Positions 1 through 64,000 of a DNA stretch of 64,000 bases are shown here, one piece after another. Source of the DNA: a virus; the IMG/VR virus record IMGVR_UViG_3300045806_000063, positions 117,109 through 181,108 of that record, one strand, 5' to 3'. A program made the position numbers and the translations under genes. Position 1 is the first letter of the stretch, and each line of letters starts with the position of its first letter. Under the pieces are notes generated by a model. The model did no database searches. It was given only the letters and a program-made list of their open reading frames with translations, and had not been told where the DNA came from.

Positions 1-4
1 GGAA

Positions 5-289
5 GTGTTGGAAATGATCAAATTACAAACAGGTATAAAACGTCTTTTTAATAGTGATGGCGAAATCTGCGATGGATTAAATTCCGATAGCGATAAGTTT
101 AATAAGGTAGTCTACTGGACGCCTACTGCTATGAACGAGTTTAATAAAATCTATAATGAACTGGTAGGTATACAGCGTGAACTATACGATACTCATGGGA
201 TAAATTTATACAGAATAGGAGATAACACATGCCAATTGCCGAATACCGTACAATGGCTTATGGCGGGGCCAACCCTTGTAGTAAGCTAG
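5..289 (+). CDS. Hypothetical protein, possibly 5'-truncated by the window edge
   Basis: 94-aa ORF overlapping the protease start; no recognisable motif. Confidence 0.45.
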   Translation: MLEMIKLQTGIKRLFNSDGEICDGLNSDSDKFNKVVYWTPTAMNEFNKIYNELVGIQRELYDTHGINLYRIGDNTCQLPNTVQWLMAGPTLVVS

Positions 290-1017
290 AAACAGATAGT
301 AACGGGTATCGTAAATGTATCGTTGGCGCTTTTGATGTAATGTCAAGGAATGGACACCGATATCCTGGAACTGAAAGAGTTTTAGCTCTTTTTGATGAAA
401 AAAGTCATTTCATGATTGGAGTGAGAGAAGGTAACTGTAGAGGAGAGTCTGATCACCCTAATTTAGTTGGGTTATCAATTCCTCAAAAAATCCATAGGTT
501 GGAACAGATTGAAGACACTAGAGTCTGTGTGCATCATAAGCGTTTCATACTGGATCATGGGTTAGATGAACATAGAAACAAAGTAATATTAGTCTACAGT
601 TGGCTGAAAGGTTCTGGTGCATTAGGACATGTAACTGAACAACAGTTAGATAATCCTGACGAGAATATATCCTTTAGTGTACGTTCTTTTGTTATAGATA
701 CCCTGCAGAGTGGGATTAAGCATAAAGAAATAACTAACATTATAACCTATGACAAAGTTAATCAAGCTGGATTATCATTCACAACTAAATTCGACACAGC
801 AGCACTGCGAAATTCTAGTGTTGGTCTTGAGAACTTGAATGATGATGGTTTTGTATTTAGCGATGCTGATCTAGATCTTGCTATACGTGAATCTAGAAGT
901 GCTGGAGTGGGCAATGAATCAAATGTCGCTAGGTTAGTTCAAGTGAAAGATTCATTAGGTTGGACAAAAGTACAATCGATAAATCCAGCTTTCCTTAACT
1001 GGAGATCCACGATATAA
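229..1017 (+). CDS. Prohead (head maturation) protease, phiKZ gp175-like
   Basis: GAFDVMSRNGHRYP, GESDHP (catalytic His), FSVRS (catalytic Ser); C-terminal GLE and GNE match the S/A/G-X-E self-cleavage motif; 262 aa. Confidence 0.8.
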   Translation: MPIAEYRTMAYGGANPCSKLETDSNGYRKCIVGAFDVMSRNGHRYPGTERVLALFDEKSHFMIGVREGNCRGESDHPNLVGLSIPQKIHRLEQIEDTRVCVHHKRFILDHGLDEHRNKVILVYSWLKGSGALGHVTEQQLDNPDENISFSVRSFVIDTLQSGIKHKEITNIITYDKVNQAGLSFTTKFDTAALRNSSVGLENLNDDGFVFSDADLDLAIRESRSAGVGNESNVARLVQVKDSLGWTKVQSINPAFLNWRSTI

Positions 1018-1026
1018 GTCTTATTA

Positions 1027-1062
1027 CATTATCACTCCAGCATTAATGCTGGAGTGATAATG
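1027..1062. terminator. 36-bp perfect palindrome, probable terminator
   Basis: cattatcactccagcatt|aatgctggagtgataatg directly after the protease stop. Confidence 0.7.
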
Positions 1063-1169
1063 GTATATTCAAAATTTTTTCAAACATACATTATCTAGAT
1101 GAGATTACTAAATGGTTTTCTTAAGTAGCTATTCTTTTAATAGCAAATTAGATTGGAGATAAGATTATG
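1058..1169 (+). repeat. Leader family A copy 1 (promoter + 5'UTR hairpin + RBS)
   Basis: Near-identical to 15252-15349 and 32310-32421 (catctagatgagattactaaat...cttaagtagctattcttttaatagcaaattagattggag). Confidence 0.9.
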
Positions 1170-1448
1170 AGTACAGTACAACCTGCACGTGTATTAACTA
1201 TGACCCGCATGACAGTATTAAATATCGTATTTATCCACTTTTACCTCCGGACGGAAAATGGACCAGCGATGGTCGGACATGCCGCAGTGCGGCCAGGAGA
1301 GAACTATGGAGTAGTGGTACGTCTGTACCACTACCTAATGGGGATAACTGACGAGGCCATGGCCGGCCGCCTGGCCGCACCTTTCATAGATGACGACTCG
1401 GAGGGGTGGGAGGAAGTAACGATAGAACAATTAGCGGCTAATAGCTAG
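1167..1448 (+). CDS. Hypothetical early accessory protein
   Basis: 93-aa ORF with GGAG RBS behind leader A; GC-richer than flanking genes. Confidence 0.65.
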   Translation: MSTVQPARVLTMTRMTVLNIVFIHFYLRTENGPAMVGHAAVRPGENYGVVVRLYHYLMGITDEAMAGRLAAPFIDDDSEGWEEVTIEQLAANS

Positions 1449-1472
1449 CCACTAATTGCTCGATCGCAGACA

Positions 1473-1494
1473 GAGGAGATCCTAGGATCTCCTC
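1473..1494. terminator. 22-bp perfect palindrome
   Basis: gaggagatcct|aggatctcctc followed by a T-rich tract. Confidence 0.65.
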
Positions 1495-1512
1495 ATTCCT
1501 TCCTAATCTACT

Positions 1513-1569
1513 TATTTTTTTTCTTTTAAATTGAAAACATATATTATCTGAGTGATAGTCCGTAGTTAA
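1513..1569 (+). repeat. Leader family B copy (T-tract + promoter aaacatatattatctgagtgatagtccgtagttaa)
   Basis: Shared with 33228-33282 and 63958-64000. Confidence 0.85.
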
Positions 1570-1601
1570 ATTTATTTTAAATTAGTTAAGTGGTGAATAG
1601 A

Positions 1602-2123
1602 ATGAGCGAAACAGAGAAAAGGAAATTAGAGAGAAAAGAACTGTCAGTAATATTATTGGTATTTAAAGCACTGATGAAATATAGCAATGATACTGTATGG
1701 TCACAGTTTGTTGATATATCGGAAAGAACAATACAGGGCACCGCTCTACATGAGGAATGGTTATCTGTAACGACCTTAGTAGTACATATGCCAGAATTAT
1801 ATGCCAGATTAGCGGCGTGTGGGCGTGTAGAAGAAATGTCAAAACTAGACCAATTACTATATAACTCGGTTGTATACATGACTGATGGCGGGGTCGGGTA
1901 TAGATATGTTTTAACTAACCTCATTACTTCGTGTCATGACGTTCTTTCCGCAACACAACATGACGAATTGCATGTTGATGAAAATTATCATCAAGCAATA
2001 AAAATCTATGAAGAGTTATTGACTCTTTATAGTGTGATAGCGCGGGATACTGGAAATGATCGTAAGGATCCTCCACTGCCATTCGGTATCATTGAGGATA
2101 TAACCATAATGAGACGTGTATAA
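1602..2123 (+). CDS. Hypothetical protein
   Basis: ORF 1590-2123; ATG at 1602 is the more likely start. Confidence 0.6.
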   Translation: MSETEKRKLERKELSVILLVFKALMKYSNDTVWSQFVDISERTIQGTALHEEWLSVTTLVVHMPELYARLAACGRVEEMSKLDQLLYNSVVYMTDGGVGYRYVLTNLITSCHDVLSATQHDELHVDENYHQAIKIYEELLTLYSVIARDTGNDRKDPPLPFGIIEDITIMRRV

Positions 2124-2728
2124 TGTTAGAAAGTTTAATTAGTTTTAAATGTGATCTAGATGCTGGGAGGATGCCTGAATGTTCTCCTAAAGAAAAAGAA
2201 AAATTCCAAAACTTTTCTAAGGAATATTTAACCAAGAAAGGATTGCCGGTGAAGGTCGTCAATGATGACCTTTTTAAGCACGTGGACGGCTGTAGACAGG
2301 CCTACATAGCTTCAGAGTTAACACCACTAACACAGGGAAACTTATCCTTGTTAGGTGATAGTTTTAACCCTGAGGTAGGTATTACTAGAGTTCACTTAGA
2401 AAGATGTATAACCTCAAGAAATGTGATAACTGGATCACACCAACGAAGCGTCCCGATAGAGAACGACTGTGGGGAAATTGGGATTGTACTTGATTTAGGC
2501 GGTGGACGCTGTAGTCTTCATGCTGGTACCATTAATCAATCGTTTGAAACGAATGACAAAGGAGAAATTAAACGCAACTTCCAGGTTGAGTTTGATGAGT
2601 TATTAGAAATGGTCTCTCTGCTTGAAGAATCTTACACTTTACTAATGGAAAACTGTAAAGGTGAGTTAGGTGATGCAAAGGAAGGTGATCATGTAGCGGT
2701 TGTTTCTTCAGTAGTAGGGATCTTTTAA
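2123..2728 (+). CDS. Hypothetical protein
   Basis: 201-aa ORF, TAATG-coupled to the upstream gene. Confidence 0.65.
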   Translation: MLESLISFKCDLDAGRMPECSPKEKEKFQNFSKEYLTKKGLPVKVVNDDLFKHVDGCRQAYIASELTPLTQGNLSLLGDSFNPEVGITRVHLERCITSRNVITGSHQRSVPIENDCGEIGIVLDLGGGRCSLHAGTINQSFETNDKGEIKRNFQVEFDELLEMVSLLEESYTLLMENCKGELGDAKEGDHVAVVSSVVGIF

Positions 2729-2745
2729 ACTCATAGATAATTGAG

Positions 2746-2760
2746 AAATATATTATCAGT
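2746..2760 (+). promoter_or_regulatory. Early-type promoter motif (TATATTATC)
   Basis: aaatatattatcagt; resembles the phiKZ early TATATTAC consensus. Confidence 0.65.
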
Positions 2761-2839
2761 ATGTCGATAAAAAAATAATATCGATGTCAGTAATGTGTAG
2801 CAAACAGCTACTCAAATTTAACCAACAAGGATTTATCAA

Positions 2840-3271
2840 ATGACTGAAAATACTACAAATGCTACTGTAACTTCCATCACTTCAAGTCCTGCAAAAGCAA
2901 AGATCAAACATGCTGACGGTATAGTGACCGTCTCCGGTCTGAAACCTGAACAGTTCTTGCCTGAAGGCACTGATGCGGGGGTATTCGGTTTGGTTGATAC
3001 AGCTCGCGATAATTTGCTGGCGACCGTACTGAATGCAACTACCGATTATGCTGAAAAGCATAAACTGGTCAATTACAATACCAAACCGATCAGCCTCGGT
3101 GGCGCTACCTCGGCAACACTGTCAGCAGTTGACCATAAGGTCACTTCTGATATCAAGCAGATTCACAATGCTGAATTGCAAGCCGCATATGCTAAGTCTG
3201 ATGACTATGCGAAGAAACAACTGGAAGCCCTGAATGCTCCAGCAGTAGAAGAAGTAGCTGAAGCTGCATAA
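2840..3271 (+). CDS. Ala/Thr/Lys-rich hypothetical protein, probably abundant early product
   Basis: 143 aa, own promoter, AAGGA RBS, codon usage resembling chmA. Confidence 0.75.
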   Translation: MTENTTNATVTSITSSPAKAKIKHADGIVTVSGLKPEQFLPEGTDAGVFGLVDTARDNLLATVLNATTDYAEKHKLVNYNTKPISLGGATSATLSAVDHKVTSDIKQIHNAELQAAYAKSDDYAKKQLEALNAPAVEEVAEAA

Positions 3272-3290
3272 ACCCTTACCGGTTGTAAAT

Positions 3291-3328
3291 GGATACTCCC
3301 ACACTACCTAGGTAGTGTGGGAGTATCC
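3291..3328. terminator. 38-bp perfect palindrome, bidirectional terminator
   Basis: Between convergent genes (143-aa ORF and tail tube). Confidence 0.75.
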
Positions 3329-3352
3329 TAACTTACTTATCTTATTTTTTTG

Positions 3353-4261
3353 TTATTCTGCAGGACTTGAAGTGTATCTATTAGGCGCTATTGTATCTGG
3401 AGTAATAGAAGCCAATGTACCAGCGGATGATGCTGCAACATTAGCGTCCATAGTGTTAAGTATGCCTGCAAGTTCTTGTGGTCTAAGATCTTGCAGATTA
3501 AGACTTTGCAAGATTGCATATGCAAACATTAATGGAGCTTGACCTATTTGACTATAAGCTGTGAATGTTAAATCTACATCCACAGACTTCAATGATGCTG
3601 CAGTTTCTTTATATCCTTTAAGTTCGCCAATGCTGTCAGTGACTTGCCAGTTAGCAGATAACCATGCCTTTAATGGCCTTGTGAGGGTCATGTCAGGCTC
3701 AACAGCCAATACCACGAATGATTGGTCGGCTGGGGTAATTACTGGGCTACCTGCAGCAATGTAATTAGGATTTTGACAAATAGCTGGAGTTTGTAAATCG
3801 GGATCCATTAAATAGATACGAGAAAATTCAGTCCAGTATCGGGTGATAGATTGATTAATACGATCAGCGCCATATCCTAAAACTGGTTTAGAAGCCGCTC
3901 TAGAGGATCTAGTTATTGTTTCCAATACCTCATTAGCATTACCAATTGGAGTGGAGGCGCCATGTTCATTCGTCACTGTCATATCAAAACCATCCACTTT
4001 AATTGGATAAGTTTCAATCATGTTTTTCAGCCAATCGACTTCTTTCTGTGGATTAGTAGCATACTGAAATAATCTAGGTGCTGCTATTAGAAACAGTCTT
4101 AAAGGCTGTTGTATATAAATTCCTGATGATGTAAAGGTCATCGGGATAGGCATGAATCCGTTTTGACCATTGATGGACAAATCAGTCATAGGCGACCTGT
4201 ATTCGCCAGATAGTAACGGCGTTAATATATTGCTTTGTATAGCAGTAAGTGGTGTTGCCAT
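3353..4261 (-). CDS. Tail tube protein, phiKZ gp30-like
   Basis: 302 aa, immediately downstream of the sheath gene on the same strand; size and synteny. Confidence 0.75.
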   Translation of the reverse strand: MATPLTAIQSNILTPLLSGEYRSPMTDLSINGQNGFMPIPMTFTSSGIYIQQPLRLFLIAAPRLFQYATNPQKEVDWLKNMIETYPIKVDGFDMTVTNEHGASTPIGNANEVLETITRSSRAASKPVLGYGADRINQSITRYWTEFSRIYLMDPDLQTPAICQNPNYIAAGSPVITPADQSFVVLAVEPDMTLTRPLKAWLSANWQVTDSIGELKGYKETAASLKSVDVDLTFTAYSQIGQAPLMFAYAILQSLNLQDLRPQELAGILNTMDANVAASSAGTLASITPDTIAPNRYTSSPAE

Positions 4262-4274
4262 TTTACATTCCTCC

Positions 4275-6464
4275 TTAGAATGGTGATGTTGAAGTTACAG
4301 TGCCACCAGATAAATTACCTGTACGTGTAGCAACCACTGTAAACAAAGCTACGTCTTTCGTGACTCCGGCAGCTACAGTTAATACATTATGCCAACTAAA
4401 ACCATTTTGAGTATCTACTTCTGTGAAGAATGTAGATGACGTTATAACCGCCTTACTGTTATATATACCGTTGATAGCATTGTAAATCAATTCATCAGAT
4501 TTATCAATGAATATCTGCTGTGTAGTTAAGTCATCACGACCTACGAGTTGTCTCCATACTTTAGCTTGTTGCAGTGCTAAGTTGGCACAGATATGTCGTA
4601 TTACATCAGATGTCAAAATCGACGTATCATTAGGGTAGATAGAGTGAATGAATGGGTAGAAATACTGATTCCCCATACCAGACGGTATACAGTAAATTGC
4701 ACCATTGTTCCATGCCTCGTTTGCAGATAATGGTGTAAAGTTAGGACTACTTAATGATTTGAAATACTGCACACCGTTATTATCAGGCATGGTATAATCA
4801 AAGGTTCCGCCAACGGACATCACGCCATTACCAGCCCCCATATAAGCTGCTCGTTTCAACAGCATTTCTATGTTTGCAGTCATAGGAGTTTGATAACCAT
4901 CCACCAATAATCCAGCTTGCATAACCAGAGTGGCTCGATAAGCCGGAGTGCCAAAAGTAGGAGATTCAGCAAAGTTAAGAATAGACTGTTGCAGAATTGC
5001 CGCAGCTGATATTTCTTGAGCCTGGGTCAATAAAGGCCCACCGTCTACGTATGTGGCAAGATGGACCGAGGTGTTTTGACGAAGTGCCATCCACTGTGGA
5101 AGAATTTCTTTAGTAGCAGACCCGAAACCAGTATCGTAAATTTCACTAAATGGATATTTCAGTATATTCGTTGCAGGGCAGGTATCAGTATTGTAACTGT
5201 ATTGTGTCCAGTTTTGAATTTCAAGTTCATAGTCTGATGTTAACAAACTACCATCAGTACCGCCCATCATGTAATAGCTATTCCCAGATGAGAGAATACT
5301 CTCTGTTGCATCTATCTGGAATCCATAAGCGGTGCCACCATTAGCATCTGTAGCTGTTAAAAAGTCAAGCATCCAGATACTTGCTGGAGGAGTAGGGTTA
5401 TTTGCCACCTCAGCTGCAAACAGCACGTTTAAGAATTCTTCAAGATTACTTTCAAATACAGTAACTGCACCGATAGGGCTAGTTATTGGCGACGTACCTG
5501 TGTTAAAGCCATCATCAGACCAGTTTGTTACCAGACCTTGTATGGTTAAATTGAGGTTTGTAATTGGGTCATATGCGTTTGGTTTAAACATAAACTGCAA
5601 ACTAGCACTACCTTTCAAATCTGGAATGATTAGAGGAGTGGAAGTATTTATGTTTCTGATAATTTGAGCATTAAATAATAACGCTTGCTGACTTGCCACG
5701 GTACCGGTATTGCCCGGAAGTGGGTTATTAGGTGTAGCAGCCCACATATTGAAACCGAACATATTACCACCGACACCGGTAAAGGAATCCTCTACCATAA
5801 ATAATGGGTATGTTATTTGACCTACCGAGTTAGCCCAGGTAATCGGTTGAGTACCACCTGCCCCACCAGTCCAGGTAATTGGCAATCCGTTGGTTCCAGT
5901 CCATGTATCAGTGCTGCTGCTGGTTAAAGTACCATTGAGTTCAGTTAACGACATACTACCTTGTGGTACTACAGTGTAACTAACCTTAACACCGCCAGGT
6001 ACGGGAACTGGAACACCATCTACCATTAATAACTCTGGTTGGTTAGTAGATGCGTTGTAAACTACCTTACCGTTCACATCTCTTTGATATTCGTAAATAT
6101 CCGCACCGTGTTCGATTGTAGCAAGGACTACTGCTGATGCTTTTGTCACTGGTGAGCCTCCCACACCAGGAGTCCGAATGATTTTAACCATACAGGGATT
6201 GCCTTTTTGCAATGTATCAACCAGGGCTTTGGTTTGGTGATTCCAATAAGGTCCTCTTTGATCGAACGCTGCTGAGCCAATTTGCTGCAAGGCATCTAAA
6301 TAGCTCATAATAGCAAGAATGTCCTGATCATTCCCGTATGGGGAACGTATCATAAACAATGGAAAATGCTGAGGCTGTAACAAAGATATCTGAGTAGGGG
6401 CTGTCGTACTTTGATCATTAACCCCTGTAAAGGTAAAGCCTGGCAGGTTTGTATTTGTTGCCAT
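4275..6464 (-). CDS. Contractile tail sheath protein, phiKZ gp29-like
   Basis: 729 aa; N-terminal GVNDQS..PQHFPLF and sheath-like C-terminus; synteny with tube and gp26-28 block. Confidence 0.8.
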   Translation of the reverse strand: MATNTNLPGFTFTGVNDQSTTAPTQISLLQPQHFPLFMIRSPYGNDQDILAIMSYLDALQQIGSAAFDQRGPYWNHQTKALVDTLQKGNPCMVKIIRTPGVGGSPVTKASAVVLATIEHGADIYEYQRDVNGKVVYNASTNQPELLMVDGVPVPVPGGVKVSYTVVPQGSMSLTELNGTLTSSSTDTWTGTNGLPITWTGGAGGTQPITWANSVGQITYPLFMVEDSFTGVGGNMFGFNMWAATPNNPLPGNTGTVASQQALLFNAQIIRNINTSTPLIIPDLKGSASLQFMFKPNAYDPITNLNLTIQGLVTNWSDDGFNTGTSPITSPIGAVTVFESNLEEFLNVLFAAEVANNPTPPASIWMLDFLTATDANGGTAYGFQIDATESILSSGNSYYMMGGTDGSLLTSDYELEIQNWTQYSYNTDTCPATNILKYPFSEIYDTGFGSATKEILPQWMALRQNTSVHLATYVDGGPLLTQAQEISAAAILQQSILNFAESPTFGTPAYRATLVMQAGLLVDGYQTPMTANIEMLLKRAAYMGAGNGVMSVGGTFDYTMPDNNGVQYFKSLSSPNFTPLSANEAWNNGAIYCIPSGMGNQYFYPFIHSIYPNDTSILTSDVIRHICANLALQQAKVWRQLVGRDDLTTQQIFIDKSDELIYNAINGIYNSKAVITSSTFFTEVDTQNGFSWHNVLTVAAGVTKDVALFTVVATRTGNLSGGTVTSTSPF

Positions 6465-6632
6465 AATACTTCCTTAATTAAAGTTTAAAAAAATTCACTT
6501 ACCCTATAGGGGTGCACTCACACACTATAGGTTGGTATCTATATATAACGTAGTCATAAAATAAAAAACATAAACTGACAGAGTTGCCGGAGATCTTATG
6601 TTTAAATTCATCACCTATATAAGGAGTAATGC

Positions 6633-7598
6633 ATGTCATTAGATCAGGGCGTAATTGAGGAAGGACTTTATAGTACTAACTACTTGGCATCAGAACAAGT
6701 AAAGGCCAAAACAATAATCAAACTTATAGGAAGAGATTATCTTCTTTTTAAAGATGATACATTAGTGTTCAAAACTATTAAACCGTCATATGGTGGAAGA
6801 GAAGGTAGAAGGGTTGTGGCGTTATTAGGAGATTTGCCAAACATACCTACATTTAATCATCCGATTTATCACAATGGAGTCTCATATATAGATGCTAGAG
6901 CATTTATCAATAGACAAAGTGGTGAAATACGAAATCAAGGTGAGTATGATAATTTAATCAGAAGAGCTATTTTGGACATGCTCTGGATTGAAGAACGAGA
7001 TATATTCTTTAGCGGACAAATCTTAAATCTGACAGCTAAAGTATTTAGTGAATGGGTAGGGGCAGGTGTAGAGAGAGGAGCTAATCTTGATATGCGAACC
7101 GCTGGAAATGTCAAGGTATTGCTTATGGCGTATATCTTATTCCAGGCAGTGACTAAGAATGGAATGGGTGCAGAAGAACGCAGTGCATTCATAATCAAAA
7201 AAGCAAGGGATATACTAGGTTTGCAAATGGAGTATGTGTTAACCTTAACTGAGACTTATCCAACTGCTTTCAGTGACATATATGAAAATCCAGGAAGAAT
7301 ATTCTTTTTAGTTAAATCATTGGCGGTGGTAACTAATGATGAGAGATTGAGCTTTGAAAGAACCCTTTATGATATCATTGGTAATGGGGCTACGATGCAA
7401 AGTAACTCTCGTGAACTGGCATGTATCTCTATTGAAAATATACCGACCTTTGTAGCGCTGATGCACTTTGTTAATTTCCCTAGTATGAAGACTACTAAAA
7501 TTGGAAGTCCTCTTTTCCATAGTCGTACAAAATATGGTGATGTTTTAGAGAGATTCATTTCTCTAAATACTAGCTATGAGACAATAGATGCAAGATGA
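6633..7598 (+). CDS. Virion structural protein, phiKZ gp28-like
   Basis: 321 aa, divergent from sheath, first of three coupled genes; synteny. Confidence 0.6.
   Translation: MSLDQGVIEEGLYSTNYLASEQVKAKTIIKLIGRDYLLFKDDTLVFKTIKPSYGGREGRRVVALLGDLPNIPTFNHPIYHNGVSYIDARAFINRQSGEIRNQGEYDNLIRRAILDMLWIEERDIFFSGQILNLTAKVFSEWVGAGVERGANLDMRTAGNVKVLLMAYILFQAVTKNGMGAEERSAFIIKKARDILGLQMEYVLTLTETYPTAFSDIYENPGRIFFLVKSLAVVTNDERLSFERTLYDIIGNGATMQSNSRELACISIENIPTFVALMHFVNFPSMKTTKIGSPLFHSRTKYGDVLERFISLNTSYETIDAR
6655..6705 (+). repeat. 51-nt exact copy shared with 12770-12820
   Basis: ttgaggaaggactttatagtactaactacttggcatcagaacaagtaaagg; encodes EEGLYSTNYLASEQVK in both ORFs. Confidence 0.95.
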
Positions 7599-10120
7599 AT
7601 ATAATCGAAACATTAATTTCTCATCTAAACAGAAAGGTATGGTATAACTCACTGTTGGATAGGACTGGCATTTACCGGTCTCTAATGTTATCCACTAACA
7701 GAGGTGGTGTAGATTCTATTAGTACACCATTGGTGAGTTACGATCTACCTGATAGTACAAACCGTTATATCTTAGTAACTCTCGATGTGGTTCCTGTTCA
7801 AGCTTTAAACCTTGATACTATAGGAACTGGATGGGTGCCTGTATCAACTTTAATTAGTAAAAATATCTGGTTTACTGCAGTCAGAAATGGTAGACGATTT
7901 ACACTAGCTGGTGCATTTATAAAGATCACCGAACACAGTGAAGTGTTAATAGCTTTTAGTTATGCTAATAACTTGCAGGTTACTACTTTAACCACGCCTA
8001 TTTTTGTTAAGTTTTATAGCAATGCATACTTTGGCACTAACACTGGGAGAGGAAATACCTTATCCCTTTTTAGTTATACCTTTTCAGGTAGCAGTACACT
8101 CCTGAATTATAATACATTCTGCAGTACCAACATATCACCAGCTAACGCATTAGTGTTTAAAAATGGACTGTTTCTTCCAGTAGGGTTACCTGCGTATAGT
8201 TCGTTAATTCTAGGCGATATAGTGGAGTTCATTAATGACCCATCGATTACAGATGTTCATTTAATACCACTGACTTCAATGCCAGTATATACGTCCGCAG
8301 CTGACTCAGTTAATAAAATGATAGCTTCATTAGATCTGGTAAATGATACGGCGTTTATACAGGATATTGACTTCTATGTGATAGGGACTACGGCAGGAGG
8401 AACTGTAGAAGGTTTAAGCTTTTTAAGATTAGACAATTCAGTCATTAGACAGTTAACCTATAAGGACTTTGGATTAAACTCACAACTGATCCAAAATGCA
8501 GTTACTGACTTGATATCCTTTACCGATGTTGTAGCAGCAACTGGGATTAACATTTTAATTGTAAGAAGAACTATTGGGATACCCAGAGTAGATATCAATG
8601 ACTCCAACTATCTCTCAGATCTAATGCAATTACCGGTAGTTATTAGGCAGAATGTAATGACTGGTGTAAATGCTAACTTACCAATATGGCAAGCTAGCAA
8701 TATTGAATCATGTCCTTTTAATTCATTTATACAACATCTTAACTTACCTTATATCACAAGTAATTACTTCGGAGTTTACACACAACGCGAAGCTTATAAC
8801 TATCTTGAAAACTTAACGAAACGAGATACAGGTAATTACTTTCTTCCACCCATCTGTTTAGGAACTGGTCAACTAGTTGAATTTGATTCATCTGGGAAAA
8901 ACCCTACTTTAAATTTAGTTTCAACTATAACAGAAGGTTTAGGATGGGATAGTGATAAACATATATTCCTTCCCTTCACTGACTCGGTGAGTGGACTAGA
9001 TATATTAATAGCCGCTAACGATGCCACTGATACTGTAGTCTCTGGTAACTTTGATATCCTCTGCTTATACAATGATGGAACATTGAAAATAGCTACACTT
9101 GGTATTGATTATACTTTAACTGATAATAACACTACTGACCTAACCACCATTACATGGTCAACAGTTGCAAAGACCTACCCTAGAGTGATACGCTCTGCTG
9201 CTAATGGAATAGCTTTCACTGTAACAGTTGATGAGAGTCAGTTAATAGCAGGAATCGATGTTTACAATGGATTTGTACCTGCGAATGATTTAGGCATGGG
9301 CAGTTTGTTAGTCTGGGCTAATGGTGATTATTTAATCTACGGATTAGATTATGTCATGTTTGAATCTAAACTGTTTATCTCGTCTCAGAGAAACAGTTGG
9401 GCTTTACCTATGTCTTTAACTGTACTGTATGTTGGGCTCCCTAATACTCAACTTAGTTATCAGGATAATACTACATTCGGGTTTGTAAAATACGAAAGTA
9501 TTCTCGAAGATAGTGTCTATGATTTAATTGGTTTTAGAGATAAGTTACTAGTCGTAGATGGAGCAGTTTATGATTTAAACCAAATCAATGCCAAGGAACA
9601 GTATCAGGATAACGTAGACGTTAATACAAGCCCTTGGGTAAATGGTACCTCATTCGCTGTCATTGACCGTCCTCATGTTGCTAGAGTGGATTTAATTCTT
9701 CAGCTAACTAACACAGCTGTATATGAGTCTGAGATAGATGTTTCAGTATCCAATTTGCTAACAGTAGTTGATCCACAACCTATACCTTCAACTGCAAATG
9801 TGATCCCACAGATGTACGTGGTAGTTAGTTTGCTTATGCAGAAATTAATAACTGACATAACGTCAGGTGTTCTCTTAGGGTTAGTGCTGGAGTCTTATAC
9901 TGAAGAGACGTTATACCCTATTGTTGAACCTTATATATGGATGCTTCATGTTGATCTAACTCACGCAAACCTTGATACAAACTACGTGGTTTTTGCTCCA
10001 TGTTGGAATGCTGGTCCTCAAACTGTTAGCTCTGTAGCATTTAGTTTTCTTAACGCCGTTAATACCATAATCTTAGGTGGTAAGGTGCAACGGCTCGGCT
10101 CTTACTTGTCAATTGGCTAA
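7595..10120 (+). CDS. Virion structural (probable baseplate/tail) protein, phiKZ gp27-like
   Basis: 841 aa, beta-rich composition, synteny. Confidence 0.6.
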   Translation: MNIIETLISHLNRKVWYNSLLDRTGIYRSLMLSTNRGGVDSISTPLVSYDLPDSTNRYILVTLDVVPVQALNLDTIGTGWVPVSTLISKNIWFTAVRNGRRFTLAGAFIKITEHSEVLIAFSYANNLQVTTLTTPIFVKFYSNAYFGTNTGRGNTLSLFSYTFSGSSTLLNYNTFCSTNISPANALVFKNGLFLPVGLPAYSSLILGDIVEFINDPSITDVHLIPLTSMPVYTSAADSVNKMIASLDLVNDTAFIQDIDFYVIGTTAGGTVEGLSFLRLDNSVIRQLTYKDFGLNSQLIQNAVTDLISFTDVVAATGINILIVRRTIGIPRVDINDSNYLSDLMQLPVVIRQNVMTGVNANLPIWQASNIESCPFNSFIQHLNLPYITSNYFGVYTQREAYNYLENLTKRDTGNYFLPPICLGTGQLVEFDSSGKNPTLNLVSTITEGLGWDSDKHIFLPFTDSVSGLDILIAANDATDTVVSGNFDILCLYNDGTLKIATLGIDYTLTDNNTTDLTTITWSTVAKTYPRVIRSAANGIAFTVTVDESQLIAGIDVYNGFVPANDLGMGSLLVWANGDYLIYGLDYVMFESKLFISSQRNSWALPMSLTVLYVGLPNTQLSYQDNTTFGFVKYESILEDSVYDLIGFRDKLLVVDGAVYDLNQINAKEQYQDNVDVNTSPWVNGTSFAVIDRPHVARVDLILQLTNTAVYESEIDVSVSNLLTVVDPQPIPSTANVIPQMYVVVSLLMQKLITDITSGVLLGLVLESYTEETLYPIVEPYIWMLHVDLTHANLDTNYVVFAPCWNAGPQTVSSVAFSFLNAVNTIILGGKVQRLGSYLSIG

Positions 10121-10131
10121 AGGTATTTATT

Positions 10132-11775
10132 ATGTCAGGAAATGTAGAACAACAGAACCTCTTAGCGGGGTTTAGGGTATGGGATATATCTGAGGTATAC
10201 CAGGGAACTGTCATTGACGGAGTGACACTACATGTGCCTAATGTTAATGACATGGTAGTGGATTGGACTAATGGGTTTTATAAGGTTACTGCTGTTAATA
10301 GTAGCAACATACCCACACTTCAATCTATTGACATGTCTCTCTTAACAGAGACACTTCAAGGAATCACACCAATAAATAGATTAGCACCTTATCAGCAAAT
10401 GATGAGAGCTTTTCTTAATACGACTGTAACTCCATTTGAAATGAATATAGATACTCAAATGGTTTTATACTCGGTAGCATATATCAAAGTATTTTTGGGG
10501 GTAGATACCTCTCCAACTGGTACTGTGATTTCACAGATGTATAATGGGGAAGGTGTTTTCACTAGTGAAAATGTACCAACTGTGGCAATAGATTCTACTA
10601 AACCCAATATTGTACAACCTGTTGGATTTAACAGCAGTATGGCGTTGAGCGATGGAGCTGTAGTAACTGCAATCTTCTATAATGTTAGTGGCATTGTTGT
10701 TGGACAGCAGGGATTCTTAGTGAAGAACTCAAACCTTATCCGAGGCATTGGGCAGAATCAGGTTTATATCACTTCGGTAGAATTAGTCTCAACTTTGTTA
10801 GATCCCATTGATGCCAGTATCATTAATGCGCCAGCTAACATTAGCATTAGTGGAGTTAACTTCCAAGCTCAGTTAAATTATAGCGATGGATCTAATTCAT
10901 TAATTGCAGTAGACTCATTGAAGTGTAAATTGTTTGGTTTAGATGAGTTTAACCCTACCATATCTGGTGTTTTAAATGAACTTACTTTAGTTTACTATCT
11001 AAGTCCAAATGAATCTGCTTTAACCACTACCAACCAATCGTTACAGTTTGTAGCTGCACCATATAAAATACGGGCAGTAAATAGCCCTATCGAATTCTCG
11101 TTTAAAGTTTTCATATCGCCTAAGTTTAACTCATCCACAAATCAGTACACTAACGACTACTGGTTCTGTAGTTTAGACAGAACATTATGTCAGAAATTAG
11201 TCCCAGGTCAGTATTCTGTAACTATGAATCTTGGTGGTGTCATTAATACTGCTGCAGGAACTTCTCAAGAGTATGTAGTAGCAGTAAATGTACCTGATAT
11301 TATACCTATAGGTTATGCTGGATTTACGTTCCCTCAACAAGTAACGACGAAGTATGGTATCGGAACTAGCGTGGGATGGATCATTGATTACAATAATGAT
11401 TCAGTAGATACTTACGGAAATGGCGTGTATGGTGAATACTCAACATTAGGAGCTGAAGTATTTACAATCTCAGCTGCTCAAAGTTCATTAACAAATTGGT
11501 TACAGTTAATGTGGGAACCAATACATTCCATATTTGACTCAACTACAGTGTTGGCTCCACCAACACCAACACATATGCAGTTAGAGTATCAAGGTGGTTT
11601 ATCACCTATGTTACACATAGCTGAGTACTGGAATATCACTCTACCTAAGTACTTTTCAGCAGCTTGGGTACCTAACTCCACGTTAAACATTATCTGGTAT
11701 TACTTGGAAACCGATGGGTTAACTTATGGCGCGTTAGGTGTAAGTCCTGTAGTAATGACGAATACGTTAGTTTAG
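10132..11775 (+). CDS. Virion structural protein, phiKZ gp26-like
   Basis: 547 aa; HVPNVNDMVVDW-type N-terminus; synteny. Confidence 0.6.
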   Translation: MSGNVEQQNLLAGFRVWDISEVYQGTVIDGVTLHVPNVNDMVVDWTNGFYKVTAVNSSNIPTLQSIDMSLLTETLQGITPINRLAPYQQMMRAFLNTTVTPFEMNIDTQMVLYSVAYIKVFLGVDTSPTGTVISQMYNGEGVFTSENVPTVAIDSTKPNIVQPVGFNSSMALSDGAVVTAIFYNVSGIVVGQQGFLVKNSNLIRGIGQNQVYITSVELVSTLLDPIDASIINAPANISISGVNFQAQLNYSDGSNSLIAVDSLKCKLFGLDEFNPTISGVLNELTLVYYLSPNESALTTTNQSLQFVAAPYKIRAVNSPIEFSFKVFISPKFNSSTNQYTNDYWFCSLDRTLCQKLVPGQYSVTMNLGGVINTAAGTSQEYVVAVNVPDIIPIGYAGFTFPQQVTTKYGIGTSVGWIIDYNNDSVDTYGNGVYGEYSTLGAEVFTISAAQSSLTNWLQLMWEPIHSIFDSTTVLAPPTPTHMQLEYQGGLSPMLHIAEYWNITLPKYFSAAWVPNSTLNIIWYYLETDGLTYGALGVSPVVMTNTLV

Positions 11776-11778
11776 TCT

Positions 11779-11818
11779 AGTAGATCCCATAGCCCCTTAA
11801 GGGGCTATGGGATCTACT
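11779..11818. terminator. 40-bp perfect palindrome
   Basis: agtagatcccatagcccctt|aaggggctatgggatctact after the structural operon. Confidence 0.75.
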
Positions 11819-11833
11819 CTATTTATTTAAAGG

Positions 11834-11845
11834 CATATATTATCT
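11834..11845 (+). promoter_or_regulatory. Early-type promoter motif opening accessory island 1
   Basis: catatattatct. Confidence 0.65.
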
Positions 11846-11877
11846 TTACGTTACTAACAATAGTTTTGGAGAAATGT

Positions 11878-12306
11878 ATGGAAATAAATGCAACAATTAA
11901 AAGAACCTTAAGATCGATAGAAGCGATAATGGCTCGCTCCGGAGTGGGTAAATGGAATAAGGAAGATGTGATTACTAGTTGTGAGAGTTTATCCCGTGAA
12001 GCCGAGAGCCTAAGTCAAGAACAAATGAAAAAAGATTTAGATTGGAGCGGCAATACTATAATTAAAATTGAAACTGGTAATTTTATAACCGTTATCCACA
12101 TAGACTCTATTAAACATATGACGTTGTTTAGCAGTGATGCCGGTGGTACATTACGAATAACGATGCATGGTTCAGATAAAGATACAATTATTGACACTTC
12201 TACCAAAGAAGACATAGAGCATTTGGTTGAAATATTAGAGAAACTGATCGAAATTAAACAATTGGATTACTCTGAACGCCCTCGGGTAATGCAACTGATT
12301 ATCTAG
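11878..12306 (+). CDS. Hypothetical protein
   Basis: ORF 11866-12306; GGAG RBS favours ATG 11878. Confidence 0.65.
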   Translation: MEINATIKRTLRSIEAIMARSGVGKWNKEDVITSCESLSREAESLSQEQMKKDLDWSGNTIIKIETGNFITVIHIDSIKHMTLFSSDAGGTLRITMHGSDKDTIIDTSTKEDIEHLVEILEKLIEIKQLDYSERPRVMQLII

Positions 12307-12360
12307 CACTGATTAAAAAAAACTTGTAACACAATTAAACTTAATTAAGAGGTACTAAAA

Positions 12361-12945
12361 ATGACAATTCAGAACACACTCGCTATACAATATTGCGTTT
12401 ATTATACTGCCGATAAAGATGTCTTAATATCCCAAAAAACGGTAGTGATTGACGTAGTCCAAATATTGGCAGCAACCATGTTTACGGATGGCGGGGTATC
12501 TAAGCTAGTATTCACTTTCATTAACAATAATCCTCCTATCGAGTTTAAACTCAATAGCTCGATTAACGCTGATGTAATTGGGGATATACTGGATATCGTC
12601 AGTATATCCAAAACGCATAATAGTAACTGTCGTTACACTAGGGTAATAGGTGTGATCGTTCCAGAACCTTTGTACAAAATACAGGATGGGAATTACCATG
12701 CAGGATCTATTACTGCTAGTCAAAAACCCAAGGTTAAAAAGCTGCTGAAGAGCTTATATACGGAGCTACTTGAGGAAGGACTTTATAGTACTAACTACTT
12801 GGCATCAGAACAAGTAAAGGAGCTTTTAGATTTCCTTCCCAGGTTAATAGAAGAGAATGCAATTCCGCCCGCACCACACATTAACCGTGTAGTGCGCCTT
12901 TTAGAAGAAATAGAAAAAATTCCAGACTTTGAATCCTGGTTATAA
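12361..12945 (+). CDS. Hypothetical protein carrying a 17-codon patch identical to the gp28-like gene
   Basis: 194 aa, GAGG RBS. Confidence 0.65.
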   Translation: MTIQNTLAIQYCVYYTADKDVLISQKTVVIDVVQILAATMFTDGGVSKLVFTFINNNPPIEFKLNSSINADVIGDILDIVSISKTHNSNCRYTRVIGVIVPEPLYKIQDGNYHAGSITASQKPKVKKLLKSLYTELLEEGLYSTNYLASEQVKELLDFLPRLIEENAIPPAPHINRVVRLLEEIEKIPDFESWL

Positions 12946-13015
12946 CCTTAGTAATCGATAAAAGATAATTGAACTCTGCTATATTACGACTTAACTTTAA
13001 CTTATAGGAGGAAAA

Positions 13016-13642
13016 ATGTCAGGAGTTTTAATTGCATTTGAAGGTTGTGACGGTTCTGGTAAAACTACACAGGCTTCAAAACTGTATAGTAAATTATCCC
13101 AAAAGAAACTATCAGTTTCCTTGAGATGTCAGCCGGGAAACACTCCGATCGGGAATTTAACAAGACGGTATTTAAATGAACCCAATCCGTTTCATACATT
13201 AGAAGAATATGATGAGTTTATTGGCTTGTTAGCTGTGGCAGACAGATTTCTTTTAAACCACGGCGCGGATGATGGAGTTAAAGATACTGTGAAATTTGGC
13301 GGGATAGTTATTAGTGATAGAAGTCATTTCACTTCGTTTGCTTATAACGGTTTAGATACTACCGAGTTAGCCCAGTATCAATTACGTCGGATGCCTGAAC
13401 CTGATTTGATATTCTTCTTAGATATATCATCAGAGCTGGCAATGGAACGGCTCAGTATCAGTCAAAAAAAGACTGATAACAATGAGACTCATACAAAACA
13501 AATAAAGGTAATAAATAACTACCATAACTTAATTCAGAGTAAAACCATGAATGCCGTAGTAATCGACGGCAGTTTAGATATAGAAACTATCCATGAGATA
13601 ATTTTAACTGAGGTACTAATGTACTTACACGTAAATCCTTAG
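13016..13642 (+). CDS. tmk: Thymidylate kinase
   Basis: AFEGCDGSGKTTQ P-loop, ISDRS, PDLIFFLD motifs. Confidence 0.92.
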   Translation: MSGVLIAFEGCDGSGKTTQASKLYSKLSQKKLSVSLRCQPGNTPIGNLTRRYLNEPNPFHTLEEYDEFIGLLAVADRFLLNHGADDGVKDTVKFGGIVISDRSHFTSFAYNGLDTTELAQYQLRRMPEPDLIFFLDISSELAMERLSISQKKTDNNETHTKQIKVINNYHNLIQSKTMNAVVIDGSLDIETIHEIILTEVLMYLHVNP

Positions 13643-13660
13643 TCATGAAGGAAATAATCG

Positions 13661-14611
13661 ATGAATATTTTAACAGTTGGCGATAAGGGAAAGGCAAGAT
13701 GTCATACATGCAAAGCCTTTGTCAGTATAACTTTTAAGCTGAGAGATGTACCATTACGTGATGGTAGCGGTATAATAGATAATGTCTTAGCTGGCATTTG
13801 TGATTATTGCGATAACGTGGTAAGCTTACCACTGCAATCCGCACCTTACTTAGATACAATACATGAAGCAATGCAAGATGCAGCGAAACTCCAAGCTAAG
13901 CAATTGCTAGAGCAGTCTCATTTTGATCCTGCAGAGATACATGATAGAATACAATTTTTAATATTACCAAAAACCATAGAGGAAAAACAAATGAAAAAAG
14001 ATTTAGATACATTAAACGAAACACTAAACAAACTCAAAATGATAGAGGAAATGGAGAGTAGATACCATGACCTTCTTAATAGACGTTCCTATTTTGACCA
14101 GTCTTTGCCGCAGCCATCTCTCACTGGCAAAGAAATGGAAAATCTTAAGAATTTAAGACAAGCTAATGCTGCAATTATAGCGGATCTGTTCGAGGATGTT
14201 GAGGCAGTTGATGAGGTCTCCACTGAAGAGGTTAAATCCTATTCCTCAATGCGGGATGCTTTGAAATATGCTAATTTAACGGCAGCTATCAAATCTACCG
14301 TAGTTGAAAAGGAGGAAGACTTAAGACAGGATACAAAACCCACTCCTCCACCTAAACTGCTAACTACCGCAGTAGACACAACCATAGACTTGTTTGCTAC
14401 CGCAGTAGACACAACCATAGACTTGTTTGTCTACTGCGGTCTAATTACATCATATTCTAACGAATGGTCAATAGTAGATAAGTTAAACGCCCTGGCCGCA
14501 GTATTTAACCGTAGTAAGGAAGAGAAATCTCCTATTGAAGCAGCATCTCACATTAGTGAGACTGAAGAACAGGAAATACAAGCCGCCGTCCGTCATCGTA
14601 AGGAAGTTTAA
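13661..14611 (+). CDS. Mosaic protein: N-terminal CxxC...CxxC zinc ribbon (MqsA/YgiT-like) plus helical C-terminus
   Basis: RCHTC...[10 protein letters not shown]...[16 protein letters not shown]; internal 11-aa tandem duplication. Confidence 0.55.
14364..14429 (+). repeat. 33-bp perfect in-frame tandem duplication
   Basis: ctaccgcagtagacacaaccatagacttgtttg x2 ([10 protein letters not shown] twice). Confidence 0.95.
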
Positions 14612-14613
14612 AC

Positions 14614-15201
14614 ATGTCATTAATACCAGATAGTCGAATTCAAGAACTGGTTGCTAGCCATGATATGATTTCTCCATTTGTGGGTTATCAGGTTAGGTCC
14701 ACTCCCAGTCCCCTTTACTCAGTCCAGCCGGAACCGGTTATTTCGTACGGGTTATCTAGCTTTGGATATGATGTACGATGTGCTGATGAGTTTAAAATAT
14801 TTACTAATATAAATTCATCTATCGTCGATCCAAAGGACTTTGATCCTAAAGGATTTATATCTGTTAAGGCAGATTCAATTCTGATACCTCCAAATAGCTT
14901 TGTATTGACACATACCGTTGAGTATTTTAAGATCCCGAGAAATGTACTCGTCTTGTGTGTTGGTAAGTCCACTTATGCAAGATGTGGACTGTTACTGAAT
15001 GTGACGCCATTGGAACCTGAATGGGAAGGACAAGTGACATTGGAGATATCCAATACCACTTCATTACCGGCCAGGGTATATGCCAATGAAGGTATAGCTC
15101 AGTTTCTATTCTTTGAATCTTCTACCCCTTGCAGCTCATCTTACGCTGATAAGAAGGGTAAATATCAAGGCCAGAAAGGCACCACCCTACCTATAACGTA
15201 A
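14614..15201 (+). CDS. dcd: dCTP deaminase (proteobacterial type)
   Basis: [46 protein letters not shown] motifs. Confidence 0.95.
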
Positions 15202-15208
15202 ATTCAGT

Positions 15209-15238
15209 ATAGACTCACTGATTAATCAGTGAGTCTAT
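15209..15238. terminator. 30-bp perfect palindrome
   Basis: atagactcactgatt|aatcagtgagtctat after dcd. Confidence 0.7.
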
Positions 15239-15251
15239 GGTTTTAATACTT

Positions 15252-15349
15252 AAATAATTTTCAAACATATATCATCTAGATGAGATTACTAAATAGTGAT
15301 TCTTAAGTAGCTATTCTTTTAATAGCAAATTAGATTGGAGAATGAAATG
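15252..15349 (+). repeat. Leader family A copy 2
   Basis: aaacatatatcatctagatgagattactaaatagtgattcttaagtagctattcttttaatagcaaattagattggag. Confidence 0.9.
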
Positions 15350-16483
15350 GCTAGTATAGGTTTGTGCATGATAGTAAAGAATGAAGCAGCTGTAATTATG
15401 CGTTGTCTGGATAGCTGCTTGCCCTTGTTGGACTATGTGTTAATAGTCGACACCGGTTCTAGTGATGGCACCCAACAGCTGATACGTCAATTTCTGCAGG
15501 AAACCGGCTTACCCGGCAGCGTGGTGGATGAGCCGTGGCAAGATTTTGCCCATAATCGCAGTTCCGCATTGCAAAAACTCAGACAGCGCCCGGAACTGGA
15601 TTATAGCTTGATGATAGATGCCGACGAAGTGCTGCACTATGAGGCTGATTTTGATGCTGCGCTGTTTAAACAGCAATTGGATCAGGATGTATACGACATT
15701 GAAACCCGTTACGGCAATATCAACTACCTACGCCCACAACTGTGCAGTAACCACCTGCCCTTTTATTACAAAGGCATCCTCCACGAATATCTGGAACTCA
15801 ATCAATCGTTTACCAGAGAGCCTCTAAAGGGCTTATATAACACTCCATTACCAGACGGAGCTCGTTCCCGTAATCCTCAGAAATATCAAGAGGATGCTGC
15901 TGCATTAGAAGCAGCTCTTGAACATGAAACTGATAAGCAGCTGCAACGGCGCTATACCTTTTACTTAGCTCAAAGCTATAGAGATTGTAAAGAGTTTGAT
16001 AAAGCTTTAAACGCATATGCGCGGCGGACACACCAAGGTGGGTGGGATGAAGAAATATATTACTCTTTTTTATCCATTGCCCGTATACAGGAATATCTTG
16101 GGTATTCGAAAGAGTATGTGCTGAATAATTATTTTGAAGCTCATGAAATTAAACCATCTAGATTGGAAGCTCTACATGGTGCTGTTAGTTATTGCCGTAA
16201 GAATCAAAAAATGGGTCTAGCTTATTTAATAAGCAAAGGTGCATTGGAACAGAAAGCTCCGCCAGATGCTCTATTTTCAGAGCAGTGGATTTATGATTAT
16301 GGTATACTCGATGAGTATACCATTGCTGCTTATTGGGCGGGACACTATGCCGAGAGTTACAAAGCCTGCATGCAGTTATTAAAATCACCATTAGTACCAG
16401 TTCGGGAACGAAACCGAATCCAGACTAATGCGAAGTCCGCATTAAAGAAAATCGATGACAATGCTTTGGTTCAGCAGTGGTAA
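15347..16483 (+). CDS. Family 2 glycosyltransferase with C-terminal TPR-like repeats
   Basis: LCMIVKNEA, IVDTGSSDGT, WQDFAHNR, IDADE (DxD), GILHEY; FYLAQSYRD helical repeats; ATG 15347 follows GGAG. Confidence 0.88.
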   Translation: MASIGLCMIVKNEAAVIMRCLDSCLPLLDYVLIVDTGSSDGTQQLIRQFLQETGLPGSVVDEPWQDFAHNRSSALQKLRQRPELDYSLMIDADEVLHYEADFDAALFKQQLDQDVYDIETRYGNINYLRPQLCSNHLPFYYKGILHEYLELNQSFTREPLKGLYNTPLPDGARSRNPQKYQEDAAALEAALEHETDKQLQRRYTFYLAQSYRDCKEFDKALNAYARRTHQGGWDEEIYYSFLSIARIQEYLGYSKEYVLNNYFEAHEIKPSRLEALHGAVSYCRKNQKMGLAYLISKGALEQKAPPDALFSEQWIYDYGILDEYTIAAYWAGHYAESYKACMQLLKSPLVPVRERNRIQTNAKSALKKIDDNALVQQW

Positions 16484-16544
16484 CCGGGATGCAGATATAG
16501 GCGAGATATCATCTGTGGTAAAGTAGTTCTAATCATTTTATGTA

Positions 16545-16578
16545 TGGTACCTGATGCTGATATCAGCATCAGGTACCA
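16545..16578. terminator. 34-bp perfect palindrome
   Basis: tggtacctgatgctgat|atcagcatcaggtacca closes island 1. Confidence 0.7.
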
Positions 16579-16624
16579 ATCTTTAACCTAGTAATCTTTT
16601 TTTGATTATTAAACGGGGAACTTA

Positions 16625-18799
16625 ATGATTTTATTTTTATCAGACTGGGATAGATACCCTAACGCTATACCGGATACAAAGACCCAGAATACATCATGGT
16701 TAAATATGGCATCTATATTGAAAATGATGGGTATAGCGAACTATGCTTTTTTATTAGCGTTGCACGAACCAAGATTACAAGGAATTGATCCACACTCTTC
16801 AAATTTAACACCTACTCAGGTGTTAATGATACAGTTGGAATTAAAAAACAACCCTTGGTATTTTTTTAGGGAATATGCTAGAATACCTAATGGTAACTAT
16901 CCATTAAAGTTTGAAATCAATAGACCGGTCTTGGCTCTTCTTTGGTCTATGTTAGTTGGTATTTCCTTTGGTTTAGTAATGCCTCGTCAGTTAGGTAAAT
17001 CATTCGCTATGTATTTTTTTCACTTGTGGTTAGTAGATTACCGATATAGGAAAAGTGGTACGTTTATTTTAACCAAAGATGCTAAACTAAAAAAGGAATC
17101 AATAACGCACATGCAAATGTGTAGAGAGTTATACCCTGAATTAATTTCTCCGTTAATTAAACACGGTAATGATAAAGATGTCGATAACTACGATTCTATA
17201 ACCTGTAATAGATGGGGTAATCGAATAACCTTTGATATAGGCCATGCGGTACTGGCTACAGCTAACAATGTGGCTAGGGGCTGTACATTACCATTTATAC
17301 ACTCAGATGAAACTGCATGGACAATTAATGCACAGCTATCAATCCCACAGATGCAGTTTGCTACAGGTAGAGCTCGTGAAAATGCTAGAGAGTTTGGAAT
17401 TGTAAACTGTGATGTCTATACTACGACTGCTGGATTTTTAGATACTGAACATGGTAAATATGCTTACGATCTGATAATGTCAGGCATGTATTGGAATGAA
17501 AACTTATACGACTCATTGAACGCTAAAGACGCCCAATCTATCGTTCTAATGAATGCTCCGGGGAAACGATGTATTATTAATGGAACATTTAACTACCGAC
17601 AAGCTGGGAAAGATGATAACTGGTTAAAAGAGCGGATGGCTGGCGTTACGACTGATGTAGAGACCTTAGAGAATAACTTTTTAAACAAGTGGGGAAAAGG
17701 CGCATTATTTACATTCCTTACCAAACAACAATCTGAAGTAATCTCTAAGGGTGAAATGGCTCCATTACACACTTCAATGGGGGCAAACAAGTATTTAGTT
17801 GGATGGTATCTACGTAAATATGAAATTAACGAAACGCTTAATAGTGGTTATTTCGCTATTGGTTTGGATACTAGCCAAGCTGTTGGTCGAGATTCAAATG
17901 GTTTAATCTTAGTAGATCTAAGGAACATGGCAGTGATAGCCAGATCTCAGATTAACGAAGCTAACCTATTTAATTACGCTATGTGGATAGTAGATCTTTT
18001 GATTCAGTATCCTCGTGTAACCTTAGTAATTGAAAATAAAGCATCAGGTCAGAGTATACTAGATATTATAGTCCATCATCTATTAGCTAATGGAATGAAC
18101 CCTTACAAACGGATCTATAATTCGATTGTAGATAATTCCACAGGTAAAGAAACTGATAAAGAAAACTTTGAACTCATTCAACGCGGGTGGCGTGAAACTG
18201 AAGTATATGAGAAATTCAAAGATAAATTTGGTATCTCTACTAACCAAGAGATTAGACGGTTATTGTACGATGTTGTGATACAGAGTGCAGTTAACTCCAC
18301 TGGTCATTTAGTTAGGGATCCTATTTTAGCTGAAGAATTAAGAGGACTCATCACGAAGAAAGGACGAGTTAATCATGCGGTTAAAGGACATGATGATTTA
18401 GTAATTGGCTGGTTAATGACTCATTACTTTGTGAAGCATACCAGAAACTTAGAGTATTACGGAATTGATACTAACTATGTCTTATCTATGGTTAGTGATG
18501 ACGGGTCAATGTTATCACCTGCTGAACTAAAAGTGAAAAAAATTACTAACAGTATTAAGGAAGAGGTTATTAAGCTTAAGGATAAAATTAAGAGTTCTAC
18601 ATCTTTAGTGGATAACATGAGAGATGAAATGATCTTAAAGGTTAAGATAAATGAATTAAAGAAAACAGGAGACGTTAGTATCTCTCTGGACGCCGTTATG
18701 AAAGAGATCAAAGATGCTAGAGGTAAAACTGGTATTAAAGAAACCATCTTAGATCTACAGCGTAAACGAGGTCAGTGGGTAGGTATGAGACCTGTGTAA
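16625..18799 (+). CDS. terL: Terminase large subunit, phiKZ gp25-like
   Basis: MILFLSDW start, NPWYFFRE, PRQLGKS Walker A, IHSDE Walker B, GLDTSQAVGRD and GHDDLVIGW nuclease motifs; 724 aa. Confidence 0.92.
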   Translation: MILFLSDWDRYPNAIPDTKTQNTSWLNMASILKMMGIANYAFLLALHEPRLQGIDPHSSNLTPTQVLMIQLELKNNPWYFFREYARIPNGNYPLKFEINRPVLALLWSMLVGISFGLVMPRQLGKSFAMYFFHLWLVDYRYRKSGTFILTKDAKLKKESITHMQMCRELYPELISPLIKHGNDKDVDNYDSITCNRWGNRITFDIGHAVLATANNVARGCTLPFIHSDETAWTINAQLSIPQMQFATGRARENAREFGIVNCDVYTTTAGFLDTEHGKYAYDLIMSGMYWNENLYDSLNAKDAQSIVLMNAPGKRCIINGTFNYRQAGKDDNWLKERMAGVTTDVETLENNFLNKWGKGALFTFLTKQQSEVISKGEMAPLHTSMGANKYLVGWYLRKYEINETLNSGYFAIGLDTSQAVGRDSNGLILVDLRNMAVIARSQINEANLFNYAMWIVDLLIQYPRVTLVIENKASGQSILDIIVHHLLANGMNPYKRIYNSIVDNSTGKETDKENFELIQRGWRETEVYEKFKDKFGISTNQEIRRLLYDVVIQSAVNSTGHLVRDPILAEELRGLITKKGRVNHAVKGHDDLVIGWLMTHYFVKHTRNLEYYGIDTNYVLSMVSDDGSMLSPAELKVKKITNSIKEEVIKLKDKIKSSTSLVDNMRDEMILKVKINELKKTGDVSISLDAVMKEIKDARGKTGIKETILDLQRKRGQWVGMRPV

Positions 18800-18803
18800 C
18801 TAT

Positions 18804-18837
18804 TTACTCATCTAAGACTTAAGTCTTAGATGAGTAA
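18804..18837. terminator. 34-bp perfect palindrome
   Basis: ttactcatctaagactt|aagtcttagatgagtaa after terL. Confidence 0.72.
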
Positions 18838-18859
18838 CAGTGGCATTCTTTTAAATTAA

Positions 18860-18875
18860 AAACATATATCATCTA
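18860..18875 (+). promoter_or_regulatory. Early-type promoter opening accessory island 2
   Basis: aaacatatatcatcta. Confidence 0.7.
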
Positions 18876-18927
18876 AGTGAGGATACTTAATTAGTCCTCT
18901 CTTTTAATAAATAACTGGAGAAATAAA

Positions 18928-19362
18928 ATGAGTAATGTACGAAGAGAATTAACAAAAGCTGATATTATTCTATTAGTCTGTGAATTCTCAGATAGTACTA
19001 AGTGTCCCATGTCGGATATCCTGGTGGGCGCAGGATCTGCTATGGTTTTACTTGGGTTGCGAGAAACTACTAATGACGTAGACATGTCAGTACCGGTTGA
19101 TATATTTGAGGATTACTTAACTGAACCCCCACATATCAGCGAAATCGTGTACGATGAAACGTGGAGACCTCATCACATTGATCTTGTCAACGGGATAAGC
19201 CTTCGTAAACATATGGGGTTCAAGTTACAGCTAAAGGCTGATCAAGGCTTCTTTATCCAACATCCTAAAGATATACTGGACCTCAAACTCGAACTCAATC
19301 GGGAAAAAGACCAAGCAGATATTAGAGCTTTACGCGAAGTTGCGAGCATATGGGGATATTAA
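18928..19362 (+). CDS. Small nucleotidyltransferase-fold protein
   Basis: GAGSAMVLLGLRETTNDVD (G-S...DxD) and C-terminal REKDQADI typical of minimal NTase-like families. Confidence 0.65.
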   Translation: MSNVRRELTKADIILLVCEFSDSTKCPMSDILVGAGSAMVLLGLRETTNDVDMSVPVDIFEDYLTEPPHISEIVYDETWRPHHIDLVNGISLRKHMGFKLQLKADQGFFIQHPKDILDLKLELNREKDQADIRALREVASIWGY

Positions 19363-19364
19363 AA

Positions 19365-19691
19365 ATGAGCAGTAAAGGTTACACATTTAATGTAAAACTT
19401 ACTGCTCATGGCTTTGTAGGCACTTGTCTAGAATTTCCAACATTACGAATAGTTGAGAGGAGTAGAGCAGATGCTTTAGCTGCTATTCAGCGTCTTACTG
19501 AGACAACTAAAGCGGGTAGAAACATTAGGAATGGACGAGTACCCTTAGCTATTAGTGATAGAACATATAGTGGGGAAATATCATTAAGGATACCTCCAGA
19601 ATTACATAAAAAACTAGTCTTTTTATCGAAGGAAAGAAGGACTACGTTAAACAGATTAATATCTGGACTTTTAGAGGAAGCCTTTGAATGA
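19365..19691 (+). CDS. hicB: HicB-family antitoxin (partial RNase H fold + ribbon-helix-helix)
   Basis: FVGTCLEFP...YSGEISLRIPPELHKKL...TLNRLI; ATG 19365; no hicA adjacent. Confidence 0.8.
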   Translation: MSSKGYTFNVKLTAHGFVGTCLEFPTLRIVERSRADALAAIQRLTETTKAGRNIRNGRVPLAISDRTYSGEISLRIPPELHKKLVFLSKERRTTLNRLISGLLEEAFE

Positions 19692-19849
19692 ACGAGGAAT
19701 CCGAGGAACTTATTCATGGTATCAATAAGACATTTAAACACGAGCTGGGTGGGGCATATGGCAACTGGGTATTTGAGCGCTACACTGCTGTTAAAATTGA
19801 CGTAGAAACCTTAGAGAATAATTTTTTAAACCATTGGGGAAAAGAATGA
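19688..19849 (+). CDS. Small hypothetical protein (53 aa, not in ORF track)
   Basis: MNEESEELIHG...NHWGKE; ATGA overlaps with both neighbours. Confidence 0.6.
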   Translation: MNEESEELIHGINKTFKHELGGAYGNWVFERYTAVKIDVETLENNFLNHWGKE

Positions 19850-20286
19850 CAAGTGTAATTAAAGGTAGTTTTGCAGAATATCTGGCTAACAACAAAAAAC
19901 ACACACCAAGTCTGGAACTGTACGTGTTAGCTGGAATACAGGCATCTGAAAATTCTTCAGTTATTCTGTATCTAGAGAGGAATGTATTCAAACTAGAGAC
20001 TATTCACAATGGAGATATCTCACTTGACTACATCTCTCCGCATTTAGTAGCCGAGGTCATTTACTGGATCAACGAAATACTACCATTGAATGACAATTTA
20101 TCAGTGGCATTATCACGTGGACTTAACATTCCAGTTAAAGTTAACATGCAGTTGAGTGTACCTGGTAAATGGGGACGATCTGATAGGCTGTCATCAATGG
20201 TAGATGATGGCATTAAAGACGAATATCCTCAACATGACTACTTTAGACGGATACCTCAGACCAAGAGTAGTGGGAGGTCGAGGTAA
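19846..20286 (+). CDS. Hypothetical protein
   Basis: ATG 19846 coupled to upstream stop. Confidence 0.6.
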   Translation: MTSVIKGSFAEYLANNKKHTPSLELYVLAGIQASENSSVILYLERNVFKLETIHNGDISLDYISPHLVAEVIYWINEILPLNDNLSVALSRGLNIPVKVNMQLSVPGKWGRSDRLSSMVDDGIKDEYPQHDYFRRIPQTKSSGRSR

Positions 20287-20420
20287 ATCGTACCACTGTC
20301 AGCCTTGATAAAGGCGATACATTGTTGGTAGGTCAATATACCGGCCCCCGCCTTGAAGAAGGCACCACACAGCTACCTGACGGAGCTGTAGTCAACTGGA
20401 CGATAGTTTCCCTCCGGTAG
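20271..20420 (+). pseudogene. 3' remnant of an AcrIII-1 / DUF1874 ring nuclease gene
   Basis: Start-less frame reads WEVEVNRTTVSLDKGDTLLVGQYTGPRLEEGTTQLPDGAVVNWTIVSLR*, matching the recalled bacterial AcrIII-1 C-terminus (NR..VSL..GD..LVGQY.GPRLPEG.T.LPEGA...W); in-frame TAG at 20268; SAVGH catalytic half absent. Confidence 0.72.
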
Positions 20421-20425
20421 GGTAA

Positions 20426-20459
20426 ATCTACCAGAGCGCCCTAGGGCGCTCTGGTAGAT
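20426..20459. terminator. 34-bp perfect palindrome, bidirectional terminator
   Basis: Between convergent genes, followed by a T-tract. Confidence 0.75.
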
Positions 20460-20478
20460 GCCTTCTATTTATTTTTTT

Positions 20479-21705
20479 TTATTTTGCTAACAAGCCTCTT
20501 AAACAGATATAGAATATAGCAGCTATCCTAGTCGAGGTAACTGCATTTTCATGTATCCGTGGATTAGATTCTTCAACGATTATATCCATCTTTTCTTTTA
20601 TGTCTAAAAACTCAGGTGATTTAAATCTACTTGACCCTAATACTCCTTTCAGTTTCATTGCTACTTCTGGAACATTAGACAGATGAATATTTTCCTTTTT
20701 AATCAGGAGTAAACAAAACATTAATATTTCATCAATCAGTTCCTCAATATCAAACTTTATATGTCCTTTATTTTTAACTGTATAATTTTCTGAAATGAAT
20801 TCTAATGTTTTACTTAAGTGTAATTTGTGAGCTGTCTTGATTGTTATGATAACTGCATCCATGATATCATCTTTAATGAAGTTATTTTTATCAGGGACAA
20901 TATGCTCCATTAAGTTTTTAATGTGAGCTTGTGCATTAGTCGTGTCTTTTAAAATAGCCTCACCTTCAACAATGGTAAACTTTGATGTGGTAATTAATTT
21001 AGACTGACTATCCTTGATAGCATAATATTTGTTTGTGAGTCCTTGTACTAGAGATCTTAATCTAGTTTGGATATCATTTAATGCTAATACGATACCTCTA
21101 TCAGGAGTTAACTCCCTAATGATTGTAGCATGTAATGCATCATGACCAAGAATACTTTCTGCTCTGGCAGTTAGCATAGCTAACCAACTACCATATTGTT
21201 TTAACTGAGACTTGTTATCTAAAGACTCATAGACCATTTGGGAGATTCCTTCATCAGCTGGATAAGGAAATCTTCTTGTGTGTAAGCTACTCAGAAGCTT
21301 ATATTGCAAAGCCATAATAGCAGCTTCAGACATTAATACTTTTTCTTTTTCTGGTAGGTCTGATGTTAATGCTTTATGTACTAAATAAAGGAATGATATA
21401 TTAACAGCGTCTGATGATACTTTGAACCCACGAGTTATATCAGGGAGATCGTAGATGTCAGATTGGAGTTTATCAAAATCAGTAAACTGCATTACTTCAT
21501 TTTTCCATATGAACAGATCTTCATTAATCATGATAAAAGGATATACCCCAATTAGATTTCCACCTAAGAAATCTATATGGTTCCTCATCCTATCATGTTT
21601 TCTTGCTATTCCTTTAGCGTATGTTACTACGTCTAAAACAAACTCTCGATTAACCGGACGCGTTACTTGTTCATTAAATATCTTTAAAATTGAGTTACTT
21701 TGCAT
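20479..21705 (-). CDS. Conserved phiKZ-like hypothetical protein
   Basis: 408 aa helical protein; FLGGNLIGVY motif recalled from phiKZ-like core genes. Confidence 0.6.
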   Translation of the reverse strand: MQSNSILKIFNEQVTRPVNREFVLDVVTYAKGIARKHDRMRNHIDFLGGNLIGVYPFIMINEDLFIWKNEVMQFTDFDKLQSDIYDLPDITRGFKVSSDAVNISFLYLVHKALTSDLPEKEKVLMSEAAIMALQYKLLSSLHTRRFPYPADEGISQMVYESLDNKSQLKQYGSWLAMLTARAESILGHDALHATIIRELTPDRGIVLALNDIQTRLRSLVQGLTNKYYAIKDSQSKLITTSKFTIVEGEAILKDTTNAQAHIKNLMEHIVPDKNNFIKDDIMDAVIITIKTAHKLHLSKTLEFISENYTVKNKGHIKFDIEELIDEILMFCLLLIKKENIHLSNVPEVAMKLKGVLGSSRFKSPEFLDIKEKMDIIVEESNPRIHENAVTSTRIAAIFYICLRGLLAK

Positions 21706-21736
21706 AGGGGATTTACCTTATATTCGAATTTAATTG

Positions 21737-21808
21737 ATCTATATATTATCTGAATGATACAGGTTGCTATTGCCTTTTAATAGCTTATTAGATTGGAGAT
21801 ATAAAATG
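21737..21808 (+). promoter_or_regulatory. Early promoter plus partial leader A
   Basis: tatattatctg...gctattgccttttaatagcttattagattggag. Confidence 0.7.
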
Positions 21809-22360
21809 AGTTTAGTAAAGATTGTTACAGACCATCAAAACCTTAAAGGATTCGTTACCGAGTATAATGCCAATTGGCTGAAGAAGCAATATGGGGAACA
21901 AAGGAACCCCTTCGCGGGAGACCAGCTGGATGCCATTCGTGGATTAGGAGGATTGATTTACCTGATGCAGCAGGATCTTATCGAGGCAAAAATAGTTATA
22001 ACTAGACCATTACTCGAAAGAGCAATGCAGTTCTTTGCTGGAGTCAAACTGGAAAAGTTCTCTTCTGAGAAGATAGAAGAGAACCTGGAGGAAGCGACAT
22101 GGTTTGACCGCCATACACGTTTCGTAATCCCACGATATCTTCTAACAAGAGACTATCAGGGTTATCTTGAAGAACTGCACAGAGTGGCTATGGCTGTAAT
22201 GTTACCGGGCGATATGGCGACTGAAATGGATAGCCACTCTGTGCCAGGGGATGCGATAATACAATCCCTGATAGGTATTAGATTTTTAATGGGTGTAAAA
22301 CTACAAGACACCGCAATCCGTAAAGTAGGAGTAGTGCAATGGCTATTGTATCATTTTTAA
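21806..22360 (+). CDS. Hypothetical accessory protein
   Basis: ATG 21806 after the GGAG of partial leader A. Confidence 0.65.
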   Translation: MSLVKIVTDHQNLKGFVTEYNANWLKKQYGEQRNPFAGDQLDAIRGLGGLIYLMQQDLIEAKIVITRPLLERAMQFFAGVKLEKFSSEKIEENLEEATWFDRHTRFVIPRYLLTRDYQGYLEELHRVAMAVMLPGDMATEMDSHSVPGDAIIQSLIGIRFLMGVKLQDTAIRKVGVVQWLLYHF

Positions 22361-22557
22361 AATGGCTTATAATTGGAGGGGTTGAAACCTCTCTAATAAT
22401 TTATATAGTGATTCTTCTAGTAACCTGCAGTGCATCTCATATGGAGTATGTGATTATTGGGTTTGCTGGCACTCTAGCATTCAGCTGTGCATTAGGCCTG
22501 AGTCTAGTGGAATTGAATTTTTGGATAGACAGAGAAAGAGAGAATAACCATGAGTAA
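22339..22557 (+). CDS. Small membrane protein (two hydrophobic segments)
   Basis: 72 aa, two uncharged stretches. Confidence 0.55.
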   Translation: MAIVSFLKWLIIGGVETSLIIYIVILLVTCSASHMEYVIIGFAGTLAFSCALGLSLVELNFWIDRERENNHE

Positions 22558-22750
22558 ACTGGTATCAATAAGAACCTATACCGCAGCCTACTGGCTGCGG
22601 TTTCAGTGCACTTGCGGCATTAGTTGGAACTTTCCAACATTCCAGGTGTCGGATAGCTATTGTCCTGGTTGTGGAACACTCTGTAAGCACATTGAAAAGA
22701 CACGAATTGCTGGACATATGAGTTCTGGCAGTTTACAAGTAGAGGAATAA
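22550..22750 (+). CDS. Small zinc-ribbon protein
   Basis: CTC...CPGC cysteine pairs; overlaps the upstream stop. Confidence 0.55.
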   Translation: MSKLVSIRTYTAAYWLRFQCTCGISWNFPTFQVSDSYCPGCGTLCKHIEKTRIAGHMSSGSLQVEE

Positions 22751-22792
22751 AGTCGCTGTTCTTTTAATAGCAAATTAGATTTGGAGAAAGGT

Positions 22793-23422
22793 ATGGCTAA
22801 GGCAACACTTGGGGATAGTAGGAATCCCAATGCTATACTCGTCAGAAATGGCAAGTATAGCTGCATCGTTATGGCGGTGCATAACACTCTAAATAAGACA
22901 TTTAGGGTAAAATCGGTCTACCCTGGATTAAACGGGGAGGTTCCAGTATGGCTAGACCTCAGGGGAACTGTAGTAAATAGTAAGAGAGAAATACGCGAGA
23001 TGTTCAATGAGCGTCTCGCAGATGTTAGACAAAGCCTGGAAGATGGAAATAACCCTTTGGATTTCCAGGTCATCTCCATGGTAGTACCACGGAGAGATAA
23101 GTTGGCTGTAAAAGAGTATGCAGCCAACCTAGTTACTGAATATAAAATGGAGATCATTGAAAAGGAAAGTACTACCCTAGCAACGTTTATCAAAGGCATA
23201 CGTGTCAATGATAGATATAATCAGATAGGATCTATCAGTGCCAAAGAAGAGGATGAATACTGGACATTTACTACGATCCAGTACGATGACCTTGATCCAG
23301 GACTCGCCACCATACTAAAGTGGACGGTAGGTACTGAGTCAATTATTGCAATGGCGGGGTCACTGCTAAAAACCACAGTAGATTGGGAATTTCTTCAAAA
23401 TGAGGAAGAGGAAATAGTTTAG
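22793..23422 (+). CDS. Hypothetical accessory protein
   Basis: Preceded by leader-A 3' half at 22755-22786. Confidence 0.65.
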   Translation: MAKATLGDSRNPNAILVRNGKYSCIVMAVHNTLNKTFRVKSVYPGLNGEVPVWLDLRGTVVNSKREIREMFNERLADVRQSLEDGNNPLDFQVISMVVPRRDKLAVKEYAANLVTEYKMEIIEKESTTLATFIKGIRVNDRYNQIGSISAKEEDEYWTFTTIQYDDLDPGLATILKWTVGTESIIAMAGSLLKTTVDWEFLQNEEEEIV

Positions 23423-23431
23423 TCTGTCACT

Positions 23432-23467
23432 AAATACTACGTTGATGATATCATCAACGTAGTATTT
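23432..23467. terminator. 36-bp perfect palindrome, bidirectional terminator
   Basis: Between convergent genes. Confidence 0.75.
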
Positions 23468-23470
23468 TTT

Positions 23471-24214
23471 TTAACTTGGACACATGCCTCTGAGGTATCT
23501 CGTATATGCGGTTCGATCTGACATGAACGCAATTGAATGGTATTGTGGTAATAGATCGTTGTACATACTTGTAGCATCTGAATAGGATTCAGTAACGCTC
23601 TCTAAGAATGGTAAGTCTACCCCATTCTTAATTACAGCATTCTTAAGGGTATACATTCCTTGTACATAGAGGTGCTGTTTAGCACCTAGTACTGCTAACT
23701 TAGCCAAGTATTCAAGTGCACGGATACTCACGTCAGATAAGGTGGAACTATGTTCTAAAACTACTTTCATTGAACTGATAGGTATACCGGTGAATCCATC
23801 ACAGTAAACTGTGTTTTTACCTACTAACTGTACCTTGGCATCACCAGTAATAACTGGGTCTGACACGGAAGAAGCAATTCCAGGCTTACCACTAAAAGCT
23901 TGTGTAAACCCATATCCTACTGACAGCACGGACAGTATCTCCTTACCAGAGGTAGGTCCATAACCTATTCTTATTATTTGACCAGTCGTCGTTTGTATAA
24001 TAGGACAGCCTCCTACGTAAATGTCGGCTTCCTTACCAGCTATCATGTTTAAGTCAGTAATCAAAACCTTTCTTACTATGTCCCTTTCAAGCACATAGTC
24101 CAAAGTAACAGGGACTCCACCTAACCTTGCTGTATCGTGTAGGAAAATAACATTAAGCAGTGCTATAGGTATTTCCCTCTTAATTCTATCTATTAAATAT
24201 TGGATCTGGTTCAT
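23471..24214 (-). CDS. Conserved phiKZ-like (probable virion) protein
   Basis: MNQIQYLIDRIKREIP N-terminus typical of a conserved jumbo-phage family; 247 aa. Confidence 0.6.
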   Translation of the reverse strand: MNQIQYLIDRIKREIPIALLNVIFLHDTARLGGVPVTLDYVLERDIVRKVLITDLNMIAGKEADIYVGGCPIIQTTTGQIIRIGYGPTSGKEILSVLSVGYGFTQAFSGKPGIASSVSDPVITGDAKVQLVGKNTVYCDGFTGIPISSMKVVLEHSSTLSDVSIRALEYLAKLAVLGAKQHLYVQGMYTLKNAVIKNGVDLPFLESVTESYSDATSMYNDLLPQYHSIAFMSDRTAYTRYLRGMCPS

Positions 24215-24274
24215 TTTTTACCACCATTATAAATAAGGGATGAGTGAAATAGTATAGTCAAGTTTAATTCATAT

Positions 24275-24286
24275 ATATATTATCTA
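24275..24286 (+). promoter_or_regulatory. Early-type promoter of phuZ
   Basis: atatattatcta. Confidence 0.65.
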
Positions 24287-24331
24287 ATTGCATTTGACTT
24301 AAATGTATCCCAAAATAACTGGAGAAATAAA

Positions 24332-25303
24332 ATGAATAATGTTAAAAATAACAACAAAGTAAAAATTTATTACTGTGGTGGGGCTGGTGGAAAGTTAGCC
24401 CATCATGCTAACCTTTTGGAGATTGGTGACTTTACTGGTTTTGCTAAGGTAGAAACGGTGATCATGGATGCTTCATATTCGGATATCCCAGATGACACCA
24501 AGCATGAGGTATACGTCCCGGCACACTGTGACGGTTTTGGTAAAGATCAGAAGGAAGCTTATGACTTCCTAAAGAATCATTTCAATGAGATGATTCGTGA
24601 AAACCTACCAAGCGAATTTAATATCGTACTATTCAGTATGGCTGGTGCCACTGGAGCAAATATTGGTCTCGGTATGATTGAAGCCATTCTGAAACAAGGC
24701 AAACCCGTGGTTGGGGTAGCGATCTGCGCTATGGAGTGTGAGCGTACTACCACCAATACAAGGAACACGATTAAACGATTGGAAGTAATCGTTAACCGTA
24801 CTCAAAAACCGGTAGTTATATCGTTCCATGACAATGGGGAATTCCCTATGTCAGTGGTTAACGATCATATCATTCAGGAGATTAAAGCTCTTTTATTACT
24901 GAACAGTGGTCAAAATACCGGTATTGATACTGAGGATGTCACTAACCTGATTGACTTTAGAGGGGTGACAAAGTTCGAACCAGGTTTGGTTGATTTGATT
25001 ATCACCACCAAACCTGACCAAGTAAAAGTCAATGTGGCAATTGCTGCACTGAGTCTGTATAACGACCTGGATTCACCCAAACTGGATATTACCAGTATCT
25101 ACTCAGGTTTTGGTATCATTCCAGACGGCGCTCAAGGTGCAACAAAGGAACCTATTCCTGAGGCGCACTTCATCGTAACAAATGAGTATCTGGAAAGTCG
25201 ATTAGATCTACTGGATAAAAAGGTAAAGGACTATACCGATGCAAGAGAGCTGATTAAAGGATGCGCTGGTCCTAGAAACACGAATACCGAGTTCGAGTTT
25301 TAG
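24332..25303 (+). CDS. phuZ: Phage tubulin PhuZ
   Basis: KVKIYYCGGAGG, DGFGKD, SMAGATGANIG (tubulin signature variant), IDTEDVTN; 323 aa. Confidence 0.9.
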   Translation: MNNVKNNNKVKIYYCGGAGGKLAHHANLLEIGDFTGFAKVETVIMDASYSDIPDDTKHEVYVPAHCDGFGKDQKEAYDFLKNHFNEMIRENLPSEFNIVLFSMAGATGANIGLGMIEAILKQGKPVVGVAICAMECERTTTNTRNTIKRLEVIVNRTQKPVVISFHDNGEFPMSVVNDHIIQEIKALLLLNSGQNTGIDTEDVTNLIDFRGVTKFEPGLVDLIITTKPDQVKVNVAIAALSLYNDLDSPKLDITSIYSGFGIIPDGAQGATKEPIPEAHFIVTNEYLESRLDLLDKKVKDYTDARELIKGCAGPRNTNTEFEF

Positions 25304-25325
25304 TTTTAAGAAGGTAAAGTAAATG

Positions 25326-25349
25326 GGCCGAGGTATTAATACCTCGGCC
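25326..25349. terminator. 24-bp perfect palindrome
   Basis: ggccgaggtatt|aatacctcggcc after phuZ. Confidence 0.65.
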
Positions 25350-25369
25350 TAATATTTGATTAAATTTTT

Positions 25370-26122
25370 TTGGATGGTAAAATGCAATCTACTTGGTTTA
25401 AAGACATGTTAACATTCGATACCACGAATGAGGTAACTAATATAATAAAAAACATTCGACTCGCATATGCTATAAATGACGTAGATATGCCTACGATCAT
25501 TAATGCTGCTAAAACAATGATCCTTAGATTAACCCAGTCAACGATTGATGATAATACTGAGCCTTTATTTGGTGACCGACCTGTCCATACAACAGAGTTT
25601 GATATTTTAACTGACTTTAGCAATCACATTAAAGCGGATGTTACCATGTTAGAGGATCTCATTTTTAATAACTCCGATTTAGCTTGTATATTGTCTGAGC
25701 TAGGTGAGAGAATACATCTAAAGGGAAAACACACTCGCTGGTTAGTAGGTTATTCAGGATTTCTATTATCAGTGGAGGAAATAGATAGCGCTCACAAACA
25801 AGAGTGGGATAAGTTATTCGTGGTTAATGGTGAGTTCAATAAGGAACTCTACACATTAGCGTTAGCGGCAGCAGAAGATGCAAGACTTAAAAATGAAAAT
25901 GATGTAAAGGACTTGACAGAATTAGACATATCAGATGCTCGTATGGCTCCACATTCCAAGCTTTCCTGGTCGCCATCACTAGATACCTTAGTAACGAGAT
26001 ACTATAAACCAGTACCAATGTTTGAGACACCAGTTGACATGGACAAGTTTATGGATTCACTTAATGGTGAACCTAAACTAAAACGAAATAACTTAACTTC
26101 TAAACGTCTGAGAGAAAAGTAA
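25370..26122 (+). CDS. Hypothetical protein
   Basis: 250-aa ORF. Confidence 0.6.
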   Translation: MDGKMQSTWFKDMLTFDTTNEVTNIIKNIRLAYAINDVDMPTIINAAKTMILRLTQSTIDDNTEPLFGDRPVHTTEFDILTDFSNHIKADVTMLEDLIFNNSDLACILSELGERIHLKGKHTRWLVGYSGFLLSVEEIDSAHKQEWDKLFVVNGEFNKELYTLALAAAEDARLKNENDVKDLTELDISDARMAPHSKLSWSPSLDTLVTRYYKPVPMFETPVDMDKFMDSLNGEPKLKRNNLTSKRLREK

Positions 26123-26123
26123 C

Positions 26124-26336
26124 ATGACAAATGCCTACGATCCTAATGAGTCCAAAGACTATATGCTAGCGCGTGCCATGCAACCTCCTTTTACCCCATC
26201 TAATTCACCCATTCTACTCGATCCGTTTAGTGCAAAAGGTATAGTCTCCTTTAATAGATTGATAGAAATGGAAAGGAATTATGAGATGAGGACTATAACA
26301 GGAACCCCCCTATGCATATGTCACATAAGGGAATAA
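26124..26336 (+). CDS. Small hypothetical protein
   Basis: 70 aa, starts 1 nt after the upstream stop. Confidence 0.5.
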   Translation: MTNAYDPNESKDYMLARAMQPPFTPSNSPILLDPFSAKGIVSFNRLIEMERNYEMRTITGTPLCICHIRE

Positions 26337-26716
26337 AGACTAAGAAAACTACCTTTACTGTCCCTCTGTACAACCTTTACTCAGTATATTCCACTTACCT
26401 TAAACCGTTTTTCAATCTATCTCTAATAGCGGACGTTGATTACTTTCTCGGTAATCAACTACTTGTTGGGTTAAGGATGCGAGTACCCGATGAGTTAGTA
26501 AAGTGTAATCTGCAAGATCATGTGACTAGAGAGGTACTTGCCTTATTTCTAGATAAGCTAATTCTGACAATAAAAGCTATCGAAGATGAAGTTTTAGTTT
26601 ATACAAAAGGTTATATCATTGTCAATTATGAAATTAAAAACAACCAACTACTGGTAACAACTGTAACTTATCAGTATATTAAAAGGGGGAAAGATGGCTC
26701 AAGTGATAGTATATAG
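26312..26716 (+). CDS. Conserved hypothetical protein
   Basis: 134 aa, upstream of the DNA polymerase block. Confidence 0.55.
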   Translation: MHMSHKGIKTKKTTFTVPLYNLYSVYSTYLKPFFNLSLIADVDYFLGNQLLVGLRMRVPDELVKCNLQDHVTREVLALFLDKLILTIKAIEDEVLVYTKGYIIVNYEIKNNQLLVTTVTYQYIKRGKDGSSDSI

Positions 26717-27119
26717 TCAAGTTCAAGAAAATGATGTAGTATCATTCACTACCTATGGATCTACCGTAGTATCAAATGTGGTAAATGCCACTGTGTTAGC
26801 TATTGAGTCTGGATATGGACTAATCAATCCTAGCACCGCTGCTGCTAACTCAGCTAGCATTTATGCGTCCCTACCCGTCACTCCAGGGATTGTATTATCG
26901 CAGGACTTTCGAAGCTACAGCTACCTTAGATTAAAGCTTCAAGACAATACACAAGTTGAAATAGCTAGTCCTTGGATTAACCCAGCTAGTTTGACAAGGT
27001 TAGTCCGTCAGACGGGCACATTTGTTATTCCAGATATGGATCAAAGTGAGGTTACCTCCATTTTGAACCTGTTAACATCCAATGGATATGTCAATGCATC
27101 CTTGGCTTCTCTCGTGTGA
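26694..27119 (+). CDS. Conserved phiKZ-like beta-barrel (probable virion) protein
   Basis: DVVSFTTY...ASPWIN pattern; position directly before DNA polymerase. Confidence 0.55.
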   Translation: MAQVIVYSQVQENDVVSFTTYGSTVVSNVVNATVLAIESGYGLINPSTAAANSASIYASLPVTPGIVLSQDFRSYSYLRLKLQDNTQVEIASPWINPASLTRLVRQTGTFVIPDMDQSEVTSILNLLTSNGYVNASLASLV

Positions 27120-27143
27120 ATGAATTAAATATTACGAAACCAT

Positions 27144-27175
27144 TACCCTCCATACTTTGATTAGTATGGAGGGTA
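27144..27175. terminator. Hairpin before the DNA polymerase gene
   Basis: taccctccatact-ttgatt-agtatggagggta. Confidence 0.55.
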
Positions 27176-27179
27176 ACCC

Positions 27180-29432
27180 ATGTACGAAAGTAAACCATTA
27201 ACGCATAACAGAGATCTTTTTATACAAGATCCTAGCTGTTATACTCGTAACTTAGAAATAGTAGAAGAGGCTATACAAACTGCTGCACATTTCTTAAATC
27301 TTAAAACTGAAAAACCTCTAGAAGAATGTCTGGCATATATGCGTGCCACTACCGCTGAAGGTGGTAAAAGAGAACTTAAACCAATTTCAGTTAAGGGATT
27401 AAGACAAGCTGATAATGGCGATAGAGTTAAAAGCTCTATTAAAATAGATAAACTACTGAGAATAATAAAAAGAAATAACCATATTTTATCACCAAATATG
27501 GCAGTGTATATGTCGCCTAAGGTGAAGCGTTCACCTATTGTGATATATATTAGAACCAAGATGGCTAAACGTAAGGTAGTTAAAAAGAAAGGTCAAGAAG
27601 CAGAACAGCTTAATGACTTTGAAATGTTTGCAGCTTGCAATAATGAAGAGTATGCAATCAAGCTATTATTAAACTCCATATCCGGCGCTCATGCATCCCC
27701 ATACAACCCTCTATGGAACGAGTCAGCGCACAGTACGCTGACATCTATGGCAAGGGTCAATGTATCTTATCCAAATGCCTCTACTGAAAGATTTTTAATG
27801 GGTAATCGACATTACTGGTCTAAGGATGTGGTACTTGAAAACATTTTAACAATTACTCGTAATACTGATTACGCTAATCTTGAAACTGTTATAGCCAAAT
27901 ATTATATCCATATACCGTCAGTAGATGAAGTTATGGTGATGATTAAAAGAGCTACTGACTTATACTGGACTAGCAAAAGGGATTTAAATGCGATACAGGA
28001 TTTAGTAGAGAAACTTTCTCCTATCCAACGGACAGCTTACCTATACACTGGTGACTTTTATAGCTTATATCAGTTAAATGAATCCCTAGTACGGAACATG
28101 TTCGAAGACTTATTAAATGTTCAGTCGTATATAGATGAGACTGCTTCAGATGAGTATCTCGATAAGATTGTTTATGGAGTAAATTCCGGTATAGGTTCTT
28201 TGGCTTGTGTGTATTGTGAAAAGTTCTTTAGAGGTTCCACTTTATCAAAAGTAAAGAGTGGTTCAAGAGAAAATTATGTAGAGTATGCTAACACTATTCT
28301 TCATATTGAATTCACTCTATTAAACTATTCAGATCTTTTAACCACTCTGTATAGGACTAATAATCTTCCATCGTCAATTTTTAGATTCCCATCATCAATA
28401 CGTCGTGCCGTTATAGGATCTGATACAGATTCTGTAATGTATACTGTCCAACAACAAGTGATCTGGTATTATGGTAAGATTATGTTTGGACCTAAGATAA
28501 GTATGTTTTCAAACACTATGTCGTTCTTAAACAATATGGTTATCGATCACTGTTTAGCCGTAACAGCTAAGCAGATGGGGGTAGATGATGACGATCTATT
28601 TACCTTAAGAATGAAGAATGAGTTTGAGTTTATTGTGTATGCTAAAGCTAACCGAGCTAAGCATTATGGTACATTAATGACCATGAAAGAAGGTATCGTT
28701 TTCAAAGAGCCTAAAAGTGAAATTAAAGGAGTAGGTCTTAAGGATTCAAAGATACCAAAATACGTAATGAAGTCATTAGAGGAAGAGTTAGTAAGGGTGA
28801 TGATAGAGCTAGTAGAAAATGAAAACATTTCTATCTTTCCTGTAATGCAAAAAATAGCTAACCTTGAACATCTGGTACACCAATCATTATTAAGAGGTGA
28901 GATAACTTATATGGTTGGTGTGAACATTAATAGTGAAGACGGGTATAAAAAACCAGACTCAAGTAATTACCTTCATTACAAGCTATGGAGAGATGTGTTT
29001 GCTAAGAAATTTGGCACTGTATCAGAGCCACCTTATCGTGCTATTAAGGTATCGACAATAGTCAAATCTCCATCCCAGTTTAAATTATGGGCGGATTCTA
29101 TAAATGAGGATATATCAGCTCCATTAATTCTCTGGATGACAGAGAATAATAAAAAAGGCTTCACTCAGATACTCCTACCTTTGGAAATCGTCTCTAGTGG
29201 ACTACCGAAAGAGTTTATGAGTTTGATTAACATGCGGGCAACTGTTGCGTCCATTAGTAAAGGTTACTATATACTCCTTGAAACATTAGGTATGTATTTT
29301 GGTAATAAACACAATACCCAGTTAGTATCTGACAAATTACCGTATAGACCTGAGTATGGTTTACCTGGTGGGGAATTAGATCTGACATTAAATTCAATGG
29401 AAAATGAGGAGGAAGATGATTATATAGAGTAA
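27180..29432 (+). CDS. DNA polymerase, divergent family B (phiKZ gp50-like)
   Basis: AIKLLLNSISG (motif B), GSDTDS (motif C), KANRAKHY, EIKGVGLK. Confidence 0.88.
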   Translation: MYESKPLTHNRDLFIQDPSCYTRNLEIVEEAIQTAAHFLNLKTEKPLEECLAYMRATTAEGGKRELKPISVKGLRQADNGDRVKSSIKIDKLLRIIKRNNHILSPNMAVYMSPKVKRSPIVIYIRTKMAKRKVVKKKGQEAEQLNDFEMFAACNNEEYAIKLLLNSISGAHASPYNPLWNESAHSTLTSMARVNVSYPNASTERFLMGNRHYWSKDVVLENILTITRNTDYANLETVIAKYYIHIPSVDEVMVMIKRATDLYWTSKRDLNAIQDLVEKLSPIQRTAYLYTGDFYSLYQLNESLVRNMFEDLLNVQSYIDETASDEYLDKIVYGVNSGIGSLACVYCEKFFRGSTLSKVKSGSRENYVEYANTILHIEFTLLNYSDLLTTLYRTNNLPSSIFRFPSSIRRAVIGSDTDSVMYTVQQQVIWYYGKIMFGPKISMFSNTMSFLNNMVIDHCLAVTAKQMGVDDDDLFTLRMKNEFEFIVYAKANRAKHYGTLMTMKEGIVFKEPKSEIKGVGLKDSKIPKYVMKSLEEELVRVMIELVENENISIFPVMQKIANLEHLVHQSLLRGEITYMVGVNINSEDGYKKPDSSNYLHYKLWRDVFAKKFGTVSEPPYRAIKVSTIVKSPSQFKLWADSINEDISAPLILWMTENNKKGFTQILLPLEIVSSGLPKEFMSLINMRATVASISKGYYILLETLGMYFGNKHNTQLVSDKLPYRPEYGLPGGELDLTLNSMENEEEDDYIE

Positions 29433-29534
29433 CGAAATAACTAATCATGTAGTTCAAAAGAAATACAAACATAAATTACCTGATTGATAGAAAACTCTAT
29501 CACTCTATTTATTAGCAACTTACGGAAATTCAAA

Positions 29535-29831
29535 ATGAGTAATAAAACGTATCTTGCGACCCCTTATCCTCGTAGAGGCGCTATAGCCTACCGGTGGTCT
29601 GAGTACAGGCAGCGCAACGACGTTGCTGGAACGAGCACTCTGTTTATAACACTGGAGACTCCTAACCCACTTATACTACGTCCACACTACAGTCTAATAA
29701 ATGATGATGAGTGTCCTAACACTGGTAGAAGCAACGCAGCTTCCTCATGGGAGGAGACTAAACTAATGTTAGAGGAAAAGTTTCGAGATACCAAAAATAA
29801 GAAACTTAAGGCTAAACTTAGAGGATATTAA
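29535..29831 (+). CDS. Hypothetical basic protein
   Basis: ATG 29535 within ORF 29484-29831. Confidence 0.5.
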   Translation: MSNKTYLATPYPRRGAIAYRWSEYRQRNDVAGTSTLFITLETPNPLILRPHYSLINDDECPNTGRSNAASSWEETKLMLEEKFRDTKNKKLKAKLRGY

Positions 29832-29924
29832 TATCCTCATTTCAAAAAAGTTATAAAGATATATCATTTAAAGGACTTAGTAATTCAGCTAAGTCCTTTC
29901 TAATTAACCCTAAAAGGTGCTACA

Positions 29925-30509
29925 ATGAACACAAATAAAAAACCTACGACTGCTACCGATACCAATATGGTAAACATCTTCATCTGTACCAGATACGAGC
30001 TATTTATTAGAGTAGCTCTGAAGAATTTGGAGGAAGACTCACTGTCTGTTATTAAGCTACTCGTACCTAAAGCAGTAAGGGATGGTCTCCAGTTAGATTA
30101 TAAAGCGACTGACTGGAAATTACCTGAGCCTAATCCCGATACTGCACGAATCGAGGTCTGTGCCAGAATGGGTTTAACCTGGAAACAGTTAGACGGGTTA
30201 ACTCGTAAATACCACTGCAGCCCTAAGGACTACATGGAAGGGGTAAGTTTAACACAACGCCCGTCATTAACAAAGTATACCAAAATCATAGGACAGCAAA
30301 AAGCCTTAATAGAAGGGAGATTACAGAACAAAAAATTAATAAGCGATGAAGGCTTGGCAGTAATCGAATCCTTCCCTGCGTACCCGCCTGAGATGCAGAA
30401 AGGTAAGTTTAAAAGGGCTGCAGTAGAGATCTTCGGTATTGACTTTCCGGATTACAGTGTTAATCACCTGAAGGTAATCTACCGGGTCTTTGTAGGCAAC
30501 TACCGGTAA
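29925..30509 (+). CDS. Hypothetical protein, possibly DNA-binding
   Basis: 194 aa, basic, behind promoter-like aagatatatcattta at 29856. Confidence 0.55.
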   Translation: MNTNKKPTTATDTNMVNIFICTRYELFIRVALKNLEEDSLSVIKLLVPKAVRDGLQLDYKATDWKLPEPNPDTARIEVCARMGLTWKQLDGLTRKYHCSPKDYMEGVSLTQRPSLTKYTKIIGQQKALIEGRLQNKKLISDEGLAVIESFPAYPPEMQKGKFKRAAVEIFGIDFPDYSVNHLKVIYRVFVGNYR

Positions 30510-30562
30510 ATGGTTGCATAACACTATTCGACAAAATCAACTATAAACTAATTTGGTGTTTT

Positions 30563-30805
30563 ATGAAAAACAAAAGTAAAATCATTACCATACTGGAAGG
30601 AGTGATGTTCCTAGGTGCCATTAGCCTCATAGCAATGGCTCTTGGCATCACTTCAGGAGTGACTTCTGATACTGAAACATACTGGGACTGGTCTGGATTA
30701 GTCAGTGTCCATTGTGTTGATGATGTTAAGTGGTCTACTGTAAACGGTAGACCGACTCAGATAGTAAACTCAGAAGGACTTCCAATAACTTGCCATGTAA
30801 ACTGA
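30563..30805 (+). CDS. Small membrane-anchored protein with a Cys pair
   Basis: N-terminal hydrophobic helix; CVDDVKW...GLPITC. Confidence 0.55.
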   Translation: MKNKSKIITILEGVMFLGAISLIAMALGITSGVTSDTETYWDWSGLVSVHCVDDVKWSTVNGRPTQIVNSEGLPITCHVN

Positions 30806-30866
30806 TGGCGATTATAGGACTCGATGGAGCTAGTCTACAGTAGAGTACCGGAGTAAATACTATATA

Positions 30867-30902
30867 CATATCACCGTTTCCCATATGGGAAACGGTGATA
30901 TG
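30867..30902. terminator. 36-bp perfect palindrome, bidirectional terminator
   Basis: Between convergent genes. Confidence 0.75.
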
Positions 30903-30906
30903 GTAC

Positions 30907-31968
30907 TTAAGTACTAAATTTTTCTTTTATTTCATTATACTTAGCTAAACATGTAGTTCTCATGTTGTCATCCATCTGTCCAAGATAATGGTTGTTCTTA
31001 ATTAACCTATCCACTCTATGAAGAATTGTTAGGATATTAGTGCTATTACCAAAATCTTTATCAAACAAATAGGTTATGGGGTATGCCCAATTCACAAATG
31101 TATAAAATGTAACCCAATAACTATAGCTGTCTAAAGATGCTATACTCATCGGTAAAGCCGATAAATAATCAGAGCTATAGATCATAGGGATTTCTGCTAA
31201 TCCCTTAAGGTAAGGCTTATTACTGCCTTTAATGGCACTTAGGATACGAACTACGGATAAGTCTATTGTTGTTTCGTATCCCTGTATAAAACCACGCTCA
31301 TATCTCTCTTTAGGGACTGGTTCTCCTCTAGATAAGTACGGTAATCTATTCCTTATAGCAATGTCATAATATTCGACTACCATTAATGGTAATACGTACT
31401 TTGAAATAAACTCAGATAAGTTCTCCCTAGCTCCTTCAGTCTTTTTATTATTTTGAATTAACCATCCTTTTAACTTATAAGCGAATAAAGGAAGATCTAT
31501 CCCGATTACTGTAGTGGTATTAGGAATAACAGAAGCCCTATCAACTGGAGGTATAAAGATCTCTAAAGTCGTATAGGGGTGATCTAATACTCGAATAGCT
31601 CTCACCTCTTCCCATGGAGTAGTAATGAATTGATCTGGGAAGGTAGTGGCTATAATAGCATTAGTCTCAGAATAAATCACATTACGATGTAATGCTCCAA
31701 ACCCTGTAATATTTGTAATGTGTAATGGATTACATATCCTAGCTACTGAGTCATCTACCATAGAGTATACGTCTGAATGATGCAGATAGGGTGATAGCGC
31801 GTAACATAGTTTCTTGAATAAGTGGTCACTGGAAACTACTGTACCAGCTACCTGCTGTAGAGATGTTTGATAAGACACTCTAGCATTAATTAGATCTCTG
31901 ATTCTACCAAGTAACATACTGTTGAGTGTTCCATAGTTTGCTACAGGTCTTATGAATAACCTATACAT
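30907..31968 (-). CDS. Conserved phiKZ-like protein (gp52-like position)
   Basis: 353 aa; between DNA polymerase and chmA as in phiKZ. Confidence 0.55.
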   Translation of the reverse strand: MYRLFIRPVANYGTLNSMLLGRIRDLINARVSYQTSLQQVAGTVVSSDHLFKKLCYALSPYLHHSDVYSMVDDSVARICNPLHITNITGFGALHRNVIYSETNAIIATTFPDQFITTPWEEVRAIRVLDHPYTTLEIFIPPVDRASVIPNTTTVIGIDLPLFAYKLKGWLIQNNKKTEGARENLSEFISKYVLPLMVVEYYDIAIRNRLPYLSRGEPVPKERYERGFIQGYETTIDLSVVRILSAIKGSNKPYLKGLAEIPMIYSSDYLSALPMSIASLDSYSYWVTFYTFVNWAYPITYLFDKDFGNSTNILTILHRVDRLIKNNHYLGQMDDNMRTTCLAKYNEIKEKFST

Positions 31969-32248
31969 GTTCTATTCTCCTAAGAAGTCATAGGATGGAA
32001 GATAAGATGATTTTGTTAGTGATATTATTATAGTAGTTAGAAATTAAATATTAAATTAATTTCCGTATATATAAATATGGGAGAGGGGGGATACCCCCCC
32101 GACCACGACCAGAGAAAAGAATTAAAAGATTTAATAATATTATTAAATAGGGAAAATACAATCAGAGGTATAATCCACCTAGGTGGATTATACTCCTTTA
32201 GCATGTGCATAGCCACATGCATGGAGATGGTGTGTAACCTCCGCTTAA

Positions 32249-32311
32249 AGCTTACAACATAGTGACTAGGATGACTGCTAGGCAACAACCTAGCAGCAGT
32301 GTAACTTATAA
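32249..32311 (+). repeat. 63-bp direct repeat, left copy
   Basis: agcttacaacatagtgactaggatgactgctagg-caacaa-cctagcagcagtgtaacttataa; partner at 33078-33140. Confidence 0.92.
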
Positions 32312-32421
32312 TGGTATATTCAAATAATTTTCATTTATATATCATCTAGATGAGATTACTAAATAGTGATTCTTAAGTAGTCATTCTTTTAATAGCAAAT
32401 TATATCGGAGATAAGATTATG
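32310..32421 (+). repeat. Leader family A copy 3
   Basis: aatggtatattcaaa...tatatcatctagatgagattactaaatagtgattcttaagtag...ggagataagattatg. Confidence 0.9.
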
Positions 32422-32631
32422 GCATTACACACTGGTGAAGAAAAGGGCTACAAACCAAGAACTCCAAATTTCCGGATCGTCTACAAGTTCCCCATCCCTG
32501 GGGGACAGTGGTACGACAACTGGCCCGAGGAGGTCATTGCCTCCTCAGCTGAGGAGGCAATGCTCCAGGCCTCAAGGGAGGTGCTCAGGGTGGAGGCGAT
32601 TCCAGCGGCACAAAACAGGAATCGCGCTTAA
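32419..32631 (+). CDS. Small hypothetical protein, GC-rich, first gene of the repeat-bounded cassette
   Basis: 70 aa behind leader A. Confidence 0.65.
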   Translation: MALHTGEEKGYKPRTPNFRIVYKFPIPGGQWYDNWPEEVIASSAEEAMLQASREVLRVEAIPAAQNRNRA

Positions 32632-32705
32632 ATCAAACCCTAGAAGGTTAGCAACCGACTTTCGTCAATTTTAAAGCCGGGAAATCCCGGCAAGGATTTA
32701 ACATC

Positions 32706-33110
32706 ATGACCGAAGCTCAGGATGAGATATTCAACCTGACGCAACACGCGGCAACGGCTGACCAAGCCGAAGCTGGTGTTGTTGAACCAGTATACAAAGC
32801 AGGAATTCAGTCCTGCTTAACGTTCGTAGGCATACCAACTGCCTATGATATTAAAACTAGGGCTAGCAGCTTAGCAGCTAGCGCACGACAATCTGGCTGT
32901 AAAAAAGCCATGATTGGCGGCGCGCCTTATCTGATGAGCGCGCTGGAAGCTGCGCTCATCAAGGTAGGTGTTACCCCTGTCTACGCTTACTCAGATAGAG
33001 TAAGCGTAGAAACAAGAAACACTGACGGAACAGTCAGCAAGTCAACGGTGTTCAAGCACCTTGGTTTTGTTGAGGTCAGCTTACAACATAGTGGCTGGGA
33101 TGACTGCTAG
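32706..33110 (+). CDS. Csx20-like protein, putative cyclic-oligoadenylate ring nuclease / anti-type-III CRISPR
   Basis: NLTQHAATADQ ~ Csx20 (F)SH.LT.EQ; GVTPVYAYSDRVSVETRNTDGTVSKSTVFKHLGF ~ recalled Csx20 G.IPVY.TTKR.SVE..QEDG.V.K.S.FKHVRF. Confidence 0.6.
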   Translation: MTEAQDEIFNLTQHAATADQAEAGVVEPVYKAGIQSCLTFVGIPTAYDIKTRASSLAASARQSGCKKAMIGGAPYLMSALEAALIKVGVTPVYAYSDRVSVETRNTDGTVSKSTVFKHLGFVEVSLQHSGWDDC

Positions 33111-33140
33111 GTTGTTGCCTAGCAGCAGTATAACTTATAA
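33078..33140 (+). repeat. 63-bp direct repeat, right copy (hairpin loop inverted)
   Basis: Three transitions versus the left copy, and loop ttgttg = reverse complement of caacaa. Confidence 0.92.
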
Positions 33141-33143
33141 GGG

Positions 33144-33270
33144 GATTAAATACTACTGTAGTATGTTAGACTGTTGAGTAATTACTCCTTCCTCGATATC
33201 GAGGAAGGAGTAATGATGTATTCTTTATTTTTTTTTCTTTTAAATCGAAAACATATATTATCTGAGTGAT
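33144..33270 (+). repeat. 127-bp terminator-promoter module identical to 63874-64000
   Basis: Contains palindrome 33181-33214, T-tract and aaacatatattatctgagtgat. Confidence 0.95.
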
Positions 33271-33294
33271 AGTCCGTAGTTAATTAATTTAGGA

Positions 33295-33537
33295 GTGGTA
33301 GTTATGGCAAGTATGATGGTTAGGCATCTGGTGGTATCTCGTAAGTACATGCATGGTTACAAGGAAGGAGATCGGGTAATTGTTAGGTTGGATAGCGGAC
33401 TGACATTTCATGCGGTTGTTAAGTTATATTCAGTACGCAGGCTAGTAGTACAGGATGTAAGGTATGTTAATGAACTAAGTTGGAGAGGACAGTTTCTGGT
33501 GTCTCCAAAACATATTTTAAATTTAGTAGGGGGATGA
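33295..33537 (+). CDS. Small beta-rich (SH3/KOW-like) hypothetical protein
   Basis: YKEGDRVIVR...AVVK pattern; AGGAG RBS; real start probably 33304. Confidence 0.55.
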   Translation: MVVMASMMVRHLVVSRKYMHGYKEGDRVIVRLDSGLTFHAVVKLYSVRRLVVQDVRYVNELSWRGQFLVSPKHILNLVGG

Positions 33538-33621
33538 AATTATGGGAACACAATTTGAACTGACCGAAGAGCAGGATCTGTTACATTGAGTTACAATTTT
33601 ATTAAATTTAGAGGATAGAGA

Positions 33622-35397
33622 ATGGAACGTATAAGAAAATTAGAAGAACTTTTAAGCTGTAGGTATTCAGTTACACCACCTGCTCTCACTCATCTGATTA
33701 AGAATGGTTGGGAGGGGGAGCATACAGTGACCATTGTACCTGATAGAATACATCGTATTATGTCCGATGAGAGCTGGGGGATATTCCTAGACGGGTTCAA
33801 GAGGATGGTATTAGGTACTCCTTATAGGGATATTCTGGAGTTCATAGAGGAACTGGTCGTCCGTAACAATGGAGACGTACGACGGTACACTGGGTATTTA
33901 CAGGATGCGAGAATTCCTTTTAGTGTTCGGCGTGGTTATATGGGCGAGAATTATGGGGCTAAGAAGATAGAGGGTGGCGGGCGTATGCGTGTTCCTGCTC
34001 CTAAACCTGGGACGATAGAGTTCATTATTGATACTGATGCAGTTGAGAATCGGCATGAGGTGTGGACTGATTTGTGCAGTGAACGACTAGTGTCACAGTC
34101 CTGTGAGGGAGCTGCTTGTGCTCTGGCTGATAGATTCATGCTTCCTGGTATTGACTTTACTACTATGGTCAAGTGTGAGAAGGAGAAAGGTGAGTCTACA
34201 GCACTTGAAAGTTGTATTGGGGAGTACTCAGTTACGATCCCTCCTAAGGGTAAGAACAGAATGTCTTTAGGGGGGTATCCAGTGGATATGCCGCCGCCGT
34301 TTCCGACACCTGTAGGGGTTAGGAAGCATTCTCAGATGGATAACGATAGCTGGGAAGTATATTCCAATGCATTTTCGCAAATGGTATTAGGGGTAGACCA
34401 ACCCGGCATATTAGGGCGGGAGTTTAGTAGTGTTATGGAGTTCTTGAGGGGGTTTCCGAAACTTAATGGCAAAGATGGTATAGTGGTCCAATTGAGCGGA
34501 TACTCTTTACGGGAGGCTTCCATACCTTTTAAAATTATACGTGGATCAGCTGGAGTAGATTATAATGTTAATGTACTTAGGGAGGGGCAAGATGGCGCTG
34601 TTCCAGCACCTAGGGATGGTACTTTGGAGATTATTATAGATTCCAGTGCTAACAGATGCATTCAACAGAGATGGGAGGAACAGGCATGTGAACGCATGAT
34701 CGCAAGGTCTGCCTCTGAGGCTGCGGCTGCGTTAATGGAGGTTTTTATGCTTCCGGATATAGAGTTTCGCTATGAAACTCCAGTAATACCAGTTATTCCA
34801 ATGGGCTCGGTAGGGCCAGTAATAGATGAAAAAATAAATGATGGAGAACTAGAAATGGATACTAACTTAGCGGTTGTAGATCCGATATACCCAGATGCGG
34901 ATGCTGATGGGGAATGCTTTCGTCCAGGATTAGAACCAGGGGAATTTGAGGTAGAGGAGGAGTTAAAGAACCAGCTGGCGGAAGAATGTGACACTGAAGA
35001 CTCTCCTACTACTGAGAGAGGCGGAAGTAGTATCGAGGCTACGATAATAGTACAAGGAGAAAAGATGATACTAATCTTGTATACAGGTTTGGACCCTAAT
35101 GGCAGGTACCCGTTTGCGACTCTAGGCGTCCATGCTATCCATCCTGGTGAGAATACCCTGCCTCTTGTGTCTGTGGGTCAGGCCATTGAATGCGATGATG
35201 ACGAAACTTGGGCTCTTGGCTGTGTGATCAACCAAGATATCTTTTATTCAACCGTAGCTACTATGACGGATTTTGGAGTATTGACAGGTATTGGGGTTAT
35301 GTCAGTAGAGTTTACTGATGCACTGAACAGAGCACTGAATGTAATGGTGAGTATTGCGGATGTTAAATATTCTCGTATTCCGAGTAACAATCATTAG
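33622..35397 (+). CDS. Large accessory protein with two tandem ~150-aa repeats, acidic linker and C-terminal domain
   Basis: SW..(F/Y)...F..MVLG...GY...A.IPF...VPAP..GT.E.IID...C...FMLP.I.F occurs twice. Confidence 0.75.
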   Translation: MERIRKLEELLSCRYSVTPPALTHLIKNGWEGEHTVTIVPDRIHRIMSDESWGIFLDGFKRMVLGTPYRDILEFIEELVVRNNGDVRRYTGYLQDARIPFSVRRGYMGENYGAKKIEGGGRMRVPAPKPGTIEFIIDTDAVENRHEVWTDLCSERLVSQSCEGAACALADRFMLPGIDFTTMVKCEKEKGESTALESCIGEYSVTIPPKGKNRMSLGGYPVDMPPPFPTPVGVRKHSQMDNDSWEVYSNAFSQMVLGVDQPGILGREFSSVMEFLRGFPKLNGKDGIVVQLSGYSLREASIPFKIIRGSAGVDYNVNVLREGQDGAVPAPRDGTLEIIIDSSANRCIQQRWEEQACERMIARSASEAAAALMEVFMLPDIEFRYETPVIPVIPMGSVGPVIDEKINDGELEMDTNLAVVDPIYPDADADGECFRPGLEPGEFEVEEELKNQLAEECDTEDSPTTERGGSSIEATIIVQGEKMILILYTGLDPNGRYPFATLGVHAIHPGENTLPLVSVGQAIECDDDETWALGCVINQDIFYSTVATMTDFGVLTGIGVMSVEFTDALNRALNVMVSIADVKYSRIPSNNH

Positions 35398-35512
35398 GTA
35401 ATATGTCAGATACCGTATTCGTACCAGATGTAGTGTTAGATCCAGTAATGCAATGATTTAATAAATCATTGTCATCAAGTATAGGATGTACCTGGATTCA
35501 AATTTCACTAAG

Positions 35513-35526
35513 AAATATATTATCTT
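35513..35526 (+). promoter_or_regulatory. Early-type promoter of chmA
   Basis: aaatatattatctt, ~125 nt upstream of the start. Confidence 0.7.
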
Positions 35527-35648
35527 AGTGATGGCAAATATAATGGAGTAATAAAAAATAAACAGATAAGTTAATACTATGTCAAAAATACCACTCAATC
35601 GTAACTGATTGAGTACCATCCCGTTGTAAAAAATATATAGAGGTAAGT

Positions 35649-37556
35649 ATGTCAGAAGTAAGACAAGAAACATTAGGAACAAACCGTACCAGCGGTGATC
35701 AAGTAAAGCAAGAAAGACCAGAAAGAGGTCCTTCTCGTAGACCAATTGAAGATGCCCAAGGTGAGCGTAAACCACGCCCATCTTCCAAGCTGTTTAATCA
35801 CTCCATGGCGGGTAGCAGAAGCACTGCTGATCTGGAAGAGATAGTAAAAACGTTTGAGGCTATCTGCAAACAATATGCAGAAGTTGAGAACATCGTCATT
35901 GAAGTAAAACCAATCAGCCACAATCTGGCAATTCCAGCAATCCTGTTGATCTATCGGGAAGGCTCAAATAAGGTACGATATACCGCACTCTTACCATCTG
36001 GTATGCTGCAGGGCACTATTGCTGACAAAGAAGAAAATGAAAGAGGACAAAAATTTTACACTCCTCGATTTGCAGCAGATCTTTGGCCTGGCCTTATGGA
36101 GGATACAGCGGAAGATCTAATCAACCGTACGTACTTCAATGGTAATGCCCAGAAAGGCTGGATACGACTCTGTAGTGTTATCGTACTGCCAGAGCATTCC
36201 GATTATCGTCAGTTAAATACTGCGATTATCGCATTTGATCATGGAGTTACTGCACTGTTGGCAATTTCTCGTTTGGAGAAAGGTGAGTCTACAGCCTCAT
36301 ACTGCTATCAGGATTTTGAAGATCGGGGCATGAAATTGTCAGGGATTGCTGAAGTCAATCCGACTGGTACAATTCTCAGTACCTTAGGTGAGCCACTGGC
36401 AGTGGATTTCAAATTATCAGTGTTAGCAAAAACTGTAAACAATGGTTCAGAGAATCTGCATGATACTGGCACTAGCATTGCGATAACGACAGTTTATGGG
36501 GCTATCGACTTCCAGCTTCTGCCGGAAGAAGAAGAAGTCAAAACCATTAATCGGGATAAGTTTTACCCAGTGGTAATTCCTAAACTGATCATTAAGCAAT
36601 CAAGTTCGGTTAATCCGAACAACCCAGAAAACACAGATTGCTTGATGTCTCAAATCCTGGGGCTGTTAATGGTCCGTCTCTACTCTGAGAAGCCTGAGAG
36701 ATGGGGCCAGATGTTTGAACCCGATAATGCTTCTCAGAACAACAATATTGGCGCCTTGGGTCTGGTCGGCAATCCGTACGCTGATACTACACTGGAGTTA
36801 GGAGTTCACAATGTTGTGAGTAAAGTCACACATGGCCGAAATGCTGGTGGAAAACTGGTAGCTGATCTACTGAATGAGTATTGTTCAGTAGCTCCAATGA
36901 TTATATTGGAAATTCCAGAAGGTGGTCCTCTTGAGGCCCTCCAGAATTATCTGGTGGAAGAGACTAGTGCAAACTATTCGATTATTGCTAACGAACTGTC
37001 AAGTTTCGTTGGGGTTCCAGATAGCTTTGCTGAAGCCTGGGAAAGTGAAGGTGGACCAGCAAGAATTCCGATCTTGGAATTAGAATCGCCACTGAACTTA
37101 CCATTGATTCGCTACACCGGCCATGCGGAAGCAGGTGGTATTCTCCATGATCCAAATGAAATCGATCTGTTACATCTGTTAAACGTAGGTGTATCGATGG
37201 ATGTTATTCAAGATTATGACCAGTTGCATTCACCGGGTGCAAACCATCCAGCTGAACTTAATCAAAGGTATAGTAACATTAAGCGTGTTCTTGATAATGC
37301 TAAAATCACTGGAACCTCAGTGCAATATTGCATTAATATGGACTGGTTAAACCTGGTAGATGATTTCCTCGGGAGCTATGGCATAACCATTGATTTGGAT
37401 GAAGGTCTGACCTTTGGTAATAATGCTTTCGGTCTGTCACGTGGTGGTAGTAGCAAACATGCGGAAGGTTCTGCTATGTTCCGCCGCAGTGGTCTGTCAC
37501 GGACTCGTACTTCCCGTCCTATTGGTGGTCTGAATTCAAGCAGACGTTCATCTTAA
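35649..37556 (+). CDS. chmA: Chimallin, major nuclear shell protein (phiKZ gp54 / 201phi2-1 gp105-like)
   Basis: 635 aa, disordered termini, high-expression codon bias, early promoter, directly upstream of the nvRNAP beta' N-terminal subunit. Confidence 0.8.
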   Translation: MSEVRQETLGTNRTSGDQVKQERPERGPSRRPIEDAQGERKPRPSSKLFNHSMAGSRSTADLEEIVKTFEAICKQYAEVENIVIEVKPISHNLAIPAILLIYREGSNKVRYTALLPSGMLQGTIADKEENERGQKFYTPRFAADLWPGLMEDTAEDLINRTYFNGNAQKGWIRLCSVIVLPEHSDYRQLNTAIIAFDHGVTALLAISRLEKGESTASYCYQDFEDRGMKLSGIAEVNPTGTILSTLGEPLAVDFKLSVLAKTVNNGSENLHDTGTSIAITTVYGAIDFQLLPEEEEVKTINRDKFYPVVIPKLIIKQSSSVNPNNPENTDCLMSQILGLLMVRLYSEKPERWGQMFEPDNASQNNNIGALGLVGNPYADTTLELGVHNVVSKVTHGRNAGGKLVADLLNEYCSVAPMIILEIPEGGPLEALQNYLVEETSANYSIIANELSSFVGVPDSFAEAWESEGGPARIPILELESPLNLPLIRYTGHAEAGGILHDPNEIDLLHLLNVGVSMDVIQDYDQLHSPGANHPAELNQRYSNIKRVLDNAKITGTSVQYCINMDWLNLVDDFLGSYGITIDLDEGLTFGNNAFGLSRGGSSKHAEGSAMFRRSGLSRTRTSRPIGGLNSSRRSS

Positions 37557-37565
37557 CGTAACACT

Positions 37566-37595
37566 AGGGTATAGAGCACGATGTGCTCTATACCC
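37566..37595. terminator. Intrinsic terminator after chmA
   Basis: gggtatagagcac-gat-gtgctctataccc followed by a T-tract. Confidence 0.75.
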
Positions 37596-37625
37596 GTACT
37601 TTTTTTATTATTAAGAAAGGAAAGT

Positions 37626-39203
37626 ATGGCAATCTATATCGATATACCAAATTTCGATGAGATATTTGAGGCGTTTGAAGCGAGTGAAGGAGTTATCCTA
37701 CTCAACGATGTACCATATGTTACAGAGGAGGATAAAGTTCTATTTCAGTCGTTAATAGTAACTGAAACAGAAAGTGATGTGCTTTCATCTGTTCCAAAAT
37801 GCAGATGTGGTAAATATCAAAATGCTTATAACGCAGGAGATGGAACAACCCCTGGTAGAATTTGTGAAGTATGTAATACGGAGGTGCAGTACCCTGCAGA
37901 GGAGACAATTGATTCAAAGGTATGGATACGAGTACCAGATGGAGTAGAAGGATTCATTTCCCCATACTTCTGGAACAAGTTAACCACGTTAGCAGCTTCT
38001 ACTAAGGGTCTTAATATCTTACGCTGGGCAATCGATCCTAAAGTAGCAGTACCGTCTAATGCAGGAGAGGTAGTAAAAGAAAAGATAACATATCTCACTA
38101 ATTGTAACTGGGTAAGAAGTCTTAATTACTTCATTAATAACTGGGAAGTATTTTTTGAAATGATTCAAAGTACGACTCCTCGTGCTAAAAGGTCAGCAGT
38201 TAAAAGTGATCTTGATATTCTAAGAGGTTATTCTAAATTATTCTTTCCTAAATATCTCCCACTACCTACAAAGGCATTGATGATTATCGAAAAGACTAAT
38301 GTGGGTAATTATGCAGATACTGTTACCATGTCTTCTGCCATGGCTGCGGCAAAGACAATTGGCGTTATTAATGCACCAAGAGGCCCTTCTGCTAAACCAT
38401 TTTCAATAAAACGTCTAGAGATAGCAACTGTAGATATCTGTCAAAATCTTACAGGATATTGCCAGGTAGCCTTTAAGACAAACATCTGTGGTAAGTCTGG
38501 TTATTTACGAGGTAATGGTTATAAAGCACGATGTGATTGGACCGCTAGGGGAGTAGTTACATCTATACATACTCCACATGACTATGCTGAACTACACCTT
38601 CCCTGGGTTCAGGGAGTGGAGTTATTTAAGATACATTTGTATAACAAATTAATTAAGAAGCATAACTTTACCCATAGAGCTACAATCCTCAAATTGAAAC
38701 AAGCGGTAAACGTATACGATCCGCTGATAGATACTTTATTTAAGGAACTGATAGCGTCTGGTAAGATTCTTGATCGTAAGATCACTTGTGATATGGACTT
38801 CTATATTAGTAGAGGGCTTACTAAAGAACAAGTTGAAACGATTACCCTACCTAAAGTAGGTATACCGGTAATGTTTCAGCGAAATCCAACTTTGGGCATG
38901 GGTTCTGCACAACTACAAGCGTTAACAAGGATTAAAACAGATCTATCGGATAAGTCAGTGTCCCTTAGCGATCTTGTTGCTACAGCGTACAATATGGACC
39001 ATGATGGGGATGCGATGAACTTGACTCTATTATTGCAGCCTCGTTTTGTTGAAGCATCAGAGCCGATGGATATACGGTATGTGATTCATGACACTGTCAA
39101 GTTGGGTAAACTGAATGACAATGTTAAACTACCAGACCCTGCATGTATGACATTAGGGAACTTTGTGAATCAGCGATATCATGAGAATTTAAAATCCCAT
39201 TAA
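37626..39203 (+). CDS. Non-virion RNA polymerase beta' subunit, N-terminal part (phiKZ gp55-like)
   Basis: CRCG...CEVC zinc finger, GKSGYLR, ARCDWTARGVV, FQRNPTL, YNMDHDGD catalytic motif; ATG 37626 after GGA. Confidence 0.9.
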   Translation: MAIYIDIPNFDEIFEAFEASEGVILLNDVPYVTEEDKVLFQSLIVTETESDVLSSVPKCRCGKYQNAYNAGDGTTPGRICEVCNTEVQYPAEETIDSKVWIRVPDGVEGFISPYFWNKLTTLAASTKGLNILRWAIDPKVAVPSNAGEVVKEKITYLTNCNWVRSLNYFINNWEVFFEMIQSTTPRAKRSAVKSDLDILRGYSKLFFPKYLPLPTKALMIIEKTNVGNYADTVTMSSAMAAAKTIGVINAPRGPSAKPFSIKRLEIATVDICQNLTGYCQVAFKTNICGKSGYLRGNGYKARCDWTARGVVTSIHTPHDYAELHLPWVQGVELFKIHLYNKLIKKHNFTHRATILKLKQAVNVYDPLIDTLFKELIASGKILDRKITCDMDFYISRGLTKEQVETITLPKVGIPVMFQRNPTLGMGSAQLQALTRIKTDLSDKSVSLSDLVATAYNMDHDGDAMNLTLLLQPRFVEASEPMDIRYVIHDTVKLGKLNDNVKLPDPACMTLGNFVNQRYHENLKSH

Positions 39204-39206
39204 GTT

Positions 39207-39470
39207 ATGAAAAGTACTAATAGTATCGTATACGCTGAACCTGGCGACAGATTAGACCATTTTGTTTATGGGGTAGGTTTAATTCACATAGTAACACAGA
39301 CCGATACCAGTATAACGATTGAACTGGAATGGGAGGATGAACCTGCACCTACTAAATTACGTTTCTCAAAACGTAAACTTCCAGATAAGGTTGTACTTAT
39401 TAAAAATAAATTTGATCCAACGGAGGATGAATGTTTAAAAATGACAAGCATATTAGTAAATGCGGGATAG
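39207..39470 (+). CDS. Hypothetical protein
   Basis: 87 aa. Confidence 0.55.
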   Translation: MKSTNSIVYAEPGDRLDHFVYGVGLIHIVTQTDTSITIELEWEDEPAPTKLRFSKRKLPDKVVLIKNKFDPTEDECLKMTSILVNAG

Positions 39471-39793
39471 TGGTTTTACATTACCTGGATTTTCTACAGC
39501 TACACTCTAGTGCTGTGGATATTATATTCAGTGTAACTGAGACTGGAGCTATCGGAAGGGCACTGATAGAGAGGAGTGGTAAGACATTAATTGAGAATGT
39601 TCCAATTGAGACAATTGTAAAAGTTGTAGGGTCAGAACCTTTCTCAGCTACAGTAAACAACCACTTATACATCACCAAAGAACAAGTAACTCATTTGAAA
39701 AAGTTACTTGGGATAGAGGAGGTTTCTAAACCTAAACAGTGTTTCTTAAGGAAACTCTTTAAACTGTTACTAGGTAAAATTACACACTACTGA
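39431..39793 (+). CDS. Hypothetical protein
   Basis: 120 aa, overlaps upstream ORF. Confidence 0.5.
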   Translation: MFKNDKHISKCGIVVLHYLDFLQLHSSAVDIIFSVTETGAIGRALIERSGKTLIENVPIETIVKVVGSEPFSATVNNHLYITKEQVTHLKKLLGIEEVSKPKQCFLRKLFKLLLGKITHY

Positions 39794-39807
39794 GTTGGAG
39801 ACCACGA

Positions 39808-40425
39808 ATGGCAAAAGCCATAGGGATATCTAAATACGGAGACGTAGGTAACTATCTATTCTTTCAGCCAACGGATAAAGTTCAGAGCCGCATCAGTAAT
39901 AGATTTCAGAATTTCGTAGCTAATGCTCGTAATAGCGATGATCAATTTATTGACTCTGTTACTGAAAGGTTCAATAATGCAGTAGAAAATCAAACTCTGC
40001 GCATTGATGACTTGTTTAAGCAGCGGATAAGTTCTGTATTCAAAACAAATAAGATACGACATCTGTCTACTATCTCTGATATACAAGAAGCTCCTGACAT
40101 CATGAGACGATGGATAATGGCCGCTCCTGTAGTAAGGGAAAGGTATCAGAATAAAGTTATGTCTGGTTATTCTGGTAAGTTTGATGACCCATTTCCTAAT
40201 CAAAGACCAGGACCACGTCATCACGATTACAGACGTGTCATGAACGGGATAGTATATCGGGAAGAGGATGAATTAGTTACTCATCGATATATAGACGGTT
40301 TTAATACCACGGAGTTAACAACTGCAGAAAAAGCATATATACTGAAAGCTTGGTCTGTTATGGAACAAGCACTTAAAGATGGTGACAATAGCGACCCTAC
40401 CAGCGTATGGAATGGGTTATTGTAA
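39808..40425 (+). CDS. Conserved phiKZ-like hypothetical protein
   Basis: MRRWIMAAP..R..Y....MSGY..., HHDYRRVMNG, DPTSVW motifs recalled from phiKZ-like core genes. Confidence 0.65.
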   Translation: MAKAIGISKYGDVGNYLFFQPTDKVQSRISNRFQNFVANARNSDDQFIDSVTERFNNAVENQTLRIDDLFKQRISSVFKTNKIRHLSTISDIQEAPDIMRRWIMAAPVVRERYQNKVMSGYSGKFDDPFPNQRPGPRHHDYRRVMNGIVYREEDELVTHRYIDGFNTTELTTAEKAYILKAWSVMEQALKDGDNSDPTSVWNGLL

Positions 40426-40471
40426 ATTAACTAGCTCCTTAACCGGAGCTTATTTTTAGAGGAAATAAAAA

Positions 40472-41056
40472 ATGGCTTTATATACAGTTTTAGAAAGTAA
40501 TCTGATCGGTCCTCGAGTAGTTAACTTCCTTGATAAATGCTATGCTACGAGAGAGGAAGTAGAAACAGCGAAAGCAGAAATGTTAGAGGAGGAAAGAAAA
40601 ACATATGGTGATAAGGTAGCTGTCTATTACACGACAGAAGCGGTATTTACTACACTTACCAGAGATCTCCTTAGTGCATTTCTGATTTTAAACGATTTCC
40701 AGAAAGTCCGTAAACAGATTAACCCTGACGCAGTAGTACTTTCGCATAATGCACTTCCTCCGATAATGCTAGTTAGTTTGCACAGGCTGTATATGTCGAG
40801 GCTAGTTTTGTCAGAGTCCTTGTACTCTGAACATCCATCGGTGAAGTTAGCATCGGAATTAGGATTGAAAGATCTTACTGGATGGATCAATAGCGTATTC
40901 ATCCTCTGTGCAAAAAGTGATAACCCTAAAACATGGGAAACTATTATTAAGAATAAGGAAGGGGAACTGAAAGCTATTCAAACAGAAATTGAGGAAAGCT
41001 TCAAAGCTATTCCAGGTGCCGATTCTGATCAAGTAGAGGATATTGAGAACGGCTAA
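40472..41056 (+). CDS. Hypothetical protein
   Basis: 194 aa, GAGG RBS. Confidence 0.65.
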   Translation: MALYTVLESNLIGPRVVNFLDKCYATREEVETAKAEMLEEERKTYGDKVAVYYTTEAVFTTLTRDLLSAFLILNDFQKVRKQINPDAVVLSHNALPPIMLVSLHRLYMSRLVLSESLYSEHPSVKLASELGLKDLTGWINSVFILCAKSDNPKTWETIIKNKEGELKAIQTEIEESFKAIPGADSDQVEDIENG

Positions 41057-41216
41057 TGATAGAAAAAATAAAGATATTGATAGCTGTAATGGTTATATTC
41101 TCGGCTGTCTTAAAGAACAGATTAATTAAAAAATCTAAGCAATAATAATACATGGCTGGCACACATCTTGTGTGCCAGCCATGTAAAATAGGTAGGATTT
41201 TTTTTGGAGCGTTATA

Positions 41217-41609
41217 ATGAAAAATATAGTTTGGCCTAGTCTCAATGGGGAAGGATGGATAACTGACCCAGCTAGAATATTGAATACCTCATTTGCACAC
41301 ACACTAGCATCTGATGTGATACAAACAGGTATATATAGCGGTAGCATAACTTCGATGACTGATATCATAGTTAGAAATCAGAACAACCCTACCGATCTAA
41401 TGCATGCGTTAGAAAATGCATATACTGTATTTTATAATCGTATATTTGATAGTTGTGTGGTAAATGCTACGTATAACCTGAATCCTGATAGCAGTTATAG
41501 TGTTAATCTCGCTATCGTGGTATACAAAGACTCTGTACCATATTCTTTATCTTACACCGGTCCAATGGATGTAAGTTCTTTACAAGCAGCTATACAGGGG
41601 TTAACCTAA
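41217..41609 (+). CDS. Conserved hypothetical protein
   Basis: PSLNGEGWITDP N-terminus; start of the core block before sbcD. Confidence 0.6.
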   Translation: MKNIVWPSLNGEGWITDPARILNTSFAHTLASDVIQTGIYSGSITSMTDIIVRNQNNPTDLMHALENAYTVFYNRIFDSCVVNATYNLNPDSSYSVNLAIVVYKDSVPYSLSYTGPMDVSSLQAAIQGLT

Positions 41610-42161
41610 ATGAGTAATATTGAAGGATTTTGGAATAAACGGTACACTACCGATGCTTATGAGCAGATTGATGCCGAAGAATTAAAAATAACTAGTTTAA
41701 ATAGAATCCCTCAAAAGGTATTCATTAATAACTACCTCCTTGGGTTATTAACTGACCCTGTTAATTTTAGATTAAAATGGTGTAAGGAGGTTTCGTCATC
41801 TCCCTTCCATGAAGTCATCATGGTTAACGATTCTAATGAGGTACTCTGTATCATTCCACCATTGCGCGTAAGTGGCATTGTTGAAGAATTTAAAAACGAT
41901 GTACTTACAGAAGCAATTCACATGTATGAGAAAACAGGAAAAGAAAATGGAATGCCTCGACAAGCTGATAGGGCTTTAGATAGCTTATTGAAAAAGGAAA
42001 TAAAGATAGATATGTCAATGACACCGGAGATTGTGAAACGATGGAGAGACGTAGTAATTCTTTGCGGTTATGAACATTTGTTAACTGAAACCATTGATGG
42101 TAATAAATCTGCATCCGTGGAATTCTTTCAAGGTATTGATGATGGTATTTTATTGGATTAA
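41610..42161 (+). CDS. Conserved hypothetical protein
   Basis: 183 aa; PFHEV...IIPPL motif. Confidence 0.6.
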   Translation: MSNIEGFWNKRYTTDAYEQIDAEELKITSLNRIPQKVFINNYLLGLLTDPVNFRLKWCKEVSSSPFHEVIMVNDSNEVLCIIPPLRVSGIVEEFKNDVLTEAIHMYEKTGKENGMPRQADRALDSLLKKEIKIDMSMTPEIVKRWRDVVILCGYEHLLTETIDGNKSASVEFFQGIDDGILLD

Positions 42162-42164
42162 TAT

Positions 42165-43328
42165 ATGACCACACTTAGAATATTGTACGTTTCAGACATA
42201 CATCTTTTAAGTCCAACAGTTTCTACGAGTTCACTTATAGCTAACCTTGACCGATACTTTAATGTACAGACACTTAAAGGTGTAGACTGTTTATGTTTTG
42301 GAGGAGATATAACTGACAGGTTAGCAACTCTGCCAGATCCTAGAGTGTTTGAAATTCAGCAATGGGTTTATAGATTGCTCTCTGCTTGTGCTGTGAATGG
42401 TACATTAGTTAGAGTATTAGCTGGAACTAAATCCCATGATTTTAATCAGGGTAAGATTTTTGAAGATATAAATGTTTTAGCAAACATAGATTGCGATGTT
42501 AGATACTTCAATGATATATCCATCGAGTTTAATGAGAAACTTGGTATCTCCATTTTATATGTACCTGATGAGATCCGTGGAGATACCAAACAGACTGAGA
42601 ATGAAGTAGCAAGTCTATTAAGGCGATATAACCTAAAGCAAGTTGATATAGCGTTGATGCACGGATACTTTAGCTATCAGACCCCGGAAGCTTTACAGAG
42701 CCATGATGAAAGTTTCTACTGCTCTATAGTGAAACATTTTATATCTATCGGCCATGTTCATACCTATTCCGAATATGATATAATTTTTGGACAAGGTAGC
42801 TTTGACAGGAAGGCACAAGGTGAAGAAGGAGATAAAGGTTTTGTAGAAACTATCATTGACTTAGCCGATCCAAGAAAGAACATTAAAAAGTTTCATAAAA
42901 ACGAATACGCTAATCTATTCATTACCATTAATATAGTGGGTTTGGATACTAAGGATGAAGTGGAAGAGCGATTCTTTAATGTTTTAAAAAGAAGGTTAGA
43001 TTTATTCCCAGACTTACATACTCGTCCAGATCTTTATTTACGTGTTATATATAGTCGAGATAAGGACTTTAAGGATTTGTTTATTGCGTGGAGTGCCAAT
43101 CATAAACAGTCTATTAAATGGGAATTCCAAAAGGAAGAAATTAAAGTAACAAAGATAGTCAATCAGCCGGTGGTTAAGTTCATACCAACGCCCATTAACA
43201 ATGATACCATCTCTGACATTTACACAAGAGCACTTAGGGGTAGAGATCAGCCTACGGAAACAGAAACCTTAGCTGTGATGGAGATAGTACATAACACAAA
43301 AGAGAGAATAAGAAATGGCAAAAAGTGA
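42165..43328 (+). CDS. sbcD: SbcD/Mre11-like metallophosphoesterase nuclease
   Basis: SDIHL, GGDITD, GTKSHD, MHG, IGHVH calcineurin-like motifs. Confidence 0.88.
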   Translation: MTTLRILYVSDIHLLSPTVSTSSLIANLDRYFNVQTLKGVDCLCFGGDITDRLATLPDPRVFEIQQWVYRLLSACAVNGTLVRVLAGTKSHDFNQGKIFEDINVLANIDCDVRYFNDISIEFNEKLGISILYVPDEIRGDTKQTENEVASLLRRYNLKQVDIALMHGYFSYQTPEALQSHDESFYCSIVKHFISIGHVHTYSEYDIIFGQGSFDRKAQGEEGDKGFVETIIDLADPRKNIKKFHKNEYANLFITINIVGLDTKDEVEERFFNVLKRRLDLFPDLHTRPDLYLRVIYSRDKDFKDLFIAWSANHKQSIKWEFQKEEIKVTKIVNQPVVKFIPTPINNDTISDIYTRALRGRDQPTETETLAVMEIVHNTKERIRNGKK

Positions 43329-44151
43329 ATACATTCCTAAGATAGTAGATGGTCGCTCTATTGGTGAGACAATCCCAGTTTCCATAGGCACCGCTATAGC
43401 ATTAGAGCAGTTTGTAGATTCTCAAGAAATGCAATCTGCTTATAATAGTCTATGGATAAATGTCAGAACGATTTTTCGTAATTTGGTAGGGAGTTATGAA
43501 AAGACTCCTACCAAATTACAAACTGGACCAATACTGGATGCTTTTGAAGATGAGATAAGAGAAATCGTAAGTATTAAATCCAAGTACTTGTCAAATGGTT
43601 TTGATATCCATTTGTACTTCCCAACTTACAACTCAGTGCCGAATGTTTTTATAGAGGCAAAAATTAAAGAGCCTACTACCAAACTTCAGTTAGAAGAGGC
43701 AAAGTTAGAAAGACAGGCATGGGAGAGGTTAAAAGTCTTTGGGGATTTAATTAAACGTTTTGATATCAAAATCAATGGCAAACAGTCCCTTGGCTTAATG
43801 TTAACTCATTATCCGATAGATTTATTTTCAGTAACTACTTTTAAAAAGCTATCACTACTGGAGAGCCATACAGGGGTGGTAAAAGAGAGACCAGAATGGA
43901 TAACAAAGATCAGTAAAAATACCGCTTACAGTAATTTACCTTTTAATTTGTTAACCATTCAGGTAGTAGGGGACGGTAAGACATTCCATTGCATGGGTAA
44001 GGCATTCACAAATGCATTATTGAAAGTAGCCGATGGAGGGAAGTGGACTACACTGACCACGAGAGATAAGGTTAAATTTGATTTAGCGAGGATTAATGAT
44101 AAGTATACAGGGGAGGAATTTACAAAGATGCTAACTGTATCTTTAAAATAA
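43315..44151 (+). CDS. Conserved phiKZ-like hypothetical protein (gp66 position)
   Basis: SIGTAIALE, WINVRTIFRNL; synteny. Confidence 0.6.
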   Translation: MAKSEYIPKIVDGRSIGETIPVSIGTAIALEQFVDSQEMQSAYNSLWINVRTIFRNLVGSYEKTPTKLQTGPILDAFEDEIREIVSIKSKYLSNGFDIHLYFPTYNSVPNVFIEAKIKEPTTKLQLEEAKLERQAWERLKVFGDLIKRFDIKINGKQSLGLMLTHYPIDLFSVTTFKKLSLLESHTGVVKERPEWITKISKNTAYSNLPFNLLTIQVVGDGKTFHCMGKAFTNALLKVADGGKWTTLTTRDKVKFDLARINDKYTGEEFTKMLTVSLK

Positions 44152-44201
44152 TAGTTAATGGTCAATAGATATCACATGTATAATAACCTCGGGGAATAAG
44201 A

Positions 44202-44921
44202 ATGGCATTTTTAAATAGAAGTGATGAGTATTGGAGCCCGCTGAAATGTAGCAGACTTACCATATACGGTGAGAAATGGGAGAATGGTAAAGGGACTCCT
44301 TCTTTATCAATAGTTATTACGAAGGCAGGAAACTGCAAATTCGTAGTGTATAAGAATGACGGCGGTAAGAGTGAAGCTTTAAATTTCACTGTTGGGGATC
44401 CAAGTACCCCACTGAACTTATACACTGTAATAGAAGCGGTGGAAGCTGCAGCTAACGATTCAGTTACTAAAGGTGTATTAACTGTATTCAGAAGTGGTTC
44501 TCATTTTGTCGGTACAAGTACACGTACTGAGAAACCAAAAACGACGCATAACATCACTGTGTCACGGGATGAAAAAGGCCGAGTAGTGTTATCGTTTACC
44601 AGTCGAGGAGATGATCCTATCCAATTCCCATTTAGAGCTGCACAGACTTTCGTTCAGTTATCTGGTAATGGCGAACGTAAGTCTGAGGAAGAGGAATCAA
44701 ACTCCATTGCCAAAGGTTGGGTGTCTCTATATAAAGGACTATTAAGTTCCTGGATGGCGTTAGGTCTTGAGAAACAAGAGAAACAAGAGAAGCCGAACAA
44801 TAATCGTGGTGGAAGGAATAGCAGAGCCAATGACGAGGATGACGATGATATTCCAATATCTTCAAAACCTAGTGGTGGCGGAAGTGATTTTAGCAAAGAA
44901 TTCGACGATGATGTCGACTGA
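44202..44921 (+). CDS. chmC: ChmC-like nucleic-acid-binding protein (phiKZ gp67 position)
   Basis: 239 aa beta-rich core with a disordered acidic tail; sits just before the sigma-like and PicA positions. Confidence 0.55.
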   Translation: MAFLNRSDEYWSPLKCSRLTIYGEKWENGKGTPSLSIVITKAGNCKFVVYKNDGGKSEALNFTVGDPSTPLNLYTVIEAVEAAANDSVTKGVLTVFRSGSHFVGTSTRTEKPKTTHNITVSRDEKGRVVLSFTSRGDDPIQFPFRAAQTFVQLSGNGERKSEEEESNSIAKGWVSLYKGLLSSWMALGLEKQEKQEKPNNNRGGRNSRANDEDDDDIPISSKPSGGGSDFSKEFDDDVD

Positions 44922-45018
44922 GGTTTGTAGCATGAAACTTTCATGCTACAAGCTAACGCATACCTTATGAATGATGAAGGGAAAACCATTCAAGTGTATT
45001 CACAGAAGTAACTTTATA

Positions 45019-45050
45019 GGTTTCGCTGACGGAATTCCGTCAGCGAAACC
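45019..45050. terminator. 32-bp perfect palindrome (second hairpin at 44924-44951)
   Basis: ggtttcgctgacggaa|ttccgtcagcgaaacc. Confidence 0.65.
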
Positions 45051-45068
45051 AATTCATAATAACTACAG

Positions 45069-45082
45069 AAATATATTATCTA
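45069..45082 (+). promoter_or_regulatory. Early-type promoter of the nvRNAP operon
   Basis: aaatatattatcta. Confidence 0.7.
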
Positions 45083-45111
45083 TGAGCATCCAATATAAAT
45101 GAGGAAACAAA

Positions 45112-46548
45112 GTGGGTAGAATTAAAATAGGATGGTTAAGTGCAGGAAAGAATAATTCCATTGTAATAAGAGCCAATGGACAGGATCAGCTATGGGCTGC
45201 TGGAACGTGGTCTATGTCTAAACTAAAGTCACAGTTTGTTGATAAAAGTGACTCAGTTAGTTTTATCGTCTTTGAACCACTTAATGATTACTTAGCCACA
45301 TTACCGGATGAAGTGATCGATAATCTAATTGAAGTATATACGGAGGCACTGGAGTTACTAAACGATTCAGTAGATGTTGATAGAGAGGTTCTCAATCATC
45401 AGATACATTTAATAATGCATGACATATGCAAGCTAATTGACTATGAAGACTTTTCAGAATGGATTAGTATTTATGGTAGATTAAATTTTGTAATTGGAGA
45501 AAAGTCAGAATTAGCTGAAACAGATTCAGCAGACATAACCTACTTCACCGATGAGTATCGGAAACTTCTAATATTTTCAGTGTATCTAAAGTTGTTTGCC
45601 CCTATATGGGGATTATACCATTCTGTTAAACGGAAGGAGTTAGGTGAGTCTCAGACGTTCTTAACCGTTTTAGGTATGTTTAGGAATGAGATAATTGACA
45701 ACAATCCCACTATGATCAGACTGTTTGAGTATGTTGATAATCTGAGTAAGAAAAGGATTAAAACTATCGACTACGTACTAACTACTGACCTATCAACAGA
45801 AAGTATCGTAGAGCATTGTGTAATTACTGCACTATGGAAACGGGTTATAATATTTGATGCTCGTTCAGAGGTATCGATAATAAAGAATCTCTTTAATGCA
45901 CTGGATAATATTTTCAATAAGATATCAGCAGCAGGACCAAAACTGAAGTATCAAGTAGGTGGCGATGAGGGTAAACGAGAACCACCACCTAAGTTAGAAG
46001 CTTATAAGATATTCTATACTGTTACGCCATTTGTACAAGTGGCAGTTAACGAGTATATCTCTAGTGGGAATTATCTGAAGGGGCTAGATGAAGTAATACC
46101 TGAACGTGAACTAGAGGAGATGTTTAGATATATCGAGGAGTTAGAAATACGCAAAAGTCATATGACTATCTGTGCAGCAGTAATGAAGAAATCAATAAAT
46201 ACTAGGGATTTTCAATTTTTCACATATGTTTCAATGAGGAGATTGATTACTACTTCTGCATGTCTATTATTAAGATGGGGGTTACCAGCTTTAGCTGATT
46301 TTATAACAGCAACACCGAAAGAAAAAAATATTTCTCTTTTAGCTAGTGGAGGAAAGTCAATAATGGCTATCTCTCCTAGTTTAATGGCTAAGGCTCAAGA
46401 GAAGTATAGCATAGTTGGTTCAGTAGATGAACTGCTAGATATGAAAGAAAATCTCATGAAAGAATTGATTTGTTATGACTGGAATTTCAGATATGGCAAA
46501 GCTGCAGACTTTGGTAATGAGTTATTTACACTGGTATTACGAGATTAG
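45112..46548 (+). CDS. nvRNAP promoter-specificity (sigma-like) subunit, phiKZ gp68-like
   Basis: 478 aa helical protein; synteny; EPPPKLEAYKI motif region. Confidence 0.6.
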   Translation: MGRIKIGWLSAGKNNSIVIRANGQDQLWAAGTWSMSKLKSQFVDKSDSVSFIVFEPLNDYLATLPDEVIDNLIEVYTEALELLNDSVDVDREVLNHQIHLIMHDICKLIDYEDFSEWISIYGRLNFVIGEKSELAETDSADITYFTDEYRKLLIFSVYLKLFAPIWGLYHSVKRKELGESQTFLTVLGMFRNEIIDNNPTMIRLFEYVDNLSKKRIKTIDYVLTTDLSTESIVEHCVITALWKRVIIFDARSEVSIIKNLFNALDNIFNKISAAGPKLKYQVGGDEGKREPPPKLEAYKIFYTVTPFVQVAVNEYISSGNYLKGLDEVIPERELEEMFRYIEELEIRKSHMTICAAVMKKSINTRDFQFFTYVSMRRLITTSACLLLRWGLPALADFITATPKEKNISLLASGGKSIMAISPSLMAKAQEKYSIVGSVDELLDMKENLMKELICYDWNFRYGKAADFGNELFTLVLRD

Positions 46549-46559
46549 AGAGAATTACA

Positions 46560-48194
46560 ATGAAGAATAGATTAACTTTATTAGACCATCCTTCCGTGCA
46601 TGGGGAAGTAAAATTAGCAAAGCTAACATTTATCGAAGTGCCAGAGCATCAAGAACAATTCCATCGACCATTCAAAACAGTATCCATGGGTGGTGGAAAT
46701 ATATCCGATTTGACAACATTAACGAACGGAGGTACTAATTTAACAGCGCCAGCTTTAGCATCGGTAGCTCATACGTTTTTAAGACCATCCGATCAACCTT
46801 GCGGAAAGGTGAATATCAAAAATGGTTTTGCTACAAAACGATTTGCTTTCTTTTTAGAGTTAGTAACACCGCTACATGGCACTAGCGCAAATGATGAAGA
46901 GGTTGAAGTAATCACAGGGTATACGGTTAGCGATTATGAGGATGGAGGAATATCTCCTAGGCATTGGAATTCTGATGAGTGGGTAATCTCTCCGGATTTA
47001 GTATTAGTAGTGAATGATAGAGTGACATTCACTAGACAAATTAAATACGGTACCTTTGGAGGTGTCATTGTCCGGCCTCAGTCTCCAGTTATGTTACTTC
47101 ATAACTACGGGGGAAAGGGAACTGATTATGTTCCAGTACGACCTCAGGATGTCTTAAATCGGGAACATCAGATGCTTGCAGCATCCACAGGTCGGAATCA
47201 TATCAGACTTGATCTTACCGGAGATCTAGATGTTACAAAGCTGGCTAGTGCTCGACACAATAGCCCGATACAGTATCTAAGCGATACCCTGACTTCATTT
47301 GTTAGATCACATGAGCCAACTGATAGATTGACTGGAGCGCATCCAGATCACCAACAGCGAATAGATAATGCCCTTGGTCATCTATCAATGATCAGTTCGG
47401 TCAGTGAGCAGTGTACGAAGTCAACCTATTACAAGGTGATAGGCAAGGCATCTCCTCTCAAATCTCAGAAGTTTGAGATTAGAGACCTTGAGAATACTTG
47501 GGGAGTAAAAGAAGTAGATAGAGTATCTGTGGTATTCTTCATAGAAGATGACGCAGAAATGGTAGATCCGTTAGATACTGAAGGCTGGGGTGGGGTTAAT
47601 ACCTTAACTTCTGTGGCGTATGAACTTAGTCATGTGATGCCGTCGCTACTAATGTCCATGCTGCTATCAGAGCTTAAGATAGAGATAAATGCCGATACGA
47701 TTACTGGTCGGCCAGAAATCTTCATTTATGAACCACTGGCTATTGCAGAGGGTTACTTTAATGAAGAGTGTGAAGAATGGCTTATAGGTCAAATATTACA
47801 GGAGATAGTTATTGGGATTTTGGATCCGCATTTACATGCAGGTTACAAACTATCCATGACTTGCAGACTTACTACTAATTCAGATATTTGGATTACGGCA
47901 GATGGTCTGTATGAAGTACCATATAGCGCACCAGCATTTTGCTCAGCTATAATATCTCCTCAGGTTGGGACATCTGATGACCATTTAAGTGAATTGCAAG
48001 GCTCGGTGATTGAGATGGTAGATTTTGTTCTTAATGAATCGAACCCATTCAGTCACAAACTGGATGTTAAACCCAAATTAGAATTACCAACACAAAGAGA
48101 CCTTGGCTCAAGGGGATTCAATCCTGAACCAAAGATTACAAACCTACACAGAAACACGCCACGGTCCAATGGCAGCAGAGGGAGATTTAAATGA
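46560..48194 (+). CDS. picA: Nuclear-shell protein import factor PicA/Imp1-like (phiKZ gp69 position)
   Basis: 544 aa; HQEQFHRPF N-terminal motif, YSAPAFC near the C-terminus; synteny between sigma-like gene and gp70. Confidence 0.6.
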   Translation: MKNRLTLLDHPSVHGEVKLAKLTFIEVPEHQEQFHRPFKTVSMGGGNISDLTTLTNGGTNLTAPALASVAHTFLRPSDQPCGKVNIKNGFATKRFAFFLELVTPLHGTSANDEEVEVITGYTVSDYEDGGISPRHWNSDEWVISPDLVLVVNDRVTFTRQIKYGTFGGVIVRPQSPVMLLHNYGGKGTDYVPVRPQDVLNREHQMLAASTGRNHIRLDLTGDLDVTKLASARHNSPIQYLSDTLTSFVRSHEPTDRLTGAHPDHQQRIDNALGHLSMISSVSEQCTKSTYYKVIGKASPLKSQKFEIRDLENTWGVKEVDRVSVVFFIEDDAEMVDPLDTEGWGGVNTLTSVAYELSHVMPSLLMSMLLSELKIEINADTITGRPEIFIYEPLAIAEGYFNEECEEWLIGQILQEIVIGILDPHLHAGYKLSMTCRLTTNSDIWITADGLYEVPYSAPAFCSAIISPQVGTSDDHLSELQGSVIEMVDFVLNESNPFSHKLDVKPKLELPTQRDLGSRGFNPEPKITNLHRNTPRSNGSRGRFK

Positions 48195-49441
48195 GTGATT
48201 TGAACAAGTTAGAAAACTGGTATGTGCAACTACTGAACTCAGTAGATTGTAAGGTTGATCCGATGCCAGACTATACAGTTAAGTTTTACCTTAATGATGC
48301 GAAGGAAGGTCACATAGACCGACCTATCATTCTGAAGGATGGTGGAAAGGATAAAGAGCTTATTCTCCCAGTTAAAGAGTTAATTGCTAACATTGATGAC
48401 TGGGATAAAGTAATCGCATTCCATCCAGCATGTGAGAGTGTATTGGGTGGACAAAGTACTGTTCTAAACTTTCTTGTAACTATGGTTGCAGGAAAACTAA
48501 TACGGACTATTAGACTTCATGCATTGTCAATTCTGGAACTGTATCGCAATGAGGAGATTAGAGAAAGTTTAACCTTGGCTCAGCGTGAACTGTTATCGCA
48601 GTTTAGTTTTGACAAATCGACTCACAAACTGTTTACAGCTGTCGATAACAAAACTACTTTAATGGTTGGGGAGTTTCCTCTCTTGTCATTGCAGTTAGTT
48701 AGAGGCGGGGAGATTGGAGGAGTTCAGTATCTCAGAACGTGTAAACTGATACCGCACTTTCTGTTAATTGAAGATACAATCTGCGGTTGCACCCCAGGGT
48801 CTAAAGGAGCTAACTTAGGGATTAGAAAGTTACTCAGGTATCTGCTTCCTGATCAACTTGAGTATGGGGTTAATATTCAAGAACAGCCATACCTAAATGC
48901 ACTGTTAGAAACTTATCGCCGTGCTGCTATACACCTTAACTTTATCAATAGCATATTGGGAAAGTATAGTTTATCTACAAACATTAGCATGGATTGGTGG
49001 GATGACAAAGGTAGCGTGAATGAGTGGTTTAAACTATATCTACCTAAGACATTAGACGGTAATGTAGGTAAATCTCTAACTGCGCCAGAACCTACCCCAG
49101 CGAGAGTAGTTGAAGGTAGAGTTGAGTCTGAACCTGAACCTGTTCCGGTAAGAGTAGCTGAGAATAAAAGATCAGTTACAGATTCTTTAGGTGGTAACTA
49201 TCGTGAACTATCTCAATCCAGAGGTCGTGGAAGATTTACCTCCACTCCAGTAACCACTGGTACAAGAGATGGAAGAGGAACGGTAGTTGAGAGACAAAAA
49301 CCACGTACAGTAGCTGAAGCTGGATTAATGTATGGTAGTAGTCAATCTAATCTGCGTGAGGATAGAGATCGTAATGATAGAGGTAGAGGTAGAGGTATAG
49401 ACATAGATGTCTCATTTGGACGAAGAGGGAAGTTTCGTTAA
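48191..49441 (+). CDS. Conserved protein (phiKZ gp70 position) with Arg/Gly-rich tail
   Basis: IAFHPACESVLGGQSTVL; RGRGRG C-terminus. Confidence 0.6.
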   Translation: MSDLNKLENWYVQLLNSVDCKVDPMPDYTVKFYLNDAKEGHIDRPIILKDGGKDKELILPVKELIANIDDWDKVIAFHPACESVLGGQSTVLNFLVTMVAGKLIRTIRLHALSILELYRNEEIRESLTLAQRELLSQFSFDKSTHKLFTAVDNKTTLMVGEFPLLSLQLVRGGEIGGVQYLRTCKLIPHFLLIEDTICGCTPGSKGANLGIRKLLRYLLPDQLEYGVNIQEQPYLNALLETYRRAAIHLNFINSILGKYSLSTNISMDWWDDKGSVNEWFKLYLPKTLDGNVGKSLTAPEPTPARVVEGRVESEPEPVPVRVAENKRSVTDSLGGNYRELSQSRGRGRFTSTPVTTGTRDGRGTVVERQKPRTVAEAGLMYGSSQSNLREDRDRNDRGRGRGIDIDVSFGRRGKFR

Positions 49442-49449
49442 ATGATAAT

Positions 49450-49475
49450 AGGCTGACGTATTAATACGTCAGCCT
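49450..49475. terminator. 26-bp perfect palindrome, bidirectional terminator
   Basis: Between convergent genes. Confidence 0.7.
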
Positions 49476-49480
49476 TACCA

Positions 49481-49867
49481 TCAAGTTGTAGTCGTGGAAT
49501 TCAAGTATCTGTTTAAAAGTGATATGATATCTGATCGATTTGCTAAATAAATCTGACCTAAGTTTCCAGAGTAATCAGTAGGCGAATATAATCCATTAAG
49601 TCGCATAGTGATAAAATACATATCGGGCATTATATTCTGGGTAAATCGTAACAGGTTGTAGAAGTCACCTGTGAAAATACTTTCTTTTTTTGGATCTAAG
49701 GAAACGGGCCCAGTGGTAACCAATCCAAGGATATAAGGGATATGGTTTTCAATAAGGTTTCTAAACCCCACACTAGAGAGATTAGTATTACCTGGATCTA
49801 ACTGTTGTGAGCTTACTGATAGCGTATAAAGGGTATCGGGCACGGTTATAATCATTGAGTTCTCCAT
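49481..49867 (-). CDS. Small conserved protein, possibly baseplate wedge/LysM-like
   Basis: FTGDFYNLL...YFITMRLNG..SPTDY pattern. Confidence 0.45.
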   Translation of the reverse strand: MENSMIITVPDTLYTLSVSSQQLDPGNTNLSSVGFRNLIENHIPYILGLVTTGPVSLDPKKESIFTGDFYNLLRFTQNIMPDMYFITMRLNGLYSPTDYSGNLGQIYLANRSDIISLLNRYLNSTTTT

Positions 49868-49881
49868 TCATTAAAGTGGTA

Positions 49882-49896
49882 AAGATATATTATCTA
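49882..49896 (+). promoter_or_regulatory. Early-type promoter of nvRNAP beta/beta' genes
   Basis: aagatatattatcta. Confidence 0.7.
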
Positions 49897-49928
49897 ATTG
49901 GAAGTAAGGTAATTGTATAGGAGTTAGT

Positions 49929-52034
49929 ATGAAAAAAGAAGTAATAGCAGTAGATGGTGAATTAATGGGAATTGTAGCAATGATAAATTCATTTGCAACA
50001 TTTACCAGTGCACCAAGGATAGCAATGTTATGCAATCAGATTAGACAAGCATGTATGGTTGCCTCACCTGATATACCATTAATATTACACAGCTATGAGA
50101 GTCAGTTAAGAGCTTATGACATCAGAATGCCTGAAAATGGTATAGTGGTGTCCGTACATTATAAGTATCGTAACGGGTTTGATTCTAAGGATAAAAGATG
50201 TCCACTAATAACCGTAATCTATCAGAAGACTTCAGGGGAGAAAGCGGGGGAGTATGACTGTGTTAATATACATGAATTTAATACAAATCATCTCGATTAC
50301 GGTTCAAGGTATGTGCCTGAACCTATAATTGGTAAGCTACGCAAAGGGCTACCTATAGCTAAGGATACAATCTTTGCAAGATCTCCATCTAAATTAGTTG
50401 GAGACATTTATTCCACCAGTGTAACTTGTAACGTATTGGCAGTTGGCGATTCAGCTACTACGGAGGACGGGTTTCTAGCGAGTGACGAGTTTTGTATTCG
50501 TGCAGGGTTATTGGAAGTTGATAAGTACACAGGGTCGTGGGGGAAAAAAGCCTATCTATTAAATAGCTATGGAACCTTAAATGCATTTAAAGGGTATCCT
50601 GATATAGGTGAAAAAGTAAGACCTGATGGGTTATTAATGGCGTTTCGAACCTATCACGAGGACTTTGGTGCATTAGAGATGACAAATGAAGCTCTGATGA
50701 CTCCAATGCCTGAACACGATATAGAAATCTATGCAACTCCAGGATCAGTAGTCTACGACATCTTAGTTGAAAGTGGAATTGGAGAAACTACCAAGGAAGC
50801 GATTACTCCTGTTAATATAGCTAAGCAGTCAGAAAGATATATAAATCAGCTTTCTAATTATTATAAGGAGTTGCTTGAAGTAGAAGCTACAATTTTTAAA
50901 GAAAACAAACATGCTAGATTTTCAGAAGGGTTATTGCAGATCTTAACTAAAGCTTTAGCTGATAAACCAAATGCTCCAGCATTAAAGACTGGGGCAGGTG
51001 GTAGAGTAAGAAGATGTTATAGACGTGAGAACTTAGATGAGTATCGCATCGTAGTAAAAACGTATAACCCAACTAAATTAAACAAAGGAGCAAAGATTAC
51101 CGACCTAAACGGTAACAAGGGTGTGATATGTGGCATCAGACTGAAAAAGGATATGCCAATAGATTCTAAAGGTAATGTAGCTGATTTACTATTCTTCTTT
51201 AAGAGTGTAGTAGCTAGATTGAATACCGGAGGAATGATGGAAGGGTTTTGTGGAGCAGCCATACGGGATTTATCTGCTGAAATAACAGAACGGTATAACT
51301 CTAAACTGATAACTGGTGGCTGGAATGCTTTTCATCAGGACGCCTGGGATCGGATAGTAAATTTCTATAGGGTGTTTGTTATACTGAATTATGAATGGGC
51401 TACTAGTCCTGAAATAAGTGAGTCCGATAAGATTAACCATATCAATGTTATCATTGAGGATGTAATGCGAGTTACGTTCCCACTTGATAGCCCGAATAAT
51501 AACATCGATTTAGTAGGGAGTATTTTAACACAAGTCCAACCAACATATGGAAAGATCCAATACACTGATTTCCTTGGCAGGAAGACAATGTTAAGATATA
51601 ATGGGTTTATGTCAACTAAACAGATGATAGTTTTGGAGAAGACCAAACTAGATTTAATGGCAGTGTCCTCAGGAGTACGACAAATCCATGGTCTGCTAAC
51701 TGGTTCTAGTAGAGTTACCCGTAATGCAAATCCATCTAAGACACAGGCGGTACGAAACTTATCAGAGACCGAGATCAGAATGTTAGCGGGTATATGGGGC
51801 GGTGAACTAATAGCTCAGTATATGGCATTCACAAATGACCCAAGGGCTCATAAACATTTAATTGCTACAATATTAAGAGCTGACGACCCAATGATAATTC
51901 CAGATATCGAATCAGATATCAATGGTTCCAGAGCTTTGAAGTTGATAAAAGATGTGTTTTTCACATACGGTATTGTAATAAGAAAAACGGTTAGTCAATG
52001 TAGTAGAATGGTGAATACATGGTTAAAGAAATAA
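49929..52034 (+). CDS. Non-virion RNA polymerase beta subunit, C-terminal part (phiKZ gp71-73-like)
   Basis: TSAPRIAM, TTEDGFL, GAKITDLNGNKGVI (beta K..K region), RLNTGG, QAVRNLSETEIRML; uninterrupted. Confidence 0.9.
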   Translation: MKKEVIAVDGELMGIVAMINSFATFTSAPRIAMLCNQIRQACMVASPDIPLILHSYESQLRAYDIRMPENGIVVSVHYKYRNGFDSKDKRCPLITVIYQKTSGEKAGEYDCVNIHEFNTNHLDYGSRYVPEPIIGKLRKGLPIAKDTIFARSPSKLVGDIYSTSVTCNVLAVGDSATTEDGFLASDEFCIRAGLLEVDKYTGSWGKKAYLLNSYGTLNAFKGYPDIGEKVRPDGLLMAFRTYHEDFGALEMTNEALMTPMPEHDIEIYATPGSVVYDILVESGIGETTKEAITPVNIAKQSERYINQLSNYYKELLEVEATIFKENKHARFSEGLLQILTKALADKPNAPALKTGAGGRVRRCYRRENLDEYRIVVKTYNPTKLNKGAKITDLNGNKGVICGIRLKKDMPIDSKGNVADLLFFFKSVVARLNTGGMMEGFCGAAIRDLSAEITERYNSKLITGGWNAFHQDAWDRIVNFYRVFVILNYEWATSPEISESDKINHINVIIEDVMRVTFPLDSPNNNIDLVGSILTQVQPTYGKIQYTDFLGRKTMLRYNGFMSTKQMIVLEKTKLDLMAVSSGVRQIHGLLTGSSRVTRNANPSKTQAVRNLSETEIRMLAGIWGGELIAQYMAFTNDPRAHKHLIATILRADDPMIIPDIESDINGSRALKLIKDVFFTYGIVIRKTVSQCSRMVNTWLKK

Positions 52035-54034
52035 ATGCATCTGAATTCGTTTATAACTGTACCCAAACTCAAGTATGGGATCTACCTGAGGAATGGTACA
52101 ATGTAGTATTCAGTGATCAAACGATTCTTATGCATAAGAATCAAATTATCGGTTCATGGTATTACTGGGAAGTCTATAGACATTATCCTGTCATGCCTAT
52201 TCATAGTAAAGGAGCTATTACTAAATTCTTTAAAGCTAAAGACCATTTAGAAATTTTAGGATTTATACACTGGGAGATTTATAACTTTAATACCTTAACT
52301 CTAGATATTTCAGTATGGGATATATCTGGTACTGTAGTAGAGGCATCGAACAGATTGTTCAATATGACATGCTATTGTTTAGTGGAATGGATGCCAATGG
52401 GATCCATGCACGATGTGTATGAAATTATAAAGCATCCTGAAGTGCTTGAAGCTAAACGGATCTGTCAAGAAAAAGTAGTAGAGTCAGATTACGATGAGAA
52501 TGTTACAGCTTCTGCAATTAGTGAAATGGAGAGTAAGTTACGAGTTTTACTTTATGAAAATCCAGAACTCATGCCATTTAATGAAATTAAAAGAATGGCT
52601 ACGATGGGACTGGTTAATGAAAATCAGTTATTCCAATTAATAGGATGGAGAGGAAGAAGCAAAGATATTAATGATGAAGTATTCCATTACCCAGTGGAGT
52701 ATGGTTATGGAGAAGGGATACAGGACTTATATGCATTAGCAATTGAAAGTAGAGATGCTGCTAATGCTAAAGTTATGCAGAATACTCCATTACAGATATC
52801 AGAATATTTTAATAGGAAAACCCAAATTGCTGCTGCAGTAATTGCACGATGTATTGGAAAGGTTCCATTTAGACCATTAGAATATGGCGGCTGTACAGGG
52901 TATGAGACAGTACCTTTGTTAGTTACTGAGGATATAGCAAGTATCTTTCATGGTAAATTTCATATGGTGGAAGGTAAACCGATACTGATATGGAATGATA
53001 CAGACAAGTATGTTGGTCAGATTATACATGTAAGATCCACAACCGGATGTGGTTCGCCAAACGTGCAAGAGGTCTGCCATATTTGTGCTGGGTGGTCGTC
53101 CTTAATTATGCCACCCATTAAGAATTTTGGATATAAGGTGTCATCTGAGTCTGGTAAAATTATGACCTCAAAGATACTTAGTACCAAACACTTAACACGG
53201 TCAGCTATATCTAGTAAGTTTGCACTAGATTCAATAGCTAGTAAATGGTTTACGGTAAGACCTAAGGTATCTGATCATCTCTATCTCAATGCGGATCAAG
53301 CGAAATACGATTTAGTATTTCGAATAAGTATGGAGTATGTCAAACGGATAAGTCAGATCCAACATATATCAGTAAATCAATTATTACCAACTAACATTAC
53401 CGACATTCCACAATTTCAAATAAGCAGGGTTAGTAAAGATGGAATGGTTGAAGGTCTTGCTGATGTGATTAAGCTAGAGTTAGGAGGTTCTGGTGTATCA
53501 TTGTCACTTGAGATGTTAAATTACATTAAGCAGCACGGGTATAGTATTGGTAAAGGTAATGGCTATATTGAGTTTGTGGTCAAGAAATGGGATATAAAAC
53601 ATCCGATGTTTATAACCCCTAATAAAGGAGAAAATGTAATGACTGGATTTAATGAACTCAAATCGTTCCTGGAAGGTAAGCAGGATCGTGCTAATGCTAG
53701 GATCAGCAATTATAGATCTCGGGCAGCAGCTATAAGTGAGTTTATTAAAATTATGCAAAGTGGGGCTGGAGGAACCTATAACTTAACTCATCTTGAAATC
53801 ATTATTAGGAGCTTGATGATAGTAGATAGTGATGATCCGAAAAACTTTAAACTACCCTTAGCAGGAGAGCCGATTAAATTTGGTAATTTAAAACAGGTTA
53901 TATTTAACAGGTCGTTAGGAATGATGCTTCCATTGGAACGTCAGTTTGAGAACTTAAGTAATTTAAGTTTCTTAGATAACAATCCACAGACCGATCATAG
54001 CATGGACGCCCTAATGGGCGGTAGTTATGACTAA
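52019..54034 (+). CDS. Non-virion RNA polymerase beta' subunit, C-terminal part (phiKZ gp74-like)
   Basis: LAIESRDAA, SEYFNRK, C..P....VCHIC zinc site, ILSTKH, HLEIIIR. Confidence 0.88.
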   Translation: MVKEINASEFVYNCTQTQVWDLPEEWYNVVFSDQTILMHKNQIIGSWYYWEVYRHYPVMPIHSKGAITKFFKAKDHLEILGFIHWEIYNFNTLTLDISVWDISGTVVEASNRLFNMTCYCLVEWMPMGSMHDVYEIIKHPEVLEAKRICQEKVVESDYDENVTASAISEMESKLRVLLYENPELMPFNEIKRMATMGLVNENQLFQLIGWRGRSKDINDEVFHYPVEYGYGEGIQDLYALAIESRDAANAKVMQNTPLQISEYFNRKTQIAAAVIARCIGKVPFRPLEYGGCTGYETVPLLVTEDIASIFHGKFHMVEGKPILIWNDTDKYVGQIIHVRSTTGCGSPNVQEVCHICAGWSSLIMPPIKNFGYKVSSESGKIMTSKILSTKHLTRSAISSKFALDSIASKWFTVRPKVSDHLYLNADQAKYDLVFRISMEYVKRISQIQHISVNQLLPTNITDIPQFQISRVSKDGMVEGLADVIKLELGGSGVSLSLEMLNYIKQHGYSIGKGNGYIEFVVKKWDIKHPMFITPNKGENVMTGFNELKSFLEGKQDRANARISNYRSRAAAISEFIKIMQSGAGGTYNLTHLEIIIRSLMIVDSDDPKNFKLPLAGEPIKFGNLKQVIFNRSLGMMLPLERQFENLSNLSFLDNNPQTDHSMDALMGGSYD

Positions 54035-54120
54035 ATAATTAGAAAAGCTTGTAGCACACCATATGTGTTATGGTGTGCTACTGCTATCTTTAAAACGTCA
54101 ATTTTCATTAAGGAATAATC

Positions 54121-55680
54121 ATGGTTAGAATAAGGATACACATGCGTAGACATGGCTTTCTAGCCACTATGTTGTACGGAGGTGATATTGATATACTTTT
54201 TAAGTTTAATAACACAATACAGACTTGGAGATTAGCATACAACCATAAGTTTAAGAAAATGGTAAATGTGGTGGATAAATGTTATGCTATTAAGATGCAT
54301 CAGAAAGCCACCTATGGGTATCATGCAAATCTGTTAAGTAAATTCTTAACACACCTTAAAGAGTTTGGAATTCAAGACTCTGAAATAGAGTATACCTCTG
54401 CAACAATAGAGAGTCCTGATAAGGTACTCACTCCACTACATGTAGAACTGGCTTTAAAGCCTGAGTATAATCCAAGAGACCATCAACCTCATGTAATAGA
54501 CCATATACTGTCCTCAGAAGGCATCCTAGGTCGCATAACGGTGGCTAGCTTACAGATGGGGCAGGGTAAAACTTATTGTACGCTGTACAGCATTAGCAAG
54601 GTTGGTATTAGAGCATCCATTACAACAGCTCCAAGATATATCCAATCATGGATAGATGATATTGCTAAGTTCTATGAGAATGACAAAAGCTGTTATCGTT
54701 TAATCAGTACAACTAAAGAGTTTAAAAAACTTATTGATGATGGTAAAAGAGGGAAGTTAAAAAACCTAGCTATTATCATTATACCAAATACAATTCTAAG
54801 ACCATACTTTAAAGAGTATGAGATCTTTGGTAAATCAACATATGGCTGTGATCCAGAAGAACTCTATCAGACATTAGGTGTTTGCTGGAGAGTAACTGAT
54901 GAGGCACATGAGGATATCCATTTCCAGTTTAGACATGACATTCATACTAACGTACATAAACACGTGTGTTTGTCTGCTACATTGAAGTCTCATGACTCCT
55001 TTACAAATAAACTGTATGAAATACTCTACCCTTCAGCTGCAAGGCTTCAGGGAGTGGAGTGGAAGAAGTATATAATTGGAGTAGCTTTAGGTTATAAACT
55101 AGAATCTCCTGATGAAGCTAAGTATATGGGAGCTAAAGGTTATAGTCATAATGAATACGAGCAGTGGATAATGTCTGATACTCGGGTTAAATTAAACTAT
55201 TTTAAAATGATAACATCGTTAACAGAAAGATGTTTCATTAAGAAATACCAACCTGGACAACGATTCCTCGTGTATTTTGCATCTAAGGATATGATATACG
55301 CTTTTACCGAATACCTAAGTGAACACATTAGTATGCAGGATTTAAGGATAGCAGCATATACGGACAATGACCCACCAGAAATACCAAAAGAAAACGATAT
55401 ACTGATCTCAACCCCTAACAAGTCTGGTACAGGTAAAGATATATATGGACTGATTGCAATCCTGAATACCGTATCAATGCATACCATGCAAGGCAACTCA
55501 CAAATGTCTGGAAGGATTAGAGAGCATACAGCGGCAATGTTCCCAGGATCCGAACCCATGTTTTACTATTTGGTATGTACAGATATCCGTAAACAGAAAG
55601 ACTATCATGAATCAAAGGTGGATCAGTTTGCAGATGAGTTTAAAGAGTTAAGGGTTTTTAATACAAATCTAATTATTTAA
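54121..55680 (+). CDS. Superfamily 2 helicase (phiKZ gp75-like)
   Basis: QMGQGKT Walker A, TDEAH, LSAT, GTGKDI, QMSGRIR. Confidence 0.88.
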   Translation: MVRIRIHMRRHGFLATMLYGGDIDILFKFNNTIQTWRLAYNHKFKKMVNVVDKCYAIKMHQKATYGYHANLLSKFLTHLKEFGIQDSEIEYTSATIESPDKVLTPLHVELALKPEYNPRDHQPHVIDHILSSEGILGRITVASLQMGQGKTYCTLYSISKVGIRASITTAPRYIQSWIDDIAKFYENDKSCYRLISTTKEFKKLIDDGKRGKLKNLAIIIIPNTILRPYFKEYEIFGKSTYGCDPEELYQTLGVCWRVTDEAHEDIHFQFRHDIHTNVHKHVCLSATLKSHDSFTNKLYEILYPSAARLQGVEWKKYIIGVALGYKLESPDEAKYMGAKGYSHNEYEQWIMSDTRVKLNYFKMITSLTERCFIKKYQPGQRFLVYFASKDMIYAFTEYLSEHISMQDLRIAAYTDNDPPEIPKENDILISTPNKSGTGKDIYGLIAILNTVSMHTMQGNSQMSGRIREHTAAMFPGSEPMFYYLVCTDIRKQKDYHESKVDQFADEFKELRVFNTNLII

Positions 55681-55682
55681 AA

Positions 55683-55710
55683 GTGTTTGACTTCAGCTGA
55701 AGTCAAACAC
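55683..55710. terminator. 28-bp perfect palindrome
   Basis: gtgtttgacttcag|ctgaagtcaaacac, followed immediately by promoter aaacatatattatcaa (55711-55726). Confidence 0.65.
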
Positions 55711-55741
55711 AAACATATATTATCAAGTTGGAGGTAAGTCT

Positions 55742-56161
55742 ATGAACGAATATGAAGATGAGATTTTAGTAGAGTGTAAACTCCTCTTTAATTTTGAAAC
55801 AGTAGATAAGGAAGAAAGTGAAGATGTTTTAAACATGTTACTACCTGCGGTAGTAGAAAAAATGTATATAGGTGATGTCGACTCAGTAGACGCGGTTATT
55901 GCATCAAGGTCTATAAGGATGGATTTAGAGAGTCGGAAATATTTAATTGACATTGCTGTTCATCGTAAACTAGAACATACGGCTATGCGGATGGAAGAAG
56001 AAATGTATATACAGGGGAATGCTACGAATCCTCGGTTAGCCCATCTTATAAAAACACACAATCCTGTAAGAGGAAAGTTTCTACCTAATGATACTATATT
56101 GATTACATGTCAAAAGAAAGACATACTCATCGATAGTTCGAATATAGTGGGATATAAATAG
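55742..56161 (+). CDS. Hypothetical acidic protein
   Basis: 139 aa, GGAGG RBS. Confidence 0.65.
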   Translation: MNEYEDEILVECKLLFNFETVDKEESEDVLNMLLPAVVEKMYIGDVDSVDAVIASRSIRMDLESRKYLIDIAVHRKLEHTAMRMEEEMYIQGNATNPRLAHLIKTHNPVRGKFLPNDTILITCQKKDILIDSSNIVGYK

Positions 56162-56175
56162 AGGTAATAAGGAAT

Positions 56176-56568
56176 ATGATTAAGGATTCTTTGAATAACA
56201 TTAGTCCAATGACAGTATCAGTTCCATTAGCTGTTCGTGGAAGGCATGTGGAAGATGAGGTATTGTTATGGTATATTGGGGAGTTGCTATGGTACCTGCG
56301 CTCGGGTAATCACCTCTTTGGAAGTAAATTTTCTATTACTGAAGCAGAACTGGAATACTATACTGGTCAAATACTTTATGAAATGCGGGATTTCACATTT
56401 GACCACTCCTTACTTATAACATTTGAAGAAGCTTTGTTAGAGGGACTTATGAATGATATTGCTTCAGTTATCTTTACTATGAATAAAGCTATTCATAACG
56501 ATCATTTTCTAGTGGGGTTAATTTCACATAAGTGCAGTACTGACTTATTGTTCGATTGTTTAAACTGA
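56176..56568 (+). CDS. Hypothetical protein
   Basis: 130 aa, AAGGA RBS. Confidence 0.65.
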   Translation: MIKDSLNNISPMTVSVPLAVRGRHVEDEVLLWYIGELLWYLRSGNHLFGSKFSITEAELEYYTGQILYEMRDFTFDHSLLITFEEALLEGLMNDIASVIFTMNKAIHNDHFLVGLISHKCSTDLLFDCLN

Positions 56569-56577
56569 GGAACTAGT

Positions 56578-57009
56578 ATGTCAGATCAGAATACTTTAGA
56601 TCTGCAGATATCACTGCCAACCGCTATGGTTCCTAAGTCAGAATACTTAGAGTTAGTTTATGAGATTATATTCAATGACTTATCACCTGATGAAATTTGG
56701 AATGGAGTTACTGACTTATTAGATCATGATGAGATAGATGACATCCGTTTCTGTATTTCTGTACATGAGGACGTTCTGAAGCTTTATGAAATGTTATATA
56801 TTCTATTAGATTCACATATTGGATGGTTGAGAGATAATAACTACGAGACAATAGTCTCTTATGAACAGTTACACAATGGAACGAGTTTACGACTCATCAA
56901 AGAGAGTTCAGTAAATTTATCAAAACATAAAGAAAAACATCATTCTCTTTTTGAATGTATTCAACCCACTCCAGTTTCTTTAACGGAGAGAAAATGTCAG
57001 TATCTGTAA
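56578..57009 (+). CDS. Hypothetical acidic protein
   Basis: 143 aa, GAGGA RBS. Confidence 0.6.
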   Translation: MSDQNTLDLQISLPTAMVPKSEYLELVYEIIFNDLSPDEIWNGVTDLLDHDEIDDIRFCISVHEDVLKLYEMLYILLDSHIGWLRDNNYETIVSYEQLHNGTSLRLIKESSVNLSKHKEKHHSLFECIQPTPVSLTERKCQYL

Positions 57010-57488
57010 TTTACGGAATGCATGATTTAACAAAGCTTGCAGAAGACGAGTATGTGTTTAACATATTTTCATTAATGTATCACCATTATAAACTCAATGG
57101 TAATATTACAATGGATGACGTTTATGATATCTGCATTGAAGTTCATCGAGGGGTCTGGGCGGTTATATCCACAAGATACCTCGATGATACAAATTTGGTA
57201 AGTTCAATATATGGACTTACTCCACATGAGTTTTGGAGTGAAGTAGCTAAAGATCAATTCGATGTAATGTTTGATGGATTAAACAGTCTGTTATATACTC
57301 TTAATGAGAAGGGACATCTACGCAAACTTGGTTTATGGAGAATAAAGAAAAATGGTTTTAGAAGAATAGAGTGTATCTTAACTGATCGAGTTGGGATAAT
57401 TACCATGACTGGGGTAGTCGAAGATGAGATATCTAGGCTAAAGAAGTTTTATTCAATTCAACGATTATCAAATTTTAGGATACCTTAA
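56994..57488 (+). CDS. Hypothetical protein
   Basis: ATG 56994 after GGAG. Confidence 0.6.
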   Translation: MSVSVIYGMHDLTKLAEDEYVFNIFSLMYHHYKLNGNITMDDVYDICIEVHRGVWAVISTRYLDDTNLVSSIYGLTPHEFWSEVAKDQFDVMFDGLNSLLYTLNEKGHLRKLGLWRIKKNGFRRIECILTDRVGIITMTGVVEDEISRLKKFYSIQRLSNFRIP

Positions 57489-58190
57489 ATGAGTGACAAA
57501 CTGATCAGCGGAGAGTGTACGAGAACTCTAGAGAGAATCATAGAACTGGATAAACGTGTTGGAGAATACCAAGTGTTTATGAAGGTTACTCCTGAATTGA
57601 ATGTATCGGCCGGGTATCCATCAGAGTCTCATGAAGATTATCAGAGTGCACTAGAGCGTCTAATGAAAGACGGAGAAGATAAGGAAATCAAATATGATAT
57701 AGATGCTGCCTGGGAAAGGGATAAGGATAAACCTTTCCCAGTTAACCATGGTATATTACTTGATGATGAAAATCTCGAAGTAGAGGTAACTATCCCTATT
57801 GATGGTAGTAACTATGTCCAGGCTAAAGCCCTCTCTTCATTCGCTAATGATGCAATAGAATGTTATCTCTATACCAGATTAAATGAGGAAAATGGAGTAA
57901 GTTTAATACTGGATGCTCCATCGACAGTCAACGTATTAGATGAAGTTGAAACTAGAATAGCCGAAATAGTAGACTGTTATTTCGACGATATAGACTCCAG
58001 TGGAACTAACAGTTGTCCTAACGACATGTATTATTTGGTAAGGGATGCTATGGAAGGATTATCCTTAGTGCGATCAGATATTGATCTAGCATTAGTAAAT
58101 CCAAAACTCAGACAAATGAATAGCGTTTATGTTAATGCTGTGGACTCCTTAACAGCGAATACATTAAATTTTACTTTGACCAAGAATTAA
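57489..58190 (+). CDS. Hypothetical strongly acidic protein
   Basis: 233 aa, D/E-rich. Confidence 0.65.
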   Translation: MSDKLISGECTRTLERIIELDKRVGEYQVFMKVTPELNVSAGYPSESHEDYQSALERLMKDGEDKEIKYDIDAAWERDKDKPFPVNHGILLDDENLEVEVTIPIDGSNYVQAKALSSFANDAIECYLYTRLNEENGVSLILDAPSTVNVLDEVETRIAEIVDCYFDDIDSSGTNSCPNDMYYLVRDAMEGLSLVRSDIDLALVNPKLRQMNSVYVNAVDSLTANTLNFTLTKN

Positions 58191-58199
58191 ATAAAAACA

Positions 58200-58236
58200 T
58201 GATATCCATGGCTGCCATTGGCAGCCATGGATATCA
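58200..58236. terminator. 37-bp palindrome (1-nt centre), bidirectional terminator
   Basis: Between convergent genes. Confidence 0.75.
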
Positions 58237-58239
58237 GTA

Positions 58240-58680
58240 CTACTTTTTGTTTTTCATTTTATCTAACTCTTTTGCATCCTTTTTATTTTCATCCTCCATG
58301 ATTTCTCTAGCTATTTCTATATAGTTGTTCAATTCACTAATTGGAAGGTTTAACAGCTCCGTCAGTGAATGATTTGTTGACTCAGGTAGTTTATACTCCA
58401 TTAACACTTTAGCCACTGCACGGCTGACTGTATGCTTATGGAACATAGTTTTTTCAGTGTATGTAACGGTAGCATACGGGTCAGTATTATTAACGAACCC
58501 GAGATACAAGGCTACCTTTTCTTTTATTAATAGCTGGTTAGTTATGGAGTGGACGTGTGCTAAGGTGAATAACTCTTCAAACAAAGCGCCTATTAAGGCA
58601 TGTATTTCTACTGGATGCTCATACCTTACACCAATAAAGCTAAGGTCTAACTGTCGAATCTCCAGAACATAAGGTTGTAA
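58240..58680 (-). CDS. -1 frame extension of the upstream 553-aa protein (track ORF 58240-58584 is its distal part)
   Basis: Frame is open from the slippery T8 run to 58240 with no ATG before the TTG at 58584. Confidence 0.65.
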   Translation of the reverse strand, partial: LQPYVLEIRQLDLSFIGVRYEHPVEIHALIGALFEELFTLAHVHSITNQLLIKEKVALYLGFVNNTDPYATVTYTEKTMFHKHTVSRAVAKVLMEYKLPESTNHSLTELLNLPISELNNYIEIAREIMEDENKKDAKELDKMKNKK

Positions 58681-60308
58681 AAAAAACCAGTTAAGTTTAG
58701 CGGTATCAATTTATTGGCCTCCTCTACATTATCAGATTGACCATGCTCACATACAGGACAAGGAAAGTTTGGAACACCAGCCCAAGTCATAGTGTAATCT
58801 TCTTTAAATGCTTTCACTAAAGCGATCAGTTTAGGTGTAGCCTCTTCATCAGATGAGTAATTTTCAGAGAGCACCTTTAAGATACTTTCCCGGTTATTGA
58901 TTACTTTTGGATTACTTGGATCGTCAAGATCCCTAATCTCAATGAATGAGATATAAGGAGTAAACTTACCCAGAAAGATCTCCATAGCGTATTTGCGAGC
59001 TCTGTTAACTTTAAACTGTTTAAACTGTCCTTCTGACAAGTTTACTGATCTGTTTTGTTCAACCACTGTTGAGATATACTGCATGATACTATTGCACCAG
59101 AGGTTAGCCTCTTGGAAGTATTCAGTCAGTGTTGGTATTTTAAACTTGACCCAGTTTTCAATGTTAAATGATTCGTTACTAAATTTCTTGAACAGTTGAA
59201 AATTGTTAGACGTAGAATTAAAAATATCAAAACGTCTATTTTGGTAGGCTCTTACTTCTTCTTCAGTAACAACTTTCTTGCTCCAGTATACCATATCTTC
59301 TTCGGTGAGCATCTCATACCGACTATTACAGACCAGGTTAAAGTTAAGTTTTGAGTCAGCTAAATAGGTTCCATTTTCATCCCTTTTAGCTTCTATGCTA
59401 TGGGTGCAATCTGGGTTTGTACAAGGGTGCCACACTGGGTAACCCCTAGGGTACATTGCCGCTAAGCCAACTGCCTTCAGTGATACTAAGTCAGTTACCA
59501 GTATTAAGTCTCTGAGCTTATTCTTATCAGATGGCCTGGCATTAAACTCCATTACATTTGAACCAGTAACTTTATCCAGGATGAAGTTAGCAATGATTAC
59601 CTGGAGAACAACATCGTCTCCAGTATAAGTGGAACCTGCAGTATTTCTTCCAGTGCTATCATTAGCCACTGCAAGCATTAGAGATAACGTTGAAGCTTCA
59701 GTTGTGCTGAATGGGCTAATTGATAAAGTAATACCGCTACCCCACAGGGTGGCATTCTCTGACATACTGCCACCCATAGACTGGGAAGCCACTATTTGGG
59801 CTGCTAAACCATCCAGAGTGTTTGGTAATTTTCTTATGTCTTCTTTACGTTTAAAGATACCTAATCGATTGCCATCGTTAGTTGATAAGCGTTGAACCCA
59901 GTTATCAGTTTCAAATACCTTAGCATAATTTTCATTTTCATTGAATACCACACTACCTAGAGTCATTACTTCCTGCAACAAAGTTTTATACCGGTCATGT
60001 TCCTTAGACCCCTCAGGATGTCTACTCATCCGCTCAAGCAAGTGCTCTGCAAATGCATCAATACTGTTAATAGACTCCCGTGACATAGGTAGTGGTGCTA
60101 CAGTCTCCAAGCAGGTGGCAGGATCGATATCTTTTATATACGGAGATAGATGCGGATTAGCTTTCGGTTTAATTACCTCAGTAGCTGGAGCAGCACTAGC
60201 GGCTTCATATACAGGGGCATGTATCGGAGACGGATCAGTATCCAAATTAAACTGTTCTTCTACTGCTACACGGTTAAGGGTAGCTGGTCTACTAGTTTGA
60301 TGTGTCAT
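58647..60308 (-). CDS. Conserved core protein, probable tail/baseplate assembly chaperone
   Basis: 553 aa; HPCT..C and CPVC motifs; ends ...GFF at a slippery site like G/GT chaperones. Confidence 0.6.
   Translation of the reverse strand: MTHQTSRPATLNRVAVEEQFNLDTDPSPIHAPVYEAASAAPATEVIKPKANPHLSPYIKDIDPATCLETVAPLPMSRESINSIDAFAEHLLERMSRHPEGSKEHDRYKTLLQEVMTLGSVVFNENENYAKVFETDNWVQRLSTNDGNRLGIFKRKEDIRKLPNTLDGLAAQIVASQSMGGSMSENATLWGSGITLSISPFSTTEASTLSLMLAVANDSTGRNTAGSTYTGDDVVLQVIIANFILDKVTGSNVMEFNARPSDKNKLRDLILVTDLVSLKAVGLAAMYPRGYPVWHPCTNPDCTHSIEAKRDENGTYLADSKLNFNLVCNSRYEMLTEEDMVYWSKKVVTEEEVRAYQNRRFDIFNSTSNNFQLFKKFSNESFNIENWVKFKIPTLTEYFQEANLWCNSIMQYISTVVEQNRSVNLSEGQFKQFKVNRARKYAMEIFLGKFTPYISFIEIRDLDDPSNPKVINNRESILKVLSENYSSDEEATPKLIALVKAFKEDYTMTWAGVPNFPCPVCEHGQSDNVEEANKLIPLNLTGFFYNLMFWRFDS
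58679..58686 (-). promoter_or_regulatory. Predicted -1 ribosomal frameshift site (T TTT TTT)
   Basis: GGT TTT TTT TAC ten codons before the zero-frame stop; X XXY YYZ heptamer. Confidence 0.65.
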
Positions 60309-60855
60309 TAGTTACTTCCTCTTTTGCTTGTTTATATTGAGCTTGGGCTATTGTCAGATTAGCCAGCATTGGAACAATCAGTCTGAGCATATCAGATTTT
60401 AAATTATTCAACCCTATTACTGCTGCATTGAACTTTAATAGTTCTCCACCATCACGAGGTTTACCAGTACCGGAGACTACGATACCTTTAAGTCCAGTAA
60501 AACAATACCGGATATCATCGGTATATGACCTTAATAGTGAAGGTGTAAGACCACTTAAAGCCAGATCTTCTTTTGCAAGATTACTGAATAATGCTGCCAG
60601 CTCAGTGACGACTTGTAAGCTTCTGATCATTTCATTCTTTTCAGAAACTATACCCTCCCAACATTCACCGGATTTGACTGCTCGCACAGCCTGCTTATGT
60701 GTCATACCTGTCCCTCTTTGTGTAAGTTTAATAGTACGTTTATCGATCATTCTTTGTGCTACAGGTCCCCGTTCTAAAACTACTTCATTTGAAGTTAGTT
60801 CAGGGCTAGAGCCCTCTATATAGTCACTAGGGTTATCATCTATTGTGAAATGCAT
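60292..60855 (-). CDS. Conserved hypothetical protein
   Basis: 187 aa helical protein, overlapping the chaperone-like gene start. Confidence 0.6.
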   Translation of the reverse strand: MHFTIDDNPSDYIEGSSPELTSNEVVLERGPVAQRMIDKRTIKLTQRGTGMTHKQAVRAVKSGECWEGIVSEKNEMIRSLQVVTELAALFSNLAKEDLALSGLTPSLLRSYTDDIRYCFTGLKGIVVSGTGKPRDGGELLKFNAAVIGLNNLKSDMLRLIVPMLANLTIAQAQYKQAKEEVTNDTSN

Positions 60856-60926
60856 TCTTTTGTCCTTTTAGTTATTATACATTAAATTTATATTTGTTTT
60901 TTTAATTTATCACCACGGAATTTATC

Positions 60927-61772
60927 ATGGATTTAACACTACCTTACTTTGATGGTCTACATCATATTCTCTCAGAGTATAAGCTTGAGCTTTTTTATGA
61001 AATAGAACAGCAATTTAACATAATTAACTACACGACCCATGCCGACGATATAGCAATCTTTCAAAACATGTTTCCTAATGCCACAGGTGCTGATCGTGGG
61101 AACTTAATTGAAAGTATGTATCGTGAACACATTGATGCGGTCTTAGGTATGCAGGGGATTTTCTTAGCAGATCCATTTACTAGCAAACTATCTGATATCG
61201 TTACGATATTAGTAGGTTGTACAAAGTTAGCTACTAATCATTTATCTGAATTAGAATTAAGCACAGATGCAGATACTGAATCAACAGATGAAGTTTACTT
61301 TGCATCTATCCTGGCAGCCATTACTGGTCTTAGTGAATATACCATTATGGAGCATATTAAAACAATTTCAGAAACTACCCTTGAATACTTGAGGAATAAC
61401 ATTCCCCTACCTCATATTGAAATAAACCATAGTAATCTGTCAAAGGACAGATTTATGAAAGCTTTACAAGTAATAGATAATGTAGGAATTACAGTCAATG
61501 CTATCAGGGAGATTAACGCATTCGATTACAGTCCAATAAATTTATTACTCATGACTATTGATGATTTAGAAAAAATAACAGATCATCAAACATTAGCTAA
61601 TGAGATCACCCTAAACGTATTAGGTAGTCATACCTTAGAGCCTACCTTAGAGGTTACTGCACTGGATATACTCAGTAGAGTCTTAGCTGTGGGTGCTGAT
61701 AACTTTAAAGTCGCTGCTTTAATTTCAAGATATTTTAAATTACGAATTTTAAGTGAGGGAGATAATGAATAA
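60927..61772 (+). CDS. Conserved (probable virion) protein, phiKZ gp79 position
   Basis: 281 aa, coupled to the vRNAP subunit; synteny. Confidence 0.55.
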   Translation: MDLTLPYFDGLHHILSEYKLELFYEIEQQFNIINYTTHADDIAIFQNMFPNATGADRGNLIESMYREHIDAVLGMQGIFLADPFTSKLSDIVTILVGCTKLATNHLSELELSTDADTESTDEVYFASILAAITGLSEYTIMEHIKTISETTLEYLRNNIPLPHIEINHSNLSKDRFMKALQVIDNVGITVNAIREINAFDYSPINLLLMTIDDLEKITDHQTLANEITLNVLGSHTLEPTLEVTALDILSRVLAVGADNFKVAALISRYFKLRILSEGDNE

Positions 61773-63039
61773 ACGTGACTTTTTTATACACTCTATTAAT
61801 GATACATTATTCCTTAATAGGGGATGGAATGAGATCTGCTTTAGTATAATGATAGAAGATTCTCCTGATCATCACTTAGAGACTCATGGGGTATATCTTA
61901 AAGGTAATAAACTATATGGACGAGTAGATGGTAAAGCTGTAGAAATTGAAGACTATGTTAAAGGGAGACCACTCTACTATCCAGAGGAAGAACTATTCAT
62001 TAAAGCACATGAGATCAAATGTGTTAAACGTGATTTATATACCAGTTACGGCATTGGGTTAATGAATGCTTACTTTATTGAGTACCCTTATGAGGGTCTG
62101 GTAGAATTTGTAAATAGCACAGAAGGGAAACCGATTAAAGCTAATCAGATGAATGATATTGCATTACATCAATTCCTACACGGTCCTGGTACGGTTCAAG
62201 AGAGGGTAGCAAGACATAAAAGATTTGAAAATGATGTAGGACCAATTACATGTTTAGCCGAATGTGCAATTACTCCTGCTTCAGAAAAGACAGTAACTGC
62301 TAACCCTGAAAATGCTAAGCGAAAAAAGGAATTGTTAGAATTACATAAAAACAATTTATCAGATCCTGCAGTGTTAGCTAATATACAGAAAGAACTAGAA
62401 GATTTAGATCGTAAATATCTAGAAGGTGATGAAGCTGAGTACTACCTCAGCTCAAAGAAAGCTAGAGCATCGCGTACTAGGGTATACAATATACATGGTG
62501 GTGAGACTGATTTCTTTAACCCTGGTAAGATGATATTAGTAGAGAACTCCCTACATGAAGGGTATCAGTTAAAAGACGTACCAGTAATGGCTAATCAGAT
62601 CAGGGAAGGCAGTTACCATCGAGCTATCTCCACTGCTAATGGCGGAGCTGAGGTTAAGAAAACTGGGCGTATATTTCAAAACTACACAATTGTTCATCAA
62701 CCATGTACTACGAAGAACACTATTCGTAGAGCTATTAATGTGGATAATTATAAACAGTACGCTGGTAGATACCGGTTAAACTCTACAAAGCCTTTAACTG
62801 AATCGGAACTCAAGTCGTCTATCGGTAAGGTGACCCGTATAATGTCACCACAATGGTGTACGTCACCTGGTAATACAGTATGTTCACATTGTATGGGTGA
62901 TAAGGTAACTAACACTAATATAGGTTTAGCTGGTTTAACGAATTCACTTACTAGCAACCTGATGAGTATCGATATGGCCGCCATGCATACCGCAGGCTTA
63001 TCTACCGCTAGGTACAATTACATTGATAGAATTTCTTAG
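61765..63039 (+). CDS. Virion RNA polymerase beta' subunit fragment (phiKZ gp80-like)
   Basis: SLHEG, QIREGSYHRA.STANGG, C.T....; SPQWC....VCSHCMG zinc site; MSIDMAAMH (trigger-loop-like). Confidence 0.85.
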   Translation: MNKRDFFIHSINDTLFLNRGWNEICFSIMIEDSPDHHLETHGVYLKGNKLYGRVDGKAVEIEDYVKGRPLYYPEEELFIKAHEIKCVKRDLYTSYGIGLMNAYFIEYPYEGLVEFVNSTEGKPIKANQMNDIALHQFLHGPGTVQERVARHKRFENDVGPITCLAECAITPASEKTVTANPENAKRKKELLELHKNNLSDPAVLANIQKELEDLDRKYLEGDEAEYYLSSKKARASRTRVYNIHGGETDFFNPGKMILVENSLHEGYQLKDVPVMANQIREGSYHRAISTANGGAEVKKTGRIFQNYTIVHQPCTTKNTIRRAINVDNYKQYAGRYRLNSTKPLTESELKSSIGKVTRIMSPQWCTSPGNTVCSHCMGDKVTNTNIGLAGLTNSLTSNLMSIDMAAMHTAGLSTARYNYIDRIS

Positions 63040-63049
63040 AGGATAACAC

Positions 63050-63550
63050 ATGAAACACACTGCACAAATTGAAGAAGGGTTACTACCTGAGAATGAGACA
63101 GCACCTCTGGTACTTAGTCCTGATCCATTTATTAATGAACAACTGATCAGGGGCTTCACTGGAATAGCTGAAAAGTTTTTAGCAAAGCAGATGTCACAAG
63201 TAGGAAAGCACCATCCTGATATCTACAATGCTTTATCACGTTTATGTCAGAGGGCAGACTATAAAGTCTTTTCTGAAACATTAACAAACTTATTCGATTA
63301 TTTTAATGCTAACAATGCTGGACATTGTAACATTTTGAATATACTGGTAAACGTCACCTCAAGTGGGCTTACCAAAGAACAACAAAACGAATACATTGCA
63401 ATCGTGTCTTTAATCTATGCATTGAGAAATCCAAAGACTAGAGGTGGTATGGCTAAGTCTATGACCTGGGCTAATCTTAGTTCTAGTGTAGGTTCTGCAA
63501 CAGCTAAAGAACTCGTTCCTAAATTGAAACGTTATTTTAATATAATGTAA
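63050..63550 (+). CDS. Conserved hypothetical protein (gp81 position)
   Basis: 166 aa, GAGGA RBS, follows the vRNAP subunit. Confidence 0.6.
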   Translation: MKHTAQIEEGLLPENETAPLVLSPDPFINEQLIRGFTGIAEKFLAKQMSQVGKHHPDIYNALSRLCQRADYKVFSETLTNLFDYFNANNAGHCNILNILVNVTSSGLTKEQQNEYIAIVSLIYALRNPKTRGGMAKSMTWANLSSSVGSATAKELVPKLKRYFNIM

Positions 63551-63639
63551 TTAAAATAAAACATGCATTAGTTATCATTTGTTAAAGGTAGTGTTAAATG
63601 GATTTTACTACCTTTAAAATCTGGATTCATTTAAAGTTC

Positions 63640-63660
63640 AAACATATATTATCTGAGTGA
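63640..63660 (+). promoter_or_regulatory. Early-type promoter (family B core)
   Basis: aaacatatattatctgagtga. Confidence 0.7.
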
Positions 63661-63873
63661 TATTGTTAGTAGTATTTAATCATAAAGGTCAGTTGGGTAT
63701 AACTGGACCATGCGACAAATCGTGGTACTTCGTTTTGTGCTCTGTTGTGGTGATTGTAGTTCATACAACTGCGATAAGTTGGCACCGTCCGGTTAGTGTT
63801 AATATCCGATTTTCTACCGTTCGCATAATAGATGCAAACGGTAACCGGACTAATAATCTCAACTGGCCTTTTT

Positions 63874-64000
63874 GATTAAATACTACTGTAGTATGTTAGA
63901 CTGTTGAGTAATTACTCCTTCCTCGATATCGAGGAAGGAGTAATGATGTATTCTTTATTTTTTTTTCTTTTAAATCGAAAACATATATTATCTGAGTGAT
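63874..64000 (+). repeat. 127-bp terminator-promoter module identical to 33144-33270 (runs to window end)
   Basis: Exact match including palindrome 63911-63944. Confidence 0.95.

Follow-up and report, generated by a model that had tools for sequence, protein, structure and literature searches.

In the 64,000-nucleotide window analysed here (bases 117109–181108 of the 181-kb record IMGVR_UViG_3300045806_000063), the stretch 20271–20420 is most probably the non-functional 3' remnant, now a pseudogene, of an AcrIII-1/DUF1874 ring-nuclease gene that was acquired horizontally. Positions below are those of the window, and the features of the locus are collected in Table 1.

The source is an uncultured phiKZ-like jumbo phage; its large terminase gene terL (16625–18799) shows 33–37% identity to the terminases of phiKZ-like jumbo phages that infect Vibrio, Xanthomonas, Erwinia, Pseudomonas, and Ralstonia. 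A small accessory plus-strand operon separates terL from a conserved minus-strand gene, and the fragment is situated at the end of this operon. No close relative of the phage was found: a comparison with phage GenBank records gave no match at the DNA level, the terL relatives retrieved in this search were only 25–30% identical, no exact DNA match to the locus was present in JGI metagenome contigs, and neither ORF A nor a neighbouring 408-aa gene had relatives in IMG/VR. As to the record itself, an exact repeat of ~140 nt occurs at 33144–33283 (genome 150252–150391), just after the Csx20-like gene, and again at genome positions 1–106 and 180982–181108; the 93-nt "direct terminal repeat" of the record is a part of it. 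The contig ends may thus be copies of a dispersed repeat instead of true genome termini, which agrees with the CheckV completeness estimate of 66%.

Table 1. Features of the accessory operon, its flanks, and the Csx20-like gene
Feature	Position	Strand	Remarks
NTase-like gene	18928–19362	+	phrog_12854, E 2.4e-19
HicB-like gene	19350–19691	+	Pfam HicB, E 8e-9
53-aa ORF	19688–19849	+	mostly terL-derived copy
Diverged terL copy	19700–19844	+	copy of 17557–17699; most of the 53-aa ORF
ORF A, 146 aa	19846–20286	+	orphan; ATGA-coupled to the preceding ORF
TAG stop in the fragment's frame	20268–20270	+	left breakpoint, profile 57|58, one codon ahead of the homology
DUF1874/AcrIII-1 3' fragment	20271–20420	+	49 sense codons and native TAG stop; no start codon
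Hairpin and T-run, operon terminator	20426–20478	+	34-nt palindrome
phrog_2921 gene	20479–21705	−	PHROG match; conserved gene bounding the operon
Csx20-like candidate ring nuclease	32706–33110	+	NCBIfam NF040559, weak match

The first-pass annotation had described a start-less frame of 49 codons that overlaps the end of ORF A in its −1 frame, directly follows a TAG at 20268, is richer in GC than its flanks, and ends just ahead of the terminator of the island, and we find the same on every count. Following the TAG, 49 sense codons (W-EVEVNRTTVSLDKGDTLLVGQYTGPRLEEGTTQLPDGAVVNWTIVSLR) lead to a second TAG at 20418–20420; the overlap with ORF A spans 16 nt, the last five codons and the TAA stop of ORF A being read from the fragment in another frame. 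Neither ATG nor GTG occurs in the fragment's frame, and the sole canonical in-frame start, TTG at 20322, leaves 32 residues; the fragment does not constitute a full ORF with its own start codon. It has a GC content of 52.7%, compared with 38.1% for the window on average, and ranks among the 0.6% of 150-nt windows richest in GC; its GC3 is 0.51, compared with 0.25–0.36 in the adjacent genes. The terminator hairpin with its T-run begins 5 nt past the fragment's stop.

The general profile libraries gave weak matches. In Pfam, the sole match of the peptide was PF08960 (STIV_B116-like, DUF1874; E = 0.055, profile positions 58–87 of 101), so that the family proposed earlier was the only one returned, but with a score of 14 bits, below the cut-off of 26. 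In PHROGs, the sole match was phrog_5063 (E = 0.0011, positions 60–90 of 111). The relationship was much better resolved by a subfamily HMM (length 106) built from 114 intact DUF1874 relatives, with the window's own sequence left out; the relatives had been gathered with back-translated peptide patterns from viral and metagenomic loci. This model scored the fragment at 65–70 bits (65.4 in one run, over positions 57–105) over approximately profile positions 58–105 of 106, and in a six-frame scan of the whole 181-kb record (6,511 pieces) the fragment had E = 8e-20, while every other match had E of at least 16. In addition, the fragment is 63–69.6% identical to the C-terminal ends of intact DUF1874 proteins of 100–130 aa. 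The AcrIII-1 C-terminal signature recognized by the first-pass annotation is thus confirmed by both the model and the pairwise identities. As the alignment reaches the extreme C-terminus of the family (e.g., residues 56–102 of a 103-aa protein), the stop of the fragment is the native one. The part present descends from the DUF1874 family, and these alignments make it a genuine homologue of the last 48 residues of the bacterial and phage members; the domain as a whole (~100 residues) is not matched, coverage being confined to positions 58–105.

All recovered relatives are larger than this. They are full-length DUF1874 genes of 104–136 aa, covered by the HMM from about 1 to 105, and all of them carry both the NAFSLNML and the S-x-x-GH motifs; in one relative the frame is extended upstream to 242 aa with the DUF1874 domain still complete, and longer DUF1874 proteins, including fused forms of 150–206 aa, each contain the whole domain. 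A scan of genome contigs yielded one distant match, a search of the peptide among longer proteins gave no match, and the filamin matches that alone were returned by phmmer against PDB with the peptide as the query were dismissed as spurious. Neither the Pfam model nor the PHROG model detected a second DUF1874 copy in the genome.

Residues were mapped by aligning the protein of the closest viral relative (L005) to SIRV1 gp29 (PDB:2X4I, 6SCF). In gp29, Arg66, Gln81, and Arg85 contact or lock cA4, as Asn8, Ser11, Asn13, Ser49, and Thr50 contact it, and the absolutely conserved His47 is the general acid, the H47A mutation cutting activity more than 2500-fold (bioRxiv 10.1101/778746). According to this mapping, the fragment retains the equivalents of Arg66 (in NR), Gln81 (in GQY), and Arg85 (in PRLEEG), that is, the predicted C-terminal cA4 contacts, the last of them on the mobile loop 82–94. 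The equivalents of Asn8, Ser11, Asn13, Ser49, Thr50, and His47 all belong to the absent half. The catalytic S-x-x-GH motif, noted as missing at the outset, is indeed absent from the fragment, profile positions 1–57 being unmatched both upstream and genome-wide; likewise, nothing above chance resembles the NAFS(L/I)NML motif (Asn8, Ser11, Asn13) upstream or elsewhere in the genome. As far as can be read from its residues, the fragment cannot be a ring nuclease.

The missing half was sought in several ways. A profile-to-DNA alignment tolerant of frameshifts and stops starts at nucleotide 20274, profile position 59, with no extension upstream. For profile positions 1–58, the upstream 420 nt reach a score of 9.8, compared with 11.0 ± 1.7 in 300 random 420-nt windows, 76% of which equal or beat them. 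The first 57 profile positions were not found in the three upstream frames or in the rest of the 181-kb record. Thus, by alignment, the N-terminal half is absent, which is more than a frameshift. One candidate for an N-terminal motif, frame C at 20204–20308 (MMALKTNILNMTTLDG), which would have implied an internal deletion of ~101 nt, was rejected: it has no Pfam match, its ungapped profile score of 2–4 bits is usual for the window, and it is ignored by the frameshift-tolerant alignment.

The element that follows the fragment appears to belong to the phage. The hairpin at 20426–20459 is a perfect 34-nt palindrome with a 15-bp stem (−34.6 kcal/mol with flanks), and the genome holds 61 perfect hairpins with arms of 12–21 nt, mostly zero-spacer palindromes between genes, several of them centred on CCTAGG, as this one is. 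Taken as a set, the 61 hairpins resemble a style of terminator or regulatory element used across the genome, and since this one shares the style of the other 60, it probably belongs to the phage itself. The hairpin centres are mostly CTAG, TTAA, or ATAT, examples in the window being 16545–16578, 18804–18837, 20426–20459, and 23432–23467. Intact DUF1874 genes of unrelated viral and metagenomic contigs, too, often have a strong hairpin within ~15 nt downstream (seen at five loci), as expected for stand-alone moron-like cassettes. Co-import of the hairpin with the fragment was considered and is not supported: besides sharing the style of the phage, the hairpin does not resemble in sequence those that follow the relatives' genes.

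Within the part that remains, no decay is detectable: the 49 sense codons are free of stops and near-consensus, and the match-state score over columns 58–105 is 79.8, against 82.3 ± 5.5 in the 114 intact members (rank 78 of 115). The near-consensus sequence, and a GC content that has not drifted to the phage level, suggest a recent truncation or capture. A single illegitimate recombination would have linked ORF A, out of frame, to a point in mid-gene, be it through deletion of the 5' half, through insertion into the gene, as the first-pass annotation proposed, or through the capture of a 3' piece. Since then, ORF A would extend five codons into the fragment and take its stop codon there, and the fragment would be carried on the operon transcript, upstream of the terminator, and yield no ring nuclease. 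Against the pseudogene reading, the lack of decay fits continued selection as well, i.e., a fragment that is still translated somehow; a 1-nt assembly error in 20271–20286 is possible; and a GH-like motif that lies 480 nt upstream, in frame and collinear, is an odd coincidence. It is conceivable, though unlikely, that the undecayed C-terminal half is still in use. It could be a cA4-binding module lacking the histidine, fused to ORF A by a 1-nt difference that escaped notice or by some unconventional shift, or it could form the downstream portion of an acrIII-1 gene that has been interrupted.

In the former case, ORF A and the fragment would be one gene, joined by a 1-nt indel (an assembly error or a very recent mutation) or by a −1 ribosomal shift in 20271–20286, and the product would combine a 143-residue orphan N-terminus with a 48-residue DUF1874 C-terminal half, possibly binding cA4 and catalytically dead. 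The proposal of the first-pass annotation that one extra G in the GGG at 20272–20274 would fuse the frames is correct as far as the arithmetic goes: the frames, which overlap by 16 nt, are joined, and the PQHD histidine comes to stand 18 residues ahead of the asparagine of NR, as does His47 relative to Asn65 in gp29; the undecayed state of the fragment fits as well. The profile, however, lends it no support. In the A-into-B fused read the match still begins at position 57–58, and hence the upstream residues are unlike the DUF1874 family. ORF A on its own scores −1.6 bits with the subfamily HMM and has no match in Pfam, PHROG, or NCBIfam, so that we rejected it as a diverged DUF1874 protein; its "AEYLANN" and "ISPH" strings, which had suggested this, agree instead with the repeat found in a leucine-rich-repeat (LRR) protein of the RNI type. 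Indeed, among 1.84 billion cluster representatives ORF A found only itself and one RNI-type LRR protein (E = 4.5e-5), whose 55-residue repeat unit it weakly resembles, which suggests about two LRR-like units in ORF A; its Atlas structure model is of low confidence. Nor is it a continuation of the terL-like snippet that precedes it (BLASTP against terL, E = 0.78). By direct reading, the overlap (AGT GGG AGG TCG AGG TAA) contains neither an X XXY YYZ heptamer nor a long homopolymer. Half of a DUF1874 domain does not fold independently, and every relative recovered contains the whole domain. Finally, a shift of frame no more than five codons from the fusion junction would be required, which is expected in ~3% of cases, while an out-of-frame junction is the default result of simple truncation. 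Taken together, we regard a single fused gene as quite unlikely.

In the latter case, the gene would have been interrupted, with a GH-bearing 5' piece (19731–19790) and the 3' piece split by an in-frame insertion of 480 nt carrying the terL snippet and ORF A. The 5' piece is the GH-like motif SWVGHMATGYLSATLL, located on the plus strand in the fragment's frame and within the terL-derived copy. It comes from the second-best genome-wide match of the DUF1874 HMM (frame-B piece 19692–19802, profile positions 36–54), which is collinear with the fragment and ends at the start of the fragment's match; a random location would be this near on this strand ~0.2% of the time. The terL-derived copy scores +13.5 bits for the motif, compared with −10.4 bits for the alternative frame of terL itself. 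But the match does not reach significance (E = 16, 4.5 bits), others about as strong are seen at further places in the window, and the GH-like string itself, at 19752–19757, lies in DNA that is clearly derived from terL in another frame, the local alignment score of the motif's nucleotides to terL being 20, against 7.7 ± 1.3 for shuffles. In register, 10 of 26 residues are identical to terL, beside a block of 16 of 18. The copy, which encodes the last 43 residues of the 53-aa ORF, is ~85% identical to terL over its last 54 nt, with changes mainly at third codon positions, and ~60% identical over its first ~90 nt, with changes spread evenly over codon positions. Profile positions 1–35, with the strongest motif of the family, are found nowhere, frame B between the two pieces is rich in stops, and an Rfam search of the intervening DNA revealed no intron or other RNA family. 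We consider an interrupted gene very unlikely, and the GH-like motif upstream is probably a coincidence, though an unexplained one.

It is less plausible still, and in our view highly improbable, that the fragment by itself encodes a 32-aa peptide with a non-catalytic role, starting at TTG 20322. The frame is open and undecayed, and a weak Shine–Dalgarno-like AAAGG (20310–20314) stands 7 nt ahead of this codon; but both signals are weak and could be due to chance, the peptide would be limited to a single strand of the fold plus its mobile loop and would lack Arg66, and no family of such short forms was seen among longer proteins or at any locus. Chance resemblance to DUF1874, or an assembly chimera, is hardly credible, since, although the Pfam match taken alone is sub-threshold, the subfamily HMM refutes chance, many intact proteins share the identity given above, and the ~200-nt patch is flanked on both sides by phage-type sequence, with a phage-style hairpin directly after it.

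Read as a pseudogene, the fragment indicates that DNA of an AcrIII-1 gene would have reached this phage lineage recently. Nucleus-forming jumbo phages evade DNA-targeting defences and stay exposed to RNA-guided type III CRISPR (bioRxiv 10.1101/2022.06.20.496707), and thus traces of ring-nuclease genes in them are sensible marks of an arms race. The family is well characterised, and no new biology is claimed; the contribution is an annotation, together with the caution that half-genes can appear pristine.

Compared with the known AcrIII-1/DUF1874 proteins (SIRV1 gp29, PDB:2X4I, 6SCF; STIV B116, PDB:2J85; YddF of B. subtilis), the 48 C-terminal residues of the fragment are near-consensus for the bacterial and phage branch, matching vNR..v.L..GD.llvgQy.GPRLEEGtt.LP.Ga...W, and, as in many intact AcrIII-1 cassettes, the native stop has a hairpin close behind it; in contrast to AcrIII-1, the fragment has no positions 1–57, no start codon, no Asn8/Ser11/Asn13 motif, and no histidine of S-x-x-GH. 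The host-encoded Crn2 ring nucleases of type III CRISPR loci belong to the same domain family. Fusions of the DUF1874 domain are known, e.g., Csx1–Crn2 (bioRxiv 10.1101/2020.03.11.987685), but the known Crn2 fusions contain the entire domain, whereas the fragment is half a domain, out of frame with ORF A, and phage-borne with no CRISPR locus nearby. The Csx20-like gene of the same phage shares with AcrIII-1 the presumed target pathway, cA4 signalling in type III CRISPR; its match to NF040559 (E = 2.6e-7) scores 31 bits, below the cut-off of 70. Its fold and family are unrelated to DUF1874, and, unlike the fragment, it is an intact ORF. The replacement of acrIII-1 by this gene, as put forward in the first-pass annotation, is a conjecture, and the presence of the two 12 kb apart hints at turnover of anti-type-III genes in this phage.

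Follow-up and report, generated by a model that had tools for sequence, protein, structure and literature searches.

Profile comparisons place a 134-aa protein encoded by a chimallivirus-like phage in the Csx20/MJ1673 family, as a true member that belongs to a distinct sub-branch carrying the motifs NLTQH and MIGGAP. Its membership follows from the profile evidence and from residues shared with CRISPR-linked Csx20, and its separateness from invariant residues that the sub-branch has to itself. The gene (32706..33110, + strand) is a candidate cA4 ring nuclease of what we term the mobile-element branch of the family. It lies in a window of 64,000 nt (positions 117,109 to 181,108) of an IMG/VR record, IMGVR_UViG_3300045806_000063, and all coordinates given here are those of the window unless stated otherwise. 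The genome in this record is 181,108 bp long, is terminated by direct repeats and has a GC content of 38.0%.

The open reading frame had been proposed in a first-pass annotation of the window, and we confirmed it as an ATG-started frame running from the ATG at 32706 to a TAG stop at 33108-33110. The motifs that had been quoted for it (NLTQHAATADQ, AMIGGAPYLM and a C-terminal stretch) are all present. An AAGGA ribosome-binding site lies 9 nt 5′ of the start codon. Directly 5′ of this site, between the gene and the preceding orfA, a short GC-rich hairpin can be read from the sequence (GCCGGG-AAAT-CCCGGC; 32676..32691, + strand). A word-indexed protein search returned 153 homologues, and an alignment of 37 relatives contains 16 invariant columns (N10, L11, T12, Q13, H14, Q20, F40, G71, G72, P74, M77, L80, R98, K112, F116 and H118), so the frame is a conserved gene and not a chance one. 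Relatives in this alignment normally stop right behind the sequence GFVE. In the phage protein, the core comprises residues 8-124 and is followed by ten further residues, 125-134, encoded by a direct repeat described below (DR2).

The resemblance to Csx20 noted in the first-pass annotation proved to be real, with NCBIfam, PADLOC, the PF27247 tag and a full-length profile–profile alignment all in agreement. In a single-sequence search of NCBIfam, the best match was CAS_Csx20 (NF040559; E 2.6e-7, residues 82-122), at 31 bits and thus below the curated Csx20 cutoff of 70 bits; the sole other match, to NF052450, was marginal (E 0.009). All of the aligned relatives (37 of 37) matched the Csx20 model, with a best E of 1.5e-10 and every score below the cutoff, and some of them, including the Aliidiomarina and RM378 proteins, span the model end to end (positions 2-121/124). 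In PADLOC, only Csx20-type models were matched, among them the Csx20 domain of a CARF-HEPN-Csx20 fusion (residues 4-121). The Pfam tag PF27247.1 is carried by exactly this protein (P0001) and by every listed relative, as well as by proteins that NCBI names Csx20; this membership is a precomputed tag with no score, the local Pfam set that we searched having no PF27247 model. The Atlas name for the PF27247 family is 'MJ1673'. No other family in the local Pfam set matched at E <= 1, DUF1874 included, in line with the earlier suggestion that the protein is not AcrIII-1, and PHROGs gave no match to it. Two longer relatives, P0121 and P0122, differ in architecture: one, of 665 aa, combines pentapeptide repeats with PF27247, and the other, of 483 aa, scores like a tandem duplication. 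A reading of these longer relatives as Csx1 fusions was rejected in favour of tandem or pentapeptide-repeat fusions.

As a canonical reference we took a Csx20 protein from a Campylobacteraceae MAG (139 bits), encoded directly 3′ of Cmr3, Cmr4, Cmr5, Cmr6 and a DxTHG protein. It has 123 homologues, which are PF27247-tagged and some of which NCBI names 'CRISPR-associated protein Csx20'; no canonical Csx20 was found in 301 Thermoproteota and 251 Cyanobacteria genomes. Alignment of the mobile-element-branch profile with the canonical profile in hhalign gave 97.8% probability and an E of 8.2e-13 over 120 columns, end to end. Canonical Csx20 proteins are of similar size (~120-130 aa) and align collinearly over the full length of the phage protein. 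Common to both (branch/canonical) are a His after strand 1 (His14/His10), a Gln six residues on (Gln20/Gln16), a glycine in the loop behind the central strand (Gly72/Gly75), an RVSVE-type Arg (Arg98/Arg98) and a C-terminal FxH (Phe116/Phe115 and His118/His117). His14, Gln20, Arg98, Phe116 and His118 are invariant in the mobile-element branch, and their canonical counterparts are invariant or near-invariant.

The two groups also differ at defined positions. The branch has NLTQH where canonical proteins have L-x-[NS]-H. The invariant canonical QGDFGA loop is M-I-G-G-A-P in the phage protein and the terminal F-R is G-F-V, with just the Gly, Ala and Phe positions of these two elements retained in the branch. 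Asn10, Thr12 and Lys112 are invariants of the branch's own. Given the replacement of the QGDFG loop and the terminal Arg, substrate or chemistry may differ from those of canonical Csx20. The phage gene further departs from the canonical pattern in being phage-encoded away from cas genes, with no type III CRISPR-cas locus beside it in the phage genome, and in its 10-residue repeat-encoded tail.

An AlphaFold2 model built with the alignment (pLDDT 93.2) is an alpha/beta protein in which the sheet is accompanied by a long beta-hairpin at the C-terminal end and by a disordered tail; in this predicted alpha/beta, possibly CARF-like fold it resembles canonical Csx20. In structure searches with this model, the best PDB match in Foldseek was the cA4-bound CARF domain of Cam1 (E 7e-3), which did not stand out against generic Rossmann-like folds. 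Two VIA-align searches returned Csm6, Cap4, TIR-SAVED, Cam1, Sis0455 and Sso2081 at Z 4.5-5.5 (Csm6 Z 5.5, Sis0455 Z 4.9, Sso2081 Z 4.5) among racemases at Z 6-7; all Z scores were <= 7, a range in which CARF and SAVED proteins are not separated from generic Rossmann-like folds. The modelled protein resembles Crn1 (Sso2081 and Sis0455) and the CARF domains of Csm6 and Cam1 in general alpha/beta, possibly CARF-like architecture, through weak structural matches that cover most of its length and score no better than unrelated Rossmann-like proteins; it has no sequence similarity to the solved structures. A family-profile sequence search of PDB chains yielded no match at E <= 1. This search likewise gave no sign of similarity to Crn4, provided that a Crn4 chain was among those searched. 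In a viral structure library, only uncharacterised phage relatives were matched.

The mobile-element branch is mostly cargo of mobile elements, yet it is tied to type III biology, as judged from its viral and plasmid carriers, from the Cas10-bearing genomes among its hosts and from one Synergistaceae locus. Its members are found chiefly on viral contigs, in prophage-like regions and on plasmids. A relative is encoded on 139 IMG/VR contigs, and the Atlas clusters of the family are 50-82% viral. Isolated phages with a relative comprise RM378, Pasteurella phage Pm86 and Fusobacterium jumbo phages; the match is 40% over the full length for Rhodothermus phage RM378 and 56% over residues 68-122 for Pm86. 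Plasmid copies occur in Azotobacter, Aromatoleum and Caminibacter, next to toxin-antitoxin, HU and similar genes, and the genes around a chromosomal copy in Neisseria are mostly small and unannotated. A branch member is present in 43 representative genomes, many of which are CPR MAGs. Cas10 scored above the cutoff in 7 of 42 such genomes, or about one third of the non-tiny ones. Around the inspected cellular copies, no cas locus was found except in a Synergistaceae (UBA5560) genome, where a branch member with NLTQH and MIGGAP sits inside a type III-A locus.

The Synergistaceae member stands in frame behind a WYL domain, fused to it or directly after it, ~13 kb from Csm1. The stop-free frame (L011:8654-10393) is 580 aa long and comprises both a CRISPR-associated WYL domain and a Csx20 domain of the mobile-element type; it may represent a cOA-sensing or self-limiting regulator. 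A Campylobacteraceae MAG (G608) was seen to have both types, canonical and mobile-element, on separate contigs (C64:5419-5799 and C76:26902-27252), the canonical one as part of a type III-B locus.

The first-pass annotation had assigned the genome to a nucleus-forming phage, and the hallmark genes bear this out: chimallin, PhuZ and four split RNA polymerase (RNAP) genes were found. The shell protein gene chmA (35649..37556, + strand) encodes a very divergent chimallin, recognized through a partial match to phrog_4795, 'nuclear shell protein' (E 2.8e-13), and lies ~2.5 kb 3′ of the Csx20-like gene, the distance given previously. The chimallivirus hallmark tubulin PhuZ is encoded at 24332..25303 (+ strand; phrog_4733, E 2.6e-61). 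The four split RNAP beta-type genes match phrog_2987, phrog_3295, phrog_3015 and phrog_2962, and the window also encodes a tail sheath and a DNA polymerase of giant-phage type. By this gene content, the genome is chimallivirus-like. A tblastn search of 50,697 phage records gave no match to the chimallin, which is 22-23% identical to two other IMG/VR chimallins. By the lack of a tblastn match and the partial PHROG match, the phage stands for a deep and so far unsampled lineage, chimallivirus-like and from permafrost or peat. Neither an 8-kb megablast nor an IMG/VR scan with the repeats that bracket the cassette recovered close phage relatives or an empty site, and no related loci were found through the 591-aa neighbour or the chimallin alignment. 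The gene for this neighbour (33622-35397) lies past the cassette and ahead of chmA. The protein matches no family and has no IMG/VR relatives; it shows an internal duplication into two similar halves, both ending in ...FMLP-x-I-[DE]-F.

The Csx20-like gene is the second of two genes in a cassette that had been described as visibly GC-richer than its surroundings. Measured over 32419-33110, its GC content is 50.4% against 38.0% for the genome, which among equal-sized windows of the 181-kb genome corresponds to z = 4.0 and the top 0.2%. The first gene, orfA (32419..32631, + strand; 55% GC), encodes a 70-aa ORFan: it has no Pfam, PHROG or PADLOC match, only its self-match was found among 1.84 billion representatives, and it is absent beside the Csx20-like genes at 134 other loci. 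The cassette is bracketed by two 66-bp direct repeats, DR1 (32249..32314, + strand) and DR2 (33078..33143, + strand), which are the only copies in the 181-kb genome (0.07 expected) and match neither Rfam nor CRISPR repeats. Each contains a hairpin, with an 8-bp stem and the loop CAACAA in DR1 (32275-32296) and the loop TTGTTG in DR2 (33104-33125). The copies differ by 3 substitutions and by inversion of the 6-nt loop, the stems being identical. The loop is thus reverse-complemented between the copies, as though a palindrome had flipped. DR2 starts exactly at codon 125 of the Csx20-like gene and thereby provides its ten final residues (SLQHSGWDDC) together with the stop codon.

An early promoter had also been proposed to drive the cassette, and this held in part. 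The motif ATATATTATCTNAGTGAT recurs in the phage: the window holds 11 sites where 0.87 would be expected, every one of them on the + strand, and the motif precedes chmA, PhuZ and one RNAP gene; the label 'early' derives from the genes that it precedes. What lies upstream of the cassette is a weaker variant of the motif (32337..32354, + strand; 65 nt 5′ of orfA), whereas the exact copy at 33253 is downstream of it. The variant has a PWM score of 13.5, similar to that of the site before PhuZ, and ranks 24th of ~362,000 genome positions. Behind the cassette, a strong intrinsic terminator (33176..33240, + strand; also delimited as 33181-33214) combines a 15-bp stem with a T-run behind it (RNA fold -27.1 kcal/mol, z = -7.4), and the exact promoter-like copy (33253..33270, + strand) then serves the next gene. 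It belongs to a set of four 48-nt copies, nearly identical to each other, of an extended promoter-like element, TTTTAAAT[CT]GAAAACATATATTATCTGAGTGATAGTCCGTAGTTAA, at window positions 1539, 33253 and 63983 and at genome position 76; two of the four appear to be one terminal-repeat copy seen at both genome ends.

The PeSL promoter/stem-loop cassettes of T4-like phages, reportedly described by Arbiol et al. in 2010 as repeat-bounded accessory genes in a hyperplastic region, offer a parallel. Like them, the present locus is a small accessory cassette with repeated regulatory bounds and cargo that varies among siblings. Unlike them, it is bounded by a unique 66-bp pair with a loop-inverted hairpin, which is not the phage's common promoter element.

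Variation among siblings was seen in contigs from the same habitats. Metagenomes from permafrost, peat and freshwater contain the phage. Variant contigs match it as far as the orfA start codon (32421), where another gene takes over whose product begins M-S-T-V-A-K-G-H. In one DNA contig, position 32421 is linked directly to 33229; further variants depart from the genome sequence just past the promoter, at 33283. The variants therefore mark the slot as hypervariable and the Csx20-like cassette as accessory. Most likely, the Csx20-like gene arrived recently, with a two-gene cassette that recombined into this promoter-bounded hypervariable slot. Metatranscriptomes from two studies contain perfect-match contigs covering 32395-33143 and 32373-33144; as contigs, they may include DNA carried over into the RNA libraries, and where they stop may mark a branching of strains instead of the end of a transcript. 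In the same RNA runs, the depth of the flanks was near zero and that of chmA was high, an uncovered stretch in such runs not being equivalent to silence. Two DNA runs had no comparable peak over the cassette.

We consider it probable, though with moderate confidence, that the protein is a ring nuclease used as a cytoplasmic device against type III CRISPR systems, by analogy with its CRISPR-linked relatives. The type III route would be one of those left open by the shell of the phage nucleus; RNA-guided Cas13 is another CRISPR route against nucleus-forming jumbo phages. The protein, made from a phage promoter, presumably early and in a host carrying type III CRISPR, would stay in the cytoplasm. 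There it would form a CARF-like dimer, as suggested by CRISPR-linked Csx20, and bind the cA4, perhaps also the cA3, that Cas10 would release upon type III recognition of phage mRNA in the cytoplasm. The ring would be cut to linear products, probably metal-free, and cOA-activated effectors would be silenced. His14 in the NLTQH loop behind strand 1, Arg98 and His118 are the candidate binding or catalytic residues. This proposed role, that of a small dimeric viral cA4-degrading enzyme acting against type III immunity, is the role of AcrIII-1/Crn2 (DUF1874), a protein of an unrelated family.

Published work supplies the biochemical and immunological background to this proposal. Cells are protected from nucleus-forming phages by type III CRISPR, which acts by way of effectors that cOA activates (10.1101/2022.06.20.496707). 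As reported by Hoikkala et al. (PMC12409355), Csx20 breaks down cA4 in the presence of EDTA and, when the enzyme is concentrated, cA3 as well; metal-independent cA4 cleavage is known only for one canonical Csx20. The same paper gives the occurrence of Csx20 in phages as 4-5 of 28,114 genomes.

A protein of the Csx20 fold could also have another cyclic-nucleotide job, as a non-catalytic cOA sponge or as a nuclease for a ligand such as cA3, in the context of CBASS or NucC-type type III systems; we regard this as unlikely. It would accord with the invariants peculiar to the branch, Asn10, Thr12 and Lys112, and with the missing canonical QGDFG loop. Cleavage of cA3 by Csx20 at high enzyme concentration points the same way, as do the related Csx15, which shows nearly no cleavage and may sequester cA4, and the Serratia type III system, which acts against nucleus-forming phages via cA3 and NucC. 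Many carriers are, moreover, CPR-associated contigs from genomes without Cas10. Set against this, His14, Arg98 and His118, the polar residues that catalysis would be expected to need, are invariant in the branch and common to active Csx20, and Cas10 is present in 7 of the 42 host genomes.

The gene might instead be a passenger with no counter-defence role, either a hitch-hiker or a contributor to phage or host physiology apart from immunity, which we judge to be quite improbable. Its setting is that of a foreign cassette, with 50% GC, flanking repeats and other cargo in siblings; the repeat has replaced the gene's native stop codon, and its partner orfA is an ORFan. However, all 16 of the 16 family-invariant residues are intact and the structural model is confident, a ribosome-binding site, a promoter-like site and a terminator are in place, and the cassette is represented in the RNA libraries of two studies. 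Conservation of the family is, in addition, strong over more than 139 viral contigs, from which we infer selection on mobile elements.

That the Csx20 similarity is spurious and the frame belongs to an unrelated small alpha/beta family is very improbable and largely refuted: although the single-sequence match is sub-threshold and confined to residues 82-122, fold searches of the PDB are dominated by racemases and other Rossmann-like proteins and no PDB sequence matches, three independent profile libraries name only Csx20, the profile–profile alignment is full-length (E 8e-13), relatives span the Csx20 model and both groups have one Pfam family in common.

Chimallin was found in 3 of 51 other records with a Csx20-like gene (50 IMG/VR contigs and Fusobacterium phage JD-Fnp6), so that, counting the present phage, such a gene occurs in at least four highly divergent lineages of chimallin. 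Most carriers are ordinary phages of 30-60 kb, and the gene is therefore not specifically linked to the phage nucleus. Resolution was poor in a tree built from 116 members of the branch; in it, the 134-aa protein groups with proteins from non-chimallin contigs (aLRT 90) and the copies from chimallin phages do not cluster, a single origin of the latter being possible. We tentatively suggest that nucleus-forming phages have repeatedly captured Csx20-type ring nucleases on promoter-bounded cassettes, as a cytoplasmic shield against cOA signalling. One chimallin-encoding contig of 114 kb (L107/G560) encodes a Csx20-like protein of ~200 aa with a C-terminal extension unique among the members.

The novelty implied by the first-pass annotation was overstated, as phage Csx20 (PMC12409355) and a counter-defence proposal (bioRxiv 10.64898/2026.07.27.740549) are both in print. 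The published phage homologues probably belong to the same mobile-element branch, and an anti-CRISPR role has likewise been proposed for them; the present gene differs in its carrier, which encodes chimallin and PhuZ, and in its repeat-bracketed cassette. In the Pasteurella multocida csx20-aca14 operon, the csx20 homologue is a likely co-opted counter-defence gene regulated by Aca14 (bioRxiv 10.64898/2026.07.27.740549); in the cassette described here, by comparison, no Aca-type RHH/HTH regulator was found and the partner gene is an ORFan. Our literature search found no ring nuclease linked to chimallin or to the genome of a nucleus-forming phage, and no published counter-measure of nucleus-forming jumbo phages against type III CRISPR.

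With the idea in print for other phages, the gain lies in context and material and not in a new principle. A conserved Csx20-family gene that is represented in RNA libraries and sits on a mobile cassette of such a phage is a concrete candidate for ordinary assays. It also lends weight to the view that the large Csx20 branch borne by phages and plasmids serves anti-defence as a family distinct from AcrIII-1. Should nucleus-forming phages indeed capture such genes as a cytoplasmic shield, no earlier anti-type III mechanism would have been described for them.
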